NCBI GenBank assembly: GCA_963804645.1 | Contig: CAWDRG010000017.1 | Location: forward strand, 794,276-858,275 | Reading direction: 5' to 3' | Length of the DNA stretch: 64,000 nucleotides | From: an uncultured Bacillota bacterium | GTDB lineage: Bacteria > Sysuimicrobiota > Sysuimicrobiia > Sysuimicrobiales > Segetimicrobiaceae | Part shown: positions 1 through 64,000 of the stretch, in pieces | Numbering within the stretch: the stretch's first letter is position 1 | Layout of the letters: each line of letters starts with the position of its first letter | Position numbers and translations under genes: made by a program | Notes under the pieces: generated by a model | What the model was told of the DNA's origin: nothing | Database searches by the model: none | Seen by the model: the letters and a program-made list of their open reading frames with translations, nothing else

Positions 1-283
1 CCGCGGCGTGCCACGCGTCCGGCGAGCCGCGGACGGCGAATCGGACGTGCGCCCGCCCGAGTGTTCCGCTTCCGTGGCTCAACTCCTCCGGCCGGAGAAG
101 CCCGGCCGCCCGTGCGTCCCGATACCGCCGAGCGCATGCGGCACAAAAGTGCTTGGGTCCACCCAGGCGATGTCCTATGCTTTGGGTGCATCATTCCGGC
201 GATGCCGTGTGCACCCGGCCGGACCGCCCCGCGCACGAGGCGAATCACCGACACGAGACTGGTTGTGGGGAAGAGGGTGAGCC

Positions 284-1402
284 GTGACTCGACACTCGAT
301 ACCGGTGGCGCGGATCTTCGGAATTTCTATCGGCCTCGATTACTCGTGGTTTCTGATTTTCGTCCTCTTCACGTGGGGACTCGCGACCAACTACTATCCG
401 GCCTCGTATCCCGCGTGGCCCCGTACCGAGTACTGGATCCTCGGCGCGGTCTCGGCATTGATGCTGTTCGCGTGCGTGCTGCTGCACGAATTGGGGCATT
501 CGGTCGTGGCCATGCGCTACCACATTCCGGTGCGCAACATCACCCTCTTTCTCTTCGGCGGCGTGTCGCAGATCGAGGGGGAACCGCCCAGCGCCCAGGC
601 GGAGTTCTGGATCGCGATCGCGGGGCCCGCGGTCAGCGGTGCGCTGGCCGTCCTCTTCGCGCTGCTGCGGCCGGCCGTGGCGGCCGTCAGTCCGCTGCTC
701 GCCCTGACGTCGTACCTCGCCTACATCAACGGCGCCCTGGCGGTCTTCAACCTCATTCCGGGCTTCCCGCTGGACGGCGGCCGGGTGCTTCGAGCCATCC
801 TCTGGAGCTCGACGCACAGCCTCCGCAAAGCCACGCTGACGGCCGCCACCGTCGGCCGCTTCATCGGGTTCGTGTTCATCGTCTTGGGCGCCTCGCAGAT
901 TCTCGGGGGAAACTTGGGCAACGGGCTGTGGATCGTCTTTATCGGATGGTTCCTGGAAAGCGCGGCGACCGCCCAGGTCCAGCAGCAGGTCGTCGGAGGC
1001 CTGCTGGCGGGGCATACGGCGGCGGAAGCCATGAACCGCCGTTACGTCAGTGTTCCTGCGGACACCACGCTGCAGGACCTGGTGGACCACCATATTCTCG
1101 GGAGCGGAACCCGGACGGTGATGGTCACGCGTGACGACGACCTCGTCGGTCTCACCACCGTGCACCAGATCGCGGCGGTGCCCCGGGACAAATGGGGCGC
1201 GACGACCGTCGCGGATGCGATGACGCCGATCGCGCGCGTGAAACAAATCACGCCCGCCACTGGACTGTGGGAGGCAATGACGGCCATGGATCGCGACGGC
1301 GTGAATCAGCTGCCGGTCACGGACGACGGCCGAATTGTCGGAATGCTCGCGCGCGCGGATGTGATCAGCTATCTCAACACCCTCAAAGAGTTGGGCCACT
1401 GA
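284..1402 (+). CDS. Site-2 protease (peptidase M50) with C-terminal CBS domains
   Basis: HELGH zinc motif, NLIPGFPLDGGR motif, multiple TM segments, CBS pair at the C-terminus. Confidence 0.93.
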   Translation: MTRHSIPVARIFGISIGLDYSWFLIFVLFTWGLATNYYPASYPAWPRTEYWILGAVSALMLFACVLLHELGHSVVAMRYHIPVRNITLFLFGGVSQIEGEPPSAQAEFWIAIAGPAVSGALAVLFALLRPAVAAVSPLLALTSYLAYINGALAVFNLIPGFPLDGGRVLRAILWSSTHSLRKATLTAATVGRFIGFVFIVLGASQILGGNLGNGLWIVFIGWFLESAATAQVQQQVVGGLLAGHTAAEAMNRRYVSVPADTTLQDLVDHHILGSGTRTVMVTRDDDLVGLTTVHQIAAVPRDKWGATTVADAMTPIARVKQITPATGLWEAMTAMDRDGVNQLPVTDDGRIVGMLARADVISYLNTLKELGH

Positions 1403-1445
1403 CGCATGGCGGCGTGTCGGCGGCTACCTCGCGGCCGCCCCGCGC

Positions 1446-2141
1446 GTGATGACAGAGCGGGTTGACTCAGATGCTGGCAGGTGCGCTGGCTGTCGTGGAT
1501 CTCGTCTGGCTCCATGCACTCAGTACGTGGTCGACCGTCACGTGGGATCACGTGCAAACAGCCGCGCCCAGGCCGGGCCGGGAGCCCCCGCGGCGTCGAT
1601 CCTCATCACGATCTTGAACACGTTTCTTCCGTTTCCGACGGACCTCATGATCGTCGCCAACGGCGCGGTCTTCGGGTTTTGGAACGGCCTCCTCGTGTCG
1701 ATGATCGGCGCGATGGCCAGCGCCTGTCTCGCCTTCGGGCTCGCACGCCTGGTCGGACGGGGGCCCGCGCGGCGTCTGGTCCCGGCACATATGCTGGCGT
1801 GGGTGGACGACACCGTCACGCACGGGGGATGGCGGTCGGTGCTGCTGATCCAATTCATCCCGCTGCTACCGTACAGTTTGCTCAACTTCGCGTTGGGCCT
1901 GACCTCCGTTCCGTGGACGACGTTCTTGTGGGCCACGGCCGTCAGCATCCTGCCGACGGACCTCATCCTTGTCGGACTGGGACACGGCGTGGCGCGAACC
2001 CGGACCGTCCTCTACGGGACGATCGCGGCCCTTCTCGTGCTGACGATCGTCACGATGTGGCTCCGCCGCCGGCTGGCCCGTGTCCTGAAGATCCCCACGA
2101 AATTGGCGGAGGTCCCATCGCCTCGAAGCACCGCGACGTGA
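1446..2141 (+). CDS. TVP38/TMEM64 (DedA/VTT) membrane protein; N-terminus probably frameshifted near 1565
   Basis: FLPFPTDL..NGAVFG, FIPLLPYSLLNFALG motifs; a hydrophobic N-terminus (MLAGALAVVDLVWL...) is in another frame from ATG 1471. Confidence 0.8.
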   Translation: MMTERVDSDAGRCAGCRGSRLAPCTQYVVDRHVGSRANSRAQAGPGAPAASILITILNTFLPFPTDLMIVANGAVFGFWNGLLVSMIGAMASACLAFGLARLVGRGPARRLVPAHMLAWVDDTVTHGGWRSVLLIQFIPLLPYSLLNFALGLTSVPWTTFLWATAVSILPTDLILVGLGHGVARTRTVLYGTIAALLVLTIVTMWLRRRLARVLKIPTKLAEVPSPRSTAT

Positions 2142-2258
2142 GCCGCGGGCGCGCCCGCGCCGCGATCGACCGAAGCCGGGCGTTGTGCGTGCCGCGTCGG
2201 CGGGCCATGGTGCTCCCGTTACCTCTCCCGCGGGACAGGCGACGCACGTGGTGCCCCT

Positions 2259-2738
2259 ATGAACGTGGAGTATCTGATGCGTTCGAACGTACGCCGCGCG
2301 CGGGTGTCAGATGGCACGGAGCTGGCGAAGCTGTGGGTGCTACTCTGGCCTGATGCATCGCTCGACGACCACCTCGCGGAACTCGGCGCGATCCTGAGCA
2401 CGGGGACCAATCGGACCGTGCCGATGGTCATTCGGGTGTCACACGATGACGCGGGAACCTTAACCGGGTTTCTTGAGGTCGGCCTGCGTTCCCACGCGGA
2501 TGGGTGCGACCCCGACCGCCCGGTCGGCTTCGTGGAAGGGTGGTTCGTGACGGAAGGGCTTCGACATCAAGGAATTGGCAGACGCCTCATGCGCGCCGCC
2601 GAGGAGTGGGCCCGTCAACAGGGCTGCCGGGAGATGGCGTCGGACGCGTGGATCGATCACGACGAGTCGCAGCGAGCGCATCAAGCGCTGGGGTTCGAAG
2701 TTGTGGACCGGTGCGTACACTTTCGCAAGACGCTGTAG
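2259..2738 (+). CDS. GNAT acetyltransferase, aminoglycoside 6'-N-acetyltransferase AAC(6')-I-like
   Basis: GFLEVGLRSHADGC..PVGFVEGWFV..RHQGIG..EMASD..SQRAHQALGF pattern. Confidence 0.8.
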   Translation: MNVEYLMRSNVRRARVSDGTELAKLWVLLWPDASLDDHLAELGAILSTGTNRTVPMVIRVSHDDAGTLTGFLEVGLRSHADGCDPDRPVGFVEGWFVTEGLRHQGIGRRLMRAAEEWARQQGCREMASDAWIDHDESQRAHQALGFEVVDRCVHFRKTL

Positions 2739-2803
2739 GGTCCGCGGTCCATTCGCATGATACCGCGATCTCCTCGGCCGCGGTACCGTGCGCGCTGCGA
2801 TTG

Positions 2804-3223
2804 CTACGCCGGCGTTCCCGGGTCCGGAATGTCGCAGAGCACGACGCTCTCCTGCTCGTTTGGATCAGTGCGGGCGAGGACAGCGACGCAGGGCTCCGTC
2901 ATGCTTCGATTGTAGGGCAGGTGCGGCACGTTCGCCGGAATGTACACGAACTGCCCGGCTCGCGAGATCAGGTGCTGGCGGAGGTCCCGCCCGTGCCACA
3001 TCCCCGCTTCCCCGGACAGCACATAGATCACCGTTTCGTGATGCTCGTGGAGATGCGGTTTGGCGCGGCCTCCGGGCGGGATGGTGAGCCTGTGCATGCA
3101 GATGCCCGTGGCCCCCACGCTCTGCGCTGAAATGGCGCCGACGTAATCAAACCCCTGCTTGCCGCGAAACGACTCGTCGGCGGAGAGGACTACGCACGCA
3201 GGTTCGTGTGGACGTTGAGACAT
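2804..3223 (-). CDS. Cupin domain protein
   Basis: PHLHEHHET and YIPANVPHLPYN cupin motifs; ATG at 3223 is the 3' part of ORF 2804..3880. Confidence 0.85.
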   Translation of the reverse strand: MSQRPHEPACVVLSADESFRGKQGFDYVGAISAQSVGATGICMHRLTIPPGGRAKPHLHEHHETVIYVLSGEAGMWHGRDLRQHLISRAGQFVYIPANVPHLPYNRSMTEPCVAVLARTDPNEQESVVLCDIPDPGTPA

Positions 3224-3354
3224 GAGAAATGCCTCCGTGAGGGTGGCGTGCCGTGCTTGCCCATCAGCGATGCTATCCGCGAAGCCTTGCGAAGCCGTTG
3301 CGAACCCCTTGCAACTCCCGGAACACGAGCGCACGCGGACACGCGTAAGAGGGG

Positions 3355-3430
3355 TGGTGCCGGGAGACGGAGTTGAACCGCCGACACGGGGATTTTCAGT
3401 CCCCTGCTCTACCACCTGAGCTATCCCGGC
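3355..3430 (-). tRNA. tRNA-Phe(GAA)
   Basis: Reverse complement GCCGGGATAGCTCAGGTGGTAGAGCAGGGGACTGAAAATCCCCGTGTCGGCGGTTCAACTCCGTCTCCCGGCACCA folds as a cloverleaf with GAA anticodon and CCA end. Confidence 0.97.
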
Positions 3431-3449
3431 ACGCCAGCGAACGCCTCCG

Positions 3450-3479
3450 AGTATAACGAATCGCCGCTCCCCGGGGCAA
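3450..3479 (-). promoter_or_regulatory. Sigma70-type promoter for tRNA-Phe
   Basis: TTGCCC-N18-TATACT on the minus strand about 20 nt upstream of the tRNA. Confidence 0.55.
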
Positions 3480-3555
3480 GGGGACGGCCCTCGGGTGCGT
3501 GCCGTACAATCGCGACCGCACCGCGGGATAAAAGCCGAGCGAGGAGGTAAGCCGC

Positions 3556-3823
3556 ATGGTGACCACGAGAGACATCGAGAGATATCGTCAGGTGATCCAG
3601 GAAGCCGTCGCCGATCTTGGGCGCGAGGACATGGGGGTCGGCGACGTTCGGGTCGCGCAGCACGGGGTGCTCGCCGTCGAGTTCCGACGGGGCACCCACG
3701 CGGGATGTCCGCGAGATTCCGGTCAACGAACCGCAGAACCGGGAGAGTGCGCACCAGGCGGTCATGAAGGCGATCCGGCCGCTGAGTAAAGCCATCGAGC
3801 AGGACGAGATGCGGAACGCGTGA
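3556..3823 (+). CDS. Small hypothetical protein, apparently split by a frameshift near 3695
   Basis: GAGGAGG RBS, then MVTTRDIERYRQVIQEAV...; continues in another frame as ..RDVREIPVNEPQNRESAHQAVMKAIRPLSKAIEQDEMRNA. Confidence 0.55.
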
Positions 3824-3905
3824 CATCGCGGCAATTCCCGCGGGGACGTCGTGTGGCCGGCCCTGACGGGCCGGCCACACGCGCGCTCCGCCGCATCGAG
3901 ATCGG

Positions 3906-5162
3906 CTACTGGATCGTCACTTGGATGCTCGACGGGTCCGACTGCATCCCATCGATGATCTGGGTCGCCGTCACCACGTACGGGAATGAGACGGCCGGCA
4001 GGGACTGCACGTTGAGCGACACCGCCCATGCTCCGGCACCGTCGGCCTGCGTCGTCCCCTGAACCGTCCGTCCCAACAGTCGCGGCTCGGCCGTGACGAC
4101 GATCGTGGCGCCGGGCCGCGCCCGGCCGCTGACCACAAACGTGTTGCCGACGGTCGCGTTGTTGGTCGGCGCGCTGATCCCCGGTGCACTGAGACCGACC
4201 GGGACGGGCACCATCGTCGAGACCGGGAACGTCACGGCCACCTCATACGCTTGGTTGGTGCCCTGGACCAAGGAGAACTGCGCGTCGCGTCCGGGCTGGA
4301 TGACCTCGAATCCCGCGCTCTGCCCGTTCAGCGTGATCTGCGCGTCGGGCAGCACCACGTACGTCTGCCCGTTCGCCAGCCGCACCGTCCGGTTGGTCAC
4401 GCCCGCGATGCGGCCGCCCAGGAGCGCTTGGTACGTCGCCGTAATCTTCGCCGCCTGGCCCCGGTCGTTCATCTGGACCGCCACCATGTCCCCGCTGCGC
4501 AGCGCGCCCAGCGCCGCGGAGCCGCCGGCGTTCGTCCCGGCATTATTCCGATAGATCGCGGTGCCCGCGGTCACAGGGACGGTGACGTCCTGCCCGCTGG
4601 TCCGCACGACAATCGAGGGGGTCGGCCCCATATTCACGGCCACCAACCGGCCGGAGATGGCCGGTGCCTGCGCGACGGGCGGAAGAGTGCTCGGAACCGT
4701 CACCGGGATCGAGGCGGCCGCGCCACTCGCATTGATGAGGATGGTGTCATTCGCCGCGACCCACTGAACTTCGGCGCCCAACCCCGCGCTGATGAACCGA
4801 AGCGGCACCATCGTCCGTCCGCTGATGGTAAACGCGGGGACGCCGAGCATCTCGGGCACGCCGTTCACCATCGCCTGACGCGACCCCACGGTCAGTTCCA
4901 CATTCTGCGAGCCGTCCGTGACGTTAATCTGCTGGGTCAGGGGATTGTAGTCTACGGTCGCACCGAGGCTCTCGAAGATCCCGCGCATCGGTACGAGAAC
5001 GCGACCCTGAATCACAGTGGGGGGCACGTCGAAGTTGACGACGCGTCCGTTCACGTAGACCGTGATTGGGGCAACCGGCTGGGCGAACCCCGTGCCGGGT
5101 GCAATGAGGGCACCCACAACCACCGCCAGAAGAACCACGCCAAGTCTCTGTTTCATGCGCAT
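3906..5162 (-). CDS. Secreted protein with copper amine oxidase N-terminal (stalk) domain and C-terminal Ig-like domain
   Basis: Signal peptide; GRVLVPMRGIFESLGA and GRTMVPLRFIS stalk motifs. Confidence 0.85.
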   Translation of the reverse strand: MRMKQRLGVVLLAVVVGALIAPGTGFAQPVAPITVYVNGRVVNFDVPPTVIQGRVLVPMRGIFESLGATVDYNPLTQQINVTDGSQNVELTVGSRQAMVNGVPEMLGVPAFTISGRTMVPLRFISAGLGAEVQWVAANDTILINASGAAASIPVTVPSTLPPVAQAPAISGRLVAVNMGPTPSIVVRTSGQDVTVPVTAGTAIYRNNAGTNAGGSAALGALRSGDMVAVQMNDRGQAAKITATYQALLGGRIAGVTNRTVRLANGQTYVVLPDAQITLNGQSAGFEVIQPGRDAQFSLVQGTNQAYEVAVTFPVSTMVPVPVGLSAPGISAPTNNATVGNTFVVSGRARPGATIVVTAEPRLLGRTVQGTTQADGAGAWAVSLNVQSLPAVSFPYVVTATQIIDGMQSDPSSIQVTIQ

Positions 5163-5288
5163 CCCATCTTTCTCGCGGTCGTCGCACCCGCTTGGTCTGT
5201 GTGCCTTAGCGTACCGGGGCGAGCATGTCCCGTCTGTTCAATTGCGCACACTCGTTCGGACGCACGTCCTGCGAATCACACTGTAACG

Positions 5289-5314
5289 ATACCCGCCTCC
5301 CCTGCAAGGCAAAC
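5289..5314 (-). promoter_or_regulatory. SigB/SigF-like promoter upstream of the stalk-domain gene
   Basis: GTTT-N16-GGGTAT on the minus strand. Confidence 0.4.
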
Positions 5315-5402
5315 GCGACGGCCGTGCCCCGCCGAAGGAGTGGGCGCCGCGTGCGCGAATGCTCTCGTCGCGGATGGTCGCGCCACCAGGAGGTGTCGAG
5401 AC

Positions 5403-7367
5403 ATGCTGACACGCGGCTACCAACGTCCACTGGCGCGCGTAACGCAGCCCCTGATCCGCCGTGCCGGTCACCTCGAGCCGGCAACCTGGCACGACGCGCT
5501 GGACCTCGTGGCGAACCGCTTCGACGAGATCCGCCGGACCCACGGCGCAGACGCGTTCTGCTGCTTCAGCTGCTCCAAAGCGTCCAACGAGATGAACTTC
5601 GCCGCCCAGAAGTTCATGCGGACGGTGATCGGCACCAACAATATCGACAGCTGCAACCGGACCTGACACGCGCCCAGCGTCTCCGGTCTGGAGACGGTGT
5701 ACGGCGCGGGCGGCGGGACGACGTCCTATGAAGAACTGGCGCACACGGACCTCTTGTTTCTCTGGGGGGCCAATCCACGCGAGGCGCACCCGATCATGTT
5801 CCACCACATGCTGCAGGGCGTACGGCGCGGCGCCCGCATGATCGTGGTCGACCCGCGGCGGACGCCGACCGCGCAGCTCGCGCACACGCACCTGCAGATC
5901 CGCGTCGGGGCCGACATCGCGCTCGCGAACGCGATGGGGCGCGTCATCCTCGAGGAGGGGCTGCAGCACCGCGAGTTTATCGAGCAGGCGACGCGCGGCG
6001 TCGACGCATACCGCGCGCAACTGGACGAGTATACGCCCGAGTTCGCGGAGCGCGTGAGCGGCGTGCCGGCCGCGACGATCCGCGAGGTCGCCCGAGCGTA
6101 CGCCGCGGCGCCGAGCGCGATTCTGTGCTGGACGCTGGGCATCACCGAGCATCACAACGCGACCGACGGCGTCTACGCGCTGTGCAACCTGGCAAACCTC
6201 ACCGGCCACGTCGGCCGCTACGGCTCCGGGCTCGACCCGCTGCGCGGCCAGAACAACGTGCAGGGCGGAGGCGACATGGGGGCGGTCCCCAACCGCCTGC
6301 CCGGCGGCGCCGACGTCGAGGACCCGGCCCAGCGCGCGCCCTATGAAGCCGCCTGGGGGATGGCCCTGCCGCCGAAGCGCGGCCTGCACCAGAGCCTGAT
6401 GTTCGAGGGCATGGAGCGGGGCGAGATCCGGGCGGCCTACATCATCGGCGAAAACCCGCTCATGTCCGAGGCCAATCAGACGCGGGCCCGCGCGATGCTC
6501 GGTCGGCTCGAATTCGTCGTCCTGCAGGACGTGGCGCTCAACCAGACGGCCGAGATCGCGGACGTCGTCCTGCCGTCGGCGCTGTCGTGGTGCGAGTGCG
6601 ACGGCACCGTCACGAACTCCGAGCGCCGCGTGCAGTTGATGCGGAAGGCCCTCGACCCGCCGGGCGAGGCGCGCGACGACATCCTGATTCTGCAAGACCT
6701 CGCCCGCCGCATGGGCCACGCGTGGAGCTACACCTCTGCCGAAGATGTGTGGAACGAGGTCCGGCGGGTCTCGGCGAGGCACCGCGGCATGTCGTACCGT
6801 CGGCTCGCGGAGGCGGGGGGCCTCCAGTGGCCGTGCCCGGAGGAAGGCCATCCCGGCAGCCAGTTTCTGCACGCCCGCCTCTGGCAGCGGCCCGTCGAGG
6901 GAGCGCGGGCCCCGTTCATGCCCGTGCAGTGGGAGCCGCCGGTCGAGCAGCCGGACGACGCGTATCCGTTCCTGCTGACCACAGGGCGCAAGCTCGAATT
7001 CTACAACACGGGGACGCAGTCGCGAGGCTACGCGGCACCCCGGCCCCAGATGGAGTTCCTGCGCATCTGGCCGGAGGACGCGCGGCGGCTCGGCATTGAA
7101 GACGGCGACCTGGTCCGTGTGCGGTCGCGGCGCGGATCCGTGCTACTGCCGGCCGCACAGGACGACACGCTCGCCCCGGGGCTGTGCTTCATGACGCTGC
7201 ACCATCCGGAGCTGGTGCCGACGAACGTGCTGACGATCGATGCCTGGGACCCCAAATCGGGCACCGCCGAGTTCAAGGCGACCGCGGTTGCCGTCGAGCG
7301 CGTCGCGCCGCGCGGCGCGTGGAGCGAAGACCGCATCGGAGAGGAACGCGACGTCCGTGCCGGTTGA
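5403..7367 (+). CDS. Formate dehydrogenase catalytic subunit (bis-MGD oxidoreductase), selenoprotein with Sec at TGA 5664-5666
   Basis: GGAGG RBS and ATG 5403; NNIDSCNRT-TGA-HAPSV continues in frame; LRGQNNVQG motif; C-terminal molydopterin-binding domain. Confidence 0.92.
5664..5696 (+). promoter_or_regulatory. Sec UGA codon plus bacterial SECIS hairpin
   Basis: Stem CGTCTCC(5678-5684)/GGAGACG(5690-5696) with GGTCT loop, starting 11 nt after the TGA. Confidence 0.85.
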
Positions 7368-7890
7368 GCCGAACCCGGCCCACGCCACCTCCGAGGCGGA
7401 ACGCGCGGCGGTCGACCGGGCGCTCGCGCGCCTCGGCACCGCGCCGCGTCGAACGGAGCTCGTACCCCTGCTCCACGCGCTCCAGGACGATCTCGGCTGG
7501 CTGCCCACGGGGGCCCTCCAGCTGCTGGCGGATCGGATGAACGTGCCGTTCCCCGACGTGTGGGGCGTGGCAACGTTCTACTCGATGTTCCGCCTCGATC
7601 GGCCCCACGGGGTGACCGTCCATGTCTGCGACGATGTCCCCTGCCGGCTGCGGGGCGCCGACGCGCTGCTGCGGGACCTTGAGGCGCGATACGGCGCGCC
7701 CCGGCGGTTTGGCGGGGACGCGCACGCGGCGCCGGCCGCGGACCGGGCCGCCGCGGTCGAGTGGGAGGCCGTCCCCTGCCTCGGGCAGTGCGACCGCGCG
7801 CCCGTGGCCGTCGTGGGCGGCCGCCTCCACCCCGAGGCGACGATCGAGGAGATCGCCGCCGCCGCGAAGGGCGGAGCCGCCGATGCCTGA
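7357..7890 (+). CDS. NuoE-like 2Fe-2S subunit (FDH gamma-like)
   Basis: GVATFYSMF, VCDDVPCRLRG and CLGQCDRAP motifs; GTG start 7357. Confidence 0.88.
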   Translation: MPVEPNPAHATSEAERAAVDRALARLGTAPRRTELVPLLHALQDDLGWLPTGALQLLADRMNVPFPDVWGVATFYSMFRLDRPHGVTVHVCDDVPCRLRGADALLRDLEARYGAPRRFGGDAHAAPAADRAAAVEWEAVPCLGQCDRAPVAVVGGRLHPEATIEEIAAAAKGGAADA

Positions 7891-9110
7891 GACGCGCCGC
7901 CTGCTCGCGAGGGTCGGGACCACGGATCCCGAGCGCCTCGAAGACTACCGGCGCACGGGCGGCTACGGCGCCCTCGCCACGACGGTGGAGCGCGGAGCGG
8001 AGTGGGTGCTGCCGGAACTGGAGGCCTCCGGGCTGTGGGGGCGCGGCGGCGCGGCGTTTCCCACGGGCCGGAAGTGGCGGGCGGTCGCCGGGACCGCGGG
8101 GCGCCGGCGGGTCGTCTGCAACGCCGACGAGAGCGAGCCGGGCACGTTCAATAACCGCGTGCTCATGGAGGGCGATCCGTTCGCGGTCATCGAGGCGATG
8201 ACGATCGCCGGGTTGACCGTGGGGTCCGAGGACGGGCTGATCTATGTCCGCGGAGAGTACGCGCTCGCCGCGGAACGCCTGCAGCACGCGATCACGCAGG
8301 CGGAGCGCGCGGGCCTGCTCGGCTCCGACGTCGCAGGCTCGGGCCGGACGTTTCGCATCAGCGTCTTCCGCGGCGCCGGCGCGTACATCTGCGGGGAGGA
8401 GACCGCGCTCTTCAACTCGGTCGAGGGACGGCGCGGCGAGCCGCGCAACAAACCGCCGTTCCCCACTCAGGTCGGCCTGTTCGGCGATCCGACGCTCATC
8501 AACAACGTGGAGACGCTCTGCAACGTCCCGATGATCCTGACCGAGGGCGCGGCCAGCTTCCGGCGGTACGGGACCGACCGGTCGGCCGGCACGAAGCTGT
8601 TCTGCGTCAGCGGCCACGTCGAGCGCCCGGGGGTCTACGAGGTGCCGTTCGGAATGCCCACTCGGAGAGCTGCTCGCGCTCGCCGGCGGCGTCTGGCGGG
8701 GCCGGCGCCTCCAAGCGGTGCTCTGCGGCGGCGCGGCGGGCACGTTTCTCGGACCCGACCGCCTGGGCCTGCCGCTCACGATCGAAGACCTCGCGGTCGT
8801 CGGCGGGACTCTCGGCTCAGGCGCCGTGATCGTGCTGGATGAGACCGCGCGGCTCTGGGACGTCGTCCTGCGCGTCGCGCGATTCTTTCAGGAGGAGTCG
8901 TGCGGCCAGTGCGTGCCGTGCCGCGTGGGCACGCAGCGCCAACTCGAGATCGTCGCGCGCCTCGCGGCCGGACGGGCGCGCGAGGACGATGCCGCGCTGC
9001 TGCGCGAGATCGGCGCCGCGATGACCGACGCGTCGATCTGCGGATTGGGCCAGACGGCGGCGGGCGCGGTCCTGAGCGCGCTCGCGCTCGAAGGAGGGGC
9101 CTCGGCATGA
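7883..9110 (+). CDS. NuoF-like FMN/NADH-binding subunit (FDH beta-like); frameshift near 8660
   Basis: GRGGAAFPTG, NADESEPG and GAGAYICGEETAL in one frame; ESCGQCVPCRVG..SICGLG in the other. Confidence 0.88.
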
Positions 9111-9958
9111 CGGTCTCGATCGAGATCGACGGCCGGCCGGTGGATGCGGACGAGGGCATGACCATCCTGCAGGCGCTGCGGCGCGCCGGCATGAACGCGC
9201 CCACGCTCTGCTATCACCAGAACCTGACGCCGGTCAACGCGTGCCGGGTCTGCATGGTCGAGCTCGAGGGAAGCCGCACGCTCGTCCCGAGCTGCTCCCG
9301 CCGCGTCGAGGCGGGGATGAAGATCCGCACCACGACCGAGCGGGTGCGGCGGGCCCGGCGGGTGGTGCTGGAGCTGCTGGCCTCCTCGATCGACACGTCG
9401 ACGGCGCCGGAGCTGCTGGCCTACGTCACCGAGTACGGGGCCGATCCCGCGCGGTTCGGCGCCGACGTGCGCCGCGTCGACGAGCCGCTGCGCGACGATA
9501 ACGCGCTGTACGTGCGCGAGTACAGCAAGTGCATCCTCTGCTACAAGTGCGTCGAGGCGTGCGGCGAGGACGCCCAGTTCACCTTCGCGCTCTCGGTCGC
9601 GGGCCGCGGATTCGGCGCCCGGATCGACACCGGCGCGGACACGCCGCTCCTCGATTCCCGATGCGTGTTCTGCGGCAACTGCGTCGCCGTCTGCCCGACC
9701 GGGGCACTGATGCCCTCGATCGAGCACCGGATGCGGCGCGACGGCGAGTGGGACGAGCCGCGGCAGCACGTCGCGGAGACGATCTGCCCGTACTGCGGCG
9801 TGGGCTGCGCGGTGGAACTGCACGTCCAGGACAATCGGATCGTCAAGGTCACGTCGCCCGCGGACCACGCGGTCACACACGGAAACCTGTGCATCAAAGG
9901 ACGGTTCGGCTTCACGTACGTCCGGCCGGACGACCCGTCCCCCGGCGCCAAACGCTGA
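9107..9958 (+). CDS. Fe-S subunit: 2Fe-2S, 4Fe-4S ferredoxin and terminal molybdopterin-oxidoreductase 4Fe-4S domain
   Basis: PTLC..NACRVCMVE, CILCYKCVEAC, CVFCGNCVAVCP, TICPYCGVGC..GNLCIKGRFG. Confidence 0.92.
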   Translation: MTVSIEIDGRPVDADEGMTILQALRRAGMNAPTLCYHQNLTPVNACRVCMVELEGSRTLVPSCSRRVEAGMKIRTTTERVRRARRVVLELLASSIDTSTAPELLAYVTEYGADPARFGADVRRVDEPLRDDNALYVREYSKCILCYKCVEACGEDAQFTFALSVAGRGFGARIDTGADTPLLDSRCVFCGNCVAVCPTGALMPSIEHRMRRDGEWDEPRQHVAETICPYCGVGCAVELHVQDNRIVKVTSPADHAVTHGNLCIKGRFGFTYVRPDDPSPGAKR

Positions 9959-10038
9959 CGCCCTGGATGCGGCGAGGAGCGGACACGAGTTTCGGAGACG
10001 CGGGCGCGCGTGTGACGGAAACGGCGCGGTGCTAAAGC

Positions 10039-10116
10039 TGGCGGGAGCGACGGGATTTGAACCCGCGATCTTCTGCGTGACAGGCAGATGTGTTAACCAG
10101 GCTACACCACGCCCCC
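10039..10116 (-). tRNA. tRNA-Asp(GTC)
   Basis: Reverse complement GGGGGCGTGGTGTAGCCTGGTTAACACATCTGCCTGTCACGCAGAAGATCGCGGGTTCAAATCCCGTCGCTCCCGCCA. Confidence 0.97.
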
Positions 10117-10144
10117 ACGAAAGGCGGCACTCCCGCCACAACAA

Positions 10145-10174
10145 AGTCTACGGGCCGGTCCGCTACCCTGTCAA
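10145..10174 (-). promoter_or_regulatory. Sigma70 promoter for tRNA-Asp
   Basis: TTGACA-N18-TAGACT on the minus strand. Confidence 0.7.
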
Positions 10175-10362
10175 TACATTCGGGTGACTGCCGCGCACAC
10201 GAACTCAACCGCGACCTGCGTCCCCGTCATCTCGGTCTCGCGGCCGCGCGCGACCCGCCCAGGCCGATTCCGGATCTCCTGACTCGGCGCGTCGAGGTTC
10301 GTCGCCGGCACCGTCGAAGTGAACCCACGGCTCTACGCGAACCACAATGGGGAGGGGACAGC

Positions 10363-11962
10363 ATGCGCACGCCTTCGGCGAATCAGCGCGGCGCGATCGC
10401 GACGCTCGCGGTCGCCGCAATGCTGGCCATCAGCGTCGTCGTCGTTCCGGGCTCCGTCACCGGATGGGCCGCAGAACCGGTGACGTTCATTTGGGGCAAG
10501 ACCGGGGATGCGGAGACGCTGGACCAGCCGCTCAGCGCGGACGCGGAAACCGCCCAGGTCAACGCGCAAATGTTCAACACCCTCGTGCGGATGACACCGG
10601 GGCAGAGGGACATCGAACCCGACCTTGCCACGAGCTGGTCGGTCTCACCCGATGGGCTGATGTGGACGTTCAAGCTGCGGCGGGGTGTCGCGTTCCAAGA
10701 CGGCACGCCGTGGAACGCCGCGGCCGCCGTCTTCAACATCAATCGGTGGGCCGACGCAACAAACCCGTATCACGTGGTCACGGGGCACGACTACTTTTAC
10801 TGGAACTCCTTCATGGCGGGGGCGTTTCGGGAAGCGCGCGCCCCCGACCCGTACACGCTTAGAGATCGTCCTGACCAAACCCGACGCGCCGCTCGTCTAC
10901 AACCTCTCCATTCTCGGGTTTGATTTCACGAGCCCGGCGGCCATCATGAAGTACGGGGCCCAGGGCCTGGGCCAGCACCCCGTCGGTACGGGGGCGTTCA
11001 AGTTCGTCGAATGGGTCCGCGACGACCACGTCACGATGGTGGCAAACCCGTCGTACTTCCGCAAGGGACTGCCCAAGAGCCAACGCCTCATCATGCGTGT
11101 GATCAAGGACAACGCGGCGCGGTTCCTCGCGCTCAAGGCCGGTGAGATCCAGGCGATGGAGCTGCCGAACCCCGACGACGTCAAGACCGCCGCAGCCGAC
11201 CCGACTCTCGCCGTGACGTACCGGCCGCCGTTCAACGTCGGCTGGCTCCGATTCAATATGAACGACCCGCTGTTCAAGGATAAGCGGATGCGAGAGGCCG
11301 TCGCGCTCGCGATCAACCGGAAGGCGATCGTGGACGCGCTCTACGGCGGGTACGGCACCGTCGCGGACCAGCACCTCCCGCCCGGCGTCTGGGGACGCGC
11401 GGACGTCACGGGCTACCCGTACGACCCCGCGATGGCAAAGCAGCTGCTCGCCGAGGCTGGGTACCCGAACGGGTTCTCGTTCGACCTCTGGTACATCCCG
11501 GTGAGCCGCGCGTACTTCCCGAACGGCAAAGACATCGGGACGGCGATCGCGAGCGATCTCGGGAAGGTTGGCATCCGGGCGCACCTCCAAACCGAAGACT
11601 GGGTCGCGTACTTGAAGGACATTCGCAGCAACAAGTTCCAGGTGGACATGGTCGGGTGGAACGGACCCACCGCCGACCCCGACGATTGGCTCGGGTTCCT
11701 CTTCTCCGGGTACGATCCGACCAACGGGTACCTGTCCTACAACAACCCCACGGTGTTCGACCTGATCGCCAAGGCCAGGGTCGCCACGAACCAGGCCGCG
11801 CGCGCGCGCATGTACGCGCAGGCCGAAACCATCATCCTCAATGACTACCGCGACGTCCCCATCGCGCACGCGAAGGTGCCGATCCTGCTCCGCAAGAACG
11901 TCGAGGGCCTTGCGGGCCAGGCGAACGGCGTCGAGTACATGGAAACGGTCTGGCTGCGCTAG
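10363..11962 (+). CDS. Dipeptide/oligopeptide ABC substrate-binding protein (family 5); frameshift near 10860
   Basis: Signal peptide, DLATSWSVS..WTFKLRRGV, then PVGTGAFKFVEW in a second frame. Confidence 0.88.
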
Positions 11963-12000
11963 CCAGGATCGCGCGTCGGCCGCGCCAAAGGAGCGTGACG

Positions 12001-12969
12001 ATGGACACCGTCTCGGTGCTGTTATTCTCTTCGGACGCGCAGGCGTTGCGGCAACGTCTTCCCCCGCTGCCCGACGGCGTGACGATCGTCTCGTGCGCGC
12101 CGCGCCACGCGGCGCCGGAGCACCTCGCCGCCGCCGTGGCGATCGCCGGATACAGCGAAGACATTCCGATGGGTGTCTACCGACACGCGCCGAAACTGCG
12201 GTGGATCCATTTGTTCAATATCGGACTCGACAAGTTTCTCGACACGCATACGGTTCCAGAGCACATCGCGCTCACCAACTCCAGGGGAGTCGGTGCGGGC
12301 GCGATGGCCGACCATGCCCTGATGCTGATGCTGGCGTTTTCCCGCAGCCTCGTCCACTGGGTGCAGCAGCAGCAACGCGGGTTGTGGGAGCGCGCCCAGT
12401 ATGGTCACATGGTCACGCTCGAGGGCCGAACCATCGGGATTCTCGGCTTCGGGGCGATCGGGCGTCAGGTAGCGCGCAGAGCCAGAGGCTTCGGCATGCG
12501 CGTGCTGGCCACGCGTCGTGCCACGATCGCAGGACCGCAGCGCGGGGACCCCGACGCCGACGCACTCCTGCCCATGGGTGCCATGTTGGCCGCATCAGAT
12601 TTCGTGGTGATCGCCGCGCCGCTCACAGCGGAGACCAACGGCCTGGTGAACGCGGACGCGCTGCAACGCATGAAGCCGACCGCATACTTGATCAATCTTG
12701 CTCGCGGGCGCATCGTAGTCGAGACCGCGCTGGTAGCGGCCCTCGCGGGGGGGCACCTCGCAGGAGCCGGCCTGGACGTCTTCGAAACGGAGCCGCTGCC
12801 CGCCCACTCACCGCTATGGACGATGCCCAACGTCGTCATCACCCCGCATGTGTCCGCGGGATCCACGACGGTCATGGATGAAACCGCCGATCTGTGGTCA
12901 AAGAACCTCGAGAAGTTCATCGCGCATGAACCGCTGCTGACGCTGGTCACGCCGTCGCGGGGATACTGA
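12001..12969 (+). CDS. D-2-hydroxyacid dehydrogenase family protein
   Basis: GILGFGAIG, LINLARG, LDVFETEPLP, ITPHVS. Confidence 0.93.
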   Translation: MDTVSVLLFSSDAQALRQRLPPLPDGVTIVSCAPRHAAPEHLAAAVAIAGYSEDIPMGVYRHAPKLRWIHLFNIGLDKFLDTHTVPEHIALTNSRGVGAGAMADHALMLMLAFSRSLVHWVQQQQRGLWERAQYGHMVTLEGRTIGILGFGAIGRQVARRARGFGMRVLATRRATIAGPQRGDPDADALLPMGAMLAASDFVVIAAPLTAETNGLVNADALQRMKPTAYLINLARGRIVVETALVAALAGGHLAGAGLDVFETEPLPAHSPLWTMPNVVITPHVSAGSTTVMDETADLWSKNLEKFIAHEPLLTLVTPSRGY

Positions 12970-13060
12970 CCGGCGCGACGCCGTCGCGGTACCGCACGGA
13001 GAGCCCCGCTGGGCGCCAGGAGCGCGTCGCGTCGCGCGGGCCGCTGGAGGCGCCGGCGCC

Positions 13061-13282
13061 CTACGCCTGGGTGCTCGAGGCGACCGGGTATTCTTCCTGA
13101 CGCAGGGCGTCCTTCATCCGATCCACGGACACGAGGCGCTCATCGTAGGCCACGCGCACCTGCTTCGCGCGGAGATCCACCGTCACGCTGCGCACACCTT
13201 CGAGCGGGCCCAGCGCGCCGCGCACGGTGCGCTCGCAGTGCTCGCACGACATGTCCGGCACGGACAGGATCACGTCTGCCAT
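13061..13282 (-). CDS. copZ: Copper chaperone (HMA domain)
   Basis: MSCEHC motif, 73 aa, downstream of a P1B ATPase. Confidence 0.9.
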   Translation of the reverse strand: MADVILSVPDMSCEHCERTVRGALGPLEGVRSVTVDLRAKQVRVAYDERLVSVDRMKDALRQEEYPVASSTQA

Positions 13283-13358
13283 CGCGCCTTCCTCTCCCGG
13301 TGCGAACGGATTCGTCCGGCATCTCGAGCGGCCGCCCGCGCAGCGGCGGCCGCCCCGC

Positions 13359-15728
13359 CTAGCGCATCGTCATCCCGGTGTGCGACCCGTGGACGGCGAG
13401 CAGAAGTGCGGCCCCGCCGACCGCGAGCGCCGCCACAGCGATCCCGGCGAGATACGCGTACTCCCCGATCCGCACCCGCAGCGGAGGAGCCAGCAGCGCC
13501 TTCGCGTCGCGTGCCGGGCGGAAGCCGCGCAGGCGCAGCGCATTCGTGACGACGCTGACACTGCTCATCGCCATCGCCGCGGCGGCCAGCACCGGGCTCA
13601 GCATCACGTGGGCGACCGGATACAGCACGCCGGCCGCCACGGGAATGAGCAGGACGTTGTAGGCGAACGCCCACGCGAGCCCCTGCCGGATCGTGGTCAC
13701 CGTCCTTCTGGAGAGATCGATCGCGGTCACGATCGTCTTGAGGTCCCCGCCGACCAGCGTGATATCCGACGCGGCCATCGCGACATCGGTGCCGGTGCCG
13801 ATCGCGATGCCGAGATCGGCCTGCGCGAGCGCCGGCGCGTCGTTCACGCCGTCGCCCACCATGGCGACCACCCGGCCTTCGTCCTGCAGCCGCCGAATCA
13901 TCGCGGCTTTTCCGTCCGGCAGCACCTCGGCCAGCACACGCCCCGGCGGGATGTCGAGGCGTCGCGCCACCGCCTCCGCCGCCCCGCGGCTGTCGCCGGT
14001 CAGCATCCAGACGTCGAGCCCGAGCGCCCGAAGCTCCGCGACCGCCTCCGCCGCGCCCGGCTTGAGCGCGTCGGCGACTCCGAGCACTCCCACGCCGCGC
14101 CCATCGACGGCCACGAACAAACCCGTCTCGCCGTCCCGACCGAGCTCGTCCGCCGAGCCCGCGAGGCCGTCGAGCGCGACGGCGTACCGGTCCATCAGAC
14201 CGTGGTTGCCGAGCAGCACGTCGTGCTCCCCGACGCGCGCGCGGACCCCCAGACCCGGCAGCGCCTCGAACCGCGTCGCCGCCGGCCAGGTGAGCGCCCG
14301 CGCCCGCGCGGCCGCGATGACCGCCGCGGCCACCGGATGTTCCGATCCCATCTCCACGGCCGCGGCCGCGGCGAGGACGTCGGCGTCCCGCACGCCCTCA
14401 GTGGGGACGATCCGGACGACGCGGGGGCCGCCTTGCGTGAGCGTCCCGGTCTTGTCCAGCACGATGTTCGTGATGCGCCGGGCCTGCTCGAGCGCCTCGC
14501 CGCCCCGCACCAGGATCCCGTACTCGGCGGCCTTCCCCGCCCCGACCATGATCGCCGTGGGGGTCGCCAGCCCGAGCGCGCAGGGACACGCCACGATCAG
14601 CACCGCGATCGCCGCGGTCAGCGCGTGCGTCACTCGAGGCTCGGGGCCGACCACTATCCATCCCACGAACGTGAGCGCGGCGATCCCGAGCACGGCCGGC
14701 ACGAAGTAGCCGGCGACCGTGTCGGCGAGCCGCTGCAATGGCGCCTTGGAGCCCTGCGCGGCCTCGACGAGCCGCACGATCTGCGCCAGCGTCGTATCGG
14801 CCCCGACGCGCGTCGCACGAAACACGAACGAGCCCGCCGTGTTGAGCGTCGCGCCGATCACCGAATCGCCCGGCGCCTTCGGCGCCGGCGCGCTCTCCCC
14901 AGTCAGCATGCTCTCGTCGACGCGCGAGGTGCCCTCGACCACCATCCCGTCCGTCGCGATCATCTCGCCGGGCCGGACGCGGATGAGATCGCCCGGACGG
15001 ACCGCGTCGATCGGGACATCCCGATCCACGCCTGCGTCGACGACGCGGGCCACGCGAGGCTGGCGCCGCGCCAGCGCGGCGATCGCCGCCCCGGAGCGCC
15101 CGCGCGCGCGCGCCTCCATCCAGCGGCCGAGCAGCACGAGCGCGATGATCAGAATCGCGGACTCATAGTACAACTCGATCGGGAGCCCCCAGGCGCGCGC
15201 CACGCCCGGCCACACCGTCACGAATGCGCTGTACCCGTACGCGACGCTCGTCCCGAGCGCCACCAGCGTGTCCATCGTCGCGGTCCCGTGCCGCGCCGCG
15301 TTCCAGGCCGCGACGTAGAAGCCGCGCCCGGCCCACCCCTGCACGATCGTGGCGGCGATCAACACCACGGGGGCGAGCAGCGGCCCCGCCGACCCGATCG
15401 GCACGTACATCGTCAGCATGACGCCGACGCCGATCACCAGGCTCACCATCCATTTGATCCGGAGATCGTCGAGGCGGAGCCGCTCGGCGCGCGCCCGCGC
15501 GTCCGGCGCCGCGGCCGCGCCCACGTGGTACCCGGCCCGCTCGACCGCGGCGCGCAGCTGCGTCAGGCTGGCCGACGCGGGATCGAATGCCACGCGGGCG
15601 GACTCCGTGGCCAGATTCACGCTCGCCGTCCGGACGCCCGTCACGCCCTCGAGGGTGCGCTCGACCCGCCGAACGCAGGCGGCGCACGTCATCCCCTCGA
15701 TCGGAAGCTCTGCGATGTGCTGTGTCAC
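13359..15728 (-). CDS. copA: Cu(I)-translocating P1B-type ATPase
   Basis: [33 protein letters not shown] and MAMSS motifs. Confidence 0.95.
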
Positions 15729-15741
15729 GTCCGGCTCCCGT

Positions 15742-16050
15742 CTAGCGGTCGCGCCCGTTCTCGAAGACGTCGAGCAGCTCCGAGATCACCCGTTCCCGTT
15801 CCCGGGCGCTCTCGGAGCGAATGGCGGCGCTGACGCAGTGATTCATGTGACGCGCGAGCAGCAGCGCGTTCGCCTTGTCGATCGCGCTCTGCACGGCCTT
15901 GGTCTGCTTGATGACGTCGACGCAGTAGGCGTCTTGCTCGACCATCCGGATGATCCCTCGGAGGTGTCCCTCGGCGCTGCGCAGGCGCGCCACGATCTTC
16001 TCTTTCGCCCGCGGGTCGTGCGCGATCGTCGTTCTCGGCACGGCTGCCAC
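15742..16050 (-). CDS. csoR: CsoR-family copper-sensing repressor
   Basis: [23 protein letters not shown]; first gene of the cop operon. Confidence 0.92.
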
Positions 16051-16082
16051 CTTCCTTGCCTTGGCCTGTTTGGCGAATGATC

Positions 16083-16103
16083 CCCCTCCCCCGGGGGGAG
16101 GGG
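16083..16103. promoter_or_regulatory. Putative CsoR operator
   Basis: Perfect C/G-tract palindrome CCCCTCCCCC-G-GGGGGAGGGG about 33 nt upstream of csoR. Confidence 0.7.
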
Positions 16104-16244
16104 TCCTGCTCCATGAGTGTACGCCGGATCGCCGGTGCGGTCAACGATGCGCGGAGCCGCCGGAAGGTCCCCATCTCACCTGGCCAGAATCCGCCGACGG
16201 ATGCGCCGGCGCGGTCACGCGTCGGAGGGCCGCAGGGAGGCACG

Positions 16245-18089
16245 ATGACGCGGAATCACGGCGCGCGGGGATGCGCGCACACATGTCGGCGCCCGGCGCG
16301 CCCCACGATCCTGGCGGGCCTCCTGGTCCTCGCGGCGGCCCTGGTCCTCGCGCCGTTTCCGGCCACGATCGGCTTCGCGGGCCCCGGCGGCGCGGGCGCG
16401 GTCGCCACCGGCCGCGGAGGCGCCGCGGCCAGCGCCGATGAGCACGCGACGCGGGCCGCGCTCGAGATGCTCGCGAAGGGCGGGAACGCCGTCGACGCGG
16501 CGGTCGCGGCCGCCGCGGTCCTCGGCGTGACGAAACCGTTCTGGTGCGGCATCGGCGGCGGCGGCTTCATGGTGATCTATCTCGCCTCCGAGCACCGGGT
16601 GGTCACGGTCGACCACGACGGCACCGCACCCCACGCGGTGACGGCCACCTATTGGCTCGGCCCGAACGGACGCCCGCTCCCCTACGCGGAGGCGATCACC
16701 GGGGGCATCGCTCCCACCGTGCCCGGTGCGGTCCTCGGGTGGGAGGAGGCGCTGCACCGGTATGGACATCTGACGCTGAGCGAGGTCCTGGCGCCCGCGA
16801 TCCGGGTGGCGGAACAGGGGTTTCCGCGCGACGCGGAGTTCGTCGGGCTGACGCGCTCCAATGCGAACCGGCTCCGGGCCTTCGGCGCGAGCCGCCAGCT
16901 GTTCCTCACGCCCGCCGGCGACGTCCCGCCGGTCGGCTCACCGTACCGCAATCCCGACCTGGCGCGCGCCTACCGGCTGATCGCGCTGGAGGGCAGCCGC
17001 GCCGTGTACCGGGGACCGATCGGGTGGGCGATCGTGCACTCGGTGCAGCAGCCCCCGGTCGTGCCCGGATTCACGGGCCCGGTCCATCCAGGCGTGATGA
17101 CGCTCGCGGATCTGAGCGACTACGAGGTGCGGGTACGGGCACCCGTCGTGACGACCTACCGCGGCTACACCGTCTACGGGATGGGCCTGCCGAGCGCGGG
17201 CGGGACCGCGGTGGCGCTGGCGCTCAACATTCTGGCCGGGTTCGACCTCGGCACGCTCCCGCGGGCCCAGGCCGTGCACGACGAGATGGAGACCGCCCGC
17301 CTCATCTTCGCGGATCGGCGGGCGTACCTCGGCGATCCCGACTTCGTGCGGGTGCCGACCGCCGGGCTCCTGTCCGCGGGATACGCGGCGGAGCGCCGCG
17401 CGCGCATCGGTGCGGACGCCGCCCCGGGGACCGTGCTCCCCGGGAATCCGATTCCGTTCCAGCCGGCGGCCGAGCGCACCGGCGGCGCGCGGCCGGCGGA
17501 CACGTCCGCCGAGGGGACCTCCACGACGCACCTGACCGTCGCCGACCGTGAGGGCAACGTGGTGAGCTACACGTACACGCTCGGCGAGGGCTTCGGCAAC
17601 GCCTCCGTCGTGCCGGGGTTCGGGTTCGTGCTGAACACCGGACTCGCCGACTTCTCGACCACGCCCGGCAGCCCGAACGCCCCCGCGGGCGGAAAGCGCC
17701 CGCTCAGCACCATGAGCCCGACCATCGTGGTCAAAGGCGCGCAGCCGGTGCTGGCGCTCGGGTCGCCGGGCGGCAGCACCATCGTCACGACCGTGCTCGA
17801 GCTGCTCGTCGATACCCTCGACTTCGGCATGGACCTGCCGAGCGCCATCGCGGCCCCGCGGTACTACCAGGACAGCTCGCCGGTCGCGCAGGGGGAAGCC
17901 GAGTTCTTGGCCGAGCCGGAGGCGCAGGCACTGACGCAGCTTGGGCACCGGTTCGTCCATGTCGGCGCCTTCGGGATCGGCGCCGCGAGCGGCATCGCGT
18001 TTCATCCGGACGGAACGGTGACGGCGGCGGCGGAGCCCGTACGGCGGAGCGGCGGCAGCGCCATGGTCGAGCGTCCCCTGGGACCGTGA
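16245..18089 (+). CDS. ggt: Gamma-glutamyltransferase
   Basis: GGNAVDAA, GIGGGGF, TTHLTVAD (Thr nucleophile), KRPLSTMSP, GSPGG. Confidence 0.92.
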   Translation: MTRNHGARGCAHTCRRPARPTILAGLLVLAAALVLAPFPATIGFAGPGGAGAVATGRGGAAASADEHATRAALEMLAKGGNAVDAAVAAAAVLGVTKPFWCGIGGGGFMVIYLASEHRVVTVDHDGTAPHAVTATYWLGPNGRPLPYAEAITGGIAPTVPGAVLGWEEALHRYGHLTLSEVLAPAIRVAEQGFPRDAEFVGLTRSNANRLRAFGASRQLFLTPAGDVPPVGSPYRNPDLARAYRLIALEGSRAVYRGPIGWAIVHSVQQPPVVPGFTGPVHPGVMTLADLSDYEVRVRAPVVTTYRGYTVYGMGLPSAGGTAVALALNILAGFDLGTLPRAQAVHDEMETARLIFADRRAYLGDPDFVRVPTAGLLSAGYAAERRARIGADAAPGTVLPGNPIPFQPAAERTGGARPADTSAEGTSTTHLTVADREGNVVSYTYTLGEGFGNASVVPGFGFVLNTGLADFSTTPGSPNAPAGGKRPLSTMSPTIVVKGAQPVLALGSPGGSTIVTTVLELLVDTLDFGMDLPSAIAAPRYYQDSSPVAQGEAEFLAEPEAQALTQLGHRFVHVGAFGIGAASGIAFHPDGTVTAAAEPVRRSGGSAMVERPLGP

Positions 18090-18168
18090 CCGCCCGCGGC
18101 GCAGGGGCGCGCGCGCCCGTGCGGGAATCCTCTGGGGCACGGCATATTCGAGTCACGGGGGCACACGC

Positions 18169-19569
18169 ATGGACGTCAAGGCGGCAGACGCGTACCTGAC
18201 CAAAGCGCGAGACCGGCAGCTCGAGGAGCTGCAGACATTCCTGCGCATTCCGAGCGTGAGCGCTCTTCCCGCCCACAAACCGGACATCACGAAGGCCGCG
18301 AACTGGCTCGCCGACCGCCTGCGCGCCACCGGCGTGCCCGAGGTCCAGCTCCTGCCGACCGCCGGCAACCCCGTCGTGTACGGCCAGTGGCACGTCGGCG
18401 ATGGGCTCCCGACCGTGCTCATTTACGGCCACTACGACGTACAGCCGGTGGATCCGCTCAACGAATGGACATCCCCGCCGTTCGACCCGGCCGTCCGCGA
18501 TGACCGCCTCTTCGCCCGCGGCGCCTCGGACGACAAGGGCGCGCTGTTCGTGGTGCTCGCGGCGCTCGACGCCATTCGCGAACTGGCGGGCAAGCCGCCG
18601 GTGAACCTCAAGTTCATGTTCGAAGGCGAGGAAGAGATCGGCAGCCCGAACCTGCTCCCGTTCATCCGCGAACACCGCGCGCTGCTCGACGCGGACGTCA
18701 CCGTGAGCGCGGACGGCTCGATGCTCGGGGCCGAGTCGCCGTCCGTCTCGGTCGGCAACCGAGGGCTCGCCGGCGTACAGATCGACGTGCGGGGCGCACG
18801 CACCGACCTGCACTCGGGCACCTACGGCGGCACGGTCGCGAATCCGATTCACGTGCTCACCACGCTGCTCGCGGGCATGCACGATGCACACGGCCGGGTC
18901 CTCGTCGACGGGTTCTACGACGGCGTGCGCGAGCCGACGGAGGCCGAGCGGCGCGAGATCGCCGCGGTGCCGTTCGACGAACAGGCCTACCGCGCCAACC
19001 TCGGGATCAGCGCCTTCGTCGGGGAGCCCGCGTACACGCCCGTCGAACGCACGTGGATCCGGCCGACGCTGGAGATCAACGGCATCTGGGGCGGGTTCCA
19101 GGGGGACGGGATCAAGACGGTGCTGCCGGCGGAGGCCCACGCGAAGATCACGTGCCGGCTGGTCCCCGGCCAGCAGCCCGAGCGGATTATCGAGGCGATC
19201 ACGCAGTACGTGCGCGCGCACACGCCCCCCGGCGTCACCGTCACCGTCAAGCCGTTTCAGGGCCGCGCCCGCGCGTACTCGATGCCGTCCACCTACCCCG
19301 GGTTGATCGCGGCCGCGCGCGCGCTCAAGGACGTGTACGGGAAGGAACCGGCGCGCGTCCGGACCGGCGGCACGCTGCCGGTGTCGGAGATGATCCAAAG
19401 CGAGCTCGGCCAGTGGCTCGTGTTCTTCGCGTTTGGCGAAACCGATAACGGCGCCCACGGGCCGAACGAGTTTTTCCGCCTGAAGAGCTTCGATCGCGGG
19501 GTGCGCGCCACCGTGCGGTTCTTCGAGGAGCTCGGCGCGATCCAGCCGAGCGCCCTCAAAGCGCGCTAG
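18169..19569 (+). CDS. M20 family dipeptidase
   Basis: YGHYDVQP, ARGASDDKG, FEGEEE, DLHSG, AHGPNE. Confidence 0.93.
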   Translation: MDVKAADAYLTKARDRQLEELQTFLRIPSVSALPAHKPDITKAANWLADRLRATGVPEVQLLPTAGNPVVYGQWHVGDGLPTVLIYGHYDVQPVDPLNEWTSPPFDPAVRDDRLFARGASDDKGALFVVLAALDAIRELAGKPPVNLKFMFEGEEEIGSPNLLPFIREHRALLDADVTVSADGSMLGAESPSVSVGNRGLAGVQIDVRGARTDLHSGTYGGTVANPIHVLTTLLAGMHDAHGRVLVDGFYDGVREPTEAERREIAAVPFDEQAYRANLGISAFVGEPAYTPVERTWIRPTLEINGIWGGFQGDGIKTVLPAEAHAKITCRLVPGQQPERIIEAITQYVRAHTPPGVTVTVKPFQGRARAYSMPSTYPGLIAAARALKDVYGKEPARVRTGGTLPVSEMIQSELGQWLVFFAFGETDNGAHGPNEFFRLKSFDRGVRATVRFFEELGAIQPSALKAR

Positions 19570-19717
19570 CGCCGGCACCGGAAGCACCGTCACGCGGGCG
19601 GGCCGCCGCACGGCGCCCGCCCGCGAGCCATGCCCGCGGCCGGGGCCCCACCCCGGCCAGTGAATAGGCGTTTGCAGATTGTCTCGCAGGGGCGAGTCGG
19701 CTATCGTGGACGATGCG

Positions 19718-20215
19718 ATGCGACACTCACTCTTGAACCGGCTGGCCCGAGCCCTGCAGCTCTATTCCCTCCGGCAGCAAGTCCTGGCCGGCGGCATCGT
19801 CGACGAGCCCCGCGCCGGGTCCGGCGCGGCGCACTACACGGCGCTCCCCTCACCCCCTCGGGGGGGCGCCGCGGCCGCCCCCCTGCGTAAGAAAACCAGG
19901 GGAAAGTACTTCACGGCGCTGGCGATGACCGGACGGCTCCACCTGGTGGACATTCAGGAGGGCAGTCCGTGGGATCCGATGCGGATCAAGTTCGACAATC
20001 CAATGATGGCTGATGAGCTCCGCGCGAACCTCGGGGCGCGGCGGGCGCGGACGGTCGACGAACTGGACCTGTTCCTCCAGGAATCCGCGGTGCGCACGGG
20101 CATCATCATTCTCTCCGTGAGCGCCGAGCTGCTTGAGGCCGCCCGGCTCCGGTGGGCGTACGGCGGTGTCGCGGCAGCCTCGACCGGCACGCAACGAGCG
20201 CCGCTCGTCGGTTAG
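19718..20215 (+). CDS. Hypothetical protein
   Basis: ORF with genome-like codon usage; no recognised motif. Confidence 0.55.
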   Translation: MRHSLLNRLARALQLYSLRQQVLAGGIVDEPRAGSGAAHYTALPSPPRGGAAAAPLRKKTRGKYFTALAMTGRLHLVDIQEGSPWDPMRIKFDNPMMADELRANLGARRARTVDELDLFLQESAVRTGIIILSVSAELLEAARLRWAYGGVAAASTGTQRAPLVG

Positions 20216-20305
20216 CCGCGCCCCCCACACGGTGCCGCATCTCGTCTGCGTAACCGCGTGCCCGCACGGATGCCACGCGGCCGCCCGACACACGCCGCCA
20301 CACCC

Positions 20306-20527
20306 ATGCCGTCCGACGTCCTGATCAAGACGAGACGACACGAGTCCAGCGAGACGCTCCCCGATCCCGCCCCCAAGTCCGCGACGCCGCTCGTGAGATG
20401 CATGGAGTGCGGTCAGCGATGGCCCTGCGAGCGCGACAGCGAGGCCATCGAGATCGGACGCGCGCATACGGCCGAGACATCGCACACGCGAGTCTTGATC
20501 ATCCGGTCCGTGCACCACGCCGCGTAG
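20306..20527 (+). CDS. Small putative zinc-binding protein (CxxC...HxxxxxH)
   Basis: RCMECGQRW...GRAHTAETSH. Confidence 0.5.
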   Translation: MPSDVLIKTRRHESSETLPDPAPKSATPLVRCMECGQRWPCERDSEAIEIGRAHTAETSHTRVLIIRSVHHAA

Positions 20528-20557
20528 CGTTCCCCCCGGACGGCGCGCCGCTCGCGG

Positions 20558-20857
20558 CTACACCGAATCCTTACTGACCCCGCTCGTCGCCTCCGGAGAC
20601 TGCGCGGGCCCCGCCGGCGCCGTGACGTCCGCCAACGGCGTCCGCCGCGGCGCGAGAAACGCCAGATAGACGATCTCCAGCAGTCCGCCGGTGTTCAGGA
20701 GAAGCATCGCGACAAACCACAGCGACTGCCCGGCGCGCGCGGCGCGCCACAGCGCGATGCCCTTCCACACGAGCGTCCACACGATGAACAGGAGCAGCAG
20801 CCGCGGCGGCAGCGCGAGGATGCGGCGGCCGAACGGCTGAAACAGCCACGGCGGCAT
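20558..20857 (-). CDS. DUF5652-like small membrane protein
   Basis: WKGIALWRAAR..Q..WF..LLNTGGLLEIVYL. Confidence 0.8.
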   Translation of the reverse strand: MPPWLFQPFGRRILALPPRLLLLFIVWTLVWKGIALWRAARAGQSLWFVAMLLLNTGGLLEIVYLAFLAPRRTPLADVTAPAGPAQSPEATSGVSKDSV

Positions 20858-21555
20858 CACCGCCGTCCACGCTCCACCGCCAAGCGCCGCACCCCGTCCC
20901 GTCCGGCCAGATACACGACGTCGGCGATGCCGAGGAATAGTCCGTGGTCGACCACGCCGGAGGTGCCGTCGAGGATCGCCGCCGTGGCGGCCGGATCGCC
21001 GAGGGGACCGCACTGCAGGTCGACCAGGAAGTTGCCGCCGTCGGAGCGCGCCGGCTGTCCGTCGCGCAGCCGCACGGACGCGGTGCTGCCCCGAATCTGG
21101 GCGGGCAGCTCCCGCAGCACCCACGGCAGCGCGAACGGCAGCACCTCGAGCGGAATCGGTCCGTGCAGCGTCGCCACCGCCTTCGTGGTATCCCCGACGA
21201 TGACCACGCGCCGCGCGGCCAGCGCCACCAGCTTCTCGCGGACGTGCGCCCCCCCGCCGCCCTTCACGAGATTCAGGGCGGCGTCCACCTGATCGGTGCC
21301 GTCGAGCGCAACGTCGGGCGTCTCGTCGAGGGTCGTCAGCGGAATCCCGAGGCGTTCCGCGTCGGCCGCGGTGCGGTCGGAGGTCGGCACCCCGCGGAGC
21401 CGCCACCCGCGCTCCCGCGTGAGTCGGCCGAGCGCCTGCAACACGTACGCCGCCGTGGTGCCCGTGCCGAGGCCGAGCACCATGCCGTCGCGCACCTCGT
21501 CCGCGACCGCGGCGAGCGCCGCCTGCTCTTTGTAGCGTGCCTGCGCGTCCGTCAT
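20857..21555 (-). CDS. rpiA: Ribose-5-phosphate isomerase A
   Basis: GLGTGTT, DGTDQ, KGGGGAHVREK. Confidence 0.92.
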   Translation of the reverse strand: MTDAQARYKEQAALAAVADEVRDGMVLGLGTGTTAAYVLQALGRLTRERGWRLRGVPTSDRTAADAERLGIPLTTLDETPDVALDGTDQVDAALNLVKGGGGAHVREKLVALAARRVVIVGDTTKAVATLHGPIPLEVLPFALPWVLRELPAQIRGSTASVRLRDGQPARSDGGNFLVDLQCGPLGDPAATAAILDGTSGVVDHGLFLGIADVVYLAGRDGVRRLAVERGRR

Positions 21556-21576
21556 CGTCCGGCCCCCCGCGGCGGC

Positions 21577-22059
21577 TTAGAGTTTGTAGCCGATCTTCCG
21601 CAGCAGGCCGTGGCGCGCGGCGACGTCCTCGGGGCCTTCGACGCCGAGCGGGGGCTGCCCGTCCACGACGCCGAGGACGCCCCGCCCCTGTTCGGTCTCC
21701 GCGACGATCACCTCGAGCGGATTCGCGGTCGCGCAGTAGATCCGGCAGACCTCAGGCACCCGCCGCACCGCGTCGAGCACGTTGACCGGGTACGCGTTGC
21801 CGAGCATGATGAGGAACGCGTGGCCGCACCCGATCGCCTGCAGATTCCGCACGGCCAGCGCGACCAGCGCCGGATCGGTCCCGGTCGAGCGCACGAGCCG
21901 CGGTCCGCTCGCCTCGCAGAACGCGGCGCCGAACAGAATCCCGGGCACCGTGCCGACCAGCGCCTCGTGCAGATCCTCGATCGTCTTGATGAAGTGCGAC
22001 TGCCCGAAGATCAGATTGAGACCGTCGGGGTTGTCGACGCGCACGACGAACATCTGCAT
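21577..22059 (-). CDS. Adenosine-specific kinase family (DUF355)
   Basis: GQSHFIKTIEDL, FCEASG, RIYCATANP, LRKIGYK. Confidence 0.9.
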   Translation of the reverse strand: MQMFVVRVDNPDGLNLIFGQSHFIKTIEDLHEALVGTVPGILFGAAFCEASGPRLVRSTGTDPALVALAVRNLQAIGCGHAFLIMLGNAYPVNVLDAVRRVPEVCRIYCATANPLEVIVAETEQGRGVLGVVDGQPPLGVEGPEDVAARHGLLRKIGYKL

Positions 22060-22208
22060 CCGCGTCCTCCGCGCTGCGTTCTGCACCCCTTCCTTCCTCC
22101 GCGCAGCGTGCCGTTCCTGGTGCGCAGCGCAGGGCGGCCGCCGGACGCCGTCGAACTCGCACGGCAGCCGGCCGGATCGTGCGAGCCGGCCGGCCGGGAG
22201 GCAGGCAG

Positions 22209-22631
22209 ATGCAAGCGACCGTGCGGTGGGAGGGCGGGCTCGCCTTCGGGGTCACGGCGGGATCCGGCGGCACGATCACCCTCGACACCACGCCGGAACA
22301 CGGCGGCCGCGGGCCGTCGCCGATGGAAGCCCTCCTCGCCGCGCTCGGCGGGTGCACGGGGATGGACGTGGTGTCCGTCCTCCAGAAGATGCGCGCCCCC
22401 ATCGAAGGTCTGGAGATCCAGATCTCCGGCGAGCGCGCGGCGGACCACCCCCGGGTCTTCACCCACATCACGCTGGAGTACGTGTTTACGGGCGCAGCCC
22501 TCACGTCCGACCAGGTGCGGCGGGCAGTCACGCTCAGTCAGGATCGCTACTGCTCGGTCTCGGCGATGATCCGCAAGGCGACCGCGCTGACGTATTCGTG
22601 GCGGATCGCCGGCACGCCGCATCACGGCTAG
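22209..22631 (+). CDS. OsmC/YhfA family protein
   Basis: GPSPMEALLAALGGCTGMDV..RYCSVS. Confidence 0.9.
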   Translation: MQATVRWEGGLAFGVTAGSGGTITLDTTPEHGGRGPSPMEALLAALGGCTGMDVVSVLQKMRAPIEGLEIQISGERAADHPRVFTHITLEYVFTGAALTSDQVRRAVTLSQDRYCSVSAMIRKATALTYSWRIAGTPHHG

Positions 22632-22755
22632 GCGCGCCACGCCCCGCCCGTACCTCCGGCCCGAGACGTTATAATCGTCCTGTGATGCGCCACATCGACA
22701 CCGCGCCACACGCGGGATCCCGTTCGCCACGCGGCCGGCCCGGAGGAGCTCGCGC

Positions 22756-24507
22756 ATGGACGTAATCGAGACCCTCGATCGCCTGCTGGCCGAGGCATCG
22801 CCGCTCCCGACCGAACGCGTCGCCGCGTCCGAGTCGGACGGCCGGGTCGCCGCCGAAGACGTGCTGGCGGCGGTCCCGGTCCCGCATTTCCCCAGGGCCG
22901 CGATGGACGGGTACCTCTGCCATGATGCCGACGTCCGCGACGCTTCCGCCGAACGCCCCGCGCGGCTCCGCATCACCGGCGCGGTCGAGATGGGCGAGCG
23001 ACCCGGGCCCGGACCGGCGCTCGGAGAAACGTGGACGGTCCCCACCGGCGGCGCGATCCCGGCGCGCGGCGATCGCGTCGTCCCGCTCGAATGGGTCCGG
23101 GTGGACGATGGCATCGCGTCCATCGGGCGGCCGATCCGGGTGAAGACGAACATCTCCCCGGTCGGGGAGACGATCGCGGTGGGCGCACGCGTGGCGCAGG
23201 CGGGCGAGGTCATCGCACCGGCCGTCGCGGCCGCGCTGGTCGGCTGTGGGGTGCGCGACGTCGCCGTGCACCGCCGGGTGCGCGTGGCGGTCATCGCGAC
23301 CGGCAGCGAGCTGGCGGATCCAGCCGCCTCGACGGCGCCGCTTCCGGCCGGCCACGTGTTCAACAGCAACTCCGTCGCGCTGCGCGGTATCCTCGAGGCC
23401 CTGAACTGCACGGTCGAGTACCGGGGCATCGCCCCGGACGAGCCCAAGGAGCTGCTGGCGGCGCTCACCGCCCTGCCCGGCCGGTACGACCTCGTGATCT
23501 CGTCGGGCGGCGTGTCGGTCGGGCGCCACGATGCCGTGCAGCGCACGTGGCTCGAACTCGGCGCCCGGCAGATCGCGGGGCGCGTCCCCCTGCGGCCCGG
23601 CGGGCCATTTTTCGCGGGGCGGCTCGGAAACGCGTGGGTCGCCGGGGTCTCCGGCACCCCGGTCGCGTGTCTTGCCGCGTTCCACCTGCTGGTGCAGCCG
23701 CTCGTGCGGCGGCTCCAGGGACGGCACCGCGTGGTCCGGCCCGTCAGAACCGTACAGGTGTCCACGGCGCTCCCGCCCGCCGTCGACAAGATGCGCGCCT
23801 TGTGGGCGTGCCTGCCGAACGCGTCCGAGCACGCCGCGGAGGCGCAGGTGCTCACGGGGACCCCCGGAGGCGACTACGCGTCCGTCATCGGCGCGACGGC
23901 GCTTGTCCTGCTGCCCCCTGGTACGCCCGCCCTGCCGGCCGGATCGCGAGTACCCGCCCTGCTGCTCGACCAGGACGAGGATCGCGCCCGGCTGTCCCTG
24001 CCGCGGCCGGAGCCCGCCGCGACCGTCATCGGGGTCACCGGGGTGTCGGGCAGCGGCAAGACCACGGTGCTCGCCGCCATCGTGCGCCGCCTCGCCGCCG
24101 CGGGGCTACGGGTCGCGGTGGTGAAACACGCGGCCCACGGCTTCGCCGCCGACCGCCCGGGAAGCGACAGCGCCCGGTTCGCCGATGCCGGCGCGCACGT
24201 GGTCGTCCTCGCCGGGCCGGACGACACCGTCCTGCGGATCGCGGCCGCCGTTGAGGACGGGACGCATGCCGCGCGCATCGCCGGGGACGCGGCCCGGGCG
24301 GCGTGGGGAGCGCCCCCGAACGTCATCCTCATCGAGGGGTTCCAGCATCCCGAACGCCCCGTGATCCTCGTCGGAGACCAAAAGTCCGGCGCCGTCGGGC
24401 CGGTGCTCGCGACGATCGCCGCGGTGGACGGCGTGGCGCCGGATCGGCTCGAGGCCGAGATCGATCGGATCGCGAACTGCGTCCGCGCCCTCCTCGCGGC
24501 CCGCTGA
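22756..24507 (+). CDS. moeA: Molybdopterin molybdotransferase MoeA fused to a MobB P-loop domain
   Basis: RAAMDGY, TGG.IP, ATGSEL, SSGGVSVG, then GVSGSGKTT..AVVKHAAH. Confidence 0.88.
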   Translation: MDVIETLDRLLAEASPLPTERVAASESDGRVAAEDVLAAVPVPHFPRAAMDGYLCHDADVRDASAERPARLRITGAVEMGERPGPGPALGETWTVPTGGAIPARGDRVVPLEWVRVDDGIASIGRPIRVKTNISPVGETIAVGARVAQAGEVIAPAVAAALVGCGVRDVAVHRRVRVAVIATGSELADPAASTAPLPAGHVFNSNSVALRGILEALNCTVEYRGIAPDEPKELLAALTALPGRYDLVISSGGVSVGRHDAVQRTWLELGARQIAGRVPLRPGGPFFAGRLGNAWVAGVSGTPVACLAAFHLLVQPLVRRLQGRHRVVRPVRTVQVSTALPPAVDKMRALWACLPNASEHAAEAQVLTGTPGGDYASVIGATALVLLPPGTPALPAGSRVPALLLDQDEDRARLSLPRPEPAATVIGVTGVSGSGKTTVLAAIVRRLAAAGLRVAVVKHAAHGFAADRPGSDSARFADAGAHVVVLAGPDDTVLRIAAAVEDGTHAARIAGDAARAAWGAPPNVILIEGFQHPERPVILVGDQKSGAVGPVLATIAAVDGVAPDRLEAEIDRIANCVRALLAAR

Positions 24508-24567
24508 CCGGCATCGCGGGGAGCCCCCGGAACACCGGCGGGCGACGCGGAGCGAGGGTCCCTCGCG

Positions 24568-24912
24568 TTACGCCGGCTTGGGGCGCGGCACCACCGGGGA
24601 GTAGTCGGTTGGGACGAGCACGCGATCCTCGATCTCTCCGACAAGATCGCCGTGCACCGCGCTGGTTGCGCGCTTGATCTCCTTCCACTCCTCGTTCGCC
24701 ATGAACGCCGCCCAGCCCGCGCGCATCGCGGCCTCGTCCGGCCAGGCCAGCACGTAGACGAACTCGGTTCGCCGGGCCGTCTTCGCTTCCCACATCGCGA
24801 CGATCTCGAACCCATGCCGCCGCATGATCCGCGCGGCGTGATCGCGAAAGCGCTCGTGGAACGCCGTCTTGTTGCCCTCGAAGATCTCATAGATCCGGAG
24901 CTGGTGGATCAT
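24568..24912 (-). CDS. NIPSNAP family protein
   Basis: MIHQLRIYE..FHERFRDH..FVYVLAW..W..F...EW. Confidence 0.85.
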   Translation of the reverse strand: MIHQLRIYEIFEGNKTAFHERFRDHAARIMRRHGFEIVAMWEAKTARRTEFVYVLAWPDEAAMRAGWAAFMANEEWKEIKRATSAVHGDLVGEIEDRVLVPTDYSPVVPRPKPA

Positions 24913-25063
24913 GACGCATCCTCCCCTGACGCCGCGCGTGAGCGGAGCGGCGCCGCACACGGGCTGTCGGGGAAGGAAGTTGGCGGCCTCGTCGAAAAAG
25001 TCCCGTCCGGATGCCGCCGACCGCGGCGGCATATCCAAGCCACCCCGGGGGCCGCGCCCAGCC

Positions 25064-25447
25064 GTGAACATCGACCGGATTGACCATCTCGTCCTGACCG
25101 TCCGCGACGTCGAGGCCGCGTGCGCGTTCTACGCGCGCGTCCTCGCGATGTCCCCGGTCACGTTCGACGGCGGCCGCAGAGCACTGGCGTTCGGCGCCCA
25201 GAAGATCAATCTACATCAGGCCGGCGCCGAATACGAGCCAAAAGCCCTCCGCCCGACCCCGGGGTCGGGCGACTTCTGCCTGATCACGAAGACGCCAGTC
25301 GAGGACGTCGTCGCGCACCTGCGCGGCTGCGGCGTCGAGATCGTGGCCGGCCCCACTCCGAAACAGGGGGCCGCGGGCTCGCTCCGGTCCGTGTACTTCC
25401 GCGATCCGGACGGCAACCTGGTCGAGATCTCGAACTACATCGGGTGA
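25064..25447 (+). CDS. VOC/glyoxalase family protein
   Basis: IDHLVLTVRD..FGAQKINLH..SVYFRDPDGNLVE. Confidence 0.92.
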   Translation: MNIDRIDHLVLTVRDVEAACAFYARVLAMSPVTFDGGRRALAFGAQKINLHQAGAEYEPKALRPTPGSGDFCLITKTPVEDVVAHLRGCGVEIVAGPTPKQGAAGSLRSVYFRDPDGNLVEISNYIG

Positions 25448-25655
25448 CGATCCGGCGCGCGGACCGCTCGGGCCCGCGTGCCGGACACGGTCGACCCGCG
25501 GAGTCACCGGTCTTCGCGCGCGGCGGACAGACCGGGCCCGGCCGGGGCCCCCACGCCCCCGACGTTTCGTTGACGCGGCGCGGGGCCGGATGCTAGCATC
25601 ACGGTGCGGCGCGCGCCCTGCACCATGCGCGGCCGACGGCTCCGAGGGACACACC

Positions 25656-26558
25656 ATGACGCCGCGCCTCACACGGTCACCGGACCCCGGCAGCCTGCGG
25701 GCACCGCGCACCAGCACGGTGCGGCGGCGCGTGCTGCGGGCCACCGGCGGCACGGTGCGGGAGCGCACGGACGTCGTCGCGACCGAGGAGCCGCTCGAGA
25801 TCCGTGTGTGGCCGCCCGACCAGCGCGCCGCGGTCCAGGTCGCGGTCACGATGCGCACGCCGGGCCACGACTTTGAGCTCGCGGCGGGCTTTCTCTTCAC
25901 CGAGGGCATCGTCCGCGGCGCCGGCGCGATCCGGTCGATGAGCTACTGCACGGATCCGGCGCTCGACGGCGAGCAGCAGTACAACATCGTGAACGTGTTT
26001 CTGCGACCGCACGCCGCGTTCGATCTCACCCGGGCCACCCGTCACTTCTACGCGACGTCGAGCTGCGGCGTCTGCGGAAAGGCGTCGATCGATGCCATTC
26101 GCCTCGACGGCGTCGCCTCGGTGGCGGAGGACGATCTCGCCGTCGACGGCCGGGCGCTGGGCGGGTGCGTCGACCAGCTCCGCGCCGCCCAGTCCGTGTT
26201 CGACAAGACGGGCGGGCTCCACGCGGCGGGCCTGTTCGACGCCGCCGGACGCCTCGTGGCGTCGCGTGAGGACGTCGGCCGGCACAACGCCGTGGACAAG
26301 ATCGTCGGCCGCGCGCTGCTCGGCGGCGCGGTACCGCTCCGCCGCCACCTCCTGCTCGTCAGCGGCCGGGCGAGCTTCGAGATCACGCAGAAGGCGGCGG
26401 CAGCGGGGATCCCGATCCTCGCCGCGGTCTCGGCACCGTCGAGCCTGGCGTGCGAGGCGGCGGAGGCGTTTGGGATGACGCTGGTCGGCTTCGTGCGGGG
26501 CGCCCAATTCAGCGTGTACACCGGGGCGCGACGGATCCGGCCGGACGGCCCGCAATGA
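25656..26558 (+). CDS. fdhD: Formate dehydrogenase accessory sulfurtransferase
   Basis: EEPLEI, TMRTPG, SSCGVCGK, TGGLHAA, EDVGRHNAVDK. Confidence 0.95.
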   Translation: MTPRLTRSPDPGSLRAPRTSTVRRRVLRATGGTVRERTDVVATEEPLEIRVWPPDQRAAVQVAVTMRTPGHDFELAAGFLFTEGIVRGAGAIRSMSYCTDPALDGEQQYNIVNVFLRPHAAFDLTRATRHFYATSSCGVCGKASIDAIRLDGVASVAEDDLAVDGRALGGCVDQLRAAQSVFDKTGGLHAAGLFDAAGRLVASREDVGRHNAVDKIVGRALLGGAVPLRRHLLLVSGRASFEITQKAAAAGIPILAAVSAPSSLACEAAEAFGMTLVGFVRGAQFSVYTGARRIRPDGPQ

Positions 26559-26643
26559 GCCGGCGGGCGGCCTCGCGCTCCGGGGTCGTGGGACTTGACT
26601 AGTTGGCTATAATGGGTACCGTGACTGAAGCGGAGGTGAGGGA

Positions 26644-26991
26644 ATGACCCGTAAGGCAACGACACGCGGGCGAAAGGTGAAAGCGGCGCGCCCCGCCAAG
26701 CAGGCGTCGCGCTCGACCACCCGCACCGGCAAGAAGACGTCGAGCGCCCGCGCGACGAAGTCGACCGCCGCCACCGTCCAGCGCAAGCGGCCCGCGACGC
26801 GTACCGCCGCCGCCGTCCGCAAGACCGAGCGCGCCGCCCGCCCCGAGGAGCTCAAGCCCGATTTGGTGCCGACGACGCACGCGGAGGACGACGACGAGAT
26901 CGACTGGCTCGCCGAGGACGAGGACCCGAGGAGCCAGATCGTCGAGGGCGACGACGACGACTGGAGCTCCAGCAACGAAGACGAGTGGTGA
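26644..26991 (+). CDS. Hypothetical protein with Lys/Arg/Thr-rich histone-like N-half and very acidic C-half
   Basis: GGAGGTG RBS, TATAAT upstream, strong charge bipolarity. Confidence 0.7.
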   Translation: MTRKATTRGRKVKAARPAKQASRSTTRTGKKTSSARATKSTAATVQRKRPATRTAAAVRKTERAARPEELKPDLVPTTHAEDDDEIDWLAEDEDPRSQIVEGDDDDWSSSNEDEW

Positions 26992-27009
26992 CCGCCGAGA
27001 CCACTCGTC
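26980..27009. terminator. 10-bp hairpin between convergent genes
   Basis: GACGAGTGGT-N10-ACCACTCGTC overlapping the stop codon; no U-tract. Confidence 0.35.
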
Positions 27010-27070
27010 CTCGGTCCCGGCCGGCTCGTTCGACCCCGCTCCCACCGGGACGCTGATCGTCCCGGGCGTG

Positions 27071-27328
27071 TTAGACCATCATCTCGTCCACGTAACACCA
27101 ACGCCAGTCCTCACCCGGCTCGAACGATTGCATGATCGGGTGGTGGACGGCGTGAAAGTGCTTGGTCGCGTGACGGTTCTTCGAGCTGTCGCAGCAGCCG
27201 ACGTGTCCGCACGTGAGACAGAGCCGGAGATGGACCCACGTGTCCCCCATCTCCAGACACTCCTTGCACCCCTTGCCCGACGGAGTGACCTGACGGATCT
27301 GATCGGTGTGCCGGCATGTCTTCGCCAT
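27071..27328 (-). CDS. UBP-type zinc finger protein
   Basis: GCKEC..WVHLRLCLTCGHVGCCDSS..HATKH. Confidence 0.92.
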   Translation of the reverse strand: MAKTCRHTDQIRQVTPSGKGCKECLEMGDTWVHLRLCLTCGHVGCCDSSKNRHATKHFHAVHHPIMQSFEPGEDWRWCYVDEMMV

Positions 27329-27349
27329 AGCCCCTCCCTCGTTGCTATC

Positions 27350-28300
27350 CTACGTCCACCCGGTGCCGGGTCTGGGCCGCTCCAGCGCGGCGCGGTCCCA
27401 GCCGGCAAGATCCGCTCCAGCCTCGTACGCACTCTGCGCAAACTCGAGCAGCGCCCACCGCGGCGACGCCGCCGTCCGCATGCGCTCGTACGGGAAGAGA
27501 AACTCCCCGAGGCCCTTGTCGTACGATGCGCCGGCCGGCTGGACCCCTGCGCGCTCTAACCCGGGCGGCGCCGGCGCCGTGTACGCGTAGAACGCGGGCT
27601 CCAGCACCGTCCCGCTGCCCGGCCAGAAGCCGACGCTGCTCACTTCGTGCGAGTACCCTTCGCGCGTCAGGAAGTCGGCGTCCTTGCCCGGCGGAGGCGA
27701 CGCCCGCCGGCCGCTGAACCGCGAGACCGCGAGGTCGAAGCTGCCCCAGAAGAAGTGCACCGGGCTGCACTTCCCCATGAACCGTCCCCGAAACGCCTTC
27801 AGCACCGTGTCCGCGGACGCGAGCACGCGACAGAACCGGGTCGCGTACTCCGGGTCGTACGACGCGTGCTGGGTGTCCTCGGCGAACGGGATTGGATTCG
27901 GCACCTCGTCCGGGATCGCGACGATCCTCACGCTGATCCCGAGCGCGTCGAGCGTCTCCATCACGTCCTTGTAGAAATCGGCCACCGTGCGGGGGGCGAG
28001 GCGCACACGCCGCGTGGCGCCGTCGGAGACGTCGATCACGAGCTCGTGGGCCAGAAAGTCAAACCGCATCTCGAAGGTCCCCGACCCGTAGGGAATCGCC
28101 GACGTGGTCAGGCCCCGCGGCGTCACATAGAACGTGCTGTGCCAGTAGTGGTTGATCCGTCTCGTCAGCGTGAGCCGCACTTTGCCGACGATCTGCGTCC
28201 ACATGTGCAGGGTGTCGCACGTATCCCGCCAGGCCTCGAGCGGAAGCGGCGGCCACGCGGCCGCGGAATCGGTCCAGCGCGGTACATCGGGCATGGTCAT
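27350..28300 (-). CDS. DUF5996 family protein
   Basis: TLHMWTQIVGK, VHFFWGSFDLAVSRFSGR. Confidence 0.88.
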   Translation of the reverse strand: MTMPDVPRWTDSAAAWPPLPLEAWRDTCDTLHMWTQIVGKVRLTLTRRINHYWHSTFYVTPRGLTTSAIPYGSGTFEMRFDFLAHELVIDVSDGATRRVRLAPRTVADFYKDVMETLDALGISVRIVAIPDEVPNPIPFAEDTQHASYDPEYATRFCRVLASADTVLKAFRGRFMGKCSPVHFFWGSFDLAVSRFSGRRASPPPGKDADFLTREGYSHEVSSVGFWPGSGTVLEPAFYAYTAPAPPGLERAGVQPAGASYDKGLGEFLFPYERMRTAASPRWALLEFAQSAYEAGADLAGWDRAALERPRPGTGWT

Positions 28301-28311
28301 GCCGGTCCCCC

Positions 28312-29001
28312 TCAGCGCGGGTGTGCGGAGCCGCCGAATGCGCCCGGCGCCCCGTCTTCCGATGCGGCCAGCCTCGCGACGATCTTCCTCGCCTCGTCGA
28401 TCTCGTCCCGGTCGATCGTGTGCGGCAGCCCCGGATACCGGCGCAGCGTCACGTCCGCGCCGAGGCCGGAGAGCACCGACGCCGACTCCTCGACGCGCGC
28501 CCAGGGCACGTGAGGATCGGGATCCCCCGCCCCGAGAAACACCGGCGTCCCGGCAAGATCGCCTGGGTAGTGAAACCGCGTGCCCGGCGGCCCGATGAGG
28601 CCGCCGGTAAACCCGATCAGACCGCCGTAGCGCGCGGCGTTCCTCGCGACAAACTCAGTCGCCAGACACGCGCCCTGCGAAAACCCGGCCACGGCCACGC
28701 GGCGGGTCGGGATCCCCGCGCGGACCGCCCGCTCGACCAGACCGGCCAGCACCTGCAGGGCGGAGCTGAGCCACGGCTCGTTGTCGGCAATCGGCGCCAG
28801 GAACGGCCGCGGGTACCAGGTACCGCCGGCCGCGTCCGGGGCGAGATACGCGAGCTCAGGCTGCCCAAACGCCTCGGCCAGGCCCAGAATGTCCTCCGCC
28901 GAAGCGCCCCGGCCGTGCACGAGAATCACCGCGCCGGCCGCCGACTCGAGCGGACGCCCGCGCTGGAGCACCGGTTGATTCCGGTGGGGATCGGCCGTCA
29001 C
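28312..29001 (-). CDS. Phospholipase/carboxylesterase (alpha/beta hydrolase)
   Basis: VHGRG, GFSQG, DPHVP, H catalytic triad. Confidence 0.9.
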   Translation of the reverse strand: MTADPHRNQPVLQRGRPLESAAGAVILVHGRGASAEDILGLAEAFGQPELAYLAPDAAGGTWYPRPFLAPIADNEPWLSSALQVLAGLVERAVRAGIPTRRVAVAGFSQGACLATEFVARNAARYGGLIGFTGGLIGPPGTRFHYPGDLAGTPVFLGAGDPDPHVPWARVEESASVLSGLGADVTLRRYPGLPHTIDRDEIDEARKIVARLAASEDGAPGAFGGSAHPR

Positions 29002-29615
29002 GGCGTGCGGGCCCCCGGGACGTCCGCGCCTCCGTCGGCGCGCCGCACCCGCTCAAGATCGTCGGGCGTATCCACATCCCACGACGCCGGCCCCTCCCCG
29101 ACGTCGACCTCCGCCAGGAGATCGGGATGCCCGCGGAGCAGCACGCGCGCGCCGACGTCTCCGTCGAGCGCGCGCGCCTCGTCAAACAGGTCCCGCCCAA
29201 TCAGCATCGGCGCGCCGCGCACCGTCCCGTACCGCGACGCGACCAGCGGGCGGCCGGTGTCGCGGTGCGCGTCAATCAACGCGTTGATGATCTCGGGGCC
29301 CACAAACGGCTGGTCGCCGAGCATCACCACAACCGCCTCGCACGCATCGGGGAGCGCGGCGATGCCGGCCGCGACCGAGGTCCCCATACCCTCGGCGTAC
29401 CGCGGGTTCAGGACCGCGCGGGCGCCGGCCTCGCGGGCGGCGGCCGTAATGTCTTCGGCCCCCGCACCCACGACCACGAGCACGTCGTCGCACCGGGACG
29501 CGCGCGCCGCGCGGAGCACGCGCGCGAGCAGCGCCTCTCCGCCGACCGGGAGGAGCAGCTTGGGCGACCCCATCCGGACGGCACGGCCCGCGGCGAGCAC
29601 CAGCGCCGCAATCAC
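28998..29615 (-). CDS. Molybdenum cofactor cytidylyltransferase MocA-like nucleotidyltransferase
   Basis: LAAGRAVRMG.PKLLL, LGDQP, GDVGAR, DVDTP. Confidence 0.88.
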   Translation of the reverse strand: MIAALVLAAGRAVRMGSPKLLLPVGGEALLARVLRAARASRCDDVLVVVGAGAEDITAAAREAGARAVLNPRYAEGMGTSVAAGIAALPDACEAVVVMLGDQPFVGPEIINALIDAHRDTGRPLVASRYGTVRGAPMLIGRDLFDEARALDGDVGARVLLRGHPDLLAEVDVGEGPASWDVDTPDDLERVRRADGGADVPGARTP

Positions 29616-29625
29616 GGGGCGAACC

Positions 29626-30822
29626 TCACTCCTGGCAGACGACGACGTTGCGCGCGGCCGCCGCGGTGCCGGCGGGCTCCGTCGCCGCGTGCGCGACCTC
29701 ATGAATCGGGCCCGGACGCTCCCGGAGGGACACGGCCGCGCGTCCGTTCCGGACGGCCAGCATCTCGGCAAGCACGCTCAGCGCGATCTCTTCCGGCGTC
29801 TCGGCCCCGAGGTCGAGTCCGACCGGCGCGTACAGCCGGGCGCGCTGCGCGTCGTCCACGACGACACCTTCCTTGGCGAGGTCCGCGAGCAGACGCTCGG
29901 TCCGCCGCCGCGGCCCGAGCAGGCCGATGTAGCGGGCCGGGGTCCCGAGCAGGCCGCGCAGCAGGCCGAGATCGTGGAGGTAGTTGTGGGTCATCAGGAT
30001 CACGAACGTCTCGGGGTCGATGCGCACCTTCGTCGGGACGTCCGCGTCGTCGGTGAGCACCACCTCATCCGCCTCGGGAAACCGCTCCCGGCTCGCGAAC
30101 GCCGGGCGGCTGTCCGCGACCATGACCCACCATCCGAGCTCATGGCCCAGCCGGACGACGGGCAGCGTGTCGTGACCGGCCCCGCACACCAGCAGCGGCA
30201 GCGGCGAGGAGACGACCTCGACGAACACCTCGACGGGGCCTCCCGGCGCCTCGAGCGTCAGCACCTCGGAACGGCCCACCGCGAGCTGGTCCCGAACGGC
30301 CGCCCGCGCGCGCGCGTCAAGCGCGGGATCGCCGAGCGTCCCCCGCACGCCGCCGCCGTCGGGGCCGGCGGGCACGATCAGGCGCGCGCCGACCTCCGCG
30401 CCGCCGGTGGGCGCCGCGATCACGGTGGCCAGCGCGATCGTGCGCCGATGCTCCACGCTGTCTCGGAGCAGCGCCACCGCCTCGTCCCCGCGCGCGTCAA
30501 CCACGGCTTCGACGAACACGTCGATCGCGCCGTTGCAGCCGAGGCCGAGCCCCCACACCGCGTCGTCGTCGGAGGTCATGTCGTAATTCACGAGCCGGGG
30601 ACGGCCCGTCGCCAACACGTCGCGCGCGATTTCCGCCACATCGCCTTCCAGGCAGCCGCCGCTGATCGACCCGACGGTCCGCCCGCTGGCCTCAATCAAG
30701 AGGCGCGCGCCTTCCCGGCGGTACGTGGATCCGCGCACCCGGACCACCGTCGCGACCGCCGCGGGCTCGCCGCGGCCGCGCAGAGCTACCAGTTGGCTCA
30801 GAATATCGCGAAGCTCCCTCAT
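29626..30822 (-). CDS. XdhC/CoxI family Moco chaperone
   Basis: GSTYRREGA, SISGGCLE, LGCNG, YIGLLG, PVGLDLGAETPEEIA. Confidence 0.92.
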   Translation of the reverse strand: MRELRDILSQLVALRGRGEPAAVATVVRVRGSTYRREGARLLIEASGRTVGSISGGCLEGDVAEIARDVLATGRPRLVNYDMTSDDDAVWGLGLGCNGAIDVFVEAVVDARGDEAVALLRDSVEHRRTIALATVIAAPTGGAEVGARLIVPAGPDGGGVRGTLGDPALDARARAAVRDQLAVGRSEVLTLEAPGGPVEVFVEVVSSPLPLLVCGAGHDTLPVVRLGHELGWWVMVADSRPAFASRERFPEADEVVLTDDADVPTKVRIDPETFVILMTHNYLHDLGLLRGLLGTPARYIGLLGPRRRTERLLADLAKEGVVVDDAQRARLYAPVGLDLGAETPEEIALSVLAEMLAVRNGRAAVSLRERPGPIHEVAHAATEPAGTAAAARNVVVCQE

Positions 30823-32123
30823 CGCCGCTGTCCTCCCAATCGCCCGCCCGCCCCGACGTCAAGCCGCGGCGGGCGGTTGCGCCGCGGCCCTCGCAGGTGC
30901 CGCTCCAGCTCTCGGAGGCTGTTGATGTTGTGCGCCGATGCGAACACATCCACGAACGGCAGCGCGGAGCTCATCCCCTGGGTCACCGGCTCGTAGCCGG
31001 GGCTCCCGAGCAGCGGGTTGAGCCAAATCACCTTCCCGGCCCGAGCCCGCAGGTCGCGCATCGCGCCCACGAGGATCTCGAGATCGCCGGTGTCCCACCC
31101 GTCGCTGCAGATCACCACGATCGTCCGCGGGTCGAGCAGCCGCCGGCCCCAGATTTCGTTGAACGTCCGGAGGCTCGCGCCGATCTTCGTGCCGCCGGAC
31201 CAATCCGGGACCTGCCGCGATGCCTCCGCCAGCGCCCGCCGGATGTCGCGCTGATCGAGGGCGTCGGTCACGCGCGTCAGCGACGTGCTGAACAGAAACG
31301 ATTCGACGCGGCCCACGGCGTCCTGGAGCGCGTAAATGAACTGGACGAGGAAGCGGCTGTAGATATCCATCGAGCCGCTGACGTCGCAGAGCAGCACGAG
31401 CTTCGCCTTCCGGATCTTGCGGCGCCGCCACAGCAGCTGGACGGGGTCGCCGCCGAACTGCAGGCTGCGGCGCATCGTGCGGCGGAGGTCGACGAGGGTG
31501 CCGCGCTTCGCCGAGCGCATGCGCCGCGAGAGGCGCGTGGCGATGCGGCGGGCGATCAGCAGGATGAGTTCCGAAATCGCGTCCAGGTCGTCGGCCGAAA
31601 ACGCGCTGAAGTCCTTGCGCGCCCGGAGCTCGGCGGGGCTGTAGGCGGGCACGGACTGTTCCTCGTCGGGGGCCGCCTCCTCCCCGGACCAATCCGCGAC
31701 GCTCATCTCCGTGCGCTCCTCGGCGCCCGGACTCGGCTCCCCCTCGGGATCTTCCCCTTCTTCAGGCTCGGACTGCGCGGGGGCGTCGGAGACGATCGGC
31801 TCGCTCCAGAAGCGCGCGAACTCCTCGTCGAACACCGGCAGCTCGCCCAACGACGACGCGAACACGGTCCGGAGCCCCAGACGCACTTCCTCGCGGTCCG
31901 AGACGTCGACCGCGGTCAGCGCGCGCAGCGCGTCGCCGATCTCGGAGGGGCCGACGCGGAGGCCGCGCCGGCGCAGCCGGCGCGCAAACAGCGTGACGTT
32001 CGCCGGCAGGTTGCCGGGCCGGACGCGCCTCCCGGCGCGGGGCGTCCGCCCCGCGTCAGCGGCCCTTGGGGAGTTGGGCGGCCAGGGACGCGATTCGTTC
32101 GGAGGTCCAGCCATCGCTCGCAC
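30819..32123 (-). CDS. VWA domain protein, CoxE-like (start uncertain)
   Basis: LCDVSGSM, WSGGT.IG, SDGWDTG, WLNP. Confidence 0.9.
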   Translation of the reverse strand: MRAMAGPPNESRPWPPNSPRAADAGRTPRAGRRVRPGNLPANVTLFARRLRRRGLRVGPSEIGDALRALTAVDVSDREEVRLGLRTVFASSLGELPVFDEEFARFWSEPIVSDAPAQSEPEEGEDPEGEPSPGAEERTEMSVADWSGEEAAPDEEQSVPAYSPAELRARKDFSAFSADDLDAISELILLIARRIATRLSRRMRSAKRGTLVDLRRTMRRSLQFGGDPVQLLWRRRKIRKAKLVLLCDVSGSMDIYSRFLVQFIYALQDAVGRVESFLFSTSLTRVTDALDQRDIRRALAEASRQVPDWSGGTKIGASLRTFNEIWGRRLLDPRTIVVICSDGWDTGDLEILVGAMRDLRARAGKVIWLNPLLGSPGYEPVTQGMSSALPFVDVFASAHNINSLRELERHLRGPRRNRPPRLDVGAGGRLGGQRR

Positions 32124-33030
32124 CCATCCCGTTGACCGTGTCCAGGATCGGCCCCATGTACTGCGTGCGCACGCGCACGAGGTCTTCCTGATCTTTGCAC
32201 AGGCAGCCGAGCGTCTCCTCGATCGCCTGCGGGTCGAGGTGGTCGCGGTGCAGCGCGAACAGCGCGGCGCTCCAGTCGAGCGTCTCCGCGACGCCGGGCA
32301 CCTTGGAGAGGGGCACGGCGCGGATCAGCTGCATGAACGCGCAGATCTGATTCGCCAGGCGGTCGTTGATCTGCGGCACCTTCGTGTGCACGATCGTCAG
32401 CTCTTTCTCGAACGGCGGGTAGTCGATCCACAGATACAGGCAGCGGCGCCGCAGGGCGTCGCTCAACTCGCGGGTCCGGTTGCTGGTCAGCACGACGTAC
32501 GGCACGTGCCGCGCGCGGATCGTGCCGATCTCGGGAATGCTGACCTGGAAGTCGGACAGCACCTCGAGCAAAAACGCCTCGAACTCCTCGTCCGCCCGAT
32601 CCACCTCGTCGATCAGCAGCACCGGCGAGTGGTCGGCGGTGATCGCCTGCAGCAGCGGCCGCTTCAGCAAGAACGGCTCGCTGAAGATCTCGTGCTCTTT
32701 CTCCTCTACCGGCCGGTCGCTCATCTCCTCGAGCTTGATCCGCAGCATCTGCCGCTGATAGTTCCACTCGTACAGCGAAGTGTGCACGTCGAGCCCTTCG
32801 TAGCACTGGAGGCGAATCAGCTCCGTGTCGAGCGCGCGGGCCATCACCTTGGCGACCTCGGTCTTCCCCACGCCGGCCTCGCCCTCGATCAGCAGCGGCT
32901 TGTTCAGCACGATGCTGAGGTGCACCGAGGTCGCGAGTTCGCGATCGGCGATGTACCCCTGCGAGTTAAGAATCTCGACGATCTGCGGAATGCCGCCAAA
33001 CCCTGCGGAGCGATCCGAACCAGACGCCAT
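32056..33030 (-). CDS. MoxR AAA+ ATPase, CoxD-like
   Basis: EGEAGVGKT, LQCYEG, LLIDEVDRADEEFEA, ALRRRC. Confidence 0.93.
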   Translation of the reverse strand: MASGSDRSAGFGGIPQIVEILNSQGYIADRELATSVHLSIVLNKPLLIEGEAGVGKTEVAKVMARALDTELIRLQCYEGLDVHTSLYEWNYQRQMLRIKLEEMSDRPVEEKEHEIFSEPFLLKRPLLQAITADHSPVLLIDEVDRADEEFEAFLLEVLSDFQVSIPEIGTIRARHVPYVVLTSNRTRELSDALRRRCLYLWIDYPPFEKELTIVHTKVPQINDRLANQICAFMQLIRAVPLSKVPGVAETLDWSAALFALHRDHLDPQAIEETLGCLCKDQEDLVRVRTQYMGPILDTVNGMGASDGWTSERIASLAAQLPKGR

Positions 33031-33337
33031 CGGGGACCGTCACTCCTTCTCGGCAACTCGGGTGTGCTGCGGCACGCGGGACCGCGCGATCGAGCAGAAC
33101 CATTCTATATTAGCATAAACGTCGGGGACGCCGGATCTCATCCGTCCCCGAGAGAGCCGGCGGCCGAGTCGACGGCGGCCGTCCCGGTGCACCTCCGCCA
33201 GGCTGGCCGGATCCCGCCGCTCCCGCGACGGCGCGCCGCGCCGATCTCCGGAACGGCGCGCAGGAAGCCGCCGTGAGTCGCGAGAACGTGCGTGCACAGG
33301 AACGATCACGCACGCGGTGGCGCAAAGGAGCCGAAGC

Positions 33338-34087
33338 ATGGAGTCGTCGAGCAAGATCGCGCTGGTGACGGGTGCCGGGAGCGGGGTCGGGCGTGCCGTG
33401 GCGCTCGCGCTCGCGCGGGAGGGCTACGCCGTGGTGCTGGCCGGCCGCCGGAAGGAGGCGCTCGAGGACACCGCCCGCGCCGCGGCGTCTCGGACCCTGG
33501 TCGTGCCGACCGACGTGGGCGATCCCGCCTCGGTGGCCCGGGCGTTCGCCAGGACGAAGGCCGAGTTCGGCCGGCTCGACATCCTGTTCAACAACGCGGG
33601 CATCGGCGCGCCGGCCGTGCCGCTCGAGGAGCTGACGGTCGACCAGTGGAAGGCCGTCGTCGATACCAACCTGTCGGGCGCGTTCTACTGCACGCAGGAG
33701 GCGTTTCGGCTGATGAAGAGCCAGGACCCGCGCGGCGGCCGCATCATCAACAACGGGTCGATCTCGGCGCACACCCCGCGCCCGAACTCCGCCCCGTACA
33801 CGGCGACGAAGCACGGCATCGCCGGCCTCACGAAGTCGACCGCGCTCGACGGCCGGAAGTACCACATCGCGTGCGGACAGATCGACATCGGCAACGCCGC
33901 GACCGAGATGACGGCGCGCATGGAAAAGGGCGTGATGCAGGCGGACGGGTCGGTGCGGGTCGAGCCAAGAATGGACGCCGGCGACGTCGCGCGCGCCGTC
34001 GTGTACATGGCGAGCCTCCCGCTGGACTCGAACGTCCTGTTCATGACCGTGATGGCGACCAAGATGCCGTTTGTGGGTCGCGGCTGA
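33338..34087 (+). CDS. SDR family oxidoreductase
   Basis: [17 protein letters not shown]. Confidence 0.93.
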
Positions 34088-34240
34088 CCCCCGGCGTGCC
34101 GCCGGCACGGCGATGCCCGGTCTCCACCAACCGCCCTCGGTCCGCGCCCCCACGGGCGTTCGCGATCGGCCTCGGATGACGCGGCCGGGCCAGCCCGGAT
34201 CTCGGATCGACGCGGCCTCGCCCGCCGGCCCCCCGCGCCG

Positions 34241-35161
34241 ATGGAACTGATCCTCCTCGGGACCGGCTGCCCCCAGGTGGATCCGGACCGGCGGGGCCCG
34301 GCCAACCTCGTGCGCCACGACGGGGTCGAGATTCTGGTGGACTGCGGCTCGGGCGTGACGCAGCAGCTCGTGCGCGCCGGCTCGCGCGGCGCCGCCGTGG
34401 ACGCGGTGCTGCTGACCCACCTGCACTCGGACCACGTGATGGATCTCTACCAGCTCGTGCTCTCGTCGTGGCATCAAGGCCGCGACCGCCCGCAGCGGGT
34501 CTTCGGACCCCCCGGCACCCGGCGGTTCGTTGAAGATCTGCTGCAGGTCTGGCGGTCCGAGCGCGACCAGCGCATCGCGCACGAACGGCGCGCCTCGACG
34601 GCCGGCCTGGAGGTCGAGGTGACGGAGTTCGACGCGGGCCCGGTGCTCGTCGAGGGCGGGCTGACGGTCGGCGCGTTCGAGGTGGATCACCGTCCGTGGC
34701 GGCCGGCCTTCGGATTCGCGTTCGAGGCGGGCGGCCGCCGAGTGGTGCTGAGCGGCGACACCGTCCGGTGTGCCTCGCTCGTCGAGGCCAGCCGCGAGGC
34801 GGACGTGCTCGTGCAGGACTGCTTCATCTCCCGGGAAATGCACCTCGGCCCCGGGCGCACCGCGGAGGGGCTTCGGAACGTCGCGAGCTACCACGCGCTG
34901 TCCTCCGACGTGGGGGGCATCGCCGCGGAGGCGCGGGTCCGGTGTTTGGTGCTCAACCATTTTGTCCCCACGCAGTTCGATCGAACGGCGCTGCTGGCGG
35001 AAGTCCGCGCGCACTACCGGGGGCCGATCATTCTCGGGGAAGACCTGATGCGCTTGGACATCGACACGCGCCAGCTTCGGGTTGCCGGGGCGTCGATCGG
35101 GCTGGGGGAGTCGGACGCCGTGGAGCCGCCCCGGACGCCACCGCACGGGCACGCGCCGTAG
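34241..35161 (+). CDS. MBL-fold hydrolase (RNase Z/AtsA-like)
   Basis: LLGTG, THLHSDH, SGDT, LNH. Confidence 0.9.
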   Translation: MELILLGTGCPQVDPDRRGPANLVRHDGVEILVDCGSGVTQQLVRAGSRGAAVDAVLLTHLHSDHVMDLYQLVLSSWHQGRDRPQRVFGPPGTRRFVEDLLQVWRSERDQRIAHERRASTAGLEVEVTEFDAGPVLVEGGLTVGAFEVDHRPWRPAFGFAFEAGGRRVVLSGDTVRCASLVEASREADVLVQDCFISREMHLGPGRTAEGLRNVASYHALSSDVGGIAAEARVRCLVLNHFVPTQFDRTALLAEVRAHYRGPIILGEDLMRLDIDTRQLRVAGASIGLGESDAVEPPRTPPHGHAP

Positions 35162-35193
35162 TCACGCGCGCGCGGATCGACGCAGACGGTGCG

Positions 35194-35628
35194 TCAGCGG
35201 GGATCGGCGAACCGCGACACCCGCACCCGGCGCGCGCGGAGCCCGGCTGCCTCGGGAACCACGCGCGTCAGACGGGCGCCGTCGACGAGCCGAAGTCGGC
35301 GCGGGCGGCCGATCCGCTTCAGCAGCCGCTCCAACCTGAGCGCGGCCCCGCGGGTCGGACAGCGCCACACCGCGGCGAGCGCCCACGGACCGCGGCCGCG
35401 GGTGTAGCGCGCCGCCTGTCCCCGCCGGTGTGCCGCGAGGCGCCGCGCCGGATCGAGCGCGTAGCCGGCGTAGAATGTCCCGTCGCCACACCGCAGCAGG
35501 TAGGCGAAATACCCGCAGGCAATCTGCCGGCGTGAGCCGCGGGGCGTCGACCGTGGCCGGACCGGACGCGCGTCCTCACGGCCGGGTGCGCCGCCGGATT
35601 CGAACGTGCTCCGCGCGTCGTTGCCCAC
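35194..35628 (-). CDS. GIY-YIG nuclease (UPF0213/YhbQ-like); start uncertain
   Basis: YFAYLLRCGDGTFYAGY..RRLAAH..ARYTRGRGP..ALRLE. Confidence 0.8.
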   Translation of the reverse strand: MGNDARSTFESGGAPGREDARPVRPRSTPRGSRRQIACGYFAYLLRCGDGTFYAGYALDPARRLAAHRRGQAARYTRGRGPWALAAVWRCPTRGAALRLERLLKRIGRPRRLRLVDGARLTRVVPEAAGLRARRVRVSRFADPR

Positions 35629-35748
35629 ACCCACCCCACCCCCGAGGCGCGGCGTCGGGTGCGCGCCGCGACGCGCTCGGCTTCGACGAGAGGGCACACG
35701 CTCCTCCCGAGGAATCGCGCCCCAAGCCATCGAACGGTACACTCCCCT

Positions 35749-38082
35749 ATGACGACACGCTACTTCGGCGCCCGCGTGACGCGCAACGAGGACCCCGCGC
35801 TCCTTCGCGGCCGCGGTCTGTTTGTGGACGACGTGCGCGTCGCCGGCGCCGCCCACGGCGCCGTGTTGCGCAGCCCCCACGCGCACGCGCGCATCATCGG
35901 GATCGACGCGCGCCGCGCGCGCGCCGCGCCGGGCGTGCTCGCAGTCTACACCCACGCCGATCTGGGCCCGCTCGGCGATCCGCTGCCAAAGCTCATCCCG
36001 CACCCGGCGCTGATCCACCACAAGACCCAGTGCGCACTCGCGCCCGACACCGTCCGCTACGTCGGCGAACCGGTGGCATTCGTGGTCGCGGAGGACCGGT
36101 ACGCCGCCGAGGACGCGTGCGATCTGATCACCGTGACGTACGAGCCGCTGCCGGTCGTGGCGACGCTCGAAGCGGCGGTCGCCGCGGGGGCGCCGCGGGT
36201 GCACGAGGATCTCGACACGAACGTCTGCGCGCACTACACGCAGCGCGTCGGCCACGTCGAGGATGCGTTTGCCCGCGCGCCGCACCGGTTCGGAGCGCGG
36301 TTCGTCGTCGACCGCGGCGCCTCGTGCCCGATCGAGACGCGCGGGGTGGTCGCCGCGTGGGACGCGCGCGCGCACCACCTCGACGTCTGGGACAGCACCC
36401 AGGCACCGATTCCGATCCGCAACGGCCTCGCCCGACTCCTCGGCCTGCCGGAGCAGCACGTCCGCGTCGTCGCGCCGGACGTGGGCGGCGGCTTTGGGCC
36501 GAAGATCATGATGTTTTATCCCGAGGAGGTGCTCGTGCCGTTCGCTGCCATGCGGCTCGGGCGGCCGGTCAAGTGGATCGAAGACCGCCGCGAGCATCTC
36601 GTCGCGACGAACCAGGAGCGCGAGCAAATCCACGACGCCGAGATCGCCGTCGACGCGGACGGACGGATCCTCGGCGTCCGCACGGTGTTTCTCTACGACT
36701 CGGGCGCCTACATCCCGTACGGCCTCATCGTCCCCATCGTCGCCTCGACGACGTTGCCCGGCCCCTACCGGGTCCCGAATTACCACTGCGAGTTTCGCGC
36801 CCTGTTCACGAACAAGACGACGGTCAGCCCGTACCGTGGCGCCGGACGCCCCCACGGCGTGTTTGTGATGGAGCGCCTGCTCGACCGCGTCGCGGAGGAG
36901 CTCGGCGTGGACCGCGCCGAGGTGCGGCGGCGCAATTTCATCCAGCCCGATGAATTCCCCTACGACGTGGGCCTCATCTACCAAGACAACGCGCCGCTCC
37001 GGTACGACAGCGGGGACTACCCGGCGTGCTTCGCCCGCGCGCTCGAGCTGATCGGGTATCGCGACTGGCCTGCGCGCCAGGCACAGGCGCGCGCGGACGG
37101 TCGGGCGTTGGGATGCGGGGTCGCCTGCTACGTCGAGGGCACCGGCATCGGACCCTACGAGGGCGCCCGCATCACCGTCGAACCGTCCGGCCGCGTGTTC
37201 GTGGCCACCGGCGTCGGGACGCAGGGCCAGGGACACATGACGTCGTTCGCCCAGATCGCCGCCGACGCGCTCGGCGTGTCGCCGCGCGACGTCACGGTGC
37301 ACACCGGCGACACCGCGTTGTTCGGGTGGGGCACCGGCACCTTCGCGAGCCGCGCCGCGACGGTCGCCGGGAACGCGGTGGCCCTCGCGGCCGGCGCGGT
37401 CCGGGACAAGACCCGGCTGGTGGCGGCCTCGCTCCTCGAGGTCCTCCCAGAGGAAGTCGAACTCGCGGACGGCAGGGCGTTCGTCCGCGGCGTGCCGGCG
37501 CGCGCGCTTCCGCTGGGGGAGGTCGCCCAGGCGGCGAACCCGCTGCGCTTCGCCATGCCGGAGGCGTGGGAGGGCCCGGGCCTCGAAGCGGTGCGATACT
37601 TCGCGCCGCCGCAGGGCACCTTCAGCAACGGCGTCCACGCCTGCGTGGTCGAGGTGGACCTCGAGACCGCGATGCTCACGATCTCCCGGTACGTCGTCGT
37701 CCACGACTGCGGCCGCGTGATCAACCCGATGATCGTCGAGGGGCAGATCCACGGCGGCGTCGCGCAGGGGCTCGGAGGCGCGTTCTGGGAACAGCTCGCG
37801 TACGACGACCAGGCCCAGCCCCTCAGCACGACCCTGATGGACTACCTGCTGCCGACCGCCGCGGACATCCCTCGCATCGAGGTGGCGCACCTGGAGACGC
37901 CCTCCCCGCTGAACCCGCTCGGCGTCAAGGGCGCCGGCGAGGCCGGGGTGATCCCGGTCGCTGCAGTGATCGCCCAGGCCGTGGAGGACGCGCTGCGCCC
38001 GCTTGGAATCCATATCACGGAGGCGCCGCTCAGCCCCACCCGACTGCGGCGGCTCATCATCGAAGCACGGAGGAGCGCATGA
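35749..38082 (+). CDS. Xanthine dehydrogenase/CoxL-family molybdoprotein large subunit (form II-like)
   Basis: RNEDPALLRG, VGGGFGPK, PYRGAGRP, GQIHGG, KGAGEAG. Confidence 0.93.
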   Translation: MTTRYFGARVTRNEDPALLRGRGLFVDDVRVAGAAHGAVLRSPHAHARIIGIDARRARAAPGVLAVYTHADLGPLGDPLPKLIPHPALIHHKTQCALAPDTVRYVGEPVAFVVAEDRYAAEDACDLITVTYEPLPVVATLEAAVAAGAPRVHEDLDTNVCAHYTQRVGHVEDAFARAPHRFGARFVVDRGASCPIETRGVVAAWDARAHHLDVWDSTQAPIPIRNGLARLLGLPEQHVRVVAPDVGGGFGPKIMMFYPEEVLVPFAAMRLGRPVKWIEDRREHLVATNQEREQIHDAEIAVDADGRILGVRTVFLYDSGAYIPYGLIVPIVASTTLPGPYRVPNYHCEFRALFTNKTTVSPYRGAGRPHGVFVMERLLDRVAEELGVDRAEVRRRNFIQPDEFPYDVGLIYQDNAPLRYDSGDYPACFARALELIGYRDWPARQAQARADGRALGCGVACYVEGTGIGPYEGARITVEPSGRVFVATGVGTQGQGHMTSFAQIAADALGVSPRDVTVHTGDTALFGWGTGTFASRAATVAGNAVALAAGAVRDKTRLVAASLLEVLPEEVELADGRAFVRGVPARALPLGEVAQAANPLRFAMPEAWEGPGLEAVRYFAPPQGTFSNGVHACVVEVDLETAMLTISRYVVVHDCGRVINPMIVEGQIHGGVAQGLGGAFWEQLAYDDQAQPLSTTLMDYLLPTAADIPRIEVAHLETPSPLNPLGVKGAGEAGVIPVAAVIAQAVEDALRPLGIHITEAPLSPTRLRRLIIEARRSA

Positions 38083-38522
38083 AACTCGACGGCACCAGCA
38101 CGCTGCCGGCACCGGTAGACACGGTCTGGAAGACGATCAACGATCCGGAGGCGCTGCGCCGGTGCACCCCCGGGCTCACCGACCTCACGCCGACGGGTCC
38201 GGACGCGTACGCGGCGACGCTGACGATCGGCATCGCGGCGGTCAAGGGCTCGTACAAGGGCACGCTGACGATCACCGACAAGCGCGCGCCGACGCACTGC
38301 AAGATCCTGCTCGAGGGCACCGGCGGGTCCGGGTTCATGAAGGGCGAAGGCGTGATCGACCTCGAGCCCGAGGGCACCGGCACGCTCGTCAAGTGGAGCG
38401 GGGATATGCAGATCGGTGGTCTGATCGCTGGGGTCGGCCAACGCATGCTGGGGGGCGTCGGCAAGATGCTGATCGGCCAGTTCTTCAAGTGTCTCGAGCA
38501 GCAGCTCGGCAGCGGCGCGTGA
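38079..38522 (+). CDS. CoxG (SRPBCC) family protein
   Basis: VWKTINDPEALRRCTPG..GGLIAGVGQRML. Confidence 0.88.
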   Translation: MKLDGTSTLPAPVDTVWKTINDPEALRRCTPGLTDLTPTGPDAYAATLTIGIAAVKGSYKGTLTITDKRAPTHCKILLEGTGGSGFMKGEGVIDLEPEGTGTLVKWSGDMQIGGLIAGVGQRMLGGVGKMLIGQFFKCLEQQLGSGA

Positions 38523-39391
38523 AGCCGGCGGCGTTCGAGTACCACGCCCCGCACACCGTCGAGGAAGCGGTCGGGCTGCTCGCGGCCCACGGCGATGACG
38601 CCAAGGTGCTGGCCGGCGGGCAGAGCCTCGTCCCGATGATGAACATGCGCCTCGCGAGGCCGGCGGTCATCGTCGACATCAACCGCGTGCAGGCGCTCAA
38701 CTACCTCACGCAGGACGGCGCGCACCTGGTTCTCGGCGCCCTCTGCCGGCAGCGGACCGCCGAGCGATCCGCGCTCGTCGCCCGGCACTGTCCTCTCCTC
38801 GTCGACGCGCTCGCACTCGTCGGACACGCGCAGATCCGCAACCGCGGGACGGTCGTCGGCAGCCTGGCCCACGCGGATCCGGCGGCCGAACTCTGCGCCG
38901 TCCTCGCGGCGCTCGACGGGACGGTGACGGCCGTCGGCCCCGAGGGAACACGGTCGATTCCCGCGGACGCGCTGTTCGTCTCCTTCCTGACCACCTCGCT
39001 CGACCCGCGCGAGCTCCTGACCGAGGCGCGCTTCCCCGCGCTGCCCCGCGGGGCAGGCTGGGCGTGGAAGGAGATCGCCCGACGCCACGGCGACTTCGCC
39101 CTCGCCGGGGTCGGGGTCGTCCTCGCGTTCCGCGGCGGTGGCATCGCCGAGGCACGGATCGCCCTGACCGGCGTCGGCCCCACGCCCGTGCGCGCCACGC
39201 GGGCCGAGCGGGCACTCGCCGGGGCCACGCCCTCGGACGCGCTGTGGGAGACCGCGGCCGACGCTGTGCGCGCGGACCTCGAGCCGGACGGCGACATCCA
39301 CGCCTCCGCGGAGTACCGGCGGCATCTGGCGGGCGTCCTGACCCGCCGGGCCCTGTCGGACGCCGCGGCGCGCGCGCGGGAGGCCGCGTGA
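38519..39391 (+). CDS. CoxM-like FAD-binding subunit
   Basis: MKPAAFEY, LAGGQSL, IRNRGT.VGSLAHADPAAE. Confidence 0.92.
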   Translation: MKPAAFEYHAPHTVEEAVGLLAAHGDDAKVLAGGQSLVPMMNMRLARPAVIVDINRVQALNYLTQDGAHLVLGALCRQRTAERSALVARHCPLLVDALALVGHAQIRNRGTVVGSLAHADPAAELCAVLAALDGTVTAVGPEGTRSIPADALFVSFLTTSLDPRELLTEARFPALPRGAGWAWKEIARRHGDFALAGVGVVLAFRGGGIAEARIALTGVGPTPVRATRAERALAGATPSDALWETAADAVRADLEPDGDIHASAEYRRHLAGVLTRRALSDAAARAREAA

Positions 39392-39966
39392 TGCCGCCCA
39401 GGGAGATCACGCTGCGCATCAACGGGGCGACGTACACCGGACGCGCGGAGCCCCGCAAGACGCTCGCCGATTTCATCCGCGAGGAGTGCGGCCTGACCGG
39501 CACGCACCTCGGCTGCGAGCACGGGGTCTGCGGCGCGTGCACCATCTTGATGGACGGCGAGGCCGTGCGGTCGTGCCTAATGTTCGCCGTGCAGGCCGAG
39601 GAGGCCGAGCTGATGACCGTGGAAGGGCTCGCGGACGGCGACCGACTGCATCCGATCCAGCAGGCCTACTGGGAGCACCACGCACTGCAGTGCGGGTTCT
39701 GCACGCCGGGGTTTCTGATGACGACGCTCGCGTTGCTGCGGGATACCCCGCGTCCCACCGACCGGGAGATCCGCGAGGGGCTGTCCGGCAACCTGTGCCG
39801 ATGCACCGGCTACCAAAACATCGTGCGCGCGGTCGCCGCCGCCGCGGACGTGCTCGCCGCCGCGCCGCAGCCCGCGTCCACAGAGGCGCCGAAAACACGG
39901 AGGGCCGCGAAGGCTGCCGGCCGGGGCGCGCCCAAAGGTCCCGCGGGCCGACGCCGGCACGAGTGA
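39391..39966 (+). CDS. CoxS-like (2Fe-2S)-binding subunit
   Basis: GCEHGVCGACT, QCGFCTPG, GNLCRCTGY. Confidence 0.93.
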   Translation: MPPREITLRINGATYTGRAEPRKTLADFIREECGLTGTHLGCEHGVCGACTILMDGEAVRSCLMFAVQAEEAELMTVEGLADGDRLHPIQQAYWEHHALQCGFCTPGFLMTTLALLRDTPRPTDREIREGLSGNLCRCTGYQNIVRAVAAAADVLAAAPQPASTEAPKTRRAAKAAGRGAPKGPAGRRRHE

Positions 39967-40018
39967 CGCCCGTCCCACCGTGCACGCTGCACGTCCGCGT
40001 GACATAATAGTGTCCACG

Positions 40019-41008
40019 ATGACGCATGACGTCCAAGCGGTATCGATGAGCTGGCGGATCGGCCGCCAGCTCCGCGAGCCGGGGTGGAGCGGTGAAGTGC
40101 TCGCCGTCCACGACCGGAGCTGCTACCTCGTGGGCGAACGTTCCGAGATCGTCGCGATCGTCCAGCAGCCGCTCGGCAACAATCCCCTCGGGCTGGTCGT
40201 CCCGAAGGTCGACGGGTTGTTTCAGGAGTTATCGGCCGGCGTGTCGGTCATGGGCACCGGGGACCGGCTCGGTCTCGGCGAAGGGCTGACGATCGGCTTA
40301 GAGCACGCGGCGCTGTGGGACCCGAAGGGCTACCCCGGACTCACCGCCGACGACGCCGGATTCTCGCGCTGCGTCGTCGAGATGTACAGCGCGGCCGTCA
40401 CGTGCTCGCCGGAGACGAGCCTCGCACGCCTCTTGCCGCACCTCCAGGACGAGGACCTGCCGGAGTCCCTGGCCGGCGTCGCCCATTTTCCACGCAGCCA
40501 CGCGCTGATCGGCGGGTTGGTCGAGGCGCTGACGCAGCGCAACCAGCGAAGACTCAAAGTCGTGACCGCCTCGCTCGCCGGACTGGGTCCGGGCCTCACG
40601 CCCGCCGGCGACGACTTCCTCGGCGGGGTGCTCGTCGCGCTGGCCTTCGCCCACGAGCATCAGGCCGACGCTCAGCTCGCCGAGATCGCCGGCCTCATCG
40701 TCGAGACCGCCGCCCCGCGCACGCATGAGATCAGCGCCGCCTACCTCCGAGCCGCGTACGCCGGCGAGGTCAGCGAGGGGTGGCATCCGCTGATCCGCTC
40801 CCTGGCCACCGGAGACGCGCCCGGGGTCTTGCCCGCGGCGCGCGCCGTCATGGCGCACGGGGAAACGTCCGGGGCGGACATGCTCGCGGGATTCCTCGCC
40901 GGCCTGGGAGGGATCTACCGGATGTCGGCGCCGTCGTGGTCTCCCGCAATGCTGTCCACGATCGGCACGACGCCGTCCGATCCTCCGAGCGGAAACGCGC
41001 ACGCGTAG
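40019..41008 (+). CDS. DUF2877 family protein (YlbF/AllH-like)
   Basis: GLGPGLTPAGDDFLGG and GETSGADMLAG. Confidence 0.85.
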   Translation: MTHDVQAVSMSWRIGRQLREPGWSGEVLAVHDRSCYLVGERSEIVAIVQQPLGNNPLGLVVPKVDGLFQELSAGVSVMGTGDRLGLGEGLTIGLEHAALWDPKGYPGLTADDAGFSRCVVEMYSAAVTCSPETSLARLLPHLQDEDLPESLAGVAHFPRSHALIGGLVEALTQRNQRRLKVVTASLAGLGPGLTPAGDDFLGGVLVALAFAHEHQADAQLAEIAGLIVETAAPRTHEISAAYLRAAYAGEVSEGWHPLIRSLATGDAPGVLPAARAVMAHGETSGADMLAGFLAGLGGIYRMSAPSWSPAMLSTIGTTPSDPPSGNAHA

Positions 41009-41228
41009 CGTCCAGGGGCATGCATGCGGCGGACACCGCGCCGCGGCGGCGTCGTGGGGCAGTGTGGGAACGCATCGACGGCACTGGCCGCCCCTACCCC
41101 TCTAGCACCGAGCCCACCGCAGCCGTGAACCGATCGCCTAGGCGTGCAGCCCGGGACGGCACCCCGCGCCAGCGCACGCCTCCACACCGGCGGGCGCACC
41201 CCGTTTCTTCACAGCCGGGCGCACCGGC

Positions 41229-42428
41229 CTACGGACAGGGGTGCGGCGTGCCGGGGACCGCGGCGGCCCTGTACGCGTCGCCCACCAACCCGATGATGTC
41301 CTCGTGCCCCTGGTACCCGGCCGGGAGAACGGAGTTCACGATGACGACCACGGGCACCGTGCATTTGAAGATCCCGGCGTATGTCCACACCGAAATGTTG
41401 CCGCTCGCGAGATCCCCGTTCTTGCAGAGGTACGGGTCCGGGCAGTCGCTCCTCACCGAGCAGTCCCAGCCGATGCAGTTCGGGGCCGAGGCGGACATCT
41501 CGGCCTTCTCGGCCTTGGTCAGCAGGTTGCCGTTGGCGATGCCGTTGATCACCTTGTAGAGGTCGCCCGCGCTGAGCACCCACCCGCCGCCCCCGCACGC
41601 CAGCGTCCAGTCGCCCCAGTCCGTGCCGTGGTTCGTCTGCGGCGGAAACGGGTACGACAGGATCGCGGAATACGGAGAGCCGGTGATGTCGTTCGGCCCC
41701 CTCGGCAGCCGGCAGGTGCGCGGAGGCACGCCGGCGGGCTGGAAGACGGTTTGGTTCACGTAGCCGATGTAGAAGGACGCGCTCTGCTCCGCGCGCAGCG
41801 ATTCCGGCTGGACCGCGATGCGTGCGTGTTCCATCTGCGGCAGCAGCTCGCGAAAGATGGCGAAGTTGCAGTTGTCGTAGGAGTGGATCGGGCTGCCGTT
41901 CTGGTCCACCATGTCGGCGCGCTTCACGCCGTCGGCGATCTGCTGCTTGATCACCGCGTAGGTGGTGTTGCTGCCGTTGCAGTTCTCCCGAAAACCCGCC
42001 GAGTGGCTCAGCAGCTCTCGAAACGTAATCGTGTTGATCAGCGGGCCCTGCGTCCAGTTGCTGTAGAGATAGGGCGAGATCTTGCTGTCGAGCGTCAGCC
42101 CGTGCTTCGCCATCGACTTCAGCACGGCGATCGTCGTGATCAGCTTGGTGACGCTCGCCACGTTGGTCGGAAGGTCCGGGAGCATCGCGGTCTGCGGAGG
42201 ATCCGCCGACGTCCGCGCCTGCCCTTCAAAGACCGACGGCAGGTCGCCGACGATCGACACGAAGCCGACCACCTTGTTGTGCAGCTTGTCGGCGATGTTC
42301 TGGGCGAGCTTGCTGACCGAGATGCAGCCGGCCGGGTCGCAGGCGACGTCCGCGGCGAGGCTCGCGGGCACACCCGACGTGAGGATCAGTGCGCCGACCG
42401 CCGCCGTGACGAGCATTCGCTGTCGCAT
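41229..42428 (-). CDS. Secreted serine hydrolase (beta-lactamase-related)
   Basis: Signal peptide, SVTK (SxxK), LLSHSAG, YDN, KNG. Confidence 0.85.
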   Translation of the reverse strand: MRQRMLVTAAVGALILTSGVPASLAADVACDPAGCISVSKLAQNIADKLHNKVVGFVSIVGDLPSVFEGQARTSADPPQTAMLPDLPTNVASVTKLITTIAVLKSMAKHGLTLDSKISPYLYSNWTQGPLINTITFRELLSHSAGFRENCNGSNTTYAVIKQQIADGVKRADMVDQNGSPIHSYDNCNFAIFRELLPQMEHARIAVQPESLRAEQSASFYIGYVNQTVFQPAGVPPRTCRLPRGPNDITGSPYSAILSYPFPPQTNHGTDWGDWTLACGGGGWVLSAGDLYKVINGIANGNLLTKAEKAEMSASAPNCIGWDCSVRSDCPDPYLCKNGDLASGNISVWTYAGIFKCTVPVVVIVNSVLPAGYQGHEDIIGLVGDAYRAAAVPGTPHPCP

Positions 42429-42516
42429 CGGCCCCCCGCCCTATGGACATCGACGTCAGATCGGTACGGCCGCCCGGTACCGTCTCGCAGGGGCAGCGCC
42501 TCCTAGCCCGGGCGCC

Positions 42517-44277
42517 TCACCCCCGCTGGACCGTGCCGGTCAGCCTCCGCCACAACTCTTCTCCACGTGGAAACCGCCGGGCGACCAGGTCGAGGGCGTC
42601 CTGCATCTCGACCCGCACGATCTCGCGCCAGTGCACGCCGGTCCGGCCGATGTGCCGGTACTTGGCGTAGCGCCGCGCGAGGAGGCGCGCGATCGGCACC
42701 GCCCGAAGCGCTTTGAGCGACGAGGCGAGATGGCGGCCGAGGGTGACCGCGGCGGCGGCGTGATCGTGGTGCGCGCCCCCCGGAGGCTCGGGCACCACCG
42801 CGTCGATGATGCCGAGGCGGTAGAGGTCGTGCGCGGTGAGCTTCAGCGCCTCCGACAGCGCGGCGGCCTGGGCGGCGTCCCGATACAGGATCGCCGCGGC
42901 ACCCTCCGGGGAAATCACCGAGTAGATCGCGTGCTCCAGCATGAGCACGCGGTCGGCGACGCCGAGCGCCAGCGCGCCCCCGCTGCCGCCCTCGCCGATG
43001 ATCACGGACACGATCGGAGTCGGCAGCACCGCCATCGCCGCCAGGTCCCGCGCGAGCGCCTGCGCGATGCCGCCCCGCTCCGCCTGGTAACTCGCGTCGG
43101 CGCCTGGCGTATCGATCAGTGTGATGAGCGGCATCTCGAACTTCGCCGCGAGCCGCATCAGCCGCAGCGCCTTCCGGTAGCCAGCCGGTCCGGCGGCGCC
43201 ACGGCGGTGCGCCGCCTGCGCCTCCGGGGTCCCGCCGCGCTCGTGCCCCAGGATCATCACCGGCTGCGCGTCCAGCTCCGCGAGCCCGCCCACGATCGCC
43301 GGATCGTCCCCACCCTCACGGTCCCCGTGCAGCTCTACGAAGCCCGCGGTCATGCGCGTGATGTAATCGAGCGTCGTCGGCCGTGCGGTGTGCCGGGCGA
43401 GGCTCACCTGTTCCCACGCCCCCAGGCCCGGAGTCTCGACACTGGGTGGGACCGGGTCCGGGCGGCCGCGGGGCGGGCGGCCCCGGCTGAGATGGGCGAC
43501 AAGGTACACGATCGTCTCCCGAAGTCGCGCACGGGGCACGACAAGGTCGATGAGTCCCGCGTGCAGGAGCGCCTCGGCGCGGTACGAGTCCGGCGGAGGC
43601 GCCGTGCCGGTCGTCTGCTCGATCACGCGCGGTCCGACGAATCCGATCTGCGCGCCGGGCTCCGCGAGGATCACGTCCCCAAGGGAGGCGACGCTCGCTG
43701 TGACGCCGCCGAACGTCGGGTCCGTCAGCACGGAGATGAACGCGAGCCGGGCCTGATCGTGCCGGGCGGCGGCCGCCGCCACCTTCGCCATCTGCATCAG
43801 CGACAGCATGCCTTCCTGCATCCGGGCACCGCCGCTCGCGGCCACGCACACGACCGGAATCCGCCGCCGGGTCGCGTGCTCGAAGACATTCGCGACCTTC
43901 TCGCCGACGACCGACCCCATCGTCCCGCCGAGAAACTCGAAGTCGAACACGGCGAGGACGACGGGCCAGCCGCCGATCTTGCACCGCCCCGTCGTCACCG
44001 CCTCGCGCAGACCGGTCTGGCGTCTGGCGTCCGCGAGCCGCTCCCGGTACGGCCGGCGGTCCGTGAAGCGCAGTGGATCGACGGAGACGAGCTGGCGGTC
44101 GAGTTCGCGAAACGTTCCTGGATCCGCGAGGAGCGCGATCCGGGCCCCCGACGGCATCGACAGAGGTCGCCCGCATCCAGCGCAGACGTACCACTGCGGC
44201 CCGAGCGCCTCCACCGGATGGGGCAGGCCGCACGCGGGGCAGACGACCGGCGGGGGCGCGGCCCGGCGGCGGAACAC
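42517..44277 (-). CDS. Fused acyl-CoA carboxylase carboxyltransferase beta/alpha (AccD-AccA)
   Basis: N-terminal CPAC..CAGC zinc ribbon, GGARMQEG..MQMAK, then IDTPGA, GEGGSGGAL, YSVISPEG. Confidence 0.92.
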   Translation of the reverse strand: MFRRRAAPPPVVCPACGLPHPVEALGPQWYVCAGCGRPLSMPSGARIALLADPGTFRELDRQLVSVDPLRFTDRRPYRERLADARRQTGLREAVTTGRCKIGGWPVVLAVFDFEFLGGTMGSVVGEKVANVFEHATRRRIPVVCVAASGGARMQEGMLSLMQMAKVAAAAARHDQARLAFISVLTDPTFGGVTASVASLGDVILAEPGAQIGFVGPRVIEQTTGTAPPPDSYRAEALLHAGLIDLVVPRARLRETIVYLVAHLSRGRPPRGRPDPVPPSVETPGLGAWEQVSLARHTARPTTLDYITRMTAGFVELHGDREGGDDPAIVGGLAELDAQPVMILGHERGGTPEAQAAHRRGAAGPAGYRKALRLMRLAAKFEMPLITLIDTPGADASYQAERGGIAQALARDLAAMAVLPTPIVSVIIGEGGSGGALALGVADRVLMLEHAIYSVISPEGAAAILYRDAAQAAALSEALKLTAHDLYRLGIIDAVVPEPPGGAHHDHAAAAVTLGRHLASSLKALRAVPIARLLARRYAKYRHIGRTGVHWREIVRVEMQDALDLVARRFPRGEELWRRLTGTVQRG

Positions 44278-45458
44278 TAGATCGCCCCGTCCCGCCGCAG
44301 CGCCGCCATCTCGTCCGGTCCTAGACCGAGCTCGCGCAGCACCGCGTCCGTATGCTCACCGAGCGCCGGCGGGGGCGTGCGGACGTCCCCGGGCGTCTCG
44401 GACAGCTTGACCGGGACGCCGTTCACGCGAATCCGGCCCGCGCGCGGGTGTTCCAGCTCCACGACCATGCCGCGGGCGAGCACCTGCGGGTCCTCCATCA
44501 CCTCGTGCATCCGGGCAATCGGGCCGGCGGGCACGCCGTGCTCGAGCAGCCGCGACACCCATTCGGCGGTCGTGTGCGTGGCGAAGATCGGCTCGAGCAG
44601 ATCGAGCAGCTCGCGCCGGCGCGCGACGCGGCCGGCGTTCGTCGCGAAGCGCGGGTCCGCGACGAGCGGGAACTCGAGCGCCTCGCAGAACCGCTGCCAC
44701 AGGCCCTCGCTGCCGACGGCGACGTTCACGAACCCGTCGCGGGTCCGAAACGGCTGGTACGGCACGAGGTTCGTGTGGGCCGACCCGACGCGCTCCGGGT
44801 CACGACCGGTCGCGAAGTAGTTCGCGGCCATGTACGTCATCCACGCCACCTGGCCGTCGAGCATCGACGCGTCCACCCACTGGCCGCGCCCGGTGCGGTC
44901 GCGTACGCGCAGGGCAGCCAGCACCGCGTACGCCGCGAACATCCCGGCACAGATGTCGGCGACGGCGACGCCGACGCGCATCGGCGCGCCGTCCGGCTCG
45001 CCCGTGATCCCCATCAGCCCGCCCATGCCCTGGACGATCAAGTCGTACGCCGCGCGCTCCCGGTACGGCCCGGTCTGTCCGAATCCGGAGATCGAGCAGT
45101 ACACCAGCCGGGGCAGCGCGGCGTGCACCGCCTCGTACCCGAGCCCGAGACGGTCCATGGCACCGGGACGGAAGTTCTCGACGAGCACATCCGCGCGACC
45201 CAAGAGCCGCCACAAGACGTCGCGCGCCCGGGCGTCGCGGAGGTTGAGGGTGACGCTGGATTTGTTGCGGTTGATGCTCATGAAGTACGCGCTCTCGCCG
45301 CGGATAAACGGGGGGCCCCACCCGCGCGTATCGTCCCCGCCGTCCGGCGTTTCGATCTTCAGCACCCGGGCGCCGAGGTCCGCGAGCATCATCGTGCAGT
45401 ACGGACCCGCGAGCGCCCGCGTCAGGTCGACCACCGTCAGATCGTCAAGAGACCGCAC
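44277..45458 (-). CDS. CaiB/BaiF family III CoA-transferase
   Basis: DLTRALAGPYCTMMLADLGA, NRNK, ENFRPG. Confidence 0.93.
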   Translation of the reverse strand: MRSLDDLTVVDLTRALAGPYCTMMLADLGARVLKIETPDGGDDTRGWGPPFIRGESAYFMSINRNKSSVTLNLRDARARDVLWRLLGRADVLVENFRPGAMDRLGLGYEAVHAALPRLVYCSISGFGQTGPYRERAAYDLIVQGMGGLMGITGEPDGAPMRVGVAVADICAGMFAAYAVLAALRVRDRTGRGQWVDASMLDGQVAWMTYMAANYFATGRDPERVGSAHTNLVPYQPFRTRDGFVNVAVGSEGLWQRFCEALEFPLVADPRFATNAGRVARRRELLDLLEPIFATHTTAEWVSRLLEHGVPAGPIARMHEVMEDPQVLARGMVVELEHPRAGRIRVNGVPVKLSETPGDVRTPPPALGEHTDAVLRELGLGPDEMAALRRDGAI

Positions 45459-45466
45459 CGACCGCC

Positions 45467-46291
45467 TCACTTCTGGACGAACGCGAAGCACCGGCAAAAC
45501 GCCGCCTCGCCGCCCTTGAACCGAAACGGAAACGCCCCGAACCACACCCGGGTGTTCAGCACCTCATCGATCATGCCGCCGACGTTCTCGACGTGGAACA
45601 CGCCCTTCGGAAACAGGTAGGTGTGCGTGGCCTGGTACGCCTTCGGCCACGGGAACGCCCGCTCGATCGGCATCCCGATCTTCTTCTCGACCTCGGGGAT
45701 CAGGTCGGGCCGCGCGCGGCGCACGTTGGTGTTGAAGGGATGGTCCGTGGAGATCGCGTCGATCGCCAACCAGCGAATCCCCCGATCGAGCACCCAGTCA
45801 CAGAACTCCACCTGCGGCCCCGGGTGCTTCAGGAACGCGCGCGGCAGGTTCGGCTTCTCCCGGTTGCGGACCTTGTACCAGTCCTCGTTGTAATAGTGGT
45901 GGTAGCCCGTGTGGATGACCAGGATGTCACCGCGCTGGATCTTCGTCTTGTACTTCTTCTCCCACATCTCGAAGTGGTCGGGCCCGTAGATGTCGTAATC
46001 CCCGATCCCGAACTGCGAGAGGTCGACCACGCACGCCGGCCCGAACAGATCCTCGAGCGGGATCCCCGCGACGTCCGGCCCCGGATCGTTGAAGTGCAGC
46101 GGCGAGTCCAGGTGCGTCGCGATGTGGTTCGTGCTGCTGATCAGCTGGGCGTTCACCCCCTCGAACGCCATCTTCTTCACCCACTTCACCGTCGGGCCCT
46201 CGTAGTACGCGAACGGCGGCGAATCCACGCTGAAGTTCTGCGACAGATCCACCACGCGAACCCGGCTCATGTCCGCGGGCCTAAACGCCAT
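45467..46291 (-). CDS. Cyclase family (kynurenine formamidase-like) metal hydrolase
   Basis: HIATHLDSPLHF motif. Confidence 0.9.
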   Translation of the reverse strand: MAFRPADMSRVRVVDLSQNFSVDSPPFAYYEGPTVKWVKKMAFEGVNAQLISSTNHIATHLDSPLHFNDPGPDVAGIPLEDLFGPACVVDLSQFGIGDYDIYGPDHFEMWEKKYKTKIQRGDILVIHTGYHHYYNEDWYKVRNREKPNLPRAFLKHPGPQVEFCDWVLDRGIRWLAIDAISTDHPFNTNVRRARPDLIPEVEKKIGMPIERAFPWPKAYQATHTYLFPKGVFHVENVGGMIDEVLNTRVWFGAFPFRFKGGEAAFCRCFAFVQK

Positions 46292-46360
46292 GCGTCACCC
46301 CCTCGTGCGAGTCGGACCGGACGTCCCGATCCGCGACATCGTATCTGTGCGCGCGGACCG

Positions 46361-47641
46361 CTACGGCCCGAACGCCTCCACCATCGCCTCGACCGCCTGC
46401 TCGAAACACACCGCAGGCGGCCGCACCAACCCGGCGCCGATCTGACCGACCCCCGCCCGGCGGTGGGCGATCCCGGTGTTCACGCGGGGGAGGATACCGG
46501 TCCGCACGACCTTCCGGATGTCGATCCCCGTCGGCGTCCCGCGGAAATCGAGTGCCGGGATGCCGAACGCGGGGTTCTCCGCGAGCGTGATCTCGTACAT
46601 CTCCAGGGTCGCGTGCAGCGCATCCCGCGCGGTTCCGCTGACGAAGCTGACGATCGCCGGCGCGGCGGCCATCGCGAACGCGCCGATTCCTGCCGTCTCG
46701 GTGATCGTTGAATCGCCCACGTCGGGATTCGCATCGTCCGCGGAAAACCCGGGGAAGTACAGCCCGCGGGGCACCTCCGCCGGGCCGGTGAACCACCGGT
46801 TACCGAGGCCGCTGACGCGGATCCCGAAGTCCGTCCCATTCCGCGCCATCGCCGTCACGAGCGTACTGCCCGCGATGCCATGGGCGGAGTCCATCGTCAC
46901 CTTGCACGCCGCCATCACAGGGTTCAGCGCCGCGAGGTCCGTGTCGGCGAGATACCGGAAGACTTCGTGCTGGCGCGCGCTCGGCATCCCGGTCCGGACG
47001 AGGTGCGGACCGAGCAGCCGGCCGAACAGCGCCGACCCCGCCTTCGTGCGGTTGTGACCGTCGTCGCCCATCTGCAGCGCCTGGGCGATCAGCGCCTTCA
47101 TCTCAAGGCCGCCCGCGAGCTCGAGCGCCCGGCCGAGGGCGGGCGCGAGCGTCTCCTCCATCCATCGCAGGCGCGCCAGCACGTCCGGCCCGTACGCGCC
47201 ATACCGGAGCACTGTGCCGTACCCCTCGTTCAGGGTCGAATACGCGCGCGTGCCGCCCGCCCCGTTCTCAACGACGTACACGGGCATCGACGGTGACACG
47301 ATCCCCGCCATCGGACCGACCGCGGCGTGATCGTGGCACGGCTCGAACCGAACGCGCCCCGATTCCACGAGCGATCTCGCCTCCGCCTCGTTCGACGCAC
47401 GCCGCTCGTACATGAGCGCTCCGAGCACCGCGCCGCGGACCGGCCCCGACATCCGGTCCCACCCGATCGGCGGTCCCGCATGAAGCAACAGGTCGTCCGC
47501 CATCCGCGGTACGACGTCCCGGGCGCGGGCGACGCCCACCAACACCGGTGCGGCCGCGAACACGCGCCGGATCGCCTCGGCGTTCGCCTGCTCGATCCTC
47601 GCCGCCGGCGACGTGGCGGGGAGATCGCGCGATCCCGTCAC
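46361..47641 (-). CDS. DUF1116 family protein (YlbE/AllG-like)
   Basis: LLHAGPP, PCHDH.AVGPMAG, MGDDGHNR, DVGDSTITE, NTGIAH. Confidence 0.9.
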   Translation of the reverse strand: MTGSRDLPATSPAARIEQANAEAIRRVFAAAPVLVGVARARDVVPRMADDLLLHAGPPIGWDRMSGPVRGAVLGALMYERRASNEAEARSLVESGRVRFEPCHDHAAVGPMAGIVSPSMPVYVVENGAGGTRAYSTLNEGYGTVLRYGAYGPDVLARLRWMEETLAPALGRALELAGGLEMKALIAQALQMGDDGHNRTKAGSALFGRLLGPHLVRTGMPSARQHEVFRYLADTDLAALNPVMAACKVTMDSAHGIAGSTLVTAMARNGTDFGIRVSGLGNRWFTGPAEVPRGLYFPGFSADDANPDVGDSTITETAGIGAFAMAAAPAIVSFVSGTARDALHATLEMYEITLAENPAFGIPALDFRGTPTGIDIRKVVRTGILPRVNTGIAHRRAGVGQIGAGLVRPPAVCFEQAVEAMVEAFGP

Positions 47642-49458
47642 TCCAACCGCTCCAGGAGCGCGATCATACGCGGATCCCCACCCGCCGGTGGACTCCAATC
47701 GAGATCCACGACCGGCACCCCCTGTGCGTGGAGGCTTTCGGCAAACGTCGAGAGCCCGACATTCACGACACGGAGCGGGCGGCCAAGCAGCGCGTCCTCG
47801 GGAACCCCGTCCCCTGCGTCCAGACGCGGCACGGCGTCGTCACCGCCGTTCGCCCCTGGCGCGGGCGCGCCGGCGGCGAACGACGACGGCAGAGACAGTC
47901 GCGTGTCGCGCGACGCGATCATCCCGGCGAGGACCGCCGCGCGGGCGTTGCTGTCCTCGACCAGCACCCCGGCGTCCTCGAGCCGCCTGACCTGCACGGC
48001 CCGCCGCTGCGGATCCTCCTCGGTCCCGCAGACGGACGCCACCACCGCGAGATGCCGTCCGGCGCCAGCCGCCGCGTCGCGAGCGGCGGCGATCGCCGGC
48101 GCCATCGCGCCCGCAGGGTCCGGATGCACGCCCTCGCCGAGCACCACATCGAGCAGGAGCACGGCCGCCTCCGGATCACCCGCCTCCTGCGCGAGGCGCC
48201 GGTTGCGGAGTGCGACATCCAGCATCGGGTGCAGCCGCCCGACGGTAAAGAGATCAGCCCCGAGGTCGAGCACCGTGTGCCCGAGGCTCGCACCGGCGCC
48301 TTCGAACGGACGGACCGCGCCCGTGGGCGCGTTCGAGTAGAGCGGCCGCAGCGCCGCCGCCAGCAGGGCGACGCACTCCGCGCACAGCGTCCCCCCACTG
48401 TAGAGACCGCGCAGGTACCGCTGAGACGGTGCGAGCCGCGCGATCGCCTGACGGGCCCTCTCGGACGCCGCGCCGTGCCACCGGTCGTCGCCCCAGCGGG
48501 GCTCGCGCGGCGCGCCGCCCGCCAGCCTGAGCGCCACCCGCGCCGCGTCCTCGAGCGTCGCCGCCCGGTGGAGGCCGGCCGGCCCCGCGATGTGTGCGGG
48601 CGCGCCGACGAACGCGACGACCACAGGCTTCCCGATCGTGGCCGCCTCGGCCAGCACCGCCTCGGCCGCACCGGCGTCCGGCGGCTTCGAGATCAGCACG
48701 ATCGCGGTCGTCGCGGGATCGCGGCCGAGCATGCCCAGGGCCGTCCGCGTCGAGGCGCCACCCACCGGGGCGGTCAGGTCGCGGCCGCCAGTGCCGAGCG
48801 CGTGCGACACGCCCCCCTGGTGCCGATGGATGATCGTCGCAACCTCCTGCAGCCCGGTGCCGGACGCGCTCACAATACCGATCGGTCCGCGCCGGACGCG
48901 GTTGGCGAATCCGAGCGCCGCGCCGCCGACCAGCGCCGTGCCGCAGTCCGGTCCCATCACGAGCCGCCCCCGGCGCGCCGCGTCCCGCTTCAGGCGTACC
49001 TCGTCGTCGACCGACACGTTGTCGCTGAAGATCATGACATGCAGTCCCGTTCCGAGCGCCTCGCGCGCGACGCCGGCGGCGAACCGCCCGGGGACCGAGA
49101 TCAGCGCGAGGTCGGCTCCCCCGAGCATGCGGTCGGCCGCGCCGACAGTCCTCGGCCGGTGGTCCGCTGCCGACTGCTCCGACGCGGGGCGGCGCGTCAG
49201 GATGTCCTCGAGCGCCGCCAGGGCCTCGTCCGCGTGGGCCTCGGTATCGGCCCGCACCGAAGCCACGAGGTCGTCGGCCGCGGCCCGAAGGCCGTCGACG
49301 GCGAGGCCGGCCTGACGCAGGAGCTCGAGATTCGCGTCCGTGCCCATCACGAGCCCGGCATCATCGATCCCGGGCATCGCGCGCAGCGCCTGCTGCGCCT
49401 GCATCAGGGTCACGGAATCGTGGTAGGCGCTGCGCCGCGTCGCACCGCGAACGATCAT
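47638..49458 (-). CDS. fdrA: FdrA (AllF-like, acyl-CoA synthetase-like)
   Basis: YHDSVTLM, MIFSDNV, MGPDCGT, SGTGLQE, YSGGTLC, VGRLHPM. Confidence 0.9.
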   Translation of the reverse strand: MIVRGATRRSAYHDSVTLMQAQQALRAMPGIDDAGLVMGTDANLELLRQAGLAVDGLRAAADDLVASVRADTEAHADEALAALEDILTRRPASEQSAADHRPRTVGAADRMLGGADLALISVPGRFAAGVAREALGTGLHVMIFSDNVSVDDEVRLKRDAARRGRLVMGPDCGTALVGGAALGFANRVRRGPIGIVSASGTGLQEVATIIHRHQGGVSHALGTGGRDLTAPVGGASTRTALGMLGRDPATTAIVLISKPPDAGAAEAVLAEAATIGKPVVVAFVGAPAHIAGPAGLHRAATLEDAARVALRLAGGAPREPRWGDDRWHGAASERARQAIARLAPSQRYLRGLYSGGTLCAECVALLAAALRPLYSNAPTGAVRPFEGAGASLGHTVLDLGADLFTVGRLHPMLDVALRNRRLAQEAGDPEAAVLLLDVVLGEGVHPDPAGAMAPAIAAARDAAAGAGRHLAVVASVCGTEEDPQRRAVQVRRLEDAGVLVEDSNARAAVLAGMIASRDTRLSLPSSFAAGAPAPGANGGDDAVPRLDAGDGVPEDALLGRPLRVVNVGLSTFAESLHAQGVPVVDLDWSPPAGGDPRMIALLERLE

Positions 49459-49681
49459 CGAGCACACCCCTTGCGCACGGCGGTGTCGGGAACCGCGGAC
49501 GGGCTGCGGGGTGGCTCGAGTCGGGTCATCGGTACGCCGATCTTCGCCGTCTCACACCCGATCTCATGCGCGGGTCGCGCGGCACGCCCGCCGGTAGGGG
49601 CCGGCGTCTCCGTACCAGAAGACCGGGATCGATGGGCCGACCGCGACACCGATGCGGGAACCGGCCTCCAGAGGAGCACAC

Positions 49682-50599
49682 ATGGACCGCCCGCGGATCG
49701 GCTTCATCGGTTTGGGCAGGATGGGCGCGCCGATGACGCGCCGGCTGCTGGCCGCCGGGTATCCGGTGACGGCCTCCGACGTGCGGCCCGAGGCGGTCGC
49801 CGCCGCGACCCGCGACGGTGCCGCACCGGCCCAGACACCCACAGATGCGGCCCGCCGGTCGGATGTCGTGATCACGATGCTGCCGGACGGCCGCGCGGTC
49901 GAGCGGCTCGTGTACGGCGACGGAGGCCTGGCCGGCGCGATGCGGGCCGGCCAGCGGCTGATCGAGATGACGTCATCGTCCCCGAGCGTGACACGGCGGG
50001 TGGCGGCCGATCTGGGCCGCGCCGGCGTCGCGGTCCTCGACGCGCCGGTCTCGGGCGGGGTGCGCGGCGCCGTGGAAGGAACGCTCTGCATCATGGTGGG
50101 CGGCCCGGCCGCGCTCGCCGAGACGTGCCGGCCGATTCTCGACTGCCTCGGCAATCAGATCGTCCACGTGGGCGACGCCCCGGGGGACGGCGATACCGCG
50201 AAAACGATCAACAACCTGCTCTCCGCGACGACGGTGTGGAGCGCGGCCGAGGCGGTGGCCCTGGGCGTCAAGGCCGGGCTCGCGCCGGAGCGGCTCCTCG
50301 ACGCCGTCAACCACTCGACCGGACGGAGCTACACCACGGAGGTCAAGTTCCCGCGCTACATCCTGCCCCGCCAGTTCACCGCCGGGTTCACGATCGCCCA
50401 GTATCTGAAAGACCTCGACATCTGCATGGACGTGGCCGACGAGCTCCACGCGCCGATGCTGCTCGGCTCGGTGGTGCGCCAGGCGTGGCGGATCGCCGTG
50501 CGGGAGGGCATGGGCGAGGCGGACCACACCGCCCTCGTCCAGCTGCTCGAGCGGTGGATCGGACCGGCCGATCGCAACGCCAGCACCGGGGAGGGGTGA
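49682..50599 (+). CDS. Beta-hydroxyacid (3-hydroxyisobutyrate-type) dehydrogenase
   Basis: IGFIGLGRMG, LDAPVSGG, KTINN, KDL. Confidence 0.92.
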   Translation: MDRPRIGFIGLGRMGAPMTRRLLAAGYPVTASDVRPEAVAAATRDGAAPAQTPTDAARRSDVVITMLPDGRAVERLVYGDGGLAGAMRAGQRLIEMTSSSPSVTRRVAADLGRAGVAVLDAPVSGGVRGAVEGTLCIMVGGPAALAETCRPILDCLGNQIVHVGDAPGDGDTAKTINNLLSATTVWSAAEAVALGVKAGLAPERLLDAVNHSTGRSYTTEVKFPRYILPRQFTAGFTIAQYLKDLDICMDVADELHAPMLLGSVVRQAWRIAVREGMGEADHTALVQLLERWIGPADRNASTGEG

Positions 50600-50674
50600 A
50601 CGGCGGCAGGGAGTCGGCCCGCTATGGGGAACACTGATACACAAGTGAGTTCCGACGCAAAGGGGAGGTTGGCG

Positions 50675-51241
50675 ATGATACGCGCTGGACGGTGGAACGC
50701 AACGATGGTGCTCGCGGCGTGCCTGATCCTGCTCGGTGGGCTCCTGCTGCCCGAGATCTCCGAGGCGAAGACGGCCGCGCAGATCAACGCGGACGCAAAC
50801 GCGGCGGTGGCCCGGTTCGACAAGCAGCTGAAGGGCGGCGCGAAGTTTCTCGCCTCGTCCAAGGGCGTGCTCGTACTCCCGGATGTCATCAAAGCCGCGT
50901 TCGTGTACGGCGCACAGTACGGCGAGGGCGTGCTGCGCGTCCAAAACCACAACCAGGGCTACTACAGCATCGCGGGCGGATCGTTTGGGCTCTCGTTCGG
51001 CGCCCAGTCGAAGGACATCATCATCTGCTTCCGCGATCCGGCGGCACTCAAGTCCTTCGAACAGTCCTCGGGATGGCAGGTCGGCGTCAGCGGCGCGATC
51101 ACCATGGTGAACGTCGGCGTGGGGAGCGACCTCAGCACGATGCAGATCAACCAGCCGATCGTCGCCTTCGTGGTGGGCCAGCAGGGCCTGATGGTCGACG
51201 TGTCGCTGCAGGGGGCAAAGATCTCGAAGATCACGCGGTAG
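50675..51241 (+). CDS. YSC84/SYLF lipid-binding secreted protein
   Basis: Signal peptide; KGVLVLP.VIKAAF..GAQYGEG, GLMVDVSLQG.KI. Confidence 0.85.
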   Translation: MIRAGRWNATMVLAACLILLGGLLLPEISEAKTAAQINADANAAVARFDKQLKGGAKFLASSKGVLVLPDVIKAAFVYGAQYGEGVLRVQNHNQGYYSIAGGSFGLSFGAQSKDIIICFRDPAALKSFEQSSGWQVGVSGAITMVNVGVGSDLSTMQINQPIVAFVVGQQGLMVDVSLQGAKISKITR

Positions 51242-51488
51242 ACGAGCGCGCGTGCGTCGCGGACGCATCCCGCTGACGCGGGGTGCGTCTTGCTTTGGCT
51301 CGGCGTCGGTGGACACGCGGCGGCCGGCCGCGGGCGCCGGGAACCCAGAGGGTGCGGGGGACCGGCGGCGAACACTCGTGTCGATCCCGCGCGCACCGCC
51401 ACGGAATTTTCGATCCGCGCGGCCGCGTTGGACATACTAGGCGCGGCGGATGCCGTTGCGAGACCCTCGCGCCGATGGAGGCTGACGG

Positions 51489-52589
51489 ATGGCGATCGCC
51501 AAGCGTGAGACGTTGCGGCTGTCGGGCTCGCGGGACGTCATCGAGGTCAGCGGCAGCCCGCGGGCGCAGGGTCTGCTGCACGGGAGACACGCGCGCGAGG
51601 GCATCGTGGCCAACCTGACGATGGCGCGCCGGTGGATGGATACCGTGGCGGCGCGGGGGCGCCGGTACGACTACGACGCGATCCTCTCCCAGAACGAGCA
51701 GTTCATCGCGCGCGTCGCCCCCGAGGTGCTGGAAGAGGTCCGCGGCATCGCCGACGGCGCCGGCCTGCCGTACCGCGACGTCCTCGCGCTCAACGCGCCG
51801 CTGTACATCGTCGCGACGCACCTGCCGCTCGACTGCACGCAGATTCTCCTCGGCCCGCCGGCCACCCGAGACGGGCGGACCTACATGGCCAAGACACGGG
51901 ATCTGCGGGGCCGCCTCGAGCACGTCGTGCTCCACCGGCGCTACGACGACGGCCGCGAGACCGCGGAGGTCAACGCCGCGGGCACCGTGACGTGGCCCGG
52001 CAGCGGCATGAACAACGACGGCGTCGCGTTCGGCACCAGCGGCTGCTGGTCCGCGCGGACGGTCGTGGACATCGACCGCGCGTCGGACGGCTGGCTCCTC
52101 GTCAACGGCCACCTGCCGCTGCGCGACAGCCGCTCGCTCGATGAGTTTGCGGAGCGGCTGTCGGCTCAGCACCGCGTCACCCCGCTCAACGTCGTCGCGG
52201 GCGACGCGCGCGGCGGGGCGACGCTGGAAGTCACCACCGACCGCGTCTACCGCACCCCGGCGGCGGACGGCGTGGCGATCCTCACCAATCACTTCGTGAC
52301 CCCCGAGATCAGCCGGCTCGGTCCGACGCCCGAGGAGCATCCGTCGTCGCACGGTCGATACGAGACCGCGCGCACCCAGATCCGGGCGCACCGCGGAGAG
52401 TGGACCGGGGCGGCGCTGCTGGACCTGCTCGGGAATCACGCGGGCGCCCCGCAGGGGTCGATCTGCCGGCACTCCCAGGACGGCGTGGGCGCGGACACGG
52501 TGTACGCGTCGATCGCGACGGTGCCTGACGGCGAGTTCTGGACGACGCTCGATCACCCGTGCCGCGCGCAGGCGGGGGGCGGCGCTTGA
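51489..52589 (+). CDS. C45 family Ntn-hydrolase (acyl-CoA:6-APA acyltransferase-like)
   Basis: EEVRGIADG, DCT nucleophile, GMNNDGV, TNHF. Confidence 0.85.
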   Translation: MAIAKRETLRLSGSRDVIEVSGSPRAQGLLHGRHAREGIVANLTMARRWMDTVAARGRRYDYDAILSQNEQFIARVAPEVLEEVRGIADGAGLPYRDVLALNAPLYIVATHLPLDCTQILLGPPATRDGRTYMAKTRDLRGRLEHVVLHRRYDDGRETAEVNAAGTVTWPGSGMNNDGVAFGTSGCWSARTVVDIDRASDGWLLVNGHLPLRDSRSLDEFAERLSAQHRVTPLNVVAGDARGGATLEVTTDRVYRTPAADGVAILTNHFVTPEISRLGPTPEEHPSSHGRYETARTQIRAHRGEWTGAALLDLLGNHAGAPQGSICRHSQDGVGADTVYASIATVPDGEFWTTLDHPCRAQAGGGA

Positions 52590-54166
52590 TGACGTCCCCC
52601 GTGCGTACGCCGCGGCGGACATCCCCGCCGGACCACCGGATCACCCGGCGGCACGCCCTGGCGGTGCTCGGCCGGGGCGCGGCCGCATCGGCCGCGCTCC
52701 TCCTGTCGCCCGGAGCCGCCGGCCGGGCGCGTGCCGCGGCGAAGACCACCATCACGATCGGACTCCAGAGCGACATCAACACGCTCGACCCCCACCAGAC
52801 CGCGAGCGTCGGGACCGACCTGAGCGTCATCAGCCATCTGTACTCCAGCCTCATCGAGCGCGGCCCGGACCTGAAGCTCCGCCCGCTCGCGGCCACGTCG
52901 TGGACGCTCGCGGGAGACACGACGTGGCGCTTCACGCTGCGCAGCGGGATCACGTTTTCGAACGGCGAGAAGCTCGACGCCGCGGCGGTGAAGTGGAACA
53001 TCGATCGGGTGCTGAACCCCGCGACACAGGCGCGCGTCGCGCCCTGGTTCGATCTCGTGAGCGAGGCGCGTGTGGTCAGCGCCACCGCGCTGGAGGTCAC
53101 GACCAAGCAGCCGTATCCGGCGTTCGCCGACCAGCTCGTGGAGTTTTACCTGCTGGCCCCCGGCTGGACGGCCAGCCACCGGCCCGCGCAGGAAGCGATG
53201 GGCAGCGGCCCCTATACGCTGAAGGAGTGGGTGAAGGACGACCACATCACGCTCGAGGCGCGCCCGGACTATTGGGGCGGCCGGATGCCGTACCCGACGG
53301 TCGTGTTCCGGCCGATTCCCGAGGACTCCAGCCGCACCTCCGGCCTGCTCGCCGGCGACCTCGACGTGATCGTCTCCGTGCCCCCGTCGGACTTCCCGCG
53401 CATCGACAGCAGCGGGCGGGCGCGCGCGGGATCGGTCCAGAGCGCGCGCAGCGCGTTCCTGAAGTTCAACACCCTGCGCAAGCCGTTCGACGCCCGAGGC
53501 GTGCGCCAGGCGCTCAACTACGCCGTGGACAAGACCACCCTCATCCGGACCCTGGTGCCGGGATTGACGGAGCCGAGCAACGGACAGGTCCTGACCCCGG
53601 CGTACTTCGGCTACAATCCCGACCTCCGGCCGTACCCGTACGACGTCGCCCAGGCGAAACGGCTGCTCGCCGAGGCGGGCGCGGGGAGCGGCCTGCAGGC
53701 GGAGCTCGACGTGCCGGCCGGCACGTATCTGCTCGGCGAAGAGATGAGTGAGGCGATCGACGGCCAGCTCTCGCAGGTGGGGGTCCAGCTCAACATCACC
53801 GAGATGCCGTTCTCGGTGTACATGAACAAGTATCTGCCGCAGCACAACATGGCCCAAGCGGTCTACATCACGCAGGCGTGGCCCACGCTCGACGCGGACG
53901 GCCTCCTGACCCTCTTTGAAAAGGGCAACCAGTACGCGTATTGGAACAACGACGCGTTCAGCAGCCTGCTCGACCAGGCACGGGCCACGACGGTGCCGGC
54001 GAAGCGCCTGGCCCTCTACAAGCAGGCCACCGCGGTGATGCGCGACGAGGCGCCGGTACTGTTCCTGTTCCCGCAGCCTGCCACGTACGCGACCGCGAAC
54101 ACGGTCGACTGGCACGCGCGCCCGGACGATTGGGTGCGCGTCTGGGACATGAAGCCGAAGACCTAA
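52589..54166 (+). CDS. Family 5 ABC substrate-binding protein with Tat-like signal
   Basis: TRRHAL signal, TLDP, WRFTLRSGITFSNG, GSGPY. Confidence 0.92.
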   Translation: MTSPVRTPRRTSPPDHRITRRHALAVLGRGAAASAALLLSPGAAGRARAAAKTTITIGLQSDINTLDPHQTASVGTDLSVISHLYSSLIERGPDLKLRPLAATSWTLAGDTTWRFTLRSGITFSNGEKLDAAAVKWNIDRVLNPATQARVAPWFDLVSEARVVSATALEVTTKQPYPAFADQLVEFYLLAPGWTASHRPAQEAMGSGPYTLKEWVKDDHITLEARPDYWGGRMPYPTVVFRPIPEDSSRTSGLLAGDLDVIVSVPPSDFPRIDSSGRARAGSVQSARSAFLKFNTLRKPFDARGVRQALNYAVDKTTLIRTLVPGLTEPSNGQVLTPAYFGYNPDLRPYPYDVAQAKRLLAEAGAGSGLQAELDVPAGTYLLGEEMSEAIDGQLSQVGVQLNITEMPFSVYMNKYLPQHNMAQAVYITQAWPTLDADGLLTLFEKGNQYAYWNNDAFSSLLDQARATTVPAKRLALYKQATAVMRDEAPVLFLFPQPATYATANTVDWHARPDDWVRVWDMKPKT

Positions 54167-54178
54167 TCGGCCTCCGCC

Positions 54179-55147
54179 ATGCCCCGGCTCCGGCTGCCCC
54201 GGCGCTTGGTCGTGCCCGGCGTCGTGTTTCTGCTGACCCGGGCCGGGGAGTCCCTCGTGACGCTCTGGGGAGTCGTCACGATCGTATTCTTCAGCCTCCG
54301 CCTCACCGGGGACCCCGCCCTGCTGCTGCTCCCGGTCGGCGCCACGCCGCAGCAGGTCGCTGCGCTCCGGCACGCCCTCGGGTTCGATCGGCCGCTGCCC
54401 GTCCAGTACGTCGACTTTCTCGAGCGCGCCGTGCGGGGAGATTTCGGAGTCTCGACCCGGTTCGGGGAGCCCGCCCTGCCGCTCGTGCTGGCGCGGCTCG
54501 GCGCGACCGCGGAACTCGCGGTGCTCGCCATGGTCGTGGCCGTGGTGATCGGCGGCCTCGCCGGCGCCGCGGCCGCGATGCGGCCGAACACCCGCGTGGA
54601 GCTGGCGGCGATGAGCACGGCGCTGATCGGCCAGGCGACGCCGGTGTTCTGGCTGGCGATCATGCTCATCCTGGTCTTTGCCGCGACGCTGCGCTGGCTG
54701 CCGAGCGGCGGCATCGGCGGGTGGACCCACCTTGTGCTCCCGGTGCTCACGCTGGCGACCTACTCCACCGCGAGCATCGCGCGCCTGCTGCGCGCGTCGC
54801 TGCTCGAGGCGCGCGCTGAGGACTACGCGCGCACCGCCCGCGCGAAGGGGCTCGGCGACCGGACGATGCTGCGCCGCCACCTGCTGAAGAACGCCCTGAT
54901 CCCGGTCGTCACGGTGCTGGGCCTCCAGGTCGGGCTGCTGCTCGGGGGCGCGGTGATTACCGAGACGGTGTTCTCGTGGCCCGGAGAAGGCCGCCTGATC
55001 GTGCAGGCGATCCAGAATCAGGATTTTCCGATCGTCCAGGCCGGCACGTGCGTGCTCGCGGTGATCATCATCGGCGTGAATCTGCTCGTGGACCTGACCT
55101 ACATGGTCCTCGACCCGCGCATCCGCGTGCCAGGGGCGGCCGGCTGA
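54179..55147 (+). CDS. ABC permease (DppB-like)
   Basis: DYARTARAKGL EAA motif. Confidence 0.92.
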   Translation: MPRLRLPRRLVVPGVVFLLTRAGESLVTLWGVVTIVFFSLRLTGDPALLLLPVGATPQQVAALRHALGFDRPLPVQYVDFLERAVRGDFGVSTRFGEPALPLVLARLGATAELAVLAMVVAVVIGGLAGAAAAMRPNTRVELAAMSTALIGQATPVFWLAIMLILVFAATLRWLPSGGIGGWTHLVLPVLTLATYSTASIARLLRASLLEARAEDYARTARAKGLGDRTMLRRHLLKNALIPVVTVLGLQVGLLLGGAVITETVFSWPGEGRLIVQAIQNQDFPIVQAGTCVLAVIIIGVNLLVDLTYMVLDPRIRVPGAAG

Positions 55148-55993
55148 ATGCTGCGCGCGATCGTGCGGAGCCCCGCGGCGTGCCTGGGGTGGGCGGTGCT
55201 CGCGCTGTTCATCGTGCTGGGGATCGCCGGCCCCCTTGTCGCGCCGTACAGCCCGGACGCCCAGAACCTCGCCGGACGGCTCGCGCCGCCGACGCTGGGG
55301 GGCGCCGGCACCGGCGTCCACCTGCTCGGCACCGATCAGCTCGGCCGCGACATCCTGAGCCGGCTGGTCGTGGGGAGCCGGATCACGCTGCTCGTGGCCG
55401 TCGTCACGGTGGCGACCGGCGGCACGCTCGGGTGCGCGCTGGGCGTCGTCGCCGGGTACTACGGCGGCTGGACCGAGCGCGTGATCATGCGGGTGGTCGA
55501 CATCCAGTTGGCGTTCCCGTTCATCCTGCTCGCGCTGATCATCATCGCCGTGCTCGGCCCCAGTCTGCCGAATTTGATCCTGGTGCTGGCGATCACCAGC
55601 TGGGTCGACTACGCGCGCGTGGTGCGCGCGGAGGTGCTCACGATCCGCGAGCGCGAGTTCGTCGAAGCGGCGCGGGCGATCGGCGTCCGGGACATCCGGC
55701 TGCTGCCCTACCATATCCTGCCGAACGTGTACACGGCGGTCATCGTGATCGCCACGCTCCAGATCGCGAAGGTGGTGATCCTCGAGGCGTCGCTGAGCTT
55801 TCTCGGGCTCGGCATTCAGCCGCCCACGCCGAGCTGGGGGCGGATGCTCGCGGAAGGACGCGACTTCGTCGCGAGCGCGTGGTGGCTGGCGGCGTTTCCC
55901 GGCCTGGCGATCCTGTTCCTGGTGCTGAGCGTGAACCTCGTCGGCGACTGGCTCGCGGTGTACTTCAATCCCAGGCTGCGGCGCGCCGGCTGA
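55148..55993 (+). CDS. ABC permease (DppC-like)
   Basis: LGTDQLGRD, EFVEAARAIG, SFLGLG. Confidence 0.93.
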   Translation: MLRAIVRSPAACLGWAVLALFIVLGIAGPLVAPYSPDAQNLAGRLAPPTLGGAGTGVHLLGTDQLGRDILSRLVVGSRITLLVAVVTVATGGTLGCALGVVAGYYGGWTERVIMRVVDIQLAFPFILLALIIIAVLGPSLPNLILVLAITSWVDYARVVRAEVLTIREREFVEAARAIGVRDIRLLPYHILPNVYTAVIVIATLQIAKVVILEASLSFLGLGIQPPTPSWGRMLAEGRDFVASAWWLAAFPGLAILFLVLSVNLVGDWLAVYFNPRLRRAG

Positions 55994-56024
55994 CCCCGGC
56001 CCCGCACCACAAAGGGTGTGACGC

Positions 56025-57203
56025 GTGGACATCGGCACGGAACGGATCGCACGACTGCGCGCCGGGATGCGCGCCCAGCGCATCGACGTGCTGGTGTGCC
56101 TGAAGCCGCAGAGCAGCTTCTACCTGAGCGGCTTCAACCCGATCATCTACAGCCATCCGGTCGTCGCCATCCTGCCGGCGCAGGGCGACCCGGCGCTGCT
56201 GGTCCACGCGCTACGCGACGACCACGCGCGCCAGTCGGCGTGGGTCCGGGACGTGCGCCTGTTCGGCGCGTGGTCGACGAAGCGCACGATGGGACCCGAC
56301 TGGCTGGGTGCCTTGCGGGCGATTCTCGCTGAACGGGGCGTGGCACAGGGAACGATCGGCATCGACGATGATTTTCTCCCGGTCGGCGTGATGCGGCGGC
56401 TCGAAGCCGAGCTGCCGGGCGCCCGGTGGGCCGGGGCCGCGGAGCTGATCATGGACAGCCGGATGGTCAAGGAACCCGTAGAGATCGCCCGGACCCGGCA
56501 GGCGTCCGAGCTCGCCGATATCGGCATGGCCGCGGCGGTCGCCGCCGCGGCCGAGCGCCGGAGCGAGCGGGAGATCAGCATCCGCGCGATGGCGGCGATG
56601 AACCGCGCGTGGGCGGACCGGCTGCCCGACGTCGAGGTCGCCGACTTCGGGAGCCTCGAGGGCGGCGTGCAGAACGGGTTGTGGTGCTACTGTCTCGCCG
56701 GGGACCGGATCTTGATGAACTGCGACAACCCCACGCCCCGGGTCCCGGCCGAGGGTGAGCTCGTGCTGATCATCATCTGGACGAACTGCGACGGGCTCCA
56801 TGCGGAAAACGAGCGCACCGTGGCGATCGGCCGGCCCGACGAGACCCGGCGGCACGCGTTCGACGCGATCCTCCAGGTCCGCGCGGAGACGCAGCCAGCG
56901 ATCCGCCCGGGCGCCACGTGCGCCGCCGTGTACCGCACGGCGCAGGCCGCGTACGAGCGGCTCGGCTACGGTCCGTACCTCCCCGGCCGGATCGGCCACG
57001 GGCTCGGCCTCGGGGCGCACGAGCACCCGTCGGTCGCCCCGTCCGACCAGACGGTGCTCCGGCCGGGCATGGTCCTCACGTTTGAGCCGAATCTCAGAAT
57101 TCCGGACGCGCAGGTCGGCGTGCAGCACTCGGACACGGTCCTCGTGACCGACACAGGCGCGGAGTTGCTGACGCACACGCGCAGAGATCTGATCCAGGTG
57201 TAG
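56025..57203 (+). CDS. M24 (Xaa-Pro peptidase/creatinase-like) hydrolase
   Basis: GHGLGLGAHEHP, FEP; metal ligands are atypical (N..ENERT, QHSD). Confidence 0.88.
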   Translation: MDIGTERIARLRAGMRAQRIDVLVCLKPQSSFYLSGFNPIIYSHPVVAILPAQGDPALLVHALRDDHARQSAWVRDVRLFGAWSTKRTMGPDWLGALRAILAERGVAQGTIGIDDDFLPVGVMRRLEAELPGARWAGAAELIMDSRMVKEPVEIARTRQASELADIGMAAAVAAAAERRSEREISIRAMAAMNRAWADRLPDVEVADFGSLEGGVQNGLWCYCLAGDRILMNCDNPTPRVPAEGELVLIIIWTNCDGLHAENERTVAIGRPDETRRHAFDAILQVRAETQPAIRPGATCAAVYRTAQAAYERLGYGPYLPGRIGHGLGLGAHEHPSVAPSDQTVLRPGMVLTFEPNLRIPDAQVGVQHSDTVLVTDTGAELLTHTRRDLIQV

Positions 57204-57213
57204 GAGGGTGGCG

Positions 57214-58221
57214 ATGACGAACGGACGCGCATCCATGACTCGGCGCGAGCGGATCCAGGCGGTGCTCCGCGGCGAGGAACCCGATCGGCCCCCGATCAGC
57301 CTGTGGCGCCACTTCCCCGGAGAGGACGACACCGCGGCCAAACTGGCGGAGGCGACCGTCGCGTTTCAGCGGCGGTACGACTCGGACCTGGTCAAACTCA
57401 TGCCGACCGGCATGTACGCGGTGATCGACTACGGCGTCCGCGTCGTGCCGTCGGGCGACGCGATCGGGACGACGCGCTTCGCGTCAGGCCCGATCCACGA
57501 GCCGGGGGATTGGGAGCGGCTGCCGAAGGTCTCGCCGGCGGAGCGCACGCTCGGCGCCCAGGTCGACGCCGTCCGGCTGGTGCGCGCGGCGATCGGGCCC
57601 GACACGCCCCTCGTACAGACGATTTTCAGTCCGCTCACGATGGCGGTCAAGGTCGCCGGCGTGGTGGAGACCGTCGTCGACGCGGCCGAGCGGCACGAGG
57701 CGGCGCTCCACACGGCACTGTCTAAAATGGCCGAGGACGTCATCGCCTTCGGACGCAGGTGCCTGGACGCAGGCGCGGACGGCTTCTTTTTTGCGACGCA
57801 GCTCGCCGCCCGCGGTGCCGCGCCCCACGGCCTATACCGCCGCCTGGGCGTCCCGCACGATCTCCACGTCCTCCAGGCGCTGCGCGGCGGGGCTCGGTGC
57901 ATGATCCTGCACCTGCACGGCCTCGAGCCGATGTTCGAACTGGCGGACGAGTATCCCGTGGACGCGGTGAACTGGCACGACCGCGACACGTCCCCGTCGC
58001 TCGCCGACGCCAGGCGGCTGACCACGCGCGCGCTGGTGGCGGGCATCGCCAGGACCGGCGTGATCGCACACGGAAGTCCGGAGGAAGCCGCCGCCGAAGT
58101 CCGCGATGCGGTGCGCCAGACCGACGGCCGCGTCATCGTGGCGCCGGGGTGCGTCATCCCCTACCAGGCGCCGTCGGAGAATCTCCTCGCTGCCCGCCGC
58201 GCCGTGGGCTGCGCCCCCTGA
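57214..58221 (+). CDS. Uroporphyrinogen decarboxylase (URO-D)-fold family protein
   Basis: RERIQAVLRGE.PDRPP, QTIFSPLT, LHLHG, VAPGCVI. Confidence 0.85.
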   Translation: MTNGRASMTRRERIQAVLRGEEPDRPPISLWRHFPGEDDTAAKLAEATVAFQRRYDSDLVKLMPTGMYAVIDYGVRVVPSGDAIGTTRFASGPIHEPGDWERLPKVSPAERTLGAQVDAVRLVRAAIGPDTPLVQTIFSPLTMAVKVAGVVETVVDAAERHEAALHTALSKMAEDVIAFGRRCLDAGADGFFFATQLAARGAAPHGLYRRLGVPHDLHVLQALRGGARCMILHLHGLEPMFELADEYPVDAVNWHDRDTSPSLADARRLTTRALVAGIARTGVIAHGSPEEAAAEVRDAVRQTDGRVIVAPGCVIPYQAPSENLLAARRAVGCAP

Positions 58222-58256
58222 CGGAGACGCGACCGACGTGACGGCGTGATGACTCG

Positions 58257-58384
58257 TGTAGGCTGTCAGGATACCGTTCAGTAAGACCCCCCAGAAAATA
58301 AGGGATTTTGACCCCTCTGCCACGAGACCGTTCAGTCGTTTTGGCAAGATAACGTTCAGTTTTCCCGTCGAAGAGACGTTCGGT
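58257..58384 (+). mobile_element. Putative Tn7/Tn5053-like transposon end: terminal TGT plus four 19-bp transposase-binding repeats
   Basis: TGT at 58257; repeats at 58264, 58318, 58342 and 58366 sharing the core CGTTC(A/G)GT. Confidence 0.65.
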
Positions 58385-58599
58385 CACCGCTGGGCCCGAA
58401 GGTCCACACTCCCGACCTGCCGAACCCCGACCGCTACAGGGGACGTCTTGTCGTGGGGTCTGATATGAACGAGCCTGTCAAGTACCGTGTAGGTCAAGCC
58501 ACGAACGGCCCTCCGTCGTCCCAGAGGATGGACGGCGTATTCGGGTCCTGGAAGCGAAGCGTTCGCGACGGTGAATCACTCTGATATCGGTTATGAAAA

Positions 58600-58790
58600 G
58601 AGAGTGCCTCGTGCACGGCTGCGACGTAACGATAGAGGAGCCGGGCTCATGGGGCACGAGGGGACCACTAGCTAAGGGCAGGCCGTCGCGAATATGGACC
58701 ACGAGTCCGTTCTGATATCTGGCCGCCCCTGCGACTGACCCGGTTGCGCTGCGAGCGCGAATGCGTAGGTGTCGTGTTGCCCAGGCTGTG
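58600..58790 (+). ncRNA. Putative bridge RNA of the inner IS110
   Basis: 5' stem-loop, target loop (CGAATAT, TCTGATAT) and donor loop (ATGCGTA) matching the insertion site and the element ends. Confidence 0.72.
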
Positions 58791-58808
58791 TTCCAAAGGG
58801 GGGCTGAC

Positions 58809-60062
58809 ATGCGCGCGATAGGGCTTGACGTCCACAAGCACTTCGCTGAGAGTTGCCGTGCTTGAGCCCGGACGCAAGCGATTCGAGCACCTGCGAACGC
58901 ATCTCAGACGACGCCGGCGGCCCTGCGCAGCATTCGCTCAGCACGCTGCAATTCGACGGATCGCGTCGTACTGGAAGCCAGCATCAATACATGGCCGATC
59001 GCTGAATTGCTGCGCGCGCATGCCGGTCAAGTCATCGTCTCCAACCCAATGCGGACGCGGGCCATCGCGAGCGCCAAGATCAAGACCGATCGCGTGGATA
59101 GCGCGATTTTGGCACAATTGCTTGCCGCGGATTTCATCCCACCTGTGTGGGCACCAGATCCGGCGCCACGCAGACGCTCGCGCCATCAAGTGGCGAACCA
59201 TCAGTCGTTAGTCCAGCAGCGAACGCGATCTGCGGAATCGGATTCACGCCATTTTGGACCGTAACCTTGTTGCGACAGTCCTTCACGGACTTGTTCGGCA
59301 AGGCCGGCTCGTCGCGTGGTTGGCCGAGTGTGCTCGCTGCCGCGTCGAGGAGAAGCGATCAAGTCGATAGTATGCTCCGATTGCTCGACCGCCGTGGAAG
59401 CCGAGATCCAAGTGAGCCGAACAACGTATCGCCCAAGCCGCTCTTGCGGATCCGTCAGGTGACTGCGCTTGATGACCATCCCAGGAGTCGGCTTGACCAC
59501 GGCCGTCGCTCTCCTGGCTGTCATCGGGGATGTCACGCGGTTTCCGCGCCCAACGCACCTGGTCGGCTATCTTGGGCCTCGACCCACGGGTCCGCCAATC
59601 CGGTGAAACCGTCCAGCCTTATACAGGCCACATCAGTCGGCAAGGACAGGCGCACGCCCGTGGGCTGTTGGTGGAGGCCGCCCAGTGCTACAATTCGTGT
59701 GGCGGGGCCTCTGCGTGCATTCTACGAGCGTATGCAGTGGTCACCGCGGGAAAGCAGATCGCCGATCGTTGCGGTGGCGCGAAAATTGGCGGTGTTGGCC
59801 TGGCACTTGCTCGCCGATAAGAGCGAGTACCGCTGGACACCTCCGAGTCTCACGGCGCACAAGCACCGTCGAGGTCGAGCTGAAAGCAGGCGCGCCTCAC
59901 CAGCGCGGGCGATCGATCGTCGGCATTCGCACGCAACAGACATCCGACCAACGAGCAGACGTTAACGCCGCTGAGAACGACAAGCTTAAAAGAGGCGGAG
60001 GGACACTACCGAACGATGGTAGCGGCCCGCCGCGGCGAAGGGTGCAGCGGGAAAAGCCTTGA
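58809..60062 (+). pseudogene. IS110 transposase with many frameshifts (decay or read errors)
   Basis: MRAIGLDVHK, VVLEAS, KIKTDRVDS, IPGVG, RQSG..GHISRQG..LLVEAA, VAVARKLA spread over several frames. Confidence 0.85.
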
Positions 60063-60074
60063 CATTTTCATGCG

Positions 60075-60265
60075 TATTCGGCGGTTACCCGCACGAAGCG
60101 GGCAGAGCGCACATGATTGTGATTCGTCGGGAGCTGCCTCAATCTAGGAACGTGGGTCGGCACAGACGTCAGCCTGTCCGCCACATAGACCCCTCGAGGA
60201 TGCTCCTGACCGCTGCTTCGCCTCCAGGTCCAGAACACGTCCGTCGATCCTCGGAATCTGTTCCT
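60075..60265 (-). ncRNA. Putative bridge/seek RNA of the outer IS110 (5' part; continues at 58587-58560 beyond the inner IS)
   Basis: Target loop GGGGTCTA and CTAGA matches the empty site; donor-loop stem pairs across the inner element. Confidence 0.68.
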
Positions 60266-60271
60266 GGTACT

Positions 60272-61381
60272 CTACGCCGCGGTGGTGCTCGACACGCTAT
60301 GCGCGATTGCCCAGACGAATCCTGCCAACTCCCGCGCGACGGCGACGATCGCGACTGGCCGTGGCTTATTGCGCTGGGTCAGGCGCCAGTAGCGGCGGTG
60401 AAGCCGGTCCTGCGCACGGCGGGCGATCTGCACCACTGCCGCCGGACAGCCGTGGCGTCGTTTGGTGATCGTCGCGCCGCTGCTGTTGTGATGCGAGTAG
60501 CTCCAGGCCGCTTCGACCAGGACACGGCGGAGATGCGCGTTGCCGACTTTCGTAATAGAGCCGCGGCGGGTCCTGTCTCCGCTGCTGTTCTCGGAGCACA
60601 CCAAGCCGGTGAAGTCCATGTACGCGCGGGCGTGCCCAAAGCGCCGGAAGTCCTGTGTTTCGACAATCAGTGTGATCGCGGTCAGCGTGTCGACGCCTTT
60701 CAGACAGCGCAGGCCTTGCACAAGCGCCGCATAGCTCGGCCGTTGCGCCAGTTCGAGCACCTGGGTGGTCAAACTCGCCAACCGGGCGTCGGCTTCTTCG
60801 ACCCCGCGGAGATACGCATCAAACGTCTGCTGGGCCAACGTCAACTCAAACCGTTGCTGACGGAGCCACGCGTAATGCTTCTGACTCCACGCTTGCTTGC
60901 CATCGTACAGCCGTCCTTGACGAAGGAGAAATTTGCTCAGCCGATGTCGGGCGCGCAGCCGGTCGGCCACGGCGTCTTCGCGCGCACGGACGAGGTCTCT
61001 GGCCGCTTCCTCTTCCCCGGTGGGCACCCGAATTTCCGTGAGTTGCCCCGCGCGATAGAGTTGGGCCAAGTTCTCCGCGTCACGCCGATCCGTTTTGACC
61101 CGATCGCCGGGACGCACGGGCGTCAGGCCCGGGGCGATCACCGCCGCCTGGCAGCCCAGACGATACAACTGCCGGTGCAGCGTATATCCACACGGCCCCG
61201 CCTCGTACACAAACACCGCATTCCCGTTCTTCATGATCCGTTTCACCAAGCGCTCGACGGCCCGCGCGTCGTTCTCGATCGTGCACGTCTCCTGAGGCCG
61301 CGCAACGTTTGGCGGCAGGACCGCGGCCGTGATGCTCCCTTTGTGGACATCCAGACCAACCACTATGCTATGCTGATCCAT
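60272..61381 (-). CDS. IS110 family transposase (DEDD recombinase), intact
   Basis: VGLDVHK, VYEAGPCG, VKTDRRDA, LKGVD, ENSSG..RGSITKVGN..LVEAAW, AVARELAGFVW. Confidence 0.95.
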   Translation of the reverse strand: MDQHSIVVGLDVHKGSITAAVLPPNVARPQETCTIENDARAVERLVKRIMKNGNAVFVYEAGPCGYTLHRQLYRLGCQAAVIAPGLTPVRPGDRVKTDRRDAENLAQLYRAGQLTEIRVPTGEEEAARDLVRAREDAVADRLRARHRLSKFLLRQGRLYDGKQAWSQKHYAWLRQQRFELTLAQQTFDAYLRGVEEADARLASLTTQVLELAQRPSYAALVQGLRCLKGVDTLTAITLIVETQDFRRFGHARAYMDFTGLVCSENSSGDRTRRGSITKVGNAHLRRVLVEAAWSYSHHNSSGATITKRRHGCPAAVVQIARRAQDRLHRRYWRLTQRNKPRPVAIVAVARELAGFVWAIAHSVSSTTAA

Positions 61382-61471
61382 GAGCCGGCACCCCCGTATG
61401 TGGATAGGCCTCCGTCCTGGTGGCAACCCACGTATTACGCGGGTCGCCGGCTCGTTCATCTTATCTAGCGA

Positions 61472-63946
61472 ATGGCTCGTCGGCCGAAGAAGCGGGTCAC
61501 GAAGAGACCGGCTGCCCAGCGGCCGGCACGGGCTACCCGGCCGAAGAAGCGGCCTGCGAAGAAACCGGCTGCCAAGCGGCTCGCACAGCGTCCTCGTGAA
61601 CAAAGTCCTGTCGCACCGCCGCCTCGCCGGCAGCTTCACAACCTTCCAACCCAACTCACCAGCTTCATCGGGCGTGAGCGAGAGATCGTGGAGATCAAAC
61701 GACTCCTCGGCACCACGCGCTTGCTCACGTTGACCGGATCGGGCGGCGCGGGGAAGACGCGGCTCGCCCTCGAGGCAGCAGCTGATGTGCTCGACGTGTT
61801 TCCCGACGGGATTTGGGTGACGGAGTTAGCCTCGGTCACCGACCCGGCGTTGGTGCCTCGAGTCGTTGCGGCTGCTGTGGGGGTTCGTGATGAGTCCGGG
61901 CGGCCCGTGGCCGATGTTCTCACCGGCTATCTGCAGTCGAAGCACATGCTCTTGGTGTTGGACAACTGCGAGCACCTCATCGAGGCGTGCGCTCAACTGG
62001 TCGATGCTCTCCTGCGGGCGTGTCCTTCCGTGCGCATCTTGGCGACGAGCCGGGCAGCGCTCAACATTCCCGGCGAAACGGTGTCGCGGGTGCCGTCACT
62101 TTCCCTTCCGGATCCCACGGCCCTCCCGCCCGTTGACCAACTCCTCGGCTACGAAGCCGTCCGGTTGTTCGTCGAGCGTGCCGCCGCAGCGTTCTCAACC
62201 TTCGCCCTCACGGACCAGAATGCACCCGCGGTCGTCCAGATCTGCCGGAGGCTCGACGGGATGCCGTTGGCGATCGAGCTGGCCGCCGCGCGCGTGAAGG
62301 AACTGACGCCGGAGGAGATTGCGACGCGGTTAGGTGATAGCTTCCGGCTTTTCATCAAAGGTAGCCGGATAGCGATTCCGAGACACCGAACACTGCGCGC
62401 CGTCATTGATTGGAGTTACGATCTCTTGTCGGCGTCCGAGCGAGCCGTGTTGCAGCGGTTGTCGGTTTTTGCGGGCGGTTGGACGCTAGAGGCCGCGCAG
62501 GCGATCTGCGCGGGAGATGGCGTGGAGGCAGCCGAGGTCTTCGAGCTCGTGCTCGGCCTCGTGGCCAGTTCGTTGGTCGAGCGTGCTACGCAAGGGCGTT
62601 ATGGGTTGCTGGAAACGGTGCGCCAGTACAGCTGGGAGCGACTGCAGGAGACGGGGCAGGCCGACGAAGTACGCCGGCGGCATCGCGATTGGTACCTGGA
62701 CCTGGCAGAGCGCGCAGATCCACGATTGCGGGGTCCCGAGCAAATTACGTGGTTTGAGCGGCTGGAGGCGGAACACGATAACCTGCGGGTAGCCCTGACC
62801 TACAGTATGGCCGATGCAGGCGGCGCGGAGGACACTCTACGGCTCGCGGGCGCATTGACTTGGTTTTGGTTCATCCATGGACATTGGAGCGAGGGGCGAA
62901 CCTGGCTGGAAGGAGCGTTAACGCGAGAACATGCGGCACCGCGCGCTATACGTCCCACGGGCATCAGCGGCGCCGCGTGTTTCGCCTGGCGGCAAGGCGA
63001 CTCTGCCCGCGCTACGCAACTCGGGGAGCGGGGGTTGGCACTCTGCCGTGCGCTGGACGATAAGGTGAACAGCGTTTGGATGTTGATGTGGTTGGGAATC
63101 GTGGCCCTACGGCAGATGCAGCGTGCGCGGGCGGAGGAACTGATTGAGGAAGGTGTCGCGCTGTCTCGGGAGATCGGGGATGACTGGGTTTTGGGTCTGA
63201 TGTTGGCTCAACTCGGGATCCAGGCTCGCACCCTGCGCGAATACGACCGGGCGGTGTCGATTCACACTGAGTGCCTGTCCCTGGCTAGAAAGACAGGGGA
63301 CGCATTTGCCACCGCGTATCAGCTTCGCAATCTCGCAGTAGATAGCTTTGAAAGCGAACAATACGATCGGGCGGCTGGCCACTATCTGGACAGCTTACGC
63401 CAGATCCGCCGCATCGCGGATCGGTGGATCACAGGCGAGTGCATCGACGGGTTGGCGGCCATCGCCAGCATCCGTGGGCATCACGGCACGGCGGCCCAGT
63501 TGTTTGGGGTCGGTGAGACCTTGCGGGCACTCACGGGTCATTTTCGCCCCAACGCCTCGCGTGTTCATTACGACCCCTATGTGGCCGCGACCCGAGGTGC
63601 GCTTGGCGCACAAGAGTTCAGCCGGCTGTGGAACGAGGGCGGTGCGATGCCGCTCGATGCGGGGGTCGACTTCGCGCTTGCCACACCGGACGTGCCCGCC
63701 GATGCAGCGGTGCGGGCCCGAGCGGCCGGAGACCCGAGCCCGCTCGCCTCTCGAGAACGCGAAGTCGCCATCCTGGTCGCGCAGGGCCTGTCCAACCGCG
63801 ACATTGCGACCCGTCTCGTCATCTCGGAGCGTACGGCGCAGAAGCACGTGCAGCACATCCTCAACAAATTGGGGTTCTCTTCTCGCGCCCGAATCGCCAC
63901 GTGGGTCGTGCAACGTGGGCTCCTTCCACCCTCTGAATCCCCGTAG
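61472..63946 (+). CDS. ATPase (STAND)-TPR-LuxR HTH transcriptional regulator
   Basis: LTSFIGRERE, GSGGAGKT, LVLDNCEH, LDGMPLAIELAAAR, TPRs, C-terminal REREVA..GLSNRDIA..KLG. Confidence 0.93.
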   Translation: MARRPKKRVTKRPAAQRPARATRPKKRPAKKPAAKRLAQRPREQSPVAPPPRRQLHNLPTQLTSFIGREREIVEIKRLLGTTRLLTLTGSGGAGKTRLALEAAADVLDVFPDGIWVTELASVTDPALVPRVVAAAVGVRDESGRPVADVLTGYLQSKHMLLVLDNCEHLIEACAQLVDALLRACPSVRILATSRAALNIPGETVSRVPSLSLPDPTALPPVDQLLGYEAVRLFVERAAAAFSTFALTDQNAPAVVQICRRLDGMPLAIELAAARVKELTPEEIATRLGDSFRLFIKGSRIAIPRHRTLRAVIDWSYDLLSASERAVLQRLSVFAGGWTLEAAQAICAGDGVEAAEVFELVLGLVASSLVERATQGRYGLLETVRQYSWERLQETGQADEVRRRHRDWYLDLAERADPRLRGPEQITWFERLEAEHDNLRVALTYSMADAGGAEDTLRLAGALTWFWFIHGHWSEGRTWLEGALTREHAAPRAIRPTGISGAACFAWRQGDSARATQLGERGLALCRALDDKVNSVWMLMWLGIVALRQMQRARAEELIEEGVALSREIGDDWVLGLMLAQLGIQARTLREYDRAVSIHTECLSLARKTGDAFATAYQLRNLAVDSFESEQYDRAAGHYLDSLRQIRRIADRWITGECIDGLAAIASIRGHHGTAAQLFGVGETLRALTGHFRPNASRVHYDPYVAATRGALGAQEFSRLWNEGGAMPLDAGVDFALATPDVPADAAVRARAAGDPSPLASREREVAILVAQGLSNRDIATRLVISERTAQKHVQHILNKLGFSSRARIATWVVQRGLLPPSESP
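61481..61590 (+). repeat. Two imperfect 57-bp tandem repeats encoding the basic N-terminus
   Basis: CGGCCGAAGAAGCGG...ACCGGCTGCC at 61481 and 61538. Confidence 0.75.
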
Positions 63947-64000
63947 CTCTTCCAGGCCGTAGCGGGCTCGCACGTACTCGAGTCACCCGTATACGCAATT

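Follow-up and report, generated by a model that had tools for sequence, protein, structure and literature searches.

Targeting of other mobile elements is already known for IS110-family elements. IS4321 and IS5075 occupy the terminal repeats of the Tn21 family, and IS1111-attC elements lie in integron attC sites. As appears to be the case at the locus described here, these IS1111-type elements are specialised on conserved sequences of other mobile elements, but their targets are protein-recognised repeats or recombination sites rather than a guide-RNA gene. Muller, Lauf and Herrmann reportedly found in 2001 that IS1383, an IS110-family element, has the inverted repeats of IS1384 as its specific integration site in Pseudomonas putida H. 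There, as here, an IS110-family element with a specific target in another IS gives rise to nested ISs; however, IS1383 targets the terminal repeat of an IS unrelated to it, whereas the target here is the donor-binding loop in the guide-RNA gene of another IS110-family element, and the IS1383 work predates knowledge of RNA guidance. The bridge RNA of IS621 was reportedly studied by Hiraizumi and colleagues in 2024.

For IS621, the portions of Durrant et al. 2024 (PMC11208160) used here describe two internal loops, a core in each guide, and a core duplicated at the junctions, with the LTG and LDG guides repeating the left half-sites as they read on the top strand and the RTG complementing the core together with the right target; as far as LTG, RTG and LDG were identified in them, both elements of the present locus are alike in these respects. 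They differ from IS621, as described in the same portions, in carrying the top-strand-pairing guide 5' of the bottom-strand-pairing guide, in their cores (TAT in the inner and AG in the outer element, compared to CT), and, for the inner element, in a natural target that is the RNA gene of another element rather than REP. In the sections of PMC11208160 and PMC11187229 consulted, the IS1111 group is characterized by sub-terminal inverted repeats of 7-17 bp and a long non-coding region downstream of tnp. Those of PMC11187229, which also mention an "IS4321 target," give IS1111 transposases as 330-350 aa and assign to the narrow IS110 group a long upstream non-coding region in which the bottom-strand match lies 5' of the one to the top strand; an upstream non-coding region combined with the IS1111 guide order appears there only as an exception, ISMtsp17. 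In expanded IS110 loci, half-matches to donor ends are described as seeding internal insertions (Hu et al. 2026 preprint, 10.64898/2026.08.14.744561), and ISPpu9 is presented in the excerpted text of PMC12288879 as modular through duplicated A/B boxes. Our search of openly accessible main texts found no report of an IS110 element targeting a bridge-RNA gene.

In the window (the whole stretch of 64,000 nucleotides that was analyzed), two IS110-family insertion sequences, members of a family of bridge-RNA-guided elements with a DEDD recombinase, are nested one in the other. The inner element lies on the + strand and interrupts the 3' non-coding RNA gene of the outer element, which lies on the - strand. 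The outer element comprises the following features:

58460..61466, - strand: outer IS1111-like IS110-family element, both core copies included; its ends are common to five further genome copies with different flanks
58460-58461 and 61465-61466: outer core (2 nt), AG on the element's own strand, CT on the + strand
60272..61381, - strand: outer transposase gene, 369 aa, intact, start MDQHSIVVGLDVHKGS (PF01548, PF02371, NF033542)
58464..58474, no strand assigned: sub-terminal inverted repeat, right-end copy, ATGAACGAGCC, read from the sequence and conserved in family members
61449..61459, no strand assigned: sub-terminal inverted repeat, left-end copy, GGCTCGTTCAT, read from the sequence
58400..58459, no strand assigned: left part of the repeated sequence hosting the outer element (right part 61467-61515)

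Without the inner element, the outer element measures about 1515 bp. Its transposase, searched as 60272-61384 with one extra upstream codon, scores 66 bits against PF01548, 72 bits against PF02371 and 237.9 bits against NF033542 (cutoff 140). Like ISEc11, ISPa11 and ISKpn4, the IS1111 seekRNA elements in the consulted part of Siddiquee et al. 2024 (PMC11187229), it has sub-terminal repeats (11 bp), a long non-coding region downstream of the transposase gene (324 nt on the 3' side versus 83 nt at the left end), and a top-strand match 5' of the bottom-strand match. Both traits of the IS1111 group are therefore present, but the transposase is longer than the range given there for the group. The AG core is the sole constant between right end and flank in seven family members; CT/AG flanks the element, and apart from the shared core there is no target duplication. 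Paralogous empty sites of the repeated sequence occur on three contigs (C9, C2 and C22), where its two parts adjoin at 83-91% identity. The element sits just upstream of a gene for a LuxR-type STAND/TPR regulator (ORF 61472-63946, ATG at 61472; assigned with Pfam).

The 3' non-coding region of the outer element is predicted to encode a bridge RNA of roughly 200 nt, now in two parts:

60078..60233, - strand: outer bridge RNA gene (predicted), 5' part, with the closing stem, a complete arm 1 and the 5' half of arm 2 (fold and consensus structure)
60187-60193 and 60144-60150, - strand: arm 1, the target-binding loop, with RTG GGGGTCT and LTG TTCCTAG, respectively
60119-60129, - strand: stem half within the 5' half of arm 2, the donor-binding loop
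58540..58587, - strand: outer bridge RNA gene (predicted), 3' part, severed by the inner element, with the left donor guide, stem half 58566-58579 and the closing stem's 3' strand
58581-58587, - strand: left donor guide ATATCAG (CTGATAT on the + strand), equal to ATATC, the closing 5 nt of the right end, followed by the AG core (58460-58466 on the + strand)

When restored, the 324-nt region folds at z = -6.0, and the consensus structure from five relatives has 77 pairs, 11 of them with compensatory changes. The stem halves at 60119-60129 and 58566-58579, which the sequence-only reading had placed around an internal loop, are present and pair in this consensus (alignment A2, columns 105-115 with 166-179, five uninterrupted relatives). 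The arm 1 guide is variable across relatives and covaries with the flanking target; the RTG agrees with the element's own right flank at 5-7/8 positions, compared to a cross-pair mean of 3.6. Rfam 15 returned no match at E <= 1 over 57500-62500.

The inner element is organized differently:

58585..60077, + strand: inner IS110-family element including its two TAT core copies; body 58588-60074 (anchors, BLAST copies)
58676..58779, + strand: inner bridge RNA (predicted), two stem-loops each with an internal loop (family alignment, consensus structure)
58687-58694, + strand: RTG-type guide CGCGAATA
58711-58718, + strand: LTG-type guide TCTGATAT
58761-58767, + strand: left donor guide ATGCGTA, which changes together with the right end
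58809..60057, + strand: inner transposase reading frame, in several pieces here (PF01548, PF02371, NF033542)
58593..58599, no strand assigned: sub-terminal inverted repeat ATGAAAA (7 bp), partner TTTTCAT at 60065-60071 (GTATGAA / TTTCAT in relatives)

The inner and outer transposases are 29% identical. The inner RNA is encoded 5' of the transposase, in an upstream non-coding region of 221 nt, and the guide order is that of IS1111 (top-strand-pairing guide first), a combination that sets the inner element apart from ISEc11, ISPa11 and ISKpn4 as the consulted sections of PMC11187229 portray them. In the family alignment the scaffold is conserved and the guides are variable. The consensus structure from 13 sequences has 29 pairs, three of them compensatory and all three in the arm-1 hairpin; the window's 5' region folded alone does no better than shuffles (z = +0.4), so the structure rests on the alignment. 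Among relatives, the LDG shifts with the right end (ATGCG versus ATCCG). Neither RNA yielded a right donor guide that would complement the core and left end: the inner family has a same-sense resemblance, CGGTT, and in the outer RNA at most TCT could pair with AGA; in this, both elements depart from IS621 as the cited part of PMC11208160 presents it. If either element circularized, its joined ends are predicted to give a promoter-like arrangement (TTGACA-17 nt-TATGAA in the inner and TTGACA-17 nt-TAAGAT in the outer element), while no promoter-like sites were found in the integrated state of the elements.

TAT stands on both sides of the inner element (58585-58587 and 60075-60077), as the sequence-only reading had it, and once in the empty site, so that apart from the shared core there is no target duplication. 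The same reading had predicted what excision would restore, and that sequence exists in an uninterrupted outer copy on another contig of the genome (C16), which reads ...CACTCTGATATTCGGCGG... and in which just three bases, TAT, separate the two anchors. This is a precise empty site; the anchors are 1493 bases apart in the window and 1430 (C21b) or 1435 (C6 and C19) in the other full nested copies. In the 5.3-Mb genome the unoccupied 11-mer TCTGATATTCG is unique to the C16 copy, and uninterrupted outer copies carry the contiguous GAATATCAGAGTGATTC. Logan contigs from three public DNA runs join 58584 to 60075 with three shared letters, their shorter sides being 27-45 letters, which would on its own lend weak support to excision. 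The insertion point falls, as had been proposed, in the outer bridge RNA, and there in the 3' side of the second internal loop, and the outer right end, TCTGATAT at 58459-58466, does have a second copy there, at 58580-58587.

The two guides in the target-binding loop of the inner element read CTCTGA-TAT-TCG(C/G)G on both strands: UCUGAUAU, the LTG, is identical to left target plus core, and CGCGAAUA is complementary to core plus right target. This sequence is the DNA of the outer left donor guide (ATATCAG) together with the loop bases directly 5' of it. In eight other members of the inner family, the arm 1 3'-side guide resembles the member's own left flank. The best explanation, which we consider probable, is that the inner IS110 element inserted by means of its own guides into the donor-guide DNA of the outer bridge RNA, and in this arrangement one mobile element appears to parasitise another in a targeted way.

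The nesting recurs, which excludes chance. All five inner copies found by BLAST in this genome lie at the outer-RNA site. The two inner alleles, A (C21) and B (C6/C19), are only 73% identical (1016 matches, 370 mismatches) yet occupy the same site in outer copies that are 99.9-100% identical, so at least two independent insertions must have occurred there. At 99.9-100% identity, the same outer context holds allele A in one metagenome contig (L053) and allele B in two (L052 and L054). Nesting is also found in three other genomes (G004:C11, G012:C22 and G014:C321) and in six metagenome contigs in all, two of which (L056 and L059) have a divergent IS110-type host; that of L056 has its own IS110-family transposase fragment (PF02371, E = 3e-24). 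A guide-pattern scan of genome contigs gave one record, by its coordinates probably the G004:C11 contig. Among the eight metagenome contigs with these target guides, the left junction is inside a host RNA in six, one contig (L055) is truncated, and one (L057) has the same guides but no host transposase within about 700 nt, its flanks matching the left guide at 6/8 positions. The expectation that all copies with these guides sit at the homologous site thus held in every resolvable case except L057.

An alternative hypothesis is that the insertion is real and site-specific but that its 14-16-nt target merely happens to lie in a multi-copy IS, with no selection for guide-RNA genes and no functional interplay. 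We regard this as a serious alternative, a little short of an even call. Sister lineages with the same RNA scaffold and other guides sit in ordinary places: one is within an asparaginase gene (G064; PF00710, PF17763), another within a possible antitoxin-like gene without a Pfam match (G011), and several others are in sequence without identification. A description of the whole inner family as "IS hunters" was rejected on these grounds, given the member in the asparaginase gene and the others in unidentified sequence. In addition, only the left half of the target and the core are tied to the host right end; the right half (TCG...) is outside the LD-matching part and varies among relatives (e.g., GTATATCAG in G011c12). 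Against an incidental target, the same guides turn up at the homologous loop position of three host lineages that have diverged, and four copies of a further sister lineage interrupt an ISNCY-family transposase gene at the codons of SPQAKGR(V/I)ERLFGT, suggesting a recurrent habit of using other ISs as targets. An intact paralogue of the interrupted ISNCY-type gene scores 383 bits against NF033594, and short fragments of the interrupted gene gave no Pfam match. We suggest, tentatively, that the inner element may belong to a bridge-RNA-guided IS lineage specialised on the guide-RNA genes of other such elements; its insertion would silence the host's RNA in cis, and it could travel with the host whenever RNA from an intact copy was available in trans.

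ATATCAG is called the left donor guide here because it equals the right end plus the AG core, and it mirrors the LTG of arm 1: in both arms the core closes the guide, and an A and the closing stem come next. The call rests on identity and positional analogy rather than covariation, since the right ends of all five uninterrupted relatives are ATATCAG; in one relative (G006c62) the RNA gene reads ACATCAG but the element end ATATCAG. The internal ATATCAG could instead be an alternative internal end, with the duplicated A/B boxes of ISPpu9 as a model. The internal and terminal copies do have 8 nt in common (ATATCAGA), and a conserved AG is also reported at ISPpu9 boundaries in the excerpt of PMC12288879 used here. 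However, the internal copy lacks an adjacent 11-bp sub-terminal repeat and sits on the 3' side of an internal loop whose flanking stems are conserved and partly compensated, and its position mirrors not only the LTG in arm 1 but also the donor guide in the inner family, which changes with the right end. An alternative end is accordingly improbable.

A further hypothesis is capture of the inner element by the recombinase of the outer one, whose left-donor-guide DNA would serve as a look-alike of the outer right end. One boundary does lie in sequence identical to the outer left donor plus core, a one-sided match of the kind described for expanded IS110 loci, which (10.64898/2026.08.14.744561) likewise have extra DNA in an IS110 at a left-donor-like boundary; they differ in that the insert here is an autonomous IS110-family element using its own guides and core. 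The crossover took place at the inner core TAT, 2 nt off the outer core AG, indicating that the inner machinery made the insertion. Both junctions coincide with the inner element's own termini and core, its target-binding loop fits both half-sites (8/8 and 6-8/8), and sister elements use the same inner ends in unrelated targets, all of which makes capture by the outer element very unlikely.

The broken reading frame of the inner copy in the window had been taken for decay, and a repaired transposase had been suggested for a recombination assay, but intact genes exist elsewhere in the same genome (allele A, about 399 aa; allele B, 401 aa), so no repair is required. Allele B scores 77 bits against PF01548 and 88 bits against PF02371, and the inner transposase scores 244.3 bits against NF033542 (cutoff 140). 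At the 463 columns where the alleles differ, the window follows A at 305, B at 147 and neither at 11; it has one private change among the 1016 columns at which the alleles agree and a base present at 90 of 93 indel columns. This pattern points to a consensus assembled from mixed reads, and the "frameshifted" copy is most likely a base-level A/B mosaic, an assembly artifact. For annotation, this would be a caution that a seemingly decayed transposase may stand for two live alleles. That the nesting itself is an artifact has a negligible probability: although the inner sequence of the window is chimeric, none of the public runs, all of them DNA read as contigs, contains more than 0.54 of the words sampled from 58300-61600, and contigs over the inner part show 53 letter differences and 34 gaps against the window in about 1.05 kb, four other loci of the assembly, three other genomes and independent metagenome contigs have the same junctions around intact inner genes.

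Taking insertion by the inner element's own guides as the preferred reading, the history of the locus may be reconstructed as follows. The outer element would have inserted via its arm 1 guides into the repeated sequence upstream of the regulator gene. The inner recombinase would then have exchanged strands at TAT within the outer donor guide, leaving TAT on both sides and placing about 1.4-1.5 kb between arm 1 with half of arm 2, on one side, and the donor guide with the closing stems, on the other. The interrupted outer copy could presumably make no working bridge RNA in cis, and its further movement would depend on the intact C16 copy.

Bridge recombinases are under development as programmable genome editors, and natural targets show what their guides evolved to do. 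The two elements may offer a ready orthogonal pair with intact alleles and defined guides (core TAT and a 5' RNA in the inner, core AG and a 3' RNA in the outer element), and the insertion could serve as an internal control for the position of the donor guide in IS1111-type RNAs. For the elements themselves, the consequences may go further. If the host has to keep its donor-guide segment matched to its right end, each functional host copy would offer a landing site, perhaps one that is hard to escape, and the inner element would gain a site that is multi-copy, host-neutral and mobile. The parasite LTG (UCUGAUAU) complements the host donor guide (AUAUCAGA) exactly, so that pairing between the two bridge RNAs, or competition for the host right end, is conceivable. 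We speculate that the inner element rides along with its host in a form of adaptive hyperparasitism. An RNA-guided transposon programmed onto the guide-RNA gene of another transposon would represent natural conflict, or hitch-hiking, between RNA-guided elements.

The sequence-only reading had described an IS110-family element inserted within the donor-binding guide of another element's bridge RNA; the nested arrangement is confirmed, and this central interpretation is supported. The outer transposase is intact (369 aa; PF01548 and PF02371; 237.9 bits against NF033542, the "IS110 family RNA-guided transposase" profile), and a second, inner IS110-type reading frame lies in pieces beside it:

60272-61381, − strand: outer transposase gene, intact
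58588-60074: inner element, flanked by TAT on both sides
58809 to about 60057, + strand: inner reading frame, in pieces

A BLAST search of the whole assembly (22 contigs) placed the inner element at five sites: one in the window (C17:794276-858275), one each on C6 and C19, and a tandem pair on C21, of which one copy is truncated at the start of the contig. All five lie within copies of the outer element. The genome has six outer copies; five are occupied and the sixth, on C16, is without the inner element. The anchors GGTGAATCACTCTGA and TCGGCGGTTACCCGCAC stand 1493 bases apart in the window and 1430 apart in C21b; the spacing is 1435 in C6 and C19, and 3 (TAT) in C16, so that the uninterrupted outer copy reads ...CACTCTGATATTCGGCGG..., the very site that the earlier reading had restored by removing the inner element. 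The unoccupied 11-mer target occurs once in this genome, in C16. In Logan contigs from three public DNA runs, 58584 is likewise followed directly by 60075, with an overlap of three letters; these joins, with short sides of 27-45 letters, by themselves lend weak support to a precise empty site.

The inner copy of the window differs from those elsewhere in the genome. Compared with the C21 copy (allele A), it is 63 bases longer, by insertions only. At 463 columns where allele A differs from that of C6 and C19 (allele B), the window follows A at 305, B at 147 and neither at 11, in runs of 1-10 sites; at the 1016 columns with the same base in A and B, it has one private change. It keeps a base at 90 of the 93 columns gapped in either allele, and this mixture, with extra bases at nearly all indel columns, points away from gene decay. 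The window version was found in no public run: contigs over 58730-59809 differ from it by 53 letters and 34 gaps, and a 1341-nt contig over the outer part shows no difference. The window's inner copy is probably a consensus in which reads of the two alleles were merged, through an error of assembly or consensus calling in a repeat, and the label "pseudogene" is to be treated with caution.

All six outer copies share the sequence from GTCTGATATGAACG... (58458 onward) through ...CATCTTATCTAG (61468), and their flanks are unlike; the window flanks adjoin in paralogous empty sites of C9, C2 and C22. In seven outer-family members (the window, C16 and, from other genomes, G006c62, G005c38, G006c63, G011c12 and G012c10), the only constant bases separating the right end ...CCATATC from the flank are AG, those that follow being variable, and AG is therefore taken as the core. 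The TCT of the sequence-only reading comprises this core and one further base that agrees by chance.

58460-58461 and 61465-61466: outer core AG (CT on the + strand)
58464-58474 and 61449-61459: outer sub-terminal inverted repeat, 11 bp, ATGAACGAGCC
58400-58459 and 61467-61515: sequence interrupted by the outer element, about 110 nt, recurring at 83-91% identity before similar gene starts
L006 (C9:121790-121900), C2:40021-40133, C22:4116-4222 and C17:623264-624376: paralogues of the interrupted sequence

The outer left end measures 83 nt and the 3' noncoding region, once restored, 324 nt; this arrangement of sub-terminal repeats and a long 3' noncoding region is the IS1111-type layout described in PMC11208160 and PMC11187229. 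A LuxR-type regulator gene (824 aa, STAND/AAA and TPR parts) has its ATG 5 nt downstream of the outer element. At the place where the occupied site has CTAGAC, the better fit to the outer target guides, the unoccupied paralogues have TCAGC(C/T). Just inside the outer left end, a single position, GTATTAC (window equivalent 61432-61438), has itself received three different insertions, whose terminal inverted repeats read CTGAATCCGGCG... and which have GTATTAC repeated on both sides. The insertion of C21 (L002:4886-7871) is a tandem pair of IS1380-family elements, each scoring 278.6 bits on NF033539, and those of C6 and C19 (L003, L004) are MITE-like derivatives of 229 and 245 bp, oppositely oriented and mutually diverged. 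On C21 (L002:1-4885), two composites of outer and inner element stand head to tail with 52 bp between them, the first outer copy lacking its last 30 bases beyond GTATTAC.

The restored outer 3' region (-148 kcal/mol, z = -6.0) stands far above shuffled sequences in folding. In the consensus structure, built from five uninterrupted relatives, two arms rise from a long closing stem (77 pairs, 11 compensatory). Two segments of arm 1 were compared with the flanks:

60187-60193: outer bridge RNA, arm 1, 5'-side variable segment GGGGTCT
60144-60150: outer bridge RNA, arm 1, 3'-side segment TTCCTAG

In seven elements, the reverse complement of the 5' segment agrees with the element's own AG and right flank at 5-7 of 8 positions, against a mean of 3.6 and a maximum of 6 in 40 cross-pairings; for the four elements whose left junction is visible, the 3' side resembles the left flank and core, with 5-6 of 7 positions the same. 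Because these segments match their own flanks, arm 1 is the predicted target-binding loop, with the top-strand-pairing guide first, the order reported for IS1111-type seekRNAs in PMC11187229. The 3' side of the arm 2 internal loop is GAATATCAG-A followed by the closing stem GTGATT...CGTCG, and the equivalent place in arm 1 is TTCCTAG-A(T) followed by the arm 1 closing stem. ATATCAG comprises the last five bases of the outer right end plus the AG core and, by the rule of PMC11208160, under which a left donor guide has the same sequence as the left donor and core on the top strand, it is the predicted left donor guide. This assignment is made without covariation, the right end ATATCAG being common to all relatives; one of them, G006c62, has ACATCAG in its RNA gene. 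The stem halves that the earlier reading had paired across the insertion (60119-60129 and 58566-58579) are the arm 2 closing stem (A2 columns 105-115 and 166-179). In G012c10 (L032), a natural deletion derivative, most of arm 2 including the donor guide is gone, with arm 1 and the right end kept.

The inner element was compared with relatives from this genome, from further genomes of its class and from metagenome contigs. A 105-nt block of the 5' noncoding region is highly conserved among them (up to 87% identity across families, compared with 65-75% for the rest of the element). The consensus structure of 13 sequences has two stem-loops, each with an internal loop whose strands hold the variation, and the arm 1 hairpin shows compensatory changes (GGAC/GTCC, GAGC/GCTC, GGGT/ACCC).

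58687-58694: inner RNA, loop 1, 5' strand CGCGAAUA, complementary to core plus right target
58711-58718: inner RNA, loop 1, 3' strand UCUGAUAU, identical to left target plus core (CTCTGA-TAT)
58761-58767: inner RNA, loop 2, 3' strand AUGCGUA, equal to right end ...ATGCG plus TA

The loop 1 5' guide matches TATTCG at 6 of 8 positions in the window's host and TATTCGCG at 8 of 8 in the metagenome hosts of L056 and L057, as well as in G005c38, an uninterrupted relative. In eight other inner-family members, the loop 1 3' strand resembles the member's own left flank (for example, GCCTTTAT against ...GGCCTTTAT in G004c7). Relatives with the right end ...ATCCG have AUCCGU(U/A) as the loop 2 3' strand, so that the predicted left donor guide covaries with its cognate end; its position in the inner RNA is that of ATATCAG in the outer RNA. 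Capture of the inner element by the outer recombinase through a half-match, as proposed for expanded IS110 loci in a 2026 preprint (10.64898/2026.08.14.744561), is argued against by the crossover at TAT, the inner core, 2 nt off the outer AG, and by junctions that are both the inner element's own termini, with both half-sites matched by its target loop.

Alleles A and B differ at 370 of 1386 aligned positions, with intact reading frames in both, and the outer sequence around them is 99.9-100% identical. Such diverged alleles in near-identical outer copies imply that the same position was struck by at least two separate insertions. Within the same outer sequence, metagenome contig L053 has allele A again, at 99.9%, and L052 and L054 have allele B, at 100%; in the same genus, G004:C11 has an outer copy at 95% identity that contains allele A at 98.4%. 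In another genus, G012:C22 and G014:C321 show the left junction before the contig ends, and G004:C26 stops exactly at the insertion site and is uninformative for nesting. In L056 and L059 the host is far more divergent, its RNA region is compact and its loop is GACGGTGATCACCCTGATAT or similar, and an inner-type element sits at the homologous position in both; the L056 host has its own IS110-family transposase fragment (PF02371). The expectation that guide-bearing copies sit in bridge RNA genes was borne out in six of eight metagenome copies, L055 being 5'-truncated and L057 not clearly nested. For about 700 nt around the L057 copy there is no host transposase; the insertion site (GATCACCCTGGTAT then TCGCGGGTC across the junction) resembles the L056-type loop, and the copy may be a relic or off-target. 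About 115 nt downstream of this copy (L057:1485-2906), the flank TCCATCTTATCT resembles an outer-type left end and may belong to a transposase-less miniature of a host element.

Four copies of a sister lineage, in three genomes, combine the same scaffold with other guides and interrupt an ISNCY-family transposase gene where it encodes SPQAKGR(V/I)ERLFGT:

G022, G004:C7, G004:C6 and C19:48-51.5 kb of this genome (loci L005, G000:C19:48000-51500, with L024, L023 and L070): the four sister-lineage copies in the ISNCY-type gene
L060:1052-2368: intact paralogue of the target gene (NF033594, 383 bits)

Elsewhere in the inner family, the G064 member interrupts an asparaginase gene, the G011 member a possible antitoxin-like gene, and others lie in unidentified sequence; insertion into other ISs is therefore recurrent in the family, not universal.

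In the nested copy, about 1.4-1.5 kb of antisense inner sequence stands between the 5' part of the RNA gene (arm 1 and half of arm 2) and its donor guide and closing strands, and a bridge RNA split in this way should not work. The intact C16 copy could provide outer RNA in trans. The outer copies are identical and at different guide-matching targets, though mostly occupied; either the composite may move as a unit, or each new copy may soon be invaded. For both elements, joined ends would give a predicted TTGACA-17-TAnnAn promoter in the joined state only, no promoter-like site being seen in the integrated state, which fits the habit of the IS110 family. The sequence-only reading had argued that the donor guide is a landing pad that is hard to escape. 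Of the inner target, the left half and core alone overlap bases that must match the right end of the host; the other half consists of loop bases 5' of the guide that vary (GAATATCAG, GTATATCAG), so that escape without altering the donor guide seems possible and the argument is weaker than claimed. Hyperparasitism is a plausible reading of these sequences. Targeting of other mobile elements is established for the IS110 family: IS1383 reportedly integrates in the inverted repeats of IS1384, and IS4321/IS5075 and IS1111-attC are further cases. In searches of open full-text literature, we found no report of an IS110-family element that targets a bridge RNA gene.

Follow-up and report, generated by a model that had tools for sequence, protein, structure and literature searches.

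A probable bridge RNA with reversed guide order at the left end of an IS110-family element nested in an IS1111-like element

How does one insertion sequence come to lie inside another, and does its non-coding end encode the choice of site? The window (the whole 64,000-nucleotide stretch of DNA analysed here) raises this question, as it holds two nested IS110-family elements, an inner one on the plus strand inside an outer one on the minus strand. Bridge RNAs were described for the element IS621 (Durrant 2024, PMC11208160; Hiraizumi et al. 2024, PMC11208158), and an earlier note on this DNA, made from the sequence alone, had proposed such an RNA for the inner element. We find that positions 58588–58809 are very probably the left end of an IS110-family insertion sequence that encodes a bridge RNA of about 190 nt on the plus strand. 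Every motif coordinate in the earlier note proved correct when the sequence was re-read.

The inner element (58587–60076, plus strand) has boundaries that are ambiguous within a TAT common to both junctions (58585–58587 and 60075–60077). An uninterrupted copy of the outer element on contig C16 proves a 1,490-bp insertion at TCTGA-TA-TTCGG: there, the sequence of window positions 58457–58587 abuts that of 60075–60300 at 100% identity, with a 3-nt overlap, TAT. The 1,490 nt between 58584 and 60075 are also skipped by contigs of two public runs (X15 and X1). Left of the element stand the left target half and core, TCTGA-TA-T (58580–58587, plus strand), and on its right a copy of the core (TA) is followed by the right target half, T-TCGGCG (60075–60083, plus strand); a TA core is consistent with both junctions. 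The exact 12-mer TCTGATATTCGG has a single occurrence in the 5.3-Mb genome, which is the empty site on C16; six one-mismatch versions of it exist in the genome and all are unoccupied. The inner element carries a 7-bp subterminal inverted repeat, ATGAAAA on the left (58593–58599, plus strand) pairing with its reverse complement TTTTCAT on the right (60065–60071, plus strand). Across homologues this repeat measures 6–7 bp; an ATGA-type motif was found at the left-repeat distance in 80 of 95 unique homologue records (the 80 including contigs that end before the left flank), and TTGAC...TCAT is present downstream of the recombinase gene in 60 of 79 loci.

The insertion lies in an IS1111-like host element spanning about 58464–61468 on the minus strand, with 11-bp subterminal repeats (ATGAACGAGCC) at 61459–61449 and 58466–58476. 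Its recombinase gene, which runs from 61372 to 60272 on the minus strand, is intact and encodes 366 amino acids with the domains PF01548 and PF02371. The element has a short left end and a right non-coding end of roughly 320 nt, which the inner element interrupts; this layout of the ends, together with the 11-bp repeats, is IS1111 style. The genome holds six copies of the outer element that are 99.9–100% identical (for the further copies we obtained four complete junction sets and one partial set), and five of the six are occupied by an inner element. The inner elements comprise three variants, namely the window copy, that on C21 (91%) and that shared by C19 and C6 (81%; the C19 and C6 copies are mutually identical), which are 81–91% identical to one another. 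All three sit at the same position and in the same orientation, and the left flank of the inner element is identical in all filled outer copies. Three diverged variants at one position and orientation in near-identical host copies imply at least three independent insertions at one site. This repeated use of a single site in a single orientation, which we observed directly, bears out the proposal of the earlier note that the insertion was programmed rather than accidental. Among the three variants, the segment 58676–58775 is almost invariant, and the gene differs by up to 19%.

This near-invariant segment belongs to the left non-coding end of the inner element, which comprises 222 nt (58588–58809). 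At its 5' side lies a long irregular hairpin (58604–58668, plus strand), which is the minimum-free-energy fold in all 22 homologue left ends that were folded singly. Its register is ambiguous between 58607–58614/58654–58661 and 58604–58613/58648–58657. The former, CCTCGTGC with GCACGAGG, is the 5' stem of the earlier note, and the sequences are indeed present there; this register is confined to the window-type subfamily and is not conserved. The competing pairing, GUGCCUCGUG with CAUGGGGCAC, is the one that matches a GGGGC motif conserved in relatives. Next comes a target-binding loop (58676–58728, plus strand), closed by an outer stem of GGGC-A-GGCC (58676–58684) and GGCC-GCCC (58721–58728). 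Within it, a 5' guide strand (58685–58695, holding CGAATAT at 58689–58695) and a 3' guide strand (58709–58720, holding TCTGATAT at 58711–58718) flank a GGAC/GTCC hairpin (58696–58708). A donor-binding loop follows (58731–58775, plus strand), with an outer stem of GCGAC (58731–58735) and GTCGT (58771–58775), a 5' guide strand (58736–58745), a hairpin of GCGCT (58746–58750) and AGCGC (58754–58758; the whole hairpin spans 58746–58758) and a 3' guide strand (58759–58770) that holds ATGCGTA at 58761–58767.

We collected homologues of the element with two queries. The intact protein from C19 (P0001, 401 aa) yielded 28 loci from species genomes, and an eight-protein alignment yielded relatives from metagenomes, of which the best 80 of 521 were used. 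RNAalifold, applied to 22 homologue left ends, independently returned the same four helices, the outer stem and the hairpin of both loops. When 16 sequences were aligned on the structure of the earlier note, 96.3% of cells were paired, as against 38.5–49.1% when the partners were slid by 1–3 columns, and none of 500 shuffles reached either the observed paired percentage or the observed covariation score. Among the 72 distinct sequences of a 79-row alignment, 97.1% of cells were paired and four pairs showed compensatory change, one of them occurring as UA in 28 sequences, CG in 23, AU in 15 and GC in 5; this alignment was fitted to the covariance model and so leans towards the structure. Over both alignments, the slid-partner control gave 36–49% of cells paired. 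The stems of the target loop were 98.9–100% paired. The number of pairs with two-sided change (three in the 16-sequence alignment) is not significant on its own, being matched in 67 of 500 shuffles and, for the 72-sequence set, in 139 of 500, since the stems are mostly invariant. Variability by column was highest in the target-loop strands (1.05 and 1.37 bits), and came to 0.54–0.57 bits in the donor-loop strands, 0.46–0.68 bits in the stems of the inner hairpins and 0.04–0.13 bits in the outer stems.

A covariance model built from the 16-sequence alignment matched 79 of 87 further sources (contig ends truncate two of these matches) and 26 of 28 sources, always upstream of the recombinase gene and on the strand of the gene, and it matched the window exactly once, at 58670–58788. 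In contrast to this conservation of the fold, which is a direct observation, the minimum-free-energy fold was no better than that of shuffled sequences, the z-score being +0.85 over the whole region and −0.77 over the two loops. Thus, of the two structural checks proposed in the earlier note, a covariance model and RNAfold, the former supports the structure and the folding energy does not; the support is comparative, not thermodynamic. A scan of 57500–62500 with Rfam 15 at E values of up to 10 found nothing relevant, only four chance hits far below their gathering scores.

Could this conserved region work at the DNA level, or simply be a 5' untranslated leader, with the matches to the flanks arising as by-products of a site preference? 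Contigs of three metatranscriptome runs included none over 58588–60074, a result from contigs that cannot show absence (those of runs X15 and X16 touch the outer element only, and run X21 gave none; four of 24 runs were used in all), and this missing transcript and the unremarkable folding energy are what such an account can draw on. Against it stand the G-U pairs at three stem positions: in the complementary strand, or in DNA sites with duplex symmetry, these would become A-C mismatches, and they fix the transcribed strand as plus. The compensatory changes in the hairpins, the joint change of loop strands and flanks across lineages (described below) and the close functional precedent of IS621 also speak against it, and we regard it as very improbable.

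We therefore read the region as an RNA, and asked what its loop strands match. The 3' strand of the first loop (58711–58718) is identical to the left target half and core over 8 nt, and the ATATTCG of the empty site is the reverse complement of 58689–58695 in the 5' strand, a 7-nt match; one relative (L015), with an additional C, matches over 10 nt. ATGCGTA in the second loop is identical to the right end of the element (60070–60076). Taken singly, such matches are not all rare: when the non-coding region was shuffled 5,000 times, the 8-nt left-flank match arose in 21 shuffles, the 7-nt right-flank match in 395 and the 7-nt right-end match in 168. The last two counts, like the fold z-scores of +0.85 and −0.77, would suit an explanation in which a G+C-rich sequence has produced matches and hairpins by chance. 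That explanation has a negligible probability in our view: all three exact matches occurred together in none of the 5,000 shuffles, and the structure and the relation of guide to flank recur in about 100 homologues.

This recurrence was measured as follows. Removing two partial matches from 105 model matches left 103 records, which gave 95 unique combinations of guides and flanks; the left flank could be anchored in 80 of these and the right flank in 64. Anchoring relied on the subterminal repeat and not on the guides, and a few visibly wrong anchors were kept. As the measure of association we took the mean longest exact match of cognate and of non-cognate guide-flank pairs, with 2,000 permutations per comparison; as the sequences are related, permutation counts show association and not the number or probability of independent events. 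The 3' strand of the target loop matched its own left flank over 5.47 nt on average, against 3.77 nt for non-cognate flanks (at least 7 nt in 22 of 80), and the reverse complement of the 5' strand matched its own right flank over 6.23 nt, against 4.02 nt (at least 7 nt in 24 of 64). None of 2,000 permutations reached the observed value in either flank test. Guide-target covariation across orthologues, a check that the earlier note had named beforehand, was thus found, as was the match of the target-loop strands to opposite strands of the empty site that the same note had described.

Individual loci give examples of natural retargeting. TGGTGTAT stands in both guide and flank of L041 and L058, and corresponding sequences differ between L016 (TCGCGCATT), L021 (TCGCGCAAA), L042 (TCGATCAAA) and the pair L037 and L038 (TCGTCCAA); in L085 the guide-flank match extends to 11 nt. 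Many left-guide matches in a T-rich clade require G-U wobbles. The fit is weak in L059 and L061, and in L035 the 5' target guide does not match its own right flank, which would fit a guide of the L037/L038 type; the L035 element may have been mobilized by the RNA of a relative in trans. For a copy on a Rhodococcus pyridinivorans plasmid, in which the RNA was found (97.5 bits), the left flank agrees at six of seven positions and the right flank does not match. We also noted two local duplications: the right end and flank occur three times in tandem with 119-nt spacing at L110:2518–2790, and the start of the left end is duplicated, 44 nt apart, upstream of L053:861.

The second loop follows the ends of the element in the same way. 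Its 3' strand matched the cognate right end over 7.33 nt, against 4.79 nt for non-cognate ends, with at least 7 nt in 52 of 57 distinct donor combinations. Its 5' strand matched the start of the cognate left end over 3.94 nt, against 3.38 nt, a weaker association of short, interrupted matches, none of which reached 7 nt; the observed value was reached in none of 2,000 permutations for either strand. In the left-end guide the covariation lies in the final five positions, which read GGGCA, GGACA, GGATA, AAGCA or TGGCA. As the earlier note had it, the donor-loop strands match the element ends, exactly over 7 nt on the right and less strongly and with an interruption on the left, and both matches, which we observed directly together with those of the target loop, track across homologues.

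These data bear on the possibility that the functional RNA is a short product of seekRNA type, about 70–100 nt long and containing the target loop only, the second loop serving, for example, recombinase binding or processing. In IS1111 elements and in ISEc21, the abundant and sufficient RNA is reported to be a short species with two target matches (Siddiquee et al. 2024, PMC11187229), and the guide order of the RNA described here is of the IS1111 kind. In this family, however, the strands of the second loop track the ends of the element, at the right end over at least 7 nt in 52 of 57 combinations and at the left end through covarying five-mers, which is the defining behaviour of a donor-binding loop. 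We consider a target-loop-only RNA improbable as the functional form, and the two readings are compatible with each other. That the loop strands follow their own flanks and element ends across homologues identifies the RNA as a genuine bridge RNA of the IS110 family.

The two strands of each loop read the DNA in a fixed order. In each loop the 5' strand complements the top strand on the right (the right target or the start of the left end), and the 3' strand repeats the top-strand sequence on the left (the left target or the right end) and thus pairs with the bottom strand. In IS621 the order is the opposite, as judged from the published guide track and bridge RNA table on which our comparison rests (Durrant 2024, PMC11208160): the 5' strand reproduces the top strand of the left target and the 3' strand complements the right target. 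The supplementary design template there places the left target guide (LTG) at 49–58 and the right target guide (RTG) at 73–80, and a listed bridge RNA contains the left half of the target and the core verbatim, 5' of the complement of the core and right half. When we scored the same homologue data in the IS621 order, cognate and non-cognate matches were indistinguishable (3.64 versus 3.64 and 3.44 versus 3.45), with 1,156 and 1,189 of 2,000 permutations reaching the observed values; controls with the donor-loop strands swapped were also null. The three-part layout of IS621 type proposed in the earlier note thus holds for the fold of hairpin, target loop and donor loop, as found by RNAalifold and the covariance model, and fails for polarity.

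The guide order of other family members is reported in Siddiquee et al. 2024 (PMC11187229) and in the table of a 2026 review: in ISEc21, an element of IS110 type, the top-strand match lies 3' of the bottom-strand match, whereas in IS1111 members it lies 5' of it. The review table accordingly lists IS110 elements with an upstream RNA read bottom-then-top and IS1111 elements with a downstream RNA read top-then-bottom. The guide order of the window RNA is the reverse of that of IS621 and ISEc21 and the same as IS1111 seekRNAs are reported to have. From the viewpoint of the RNA, the complex may not differ from that of IS621, and the donor site would then be inverted with respect to the genes.

Apart from polarity, the resemblance to IS621 is close. 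In both, the RNA is encoded in a long left end upstream of a recombinase with DEDD and Tnp domains; a 5' hairpin precedes the target loop and then the donor loop; every loop strand has the core on its 3' side, and the two strands of a loop read DNA strands that are opposite; conservation is greater in the second loop than in the variable first one; from the right end, a −35 box (putative in the window) faces the junction; and the guide for the start of the left end pairs discontinuously, as does the RDG of IS621. The differences are that IS621 assigns the left target and the right end (bottom strand) to its 5' strands, and the right target and the left end to its 3' strands, an arrangement that is reversed in the window family; that the core is CT in IS621, and TA in the window family with TC in a sister clade; that the subterminal inverted repeat is 2–3 bp in IS621 and 6–7 bp here; and that the proteins are only distantly related (phmmer E = 1e-18). 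With ISEc21, as reported in PMC11187229, the RNA shares its upstream non-coding position and two short matches to opposite target strands, but the match to the top strand lies 3' in ISEc21 and 5' in the window RNA.

With the IS1111 seekRNAs of ISEc11, ISKpn4 and ISPa11 (as given in PMC11187229), the RNA has in common the order of its guides, the segment complementary to the top strand lying 5' of that complementary to the bottom strand. Subterminal repeats of 7 bp or more are a further likeness, and ATGAA is common to the inner and the IS1111-like outer element. According to the account in Durrant 2024 (PMC11208160), these repeats measure 7–17 bp in the IS1111 group and 2–3 bp in the IS110 group, so that the 7-bp repeat of the window is at the lower limit of the IS1111 range. 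Unlike in IS1111 elements, the RNA of the window family lies upstream of the recombinase gene and not downstream of it, and the right end is short, the C19 reading frame stopping 14 nt before it; the nucleotides that read the donor lie in a simple internal loop and not in the multi-loop that Durrant et al. report for many IS1111 members. We found no description of an RNA that combines an upstream position, top-then-bottom order and an intermediate repeat, and survey catalogues may include the family. One member of it is in the 1,054-protein table of Durrant, listed there (row 79) without an ISfinder name, and in a 2026 preprint 32,190 bridge RNAs are modelled by means of 86 covariance models, its section 2.4 being silent on polarity. 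The RNA is a genuine bridge RNA of a known kind, and in polarity and repeat length it is a variant that is absent from current summaries.

The recombinase gene of the inner element (58810–60010, plus strand) is unreadable as assembled. Compared with the C21 copy, the window copy has 67 substitutions and 49 indel events, all of which are extra bases in the window (63 nt in total) with none missing; in the coding part, 40 of 41 events are not multiples of three. These counts come from a pairwise global alignment with the C21 copy (tblastn was uninformative, and a three-way column count was muddled by gaps). No extra base lies within 58676–58775 and six fall in other parts of the non-coding end; a metagenome contig of 1,046 nt is free of the extra bases of the window copy. 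This one-sided, insertion-only pattern (58810–60057) looks more like a consensus, assembly or polishing artefact than decay. If the damage is real, the window copy could be moved only by the recombinase of its intact sisters, which have the same guides and ends. Intact frames of 398–401 amino acids are present on C21, C19 and C6. The earlier note had seen in the element a candidate programmable recombinase with a TA-type core; the core agrees with both junctions, and the window copy is not itself such a candidate, as the assembled sequence breaks its reading frame about 40 times.

The intact sister protein contains PF01548 and PF02371 and matches the NCBIfam model NF033542, 'IS110 family RNA-guided transposase', at 244 bits, a single model that covers the inner, outer, ISCro4 and IS621 recombinases. 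It is related to the recombinases of ISCro4 and IS621 (E = 3e-21 and 1e-18). In bit scores, P0001 reaches about 70 to IS621, 79 to ISCro4 and 69 to the IS1111-like outer recombinase, which itself scores only about 27 bits to IS621. As similarity scores and not a phylogeny, these values suggest a position intermediate between the IS110 and IS1111 groups. In the eight-protein alignment D7, E53, D91, D94 and S256 are invariant, and the motifs that hold them align to ISCro4; we take these to be the catalytic DEDD residues and serine.

By homology to IS621 we infer how the parts might work, as regards transcription from a junction promoter, protein binding and chemistry. Excision would join the right end to the left end. 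This would complete a putative promoter composed of a −35 box, TTGACA (60059–60064, plus strand; TTGAC is conserved in relatives), and a −10 box, TATGAA (58592–58597, plus strand), which in the circle are 17 nt apart, a spacing that was counted by hand. The RNA and the gene would be transcribed from this junction, and the RNA would fold and bind the DEDD/Ser recombinase. The target loop would hold TCTGA-TA-TTCGG, in the 3' non-coding region of an IS1111-like element: its 3' strand, UCUGAUAU, which has the sequence of the left target and core, would pair with the bottom strand, and its 5' strand, CGAAUAU, with the complementary top strand of the core and right target. The donor loop would hold the RE-LE junction of the circularized element, ATGCG-TA-TCGGTTA, through its 3' strand AUGCGUA, which has the sequence of the element right end and core, and its 5' strand UGACCCGGU, which is predicted to pair with the top strand over the core and left-end start, with wobbles and one bulge or mismatch. 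Strand exchange would then take place at the TA core.

The surroundings of the nested elements yielded several further observations. TCTGATAT, the left-target 8-mer of the inner element (58580–58587), recurs at the junction between the outer element's end and its flank (58459–58466), and the target of the inner element may be part of a guide segment in the RNA of the outer element, where it could not be changed freely. In a peat metatranscriptome library, a 207-nt contig joins 58457–58584 to 60075–60148 and so represents an uninterrupted outer non-coding end; it hints at transcription of that end, with DNA carry-over as another possible source. Immediately left of the outer element, four spaced motifs resembling ACCGTTCAG lie at 58262–58385, in a sequence that is repeated in the genome (C17:624339–624549, C2, C9 and C22) and represents the target family of the outer element; the same interval gave a weak, sub-threshold Rfam hit to CRISPR-DR8 (19 bits against a gathering score of 39). 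In three other outer copies, at C6:106106–106376, C19:112825–113110 and C21:4885–7913, about 40 nt of the outer left end (query 1356–1397) reappear past a break, at distances of about 230 bp, about 250 bp and about 3 kb, respectively, the first roughly 10 nt overlapping the main match at its end. A further insertion close to that end, absent from the window copy, is suggested by this pattern. At the start of contig C21 (1–4885), two composite copies of outer and inner element stand in tandem, 53 bp apart. A second, more distant homologue of the inner element is present in the genome at C19:49088–50213 (L008; covariance-model hit of 104 bits), with guides of its own (target-loop 3' strand GAACCTTTATTT) and a site of its own (flank ...GACCCTTAT).

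Among programmable systems that rearrange DNA, bridge and seek RNAs form the newest class, and an upstream RNA with top-then-bottom order breaks the link between family and guide order that current summaries draw. It provides a natural test of whether polarity is mechanistically important or merely reflects the orientation of the donor site in the circle, and it bears on how the IS110 and IS1111 groups diverged. In practical terms, tools derived from IS621 would mis-assign the left and right guides of such orthologues. Taken jointly, the data allow a tentative reading, which we hold to be possible though somewhat short of probable, in which an Actinomycetota-centred family represents a third layout of RNA-guided DEDD transposons and, in this genome, is hyperparasitic on an IS1111-like element. 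Such a layout would unite the RNA position and the two-internal-loop fold of IS110 with the polarity of IS1111 and a subterminal repeat of intermediate length, which is how an intermediate between the two groups would be expected to look. As a hyperparasite, the element would have as its only target the guide-RNA region of the IS1111-like element, in the segment that holds TCTGATAT; as that 8-mer recurs where the host's own end meets its flank, the host element may have no way of mutating the site that would not cost it its own mobility. The nesting, in which three diverged variants fill five of the six host copies, shows one RNA-guided element specializing on another.
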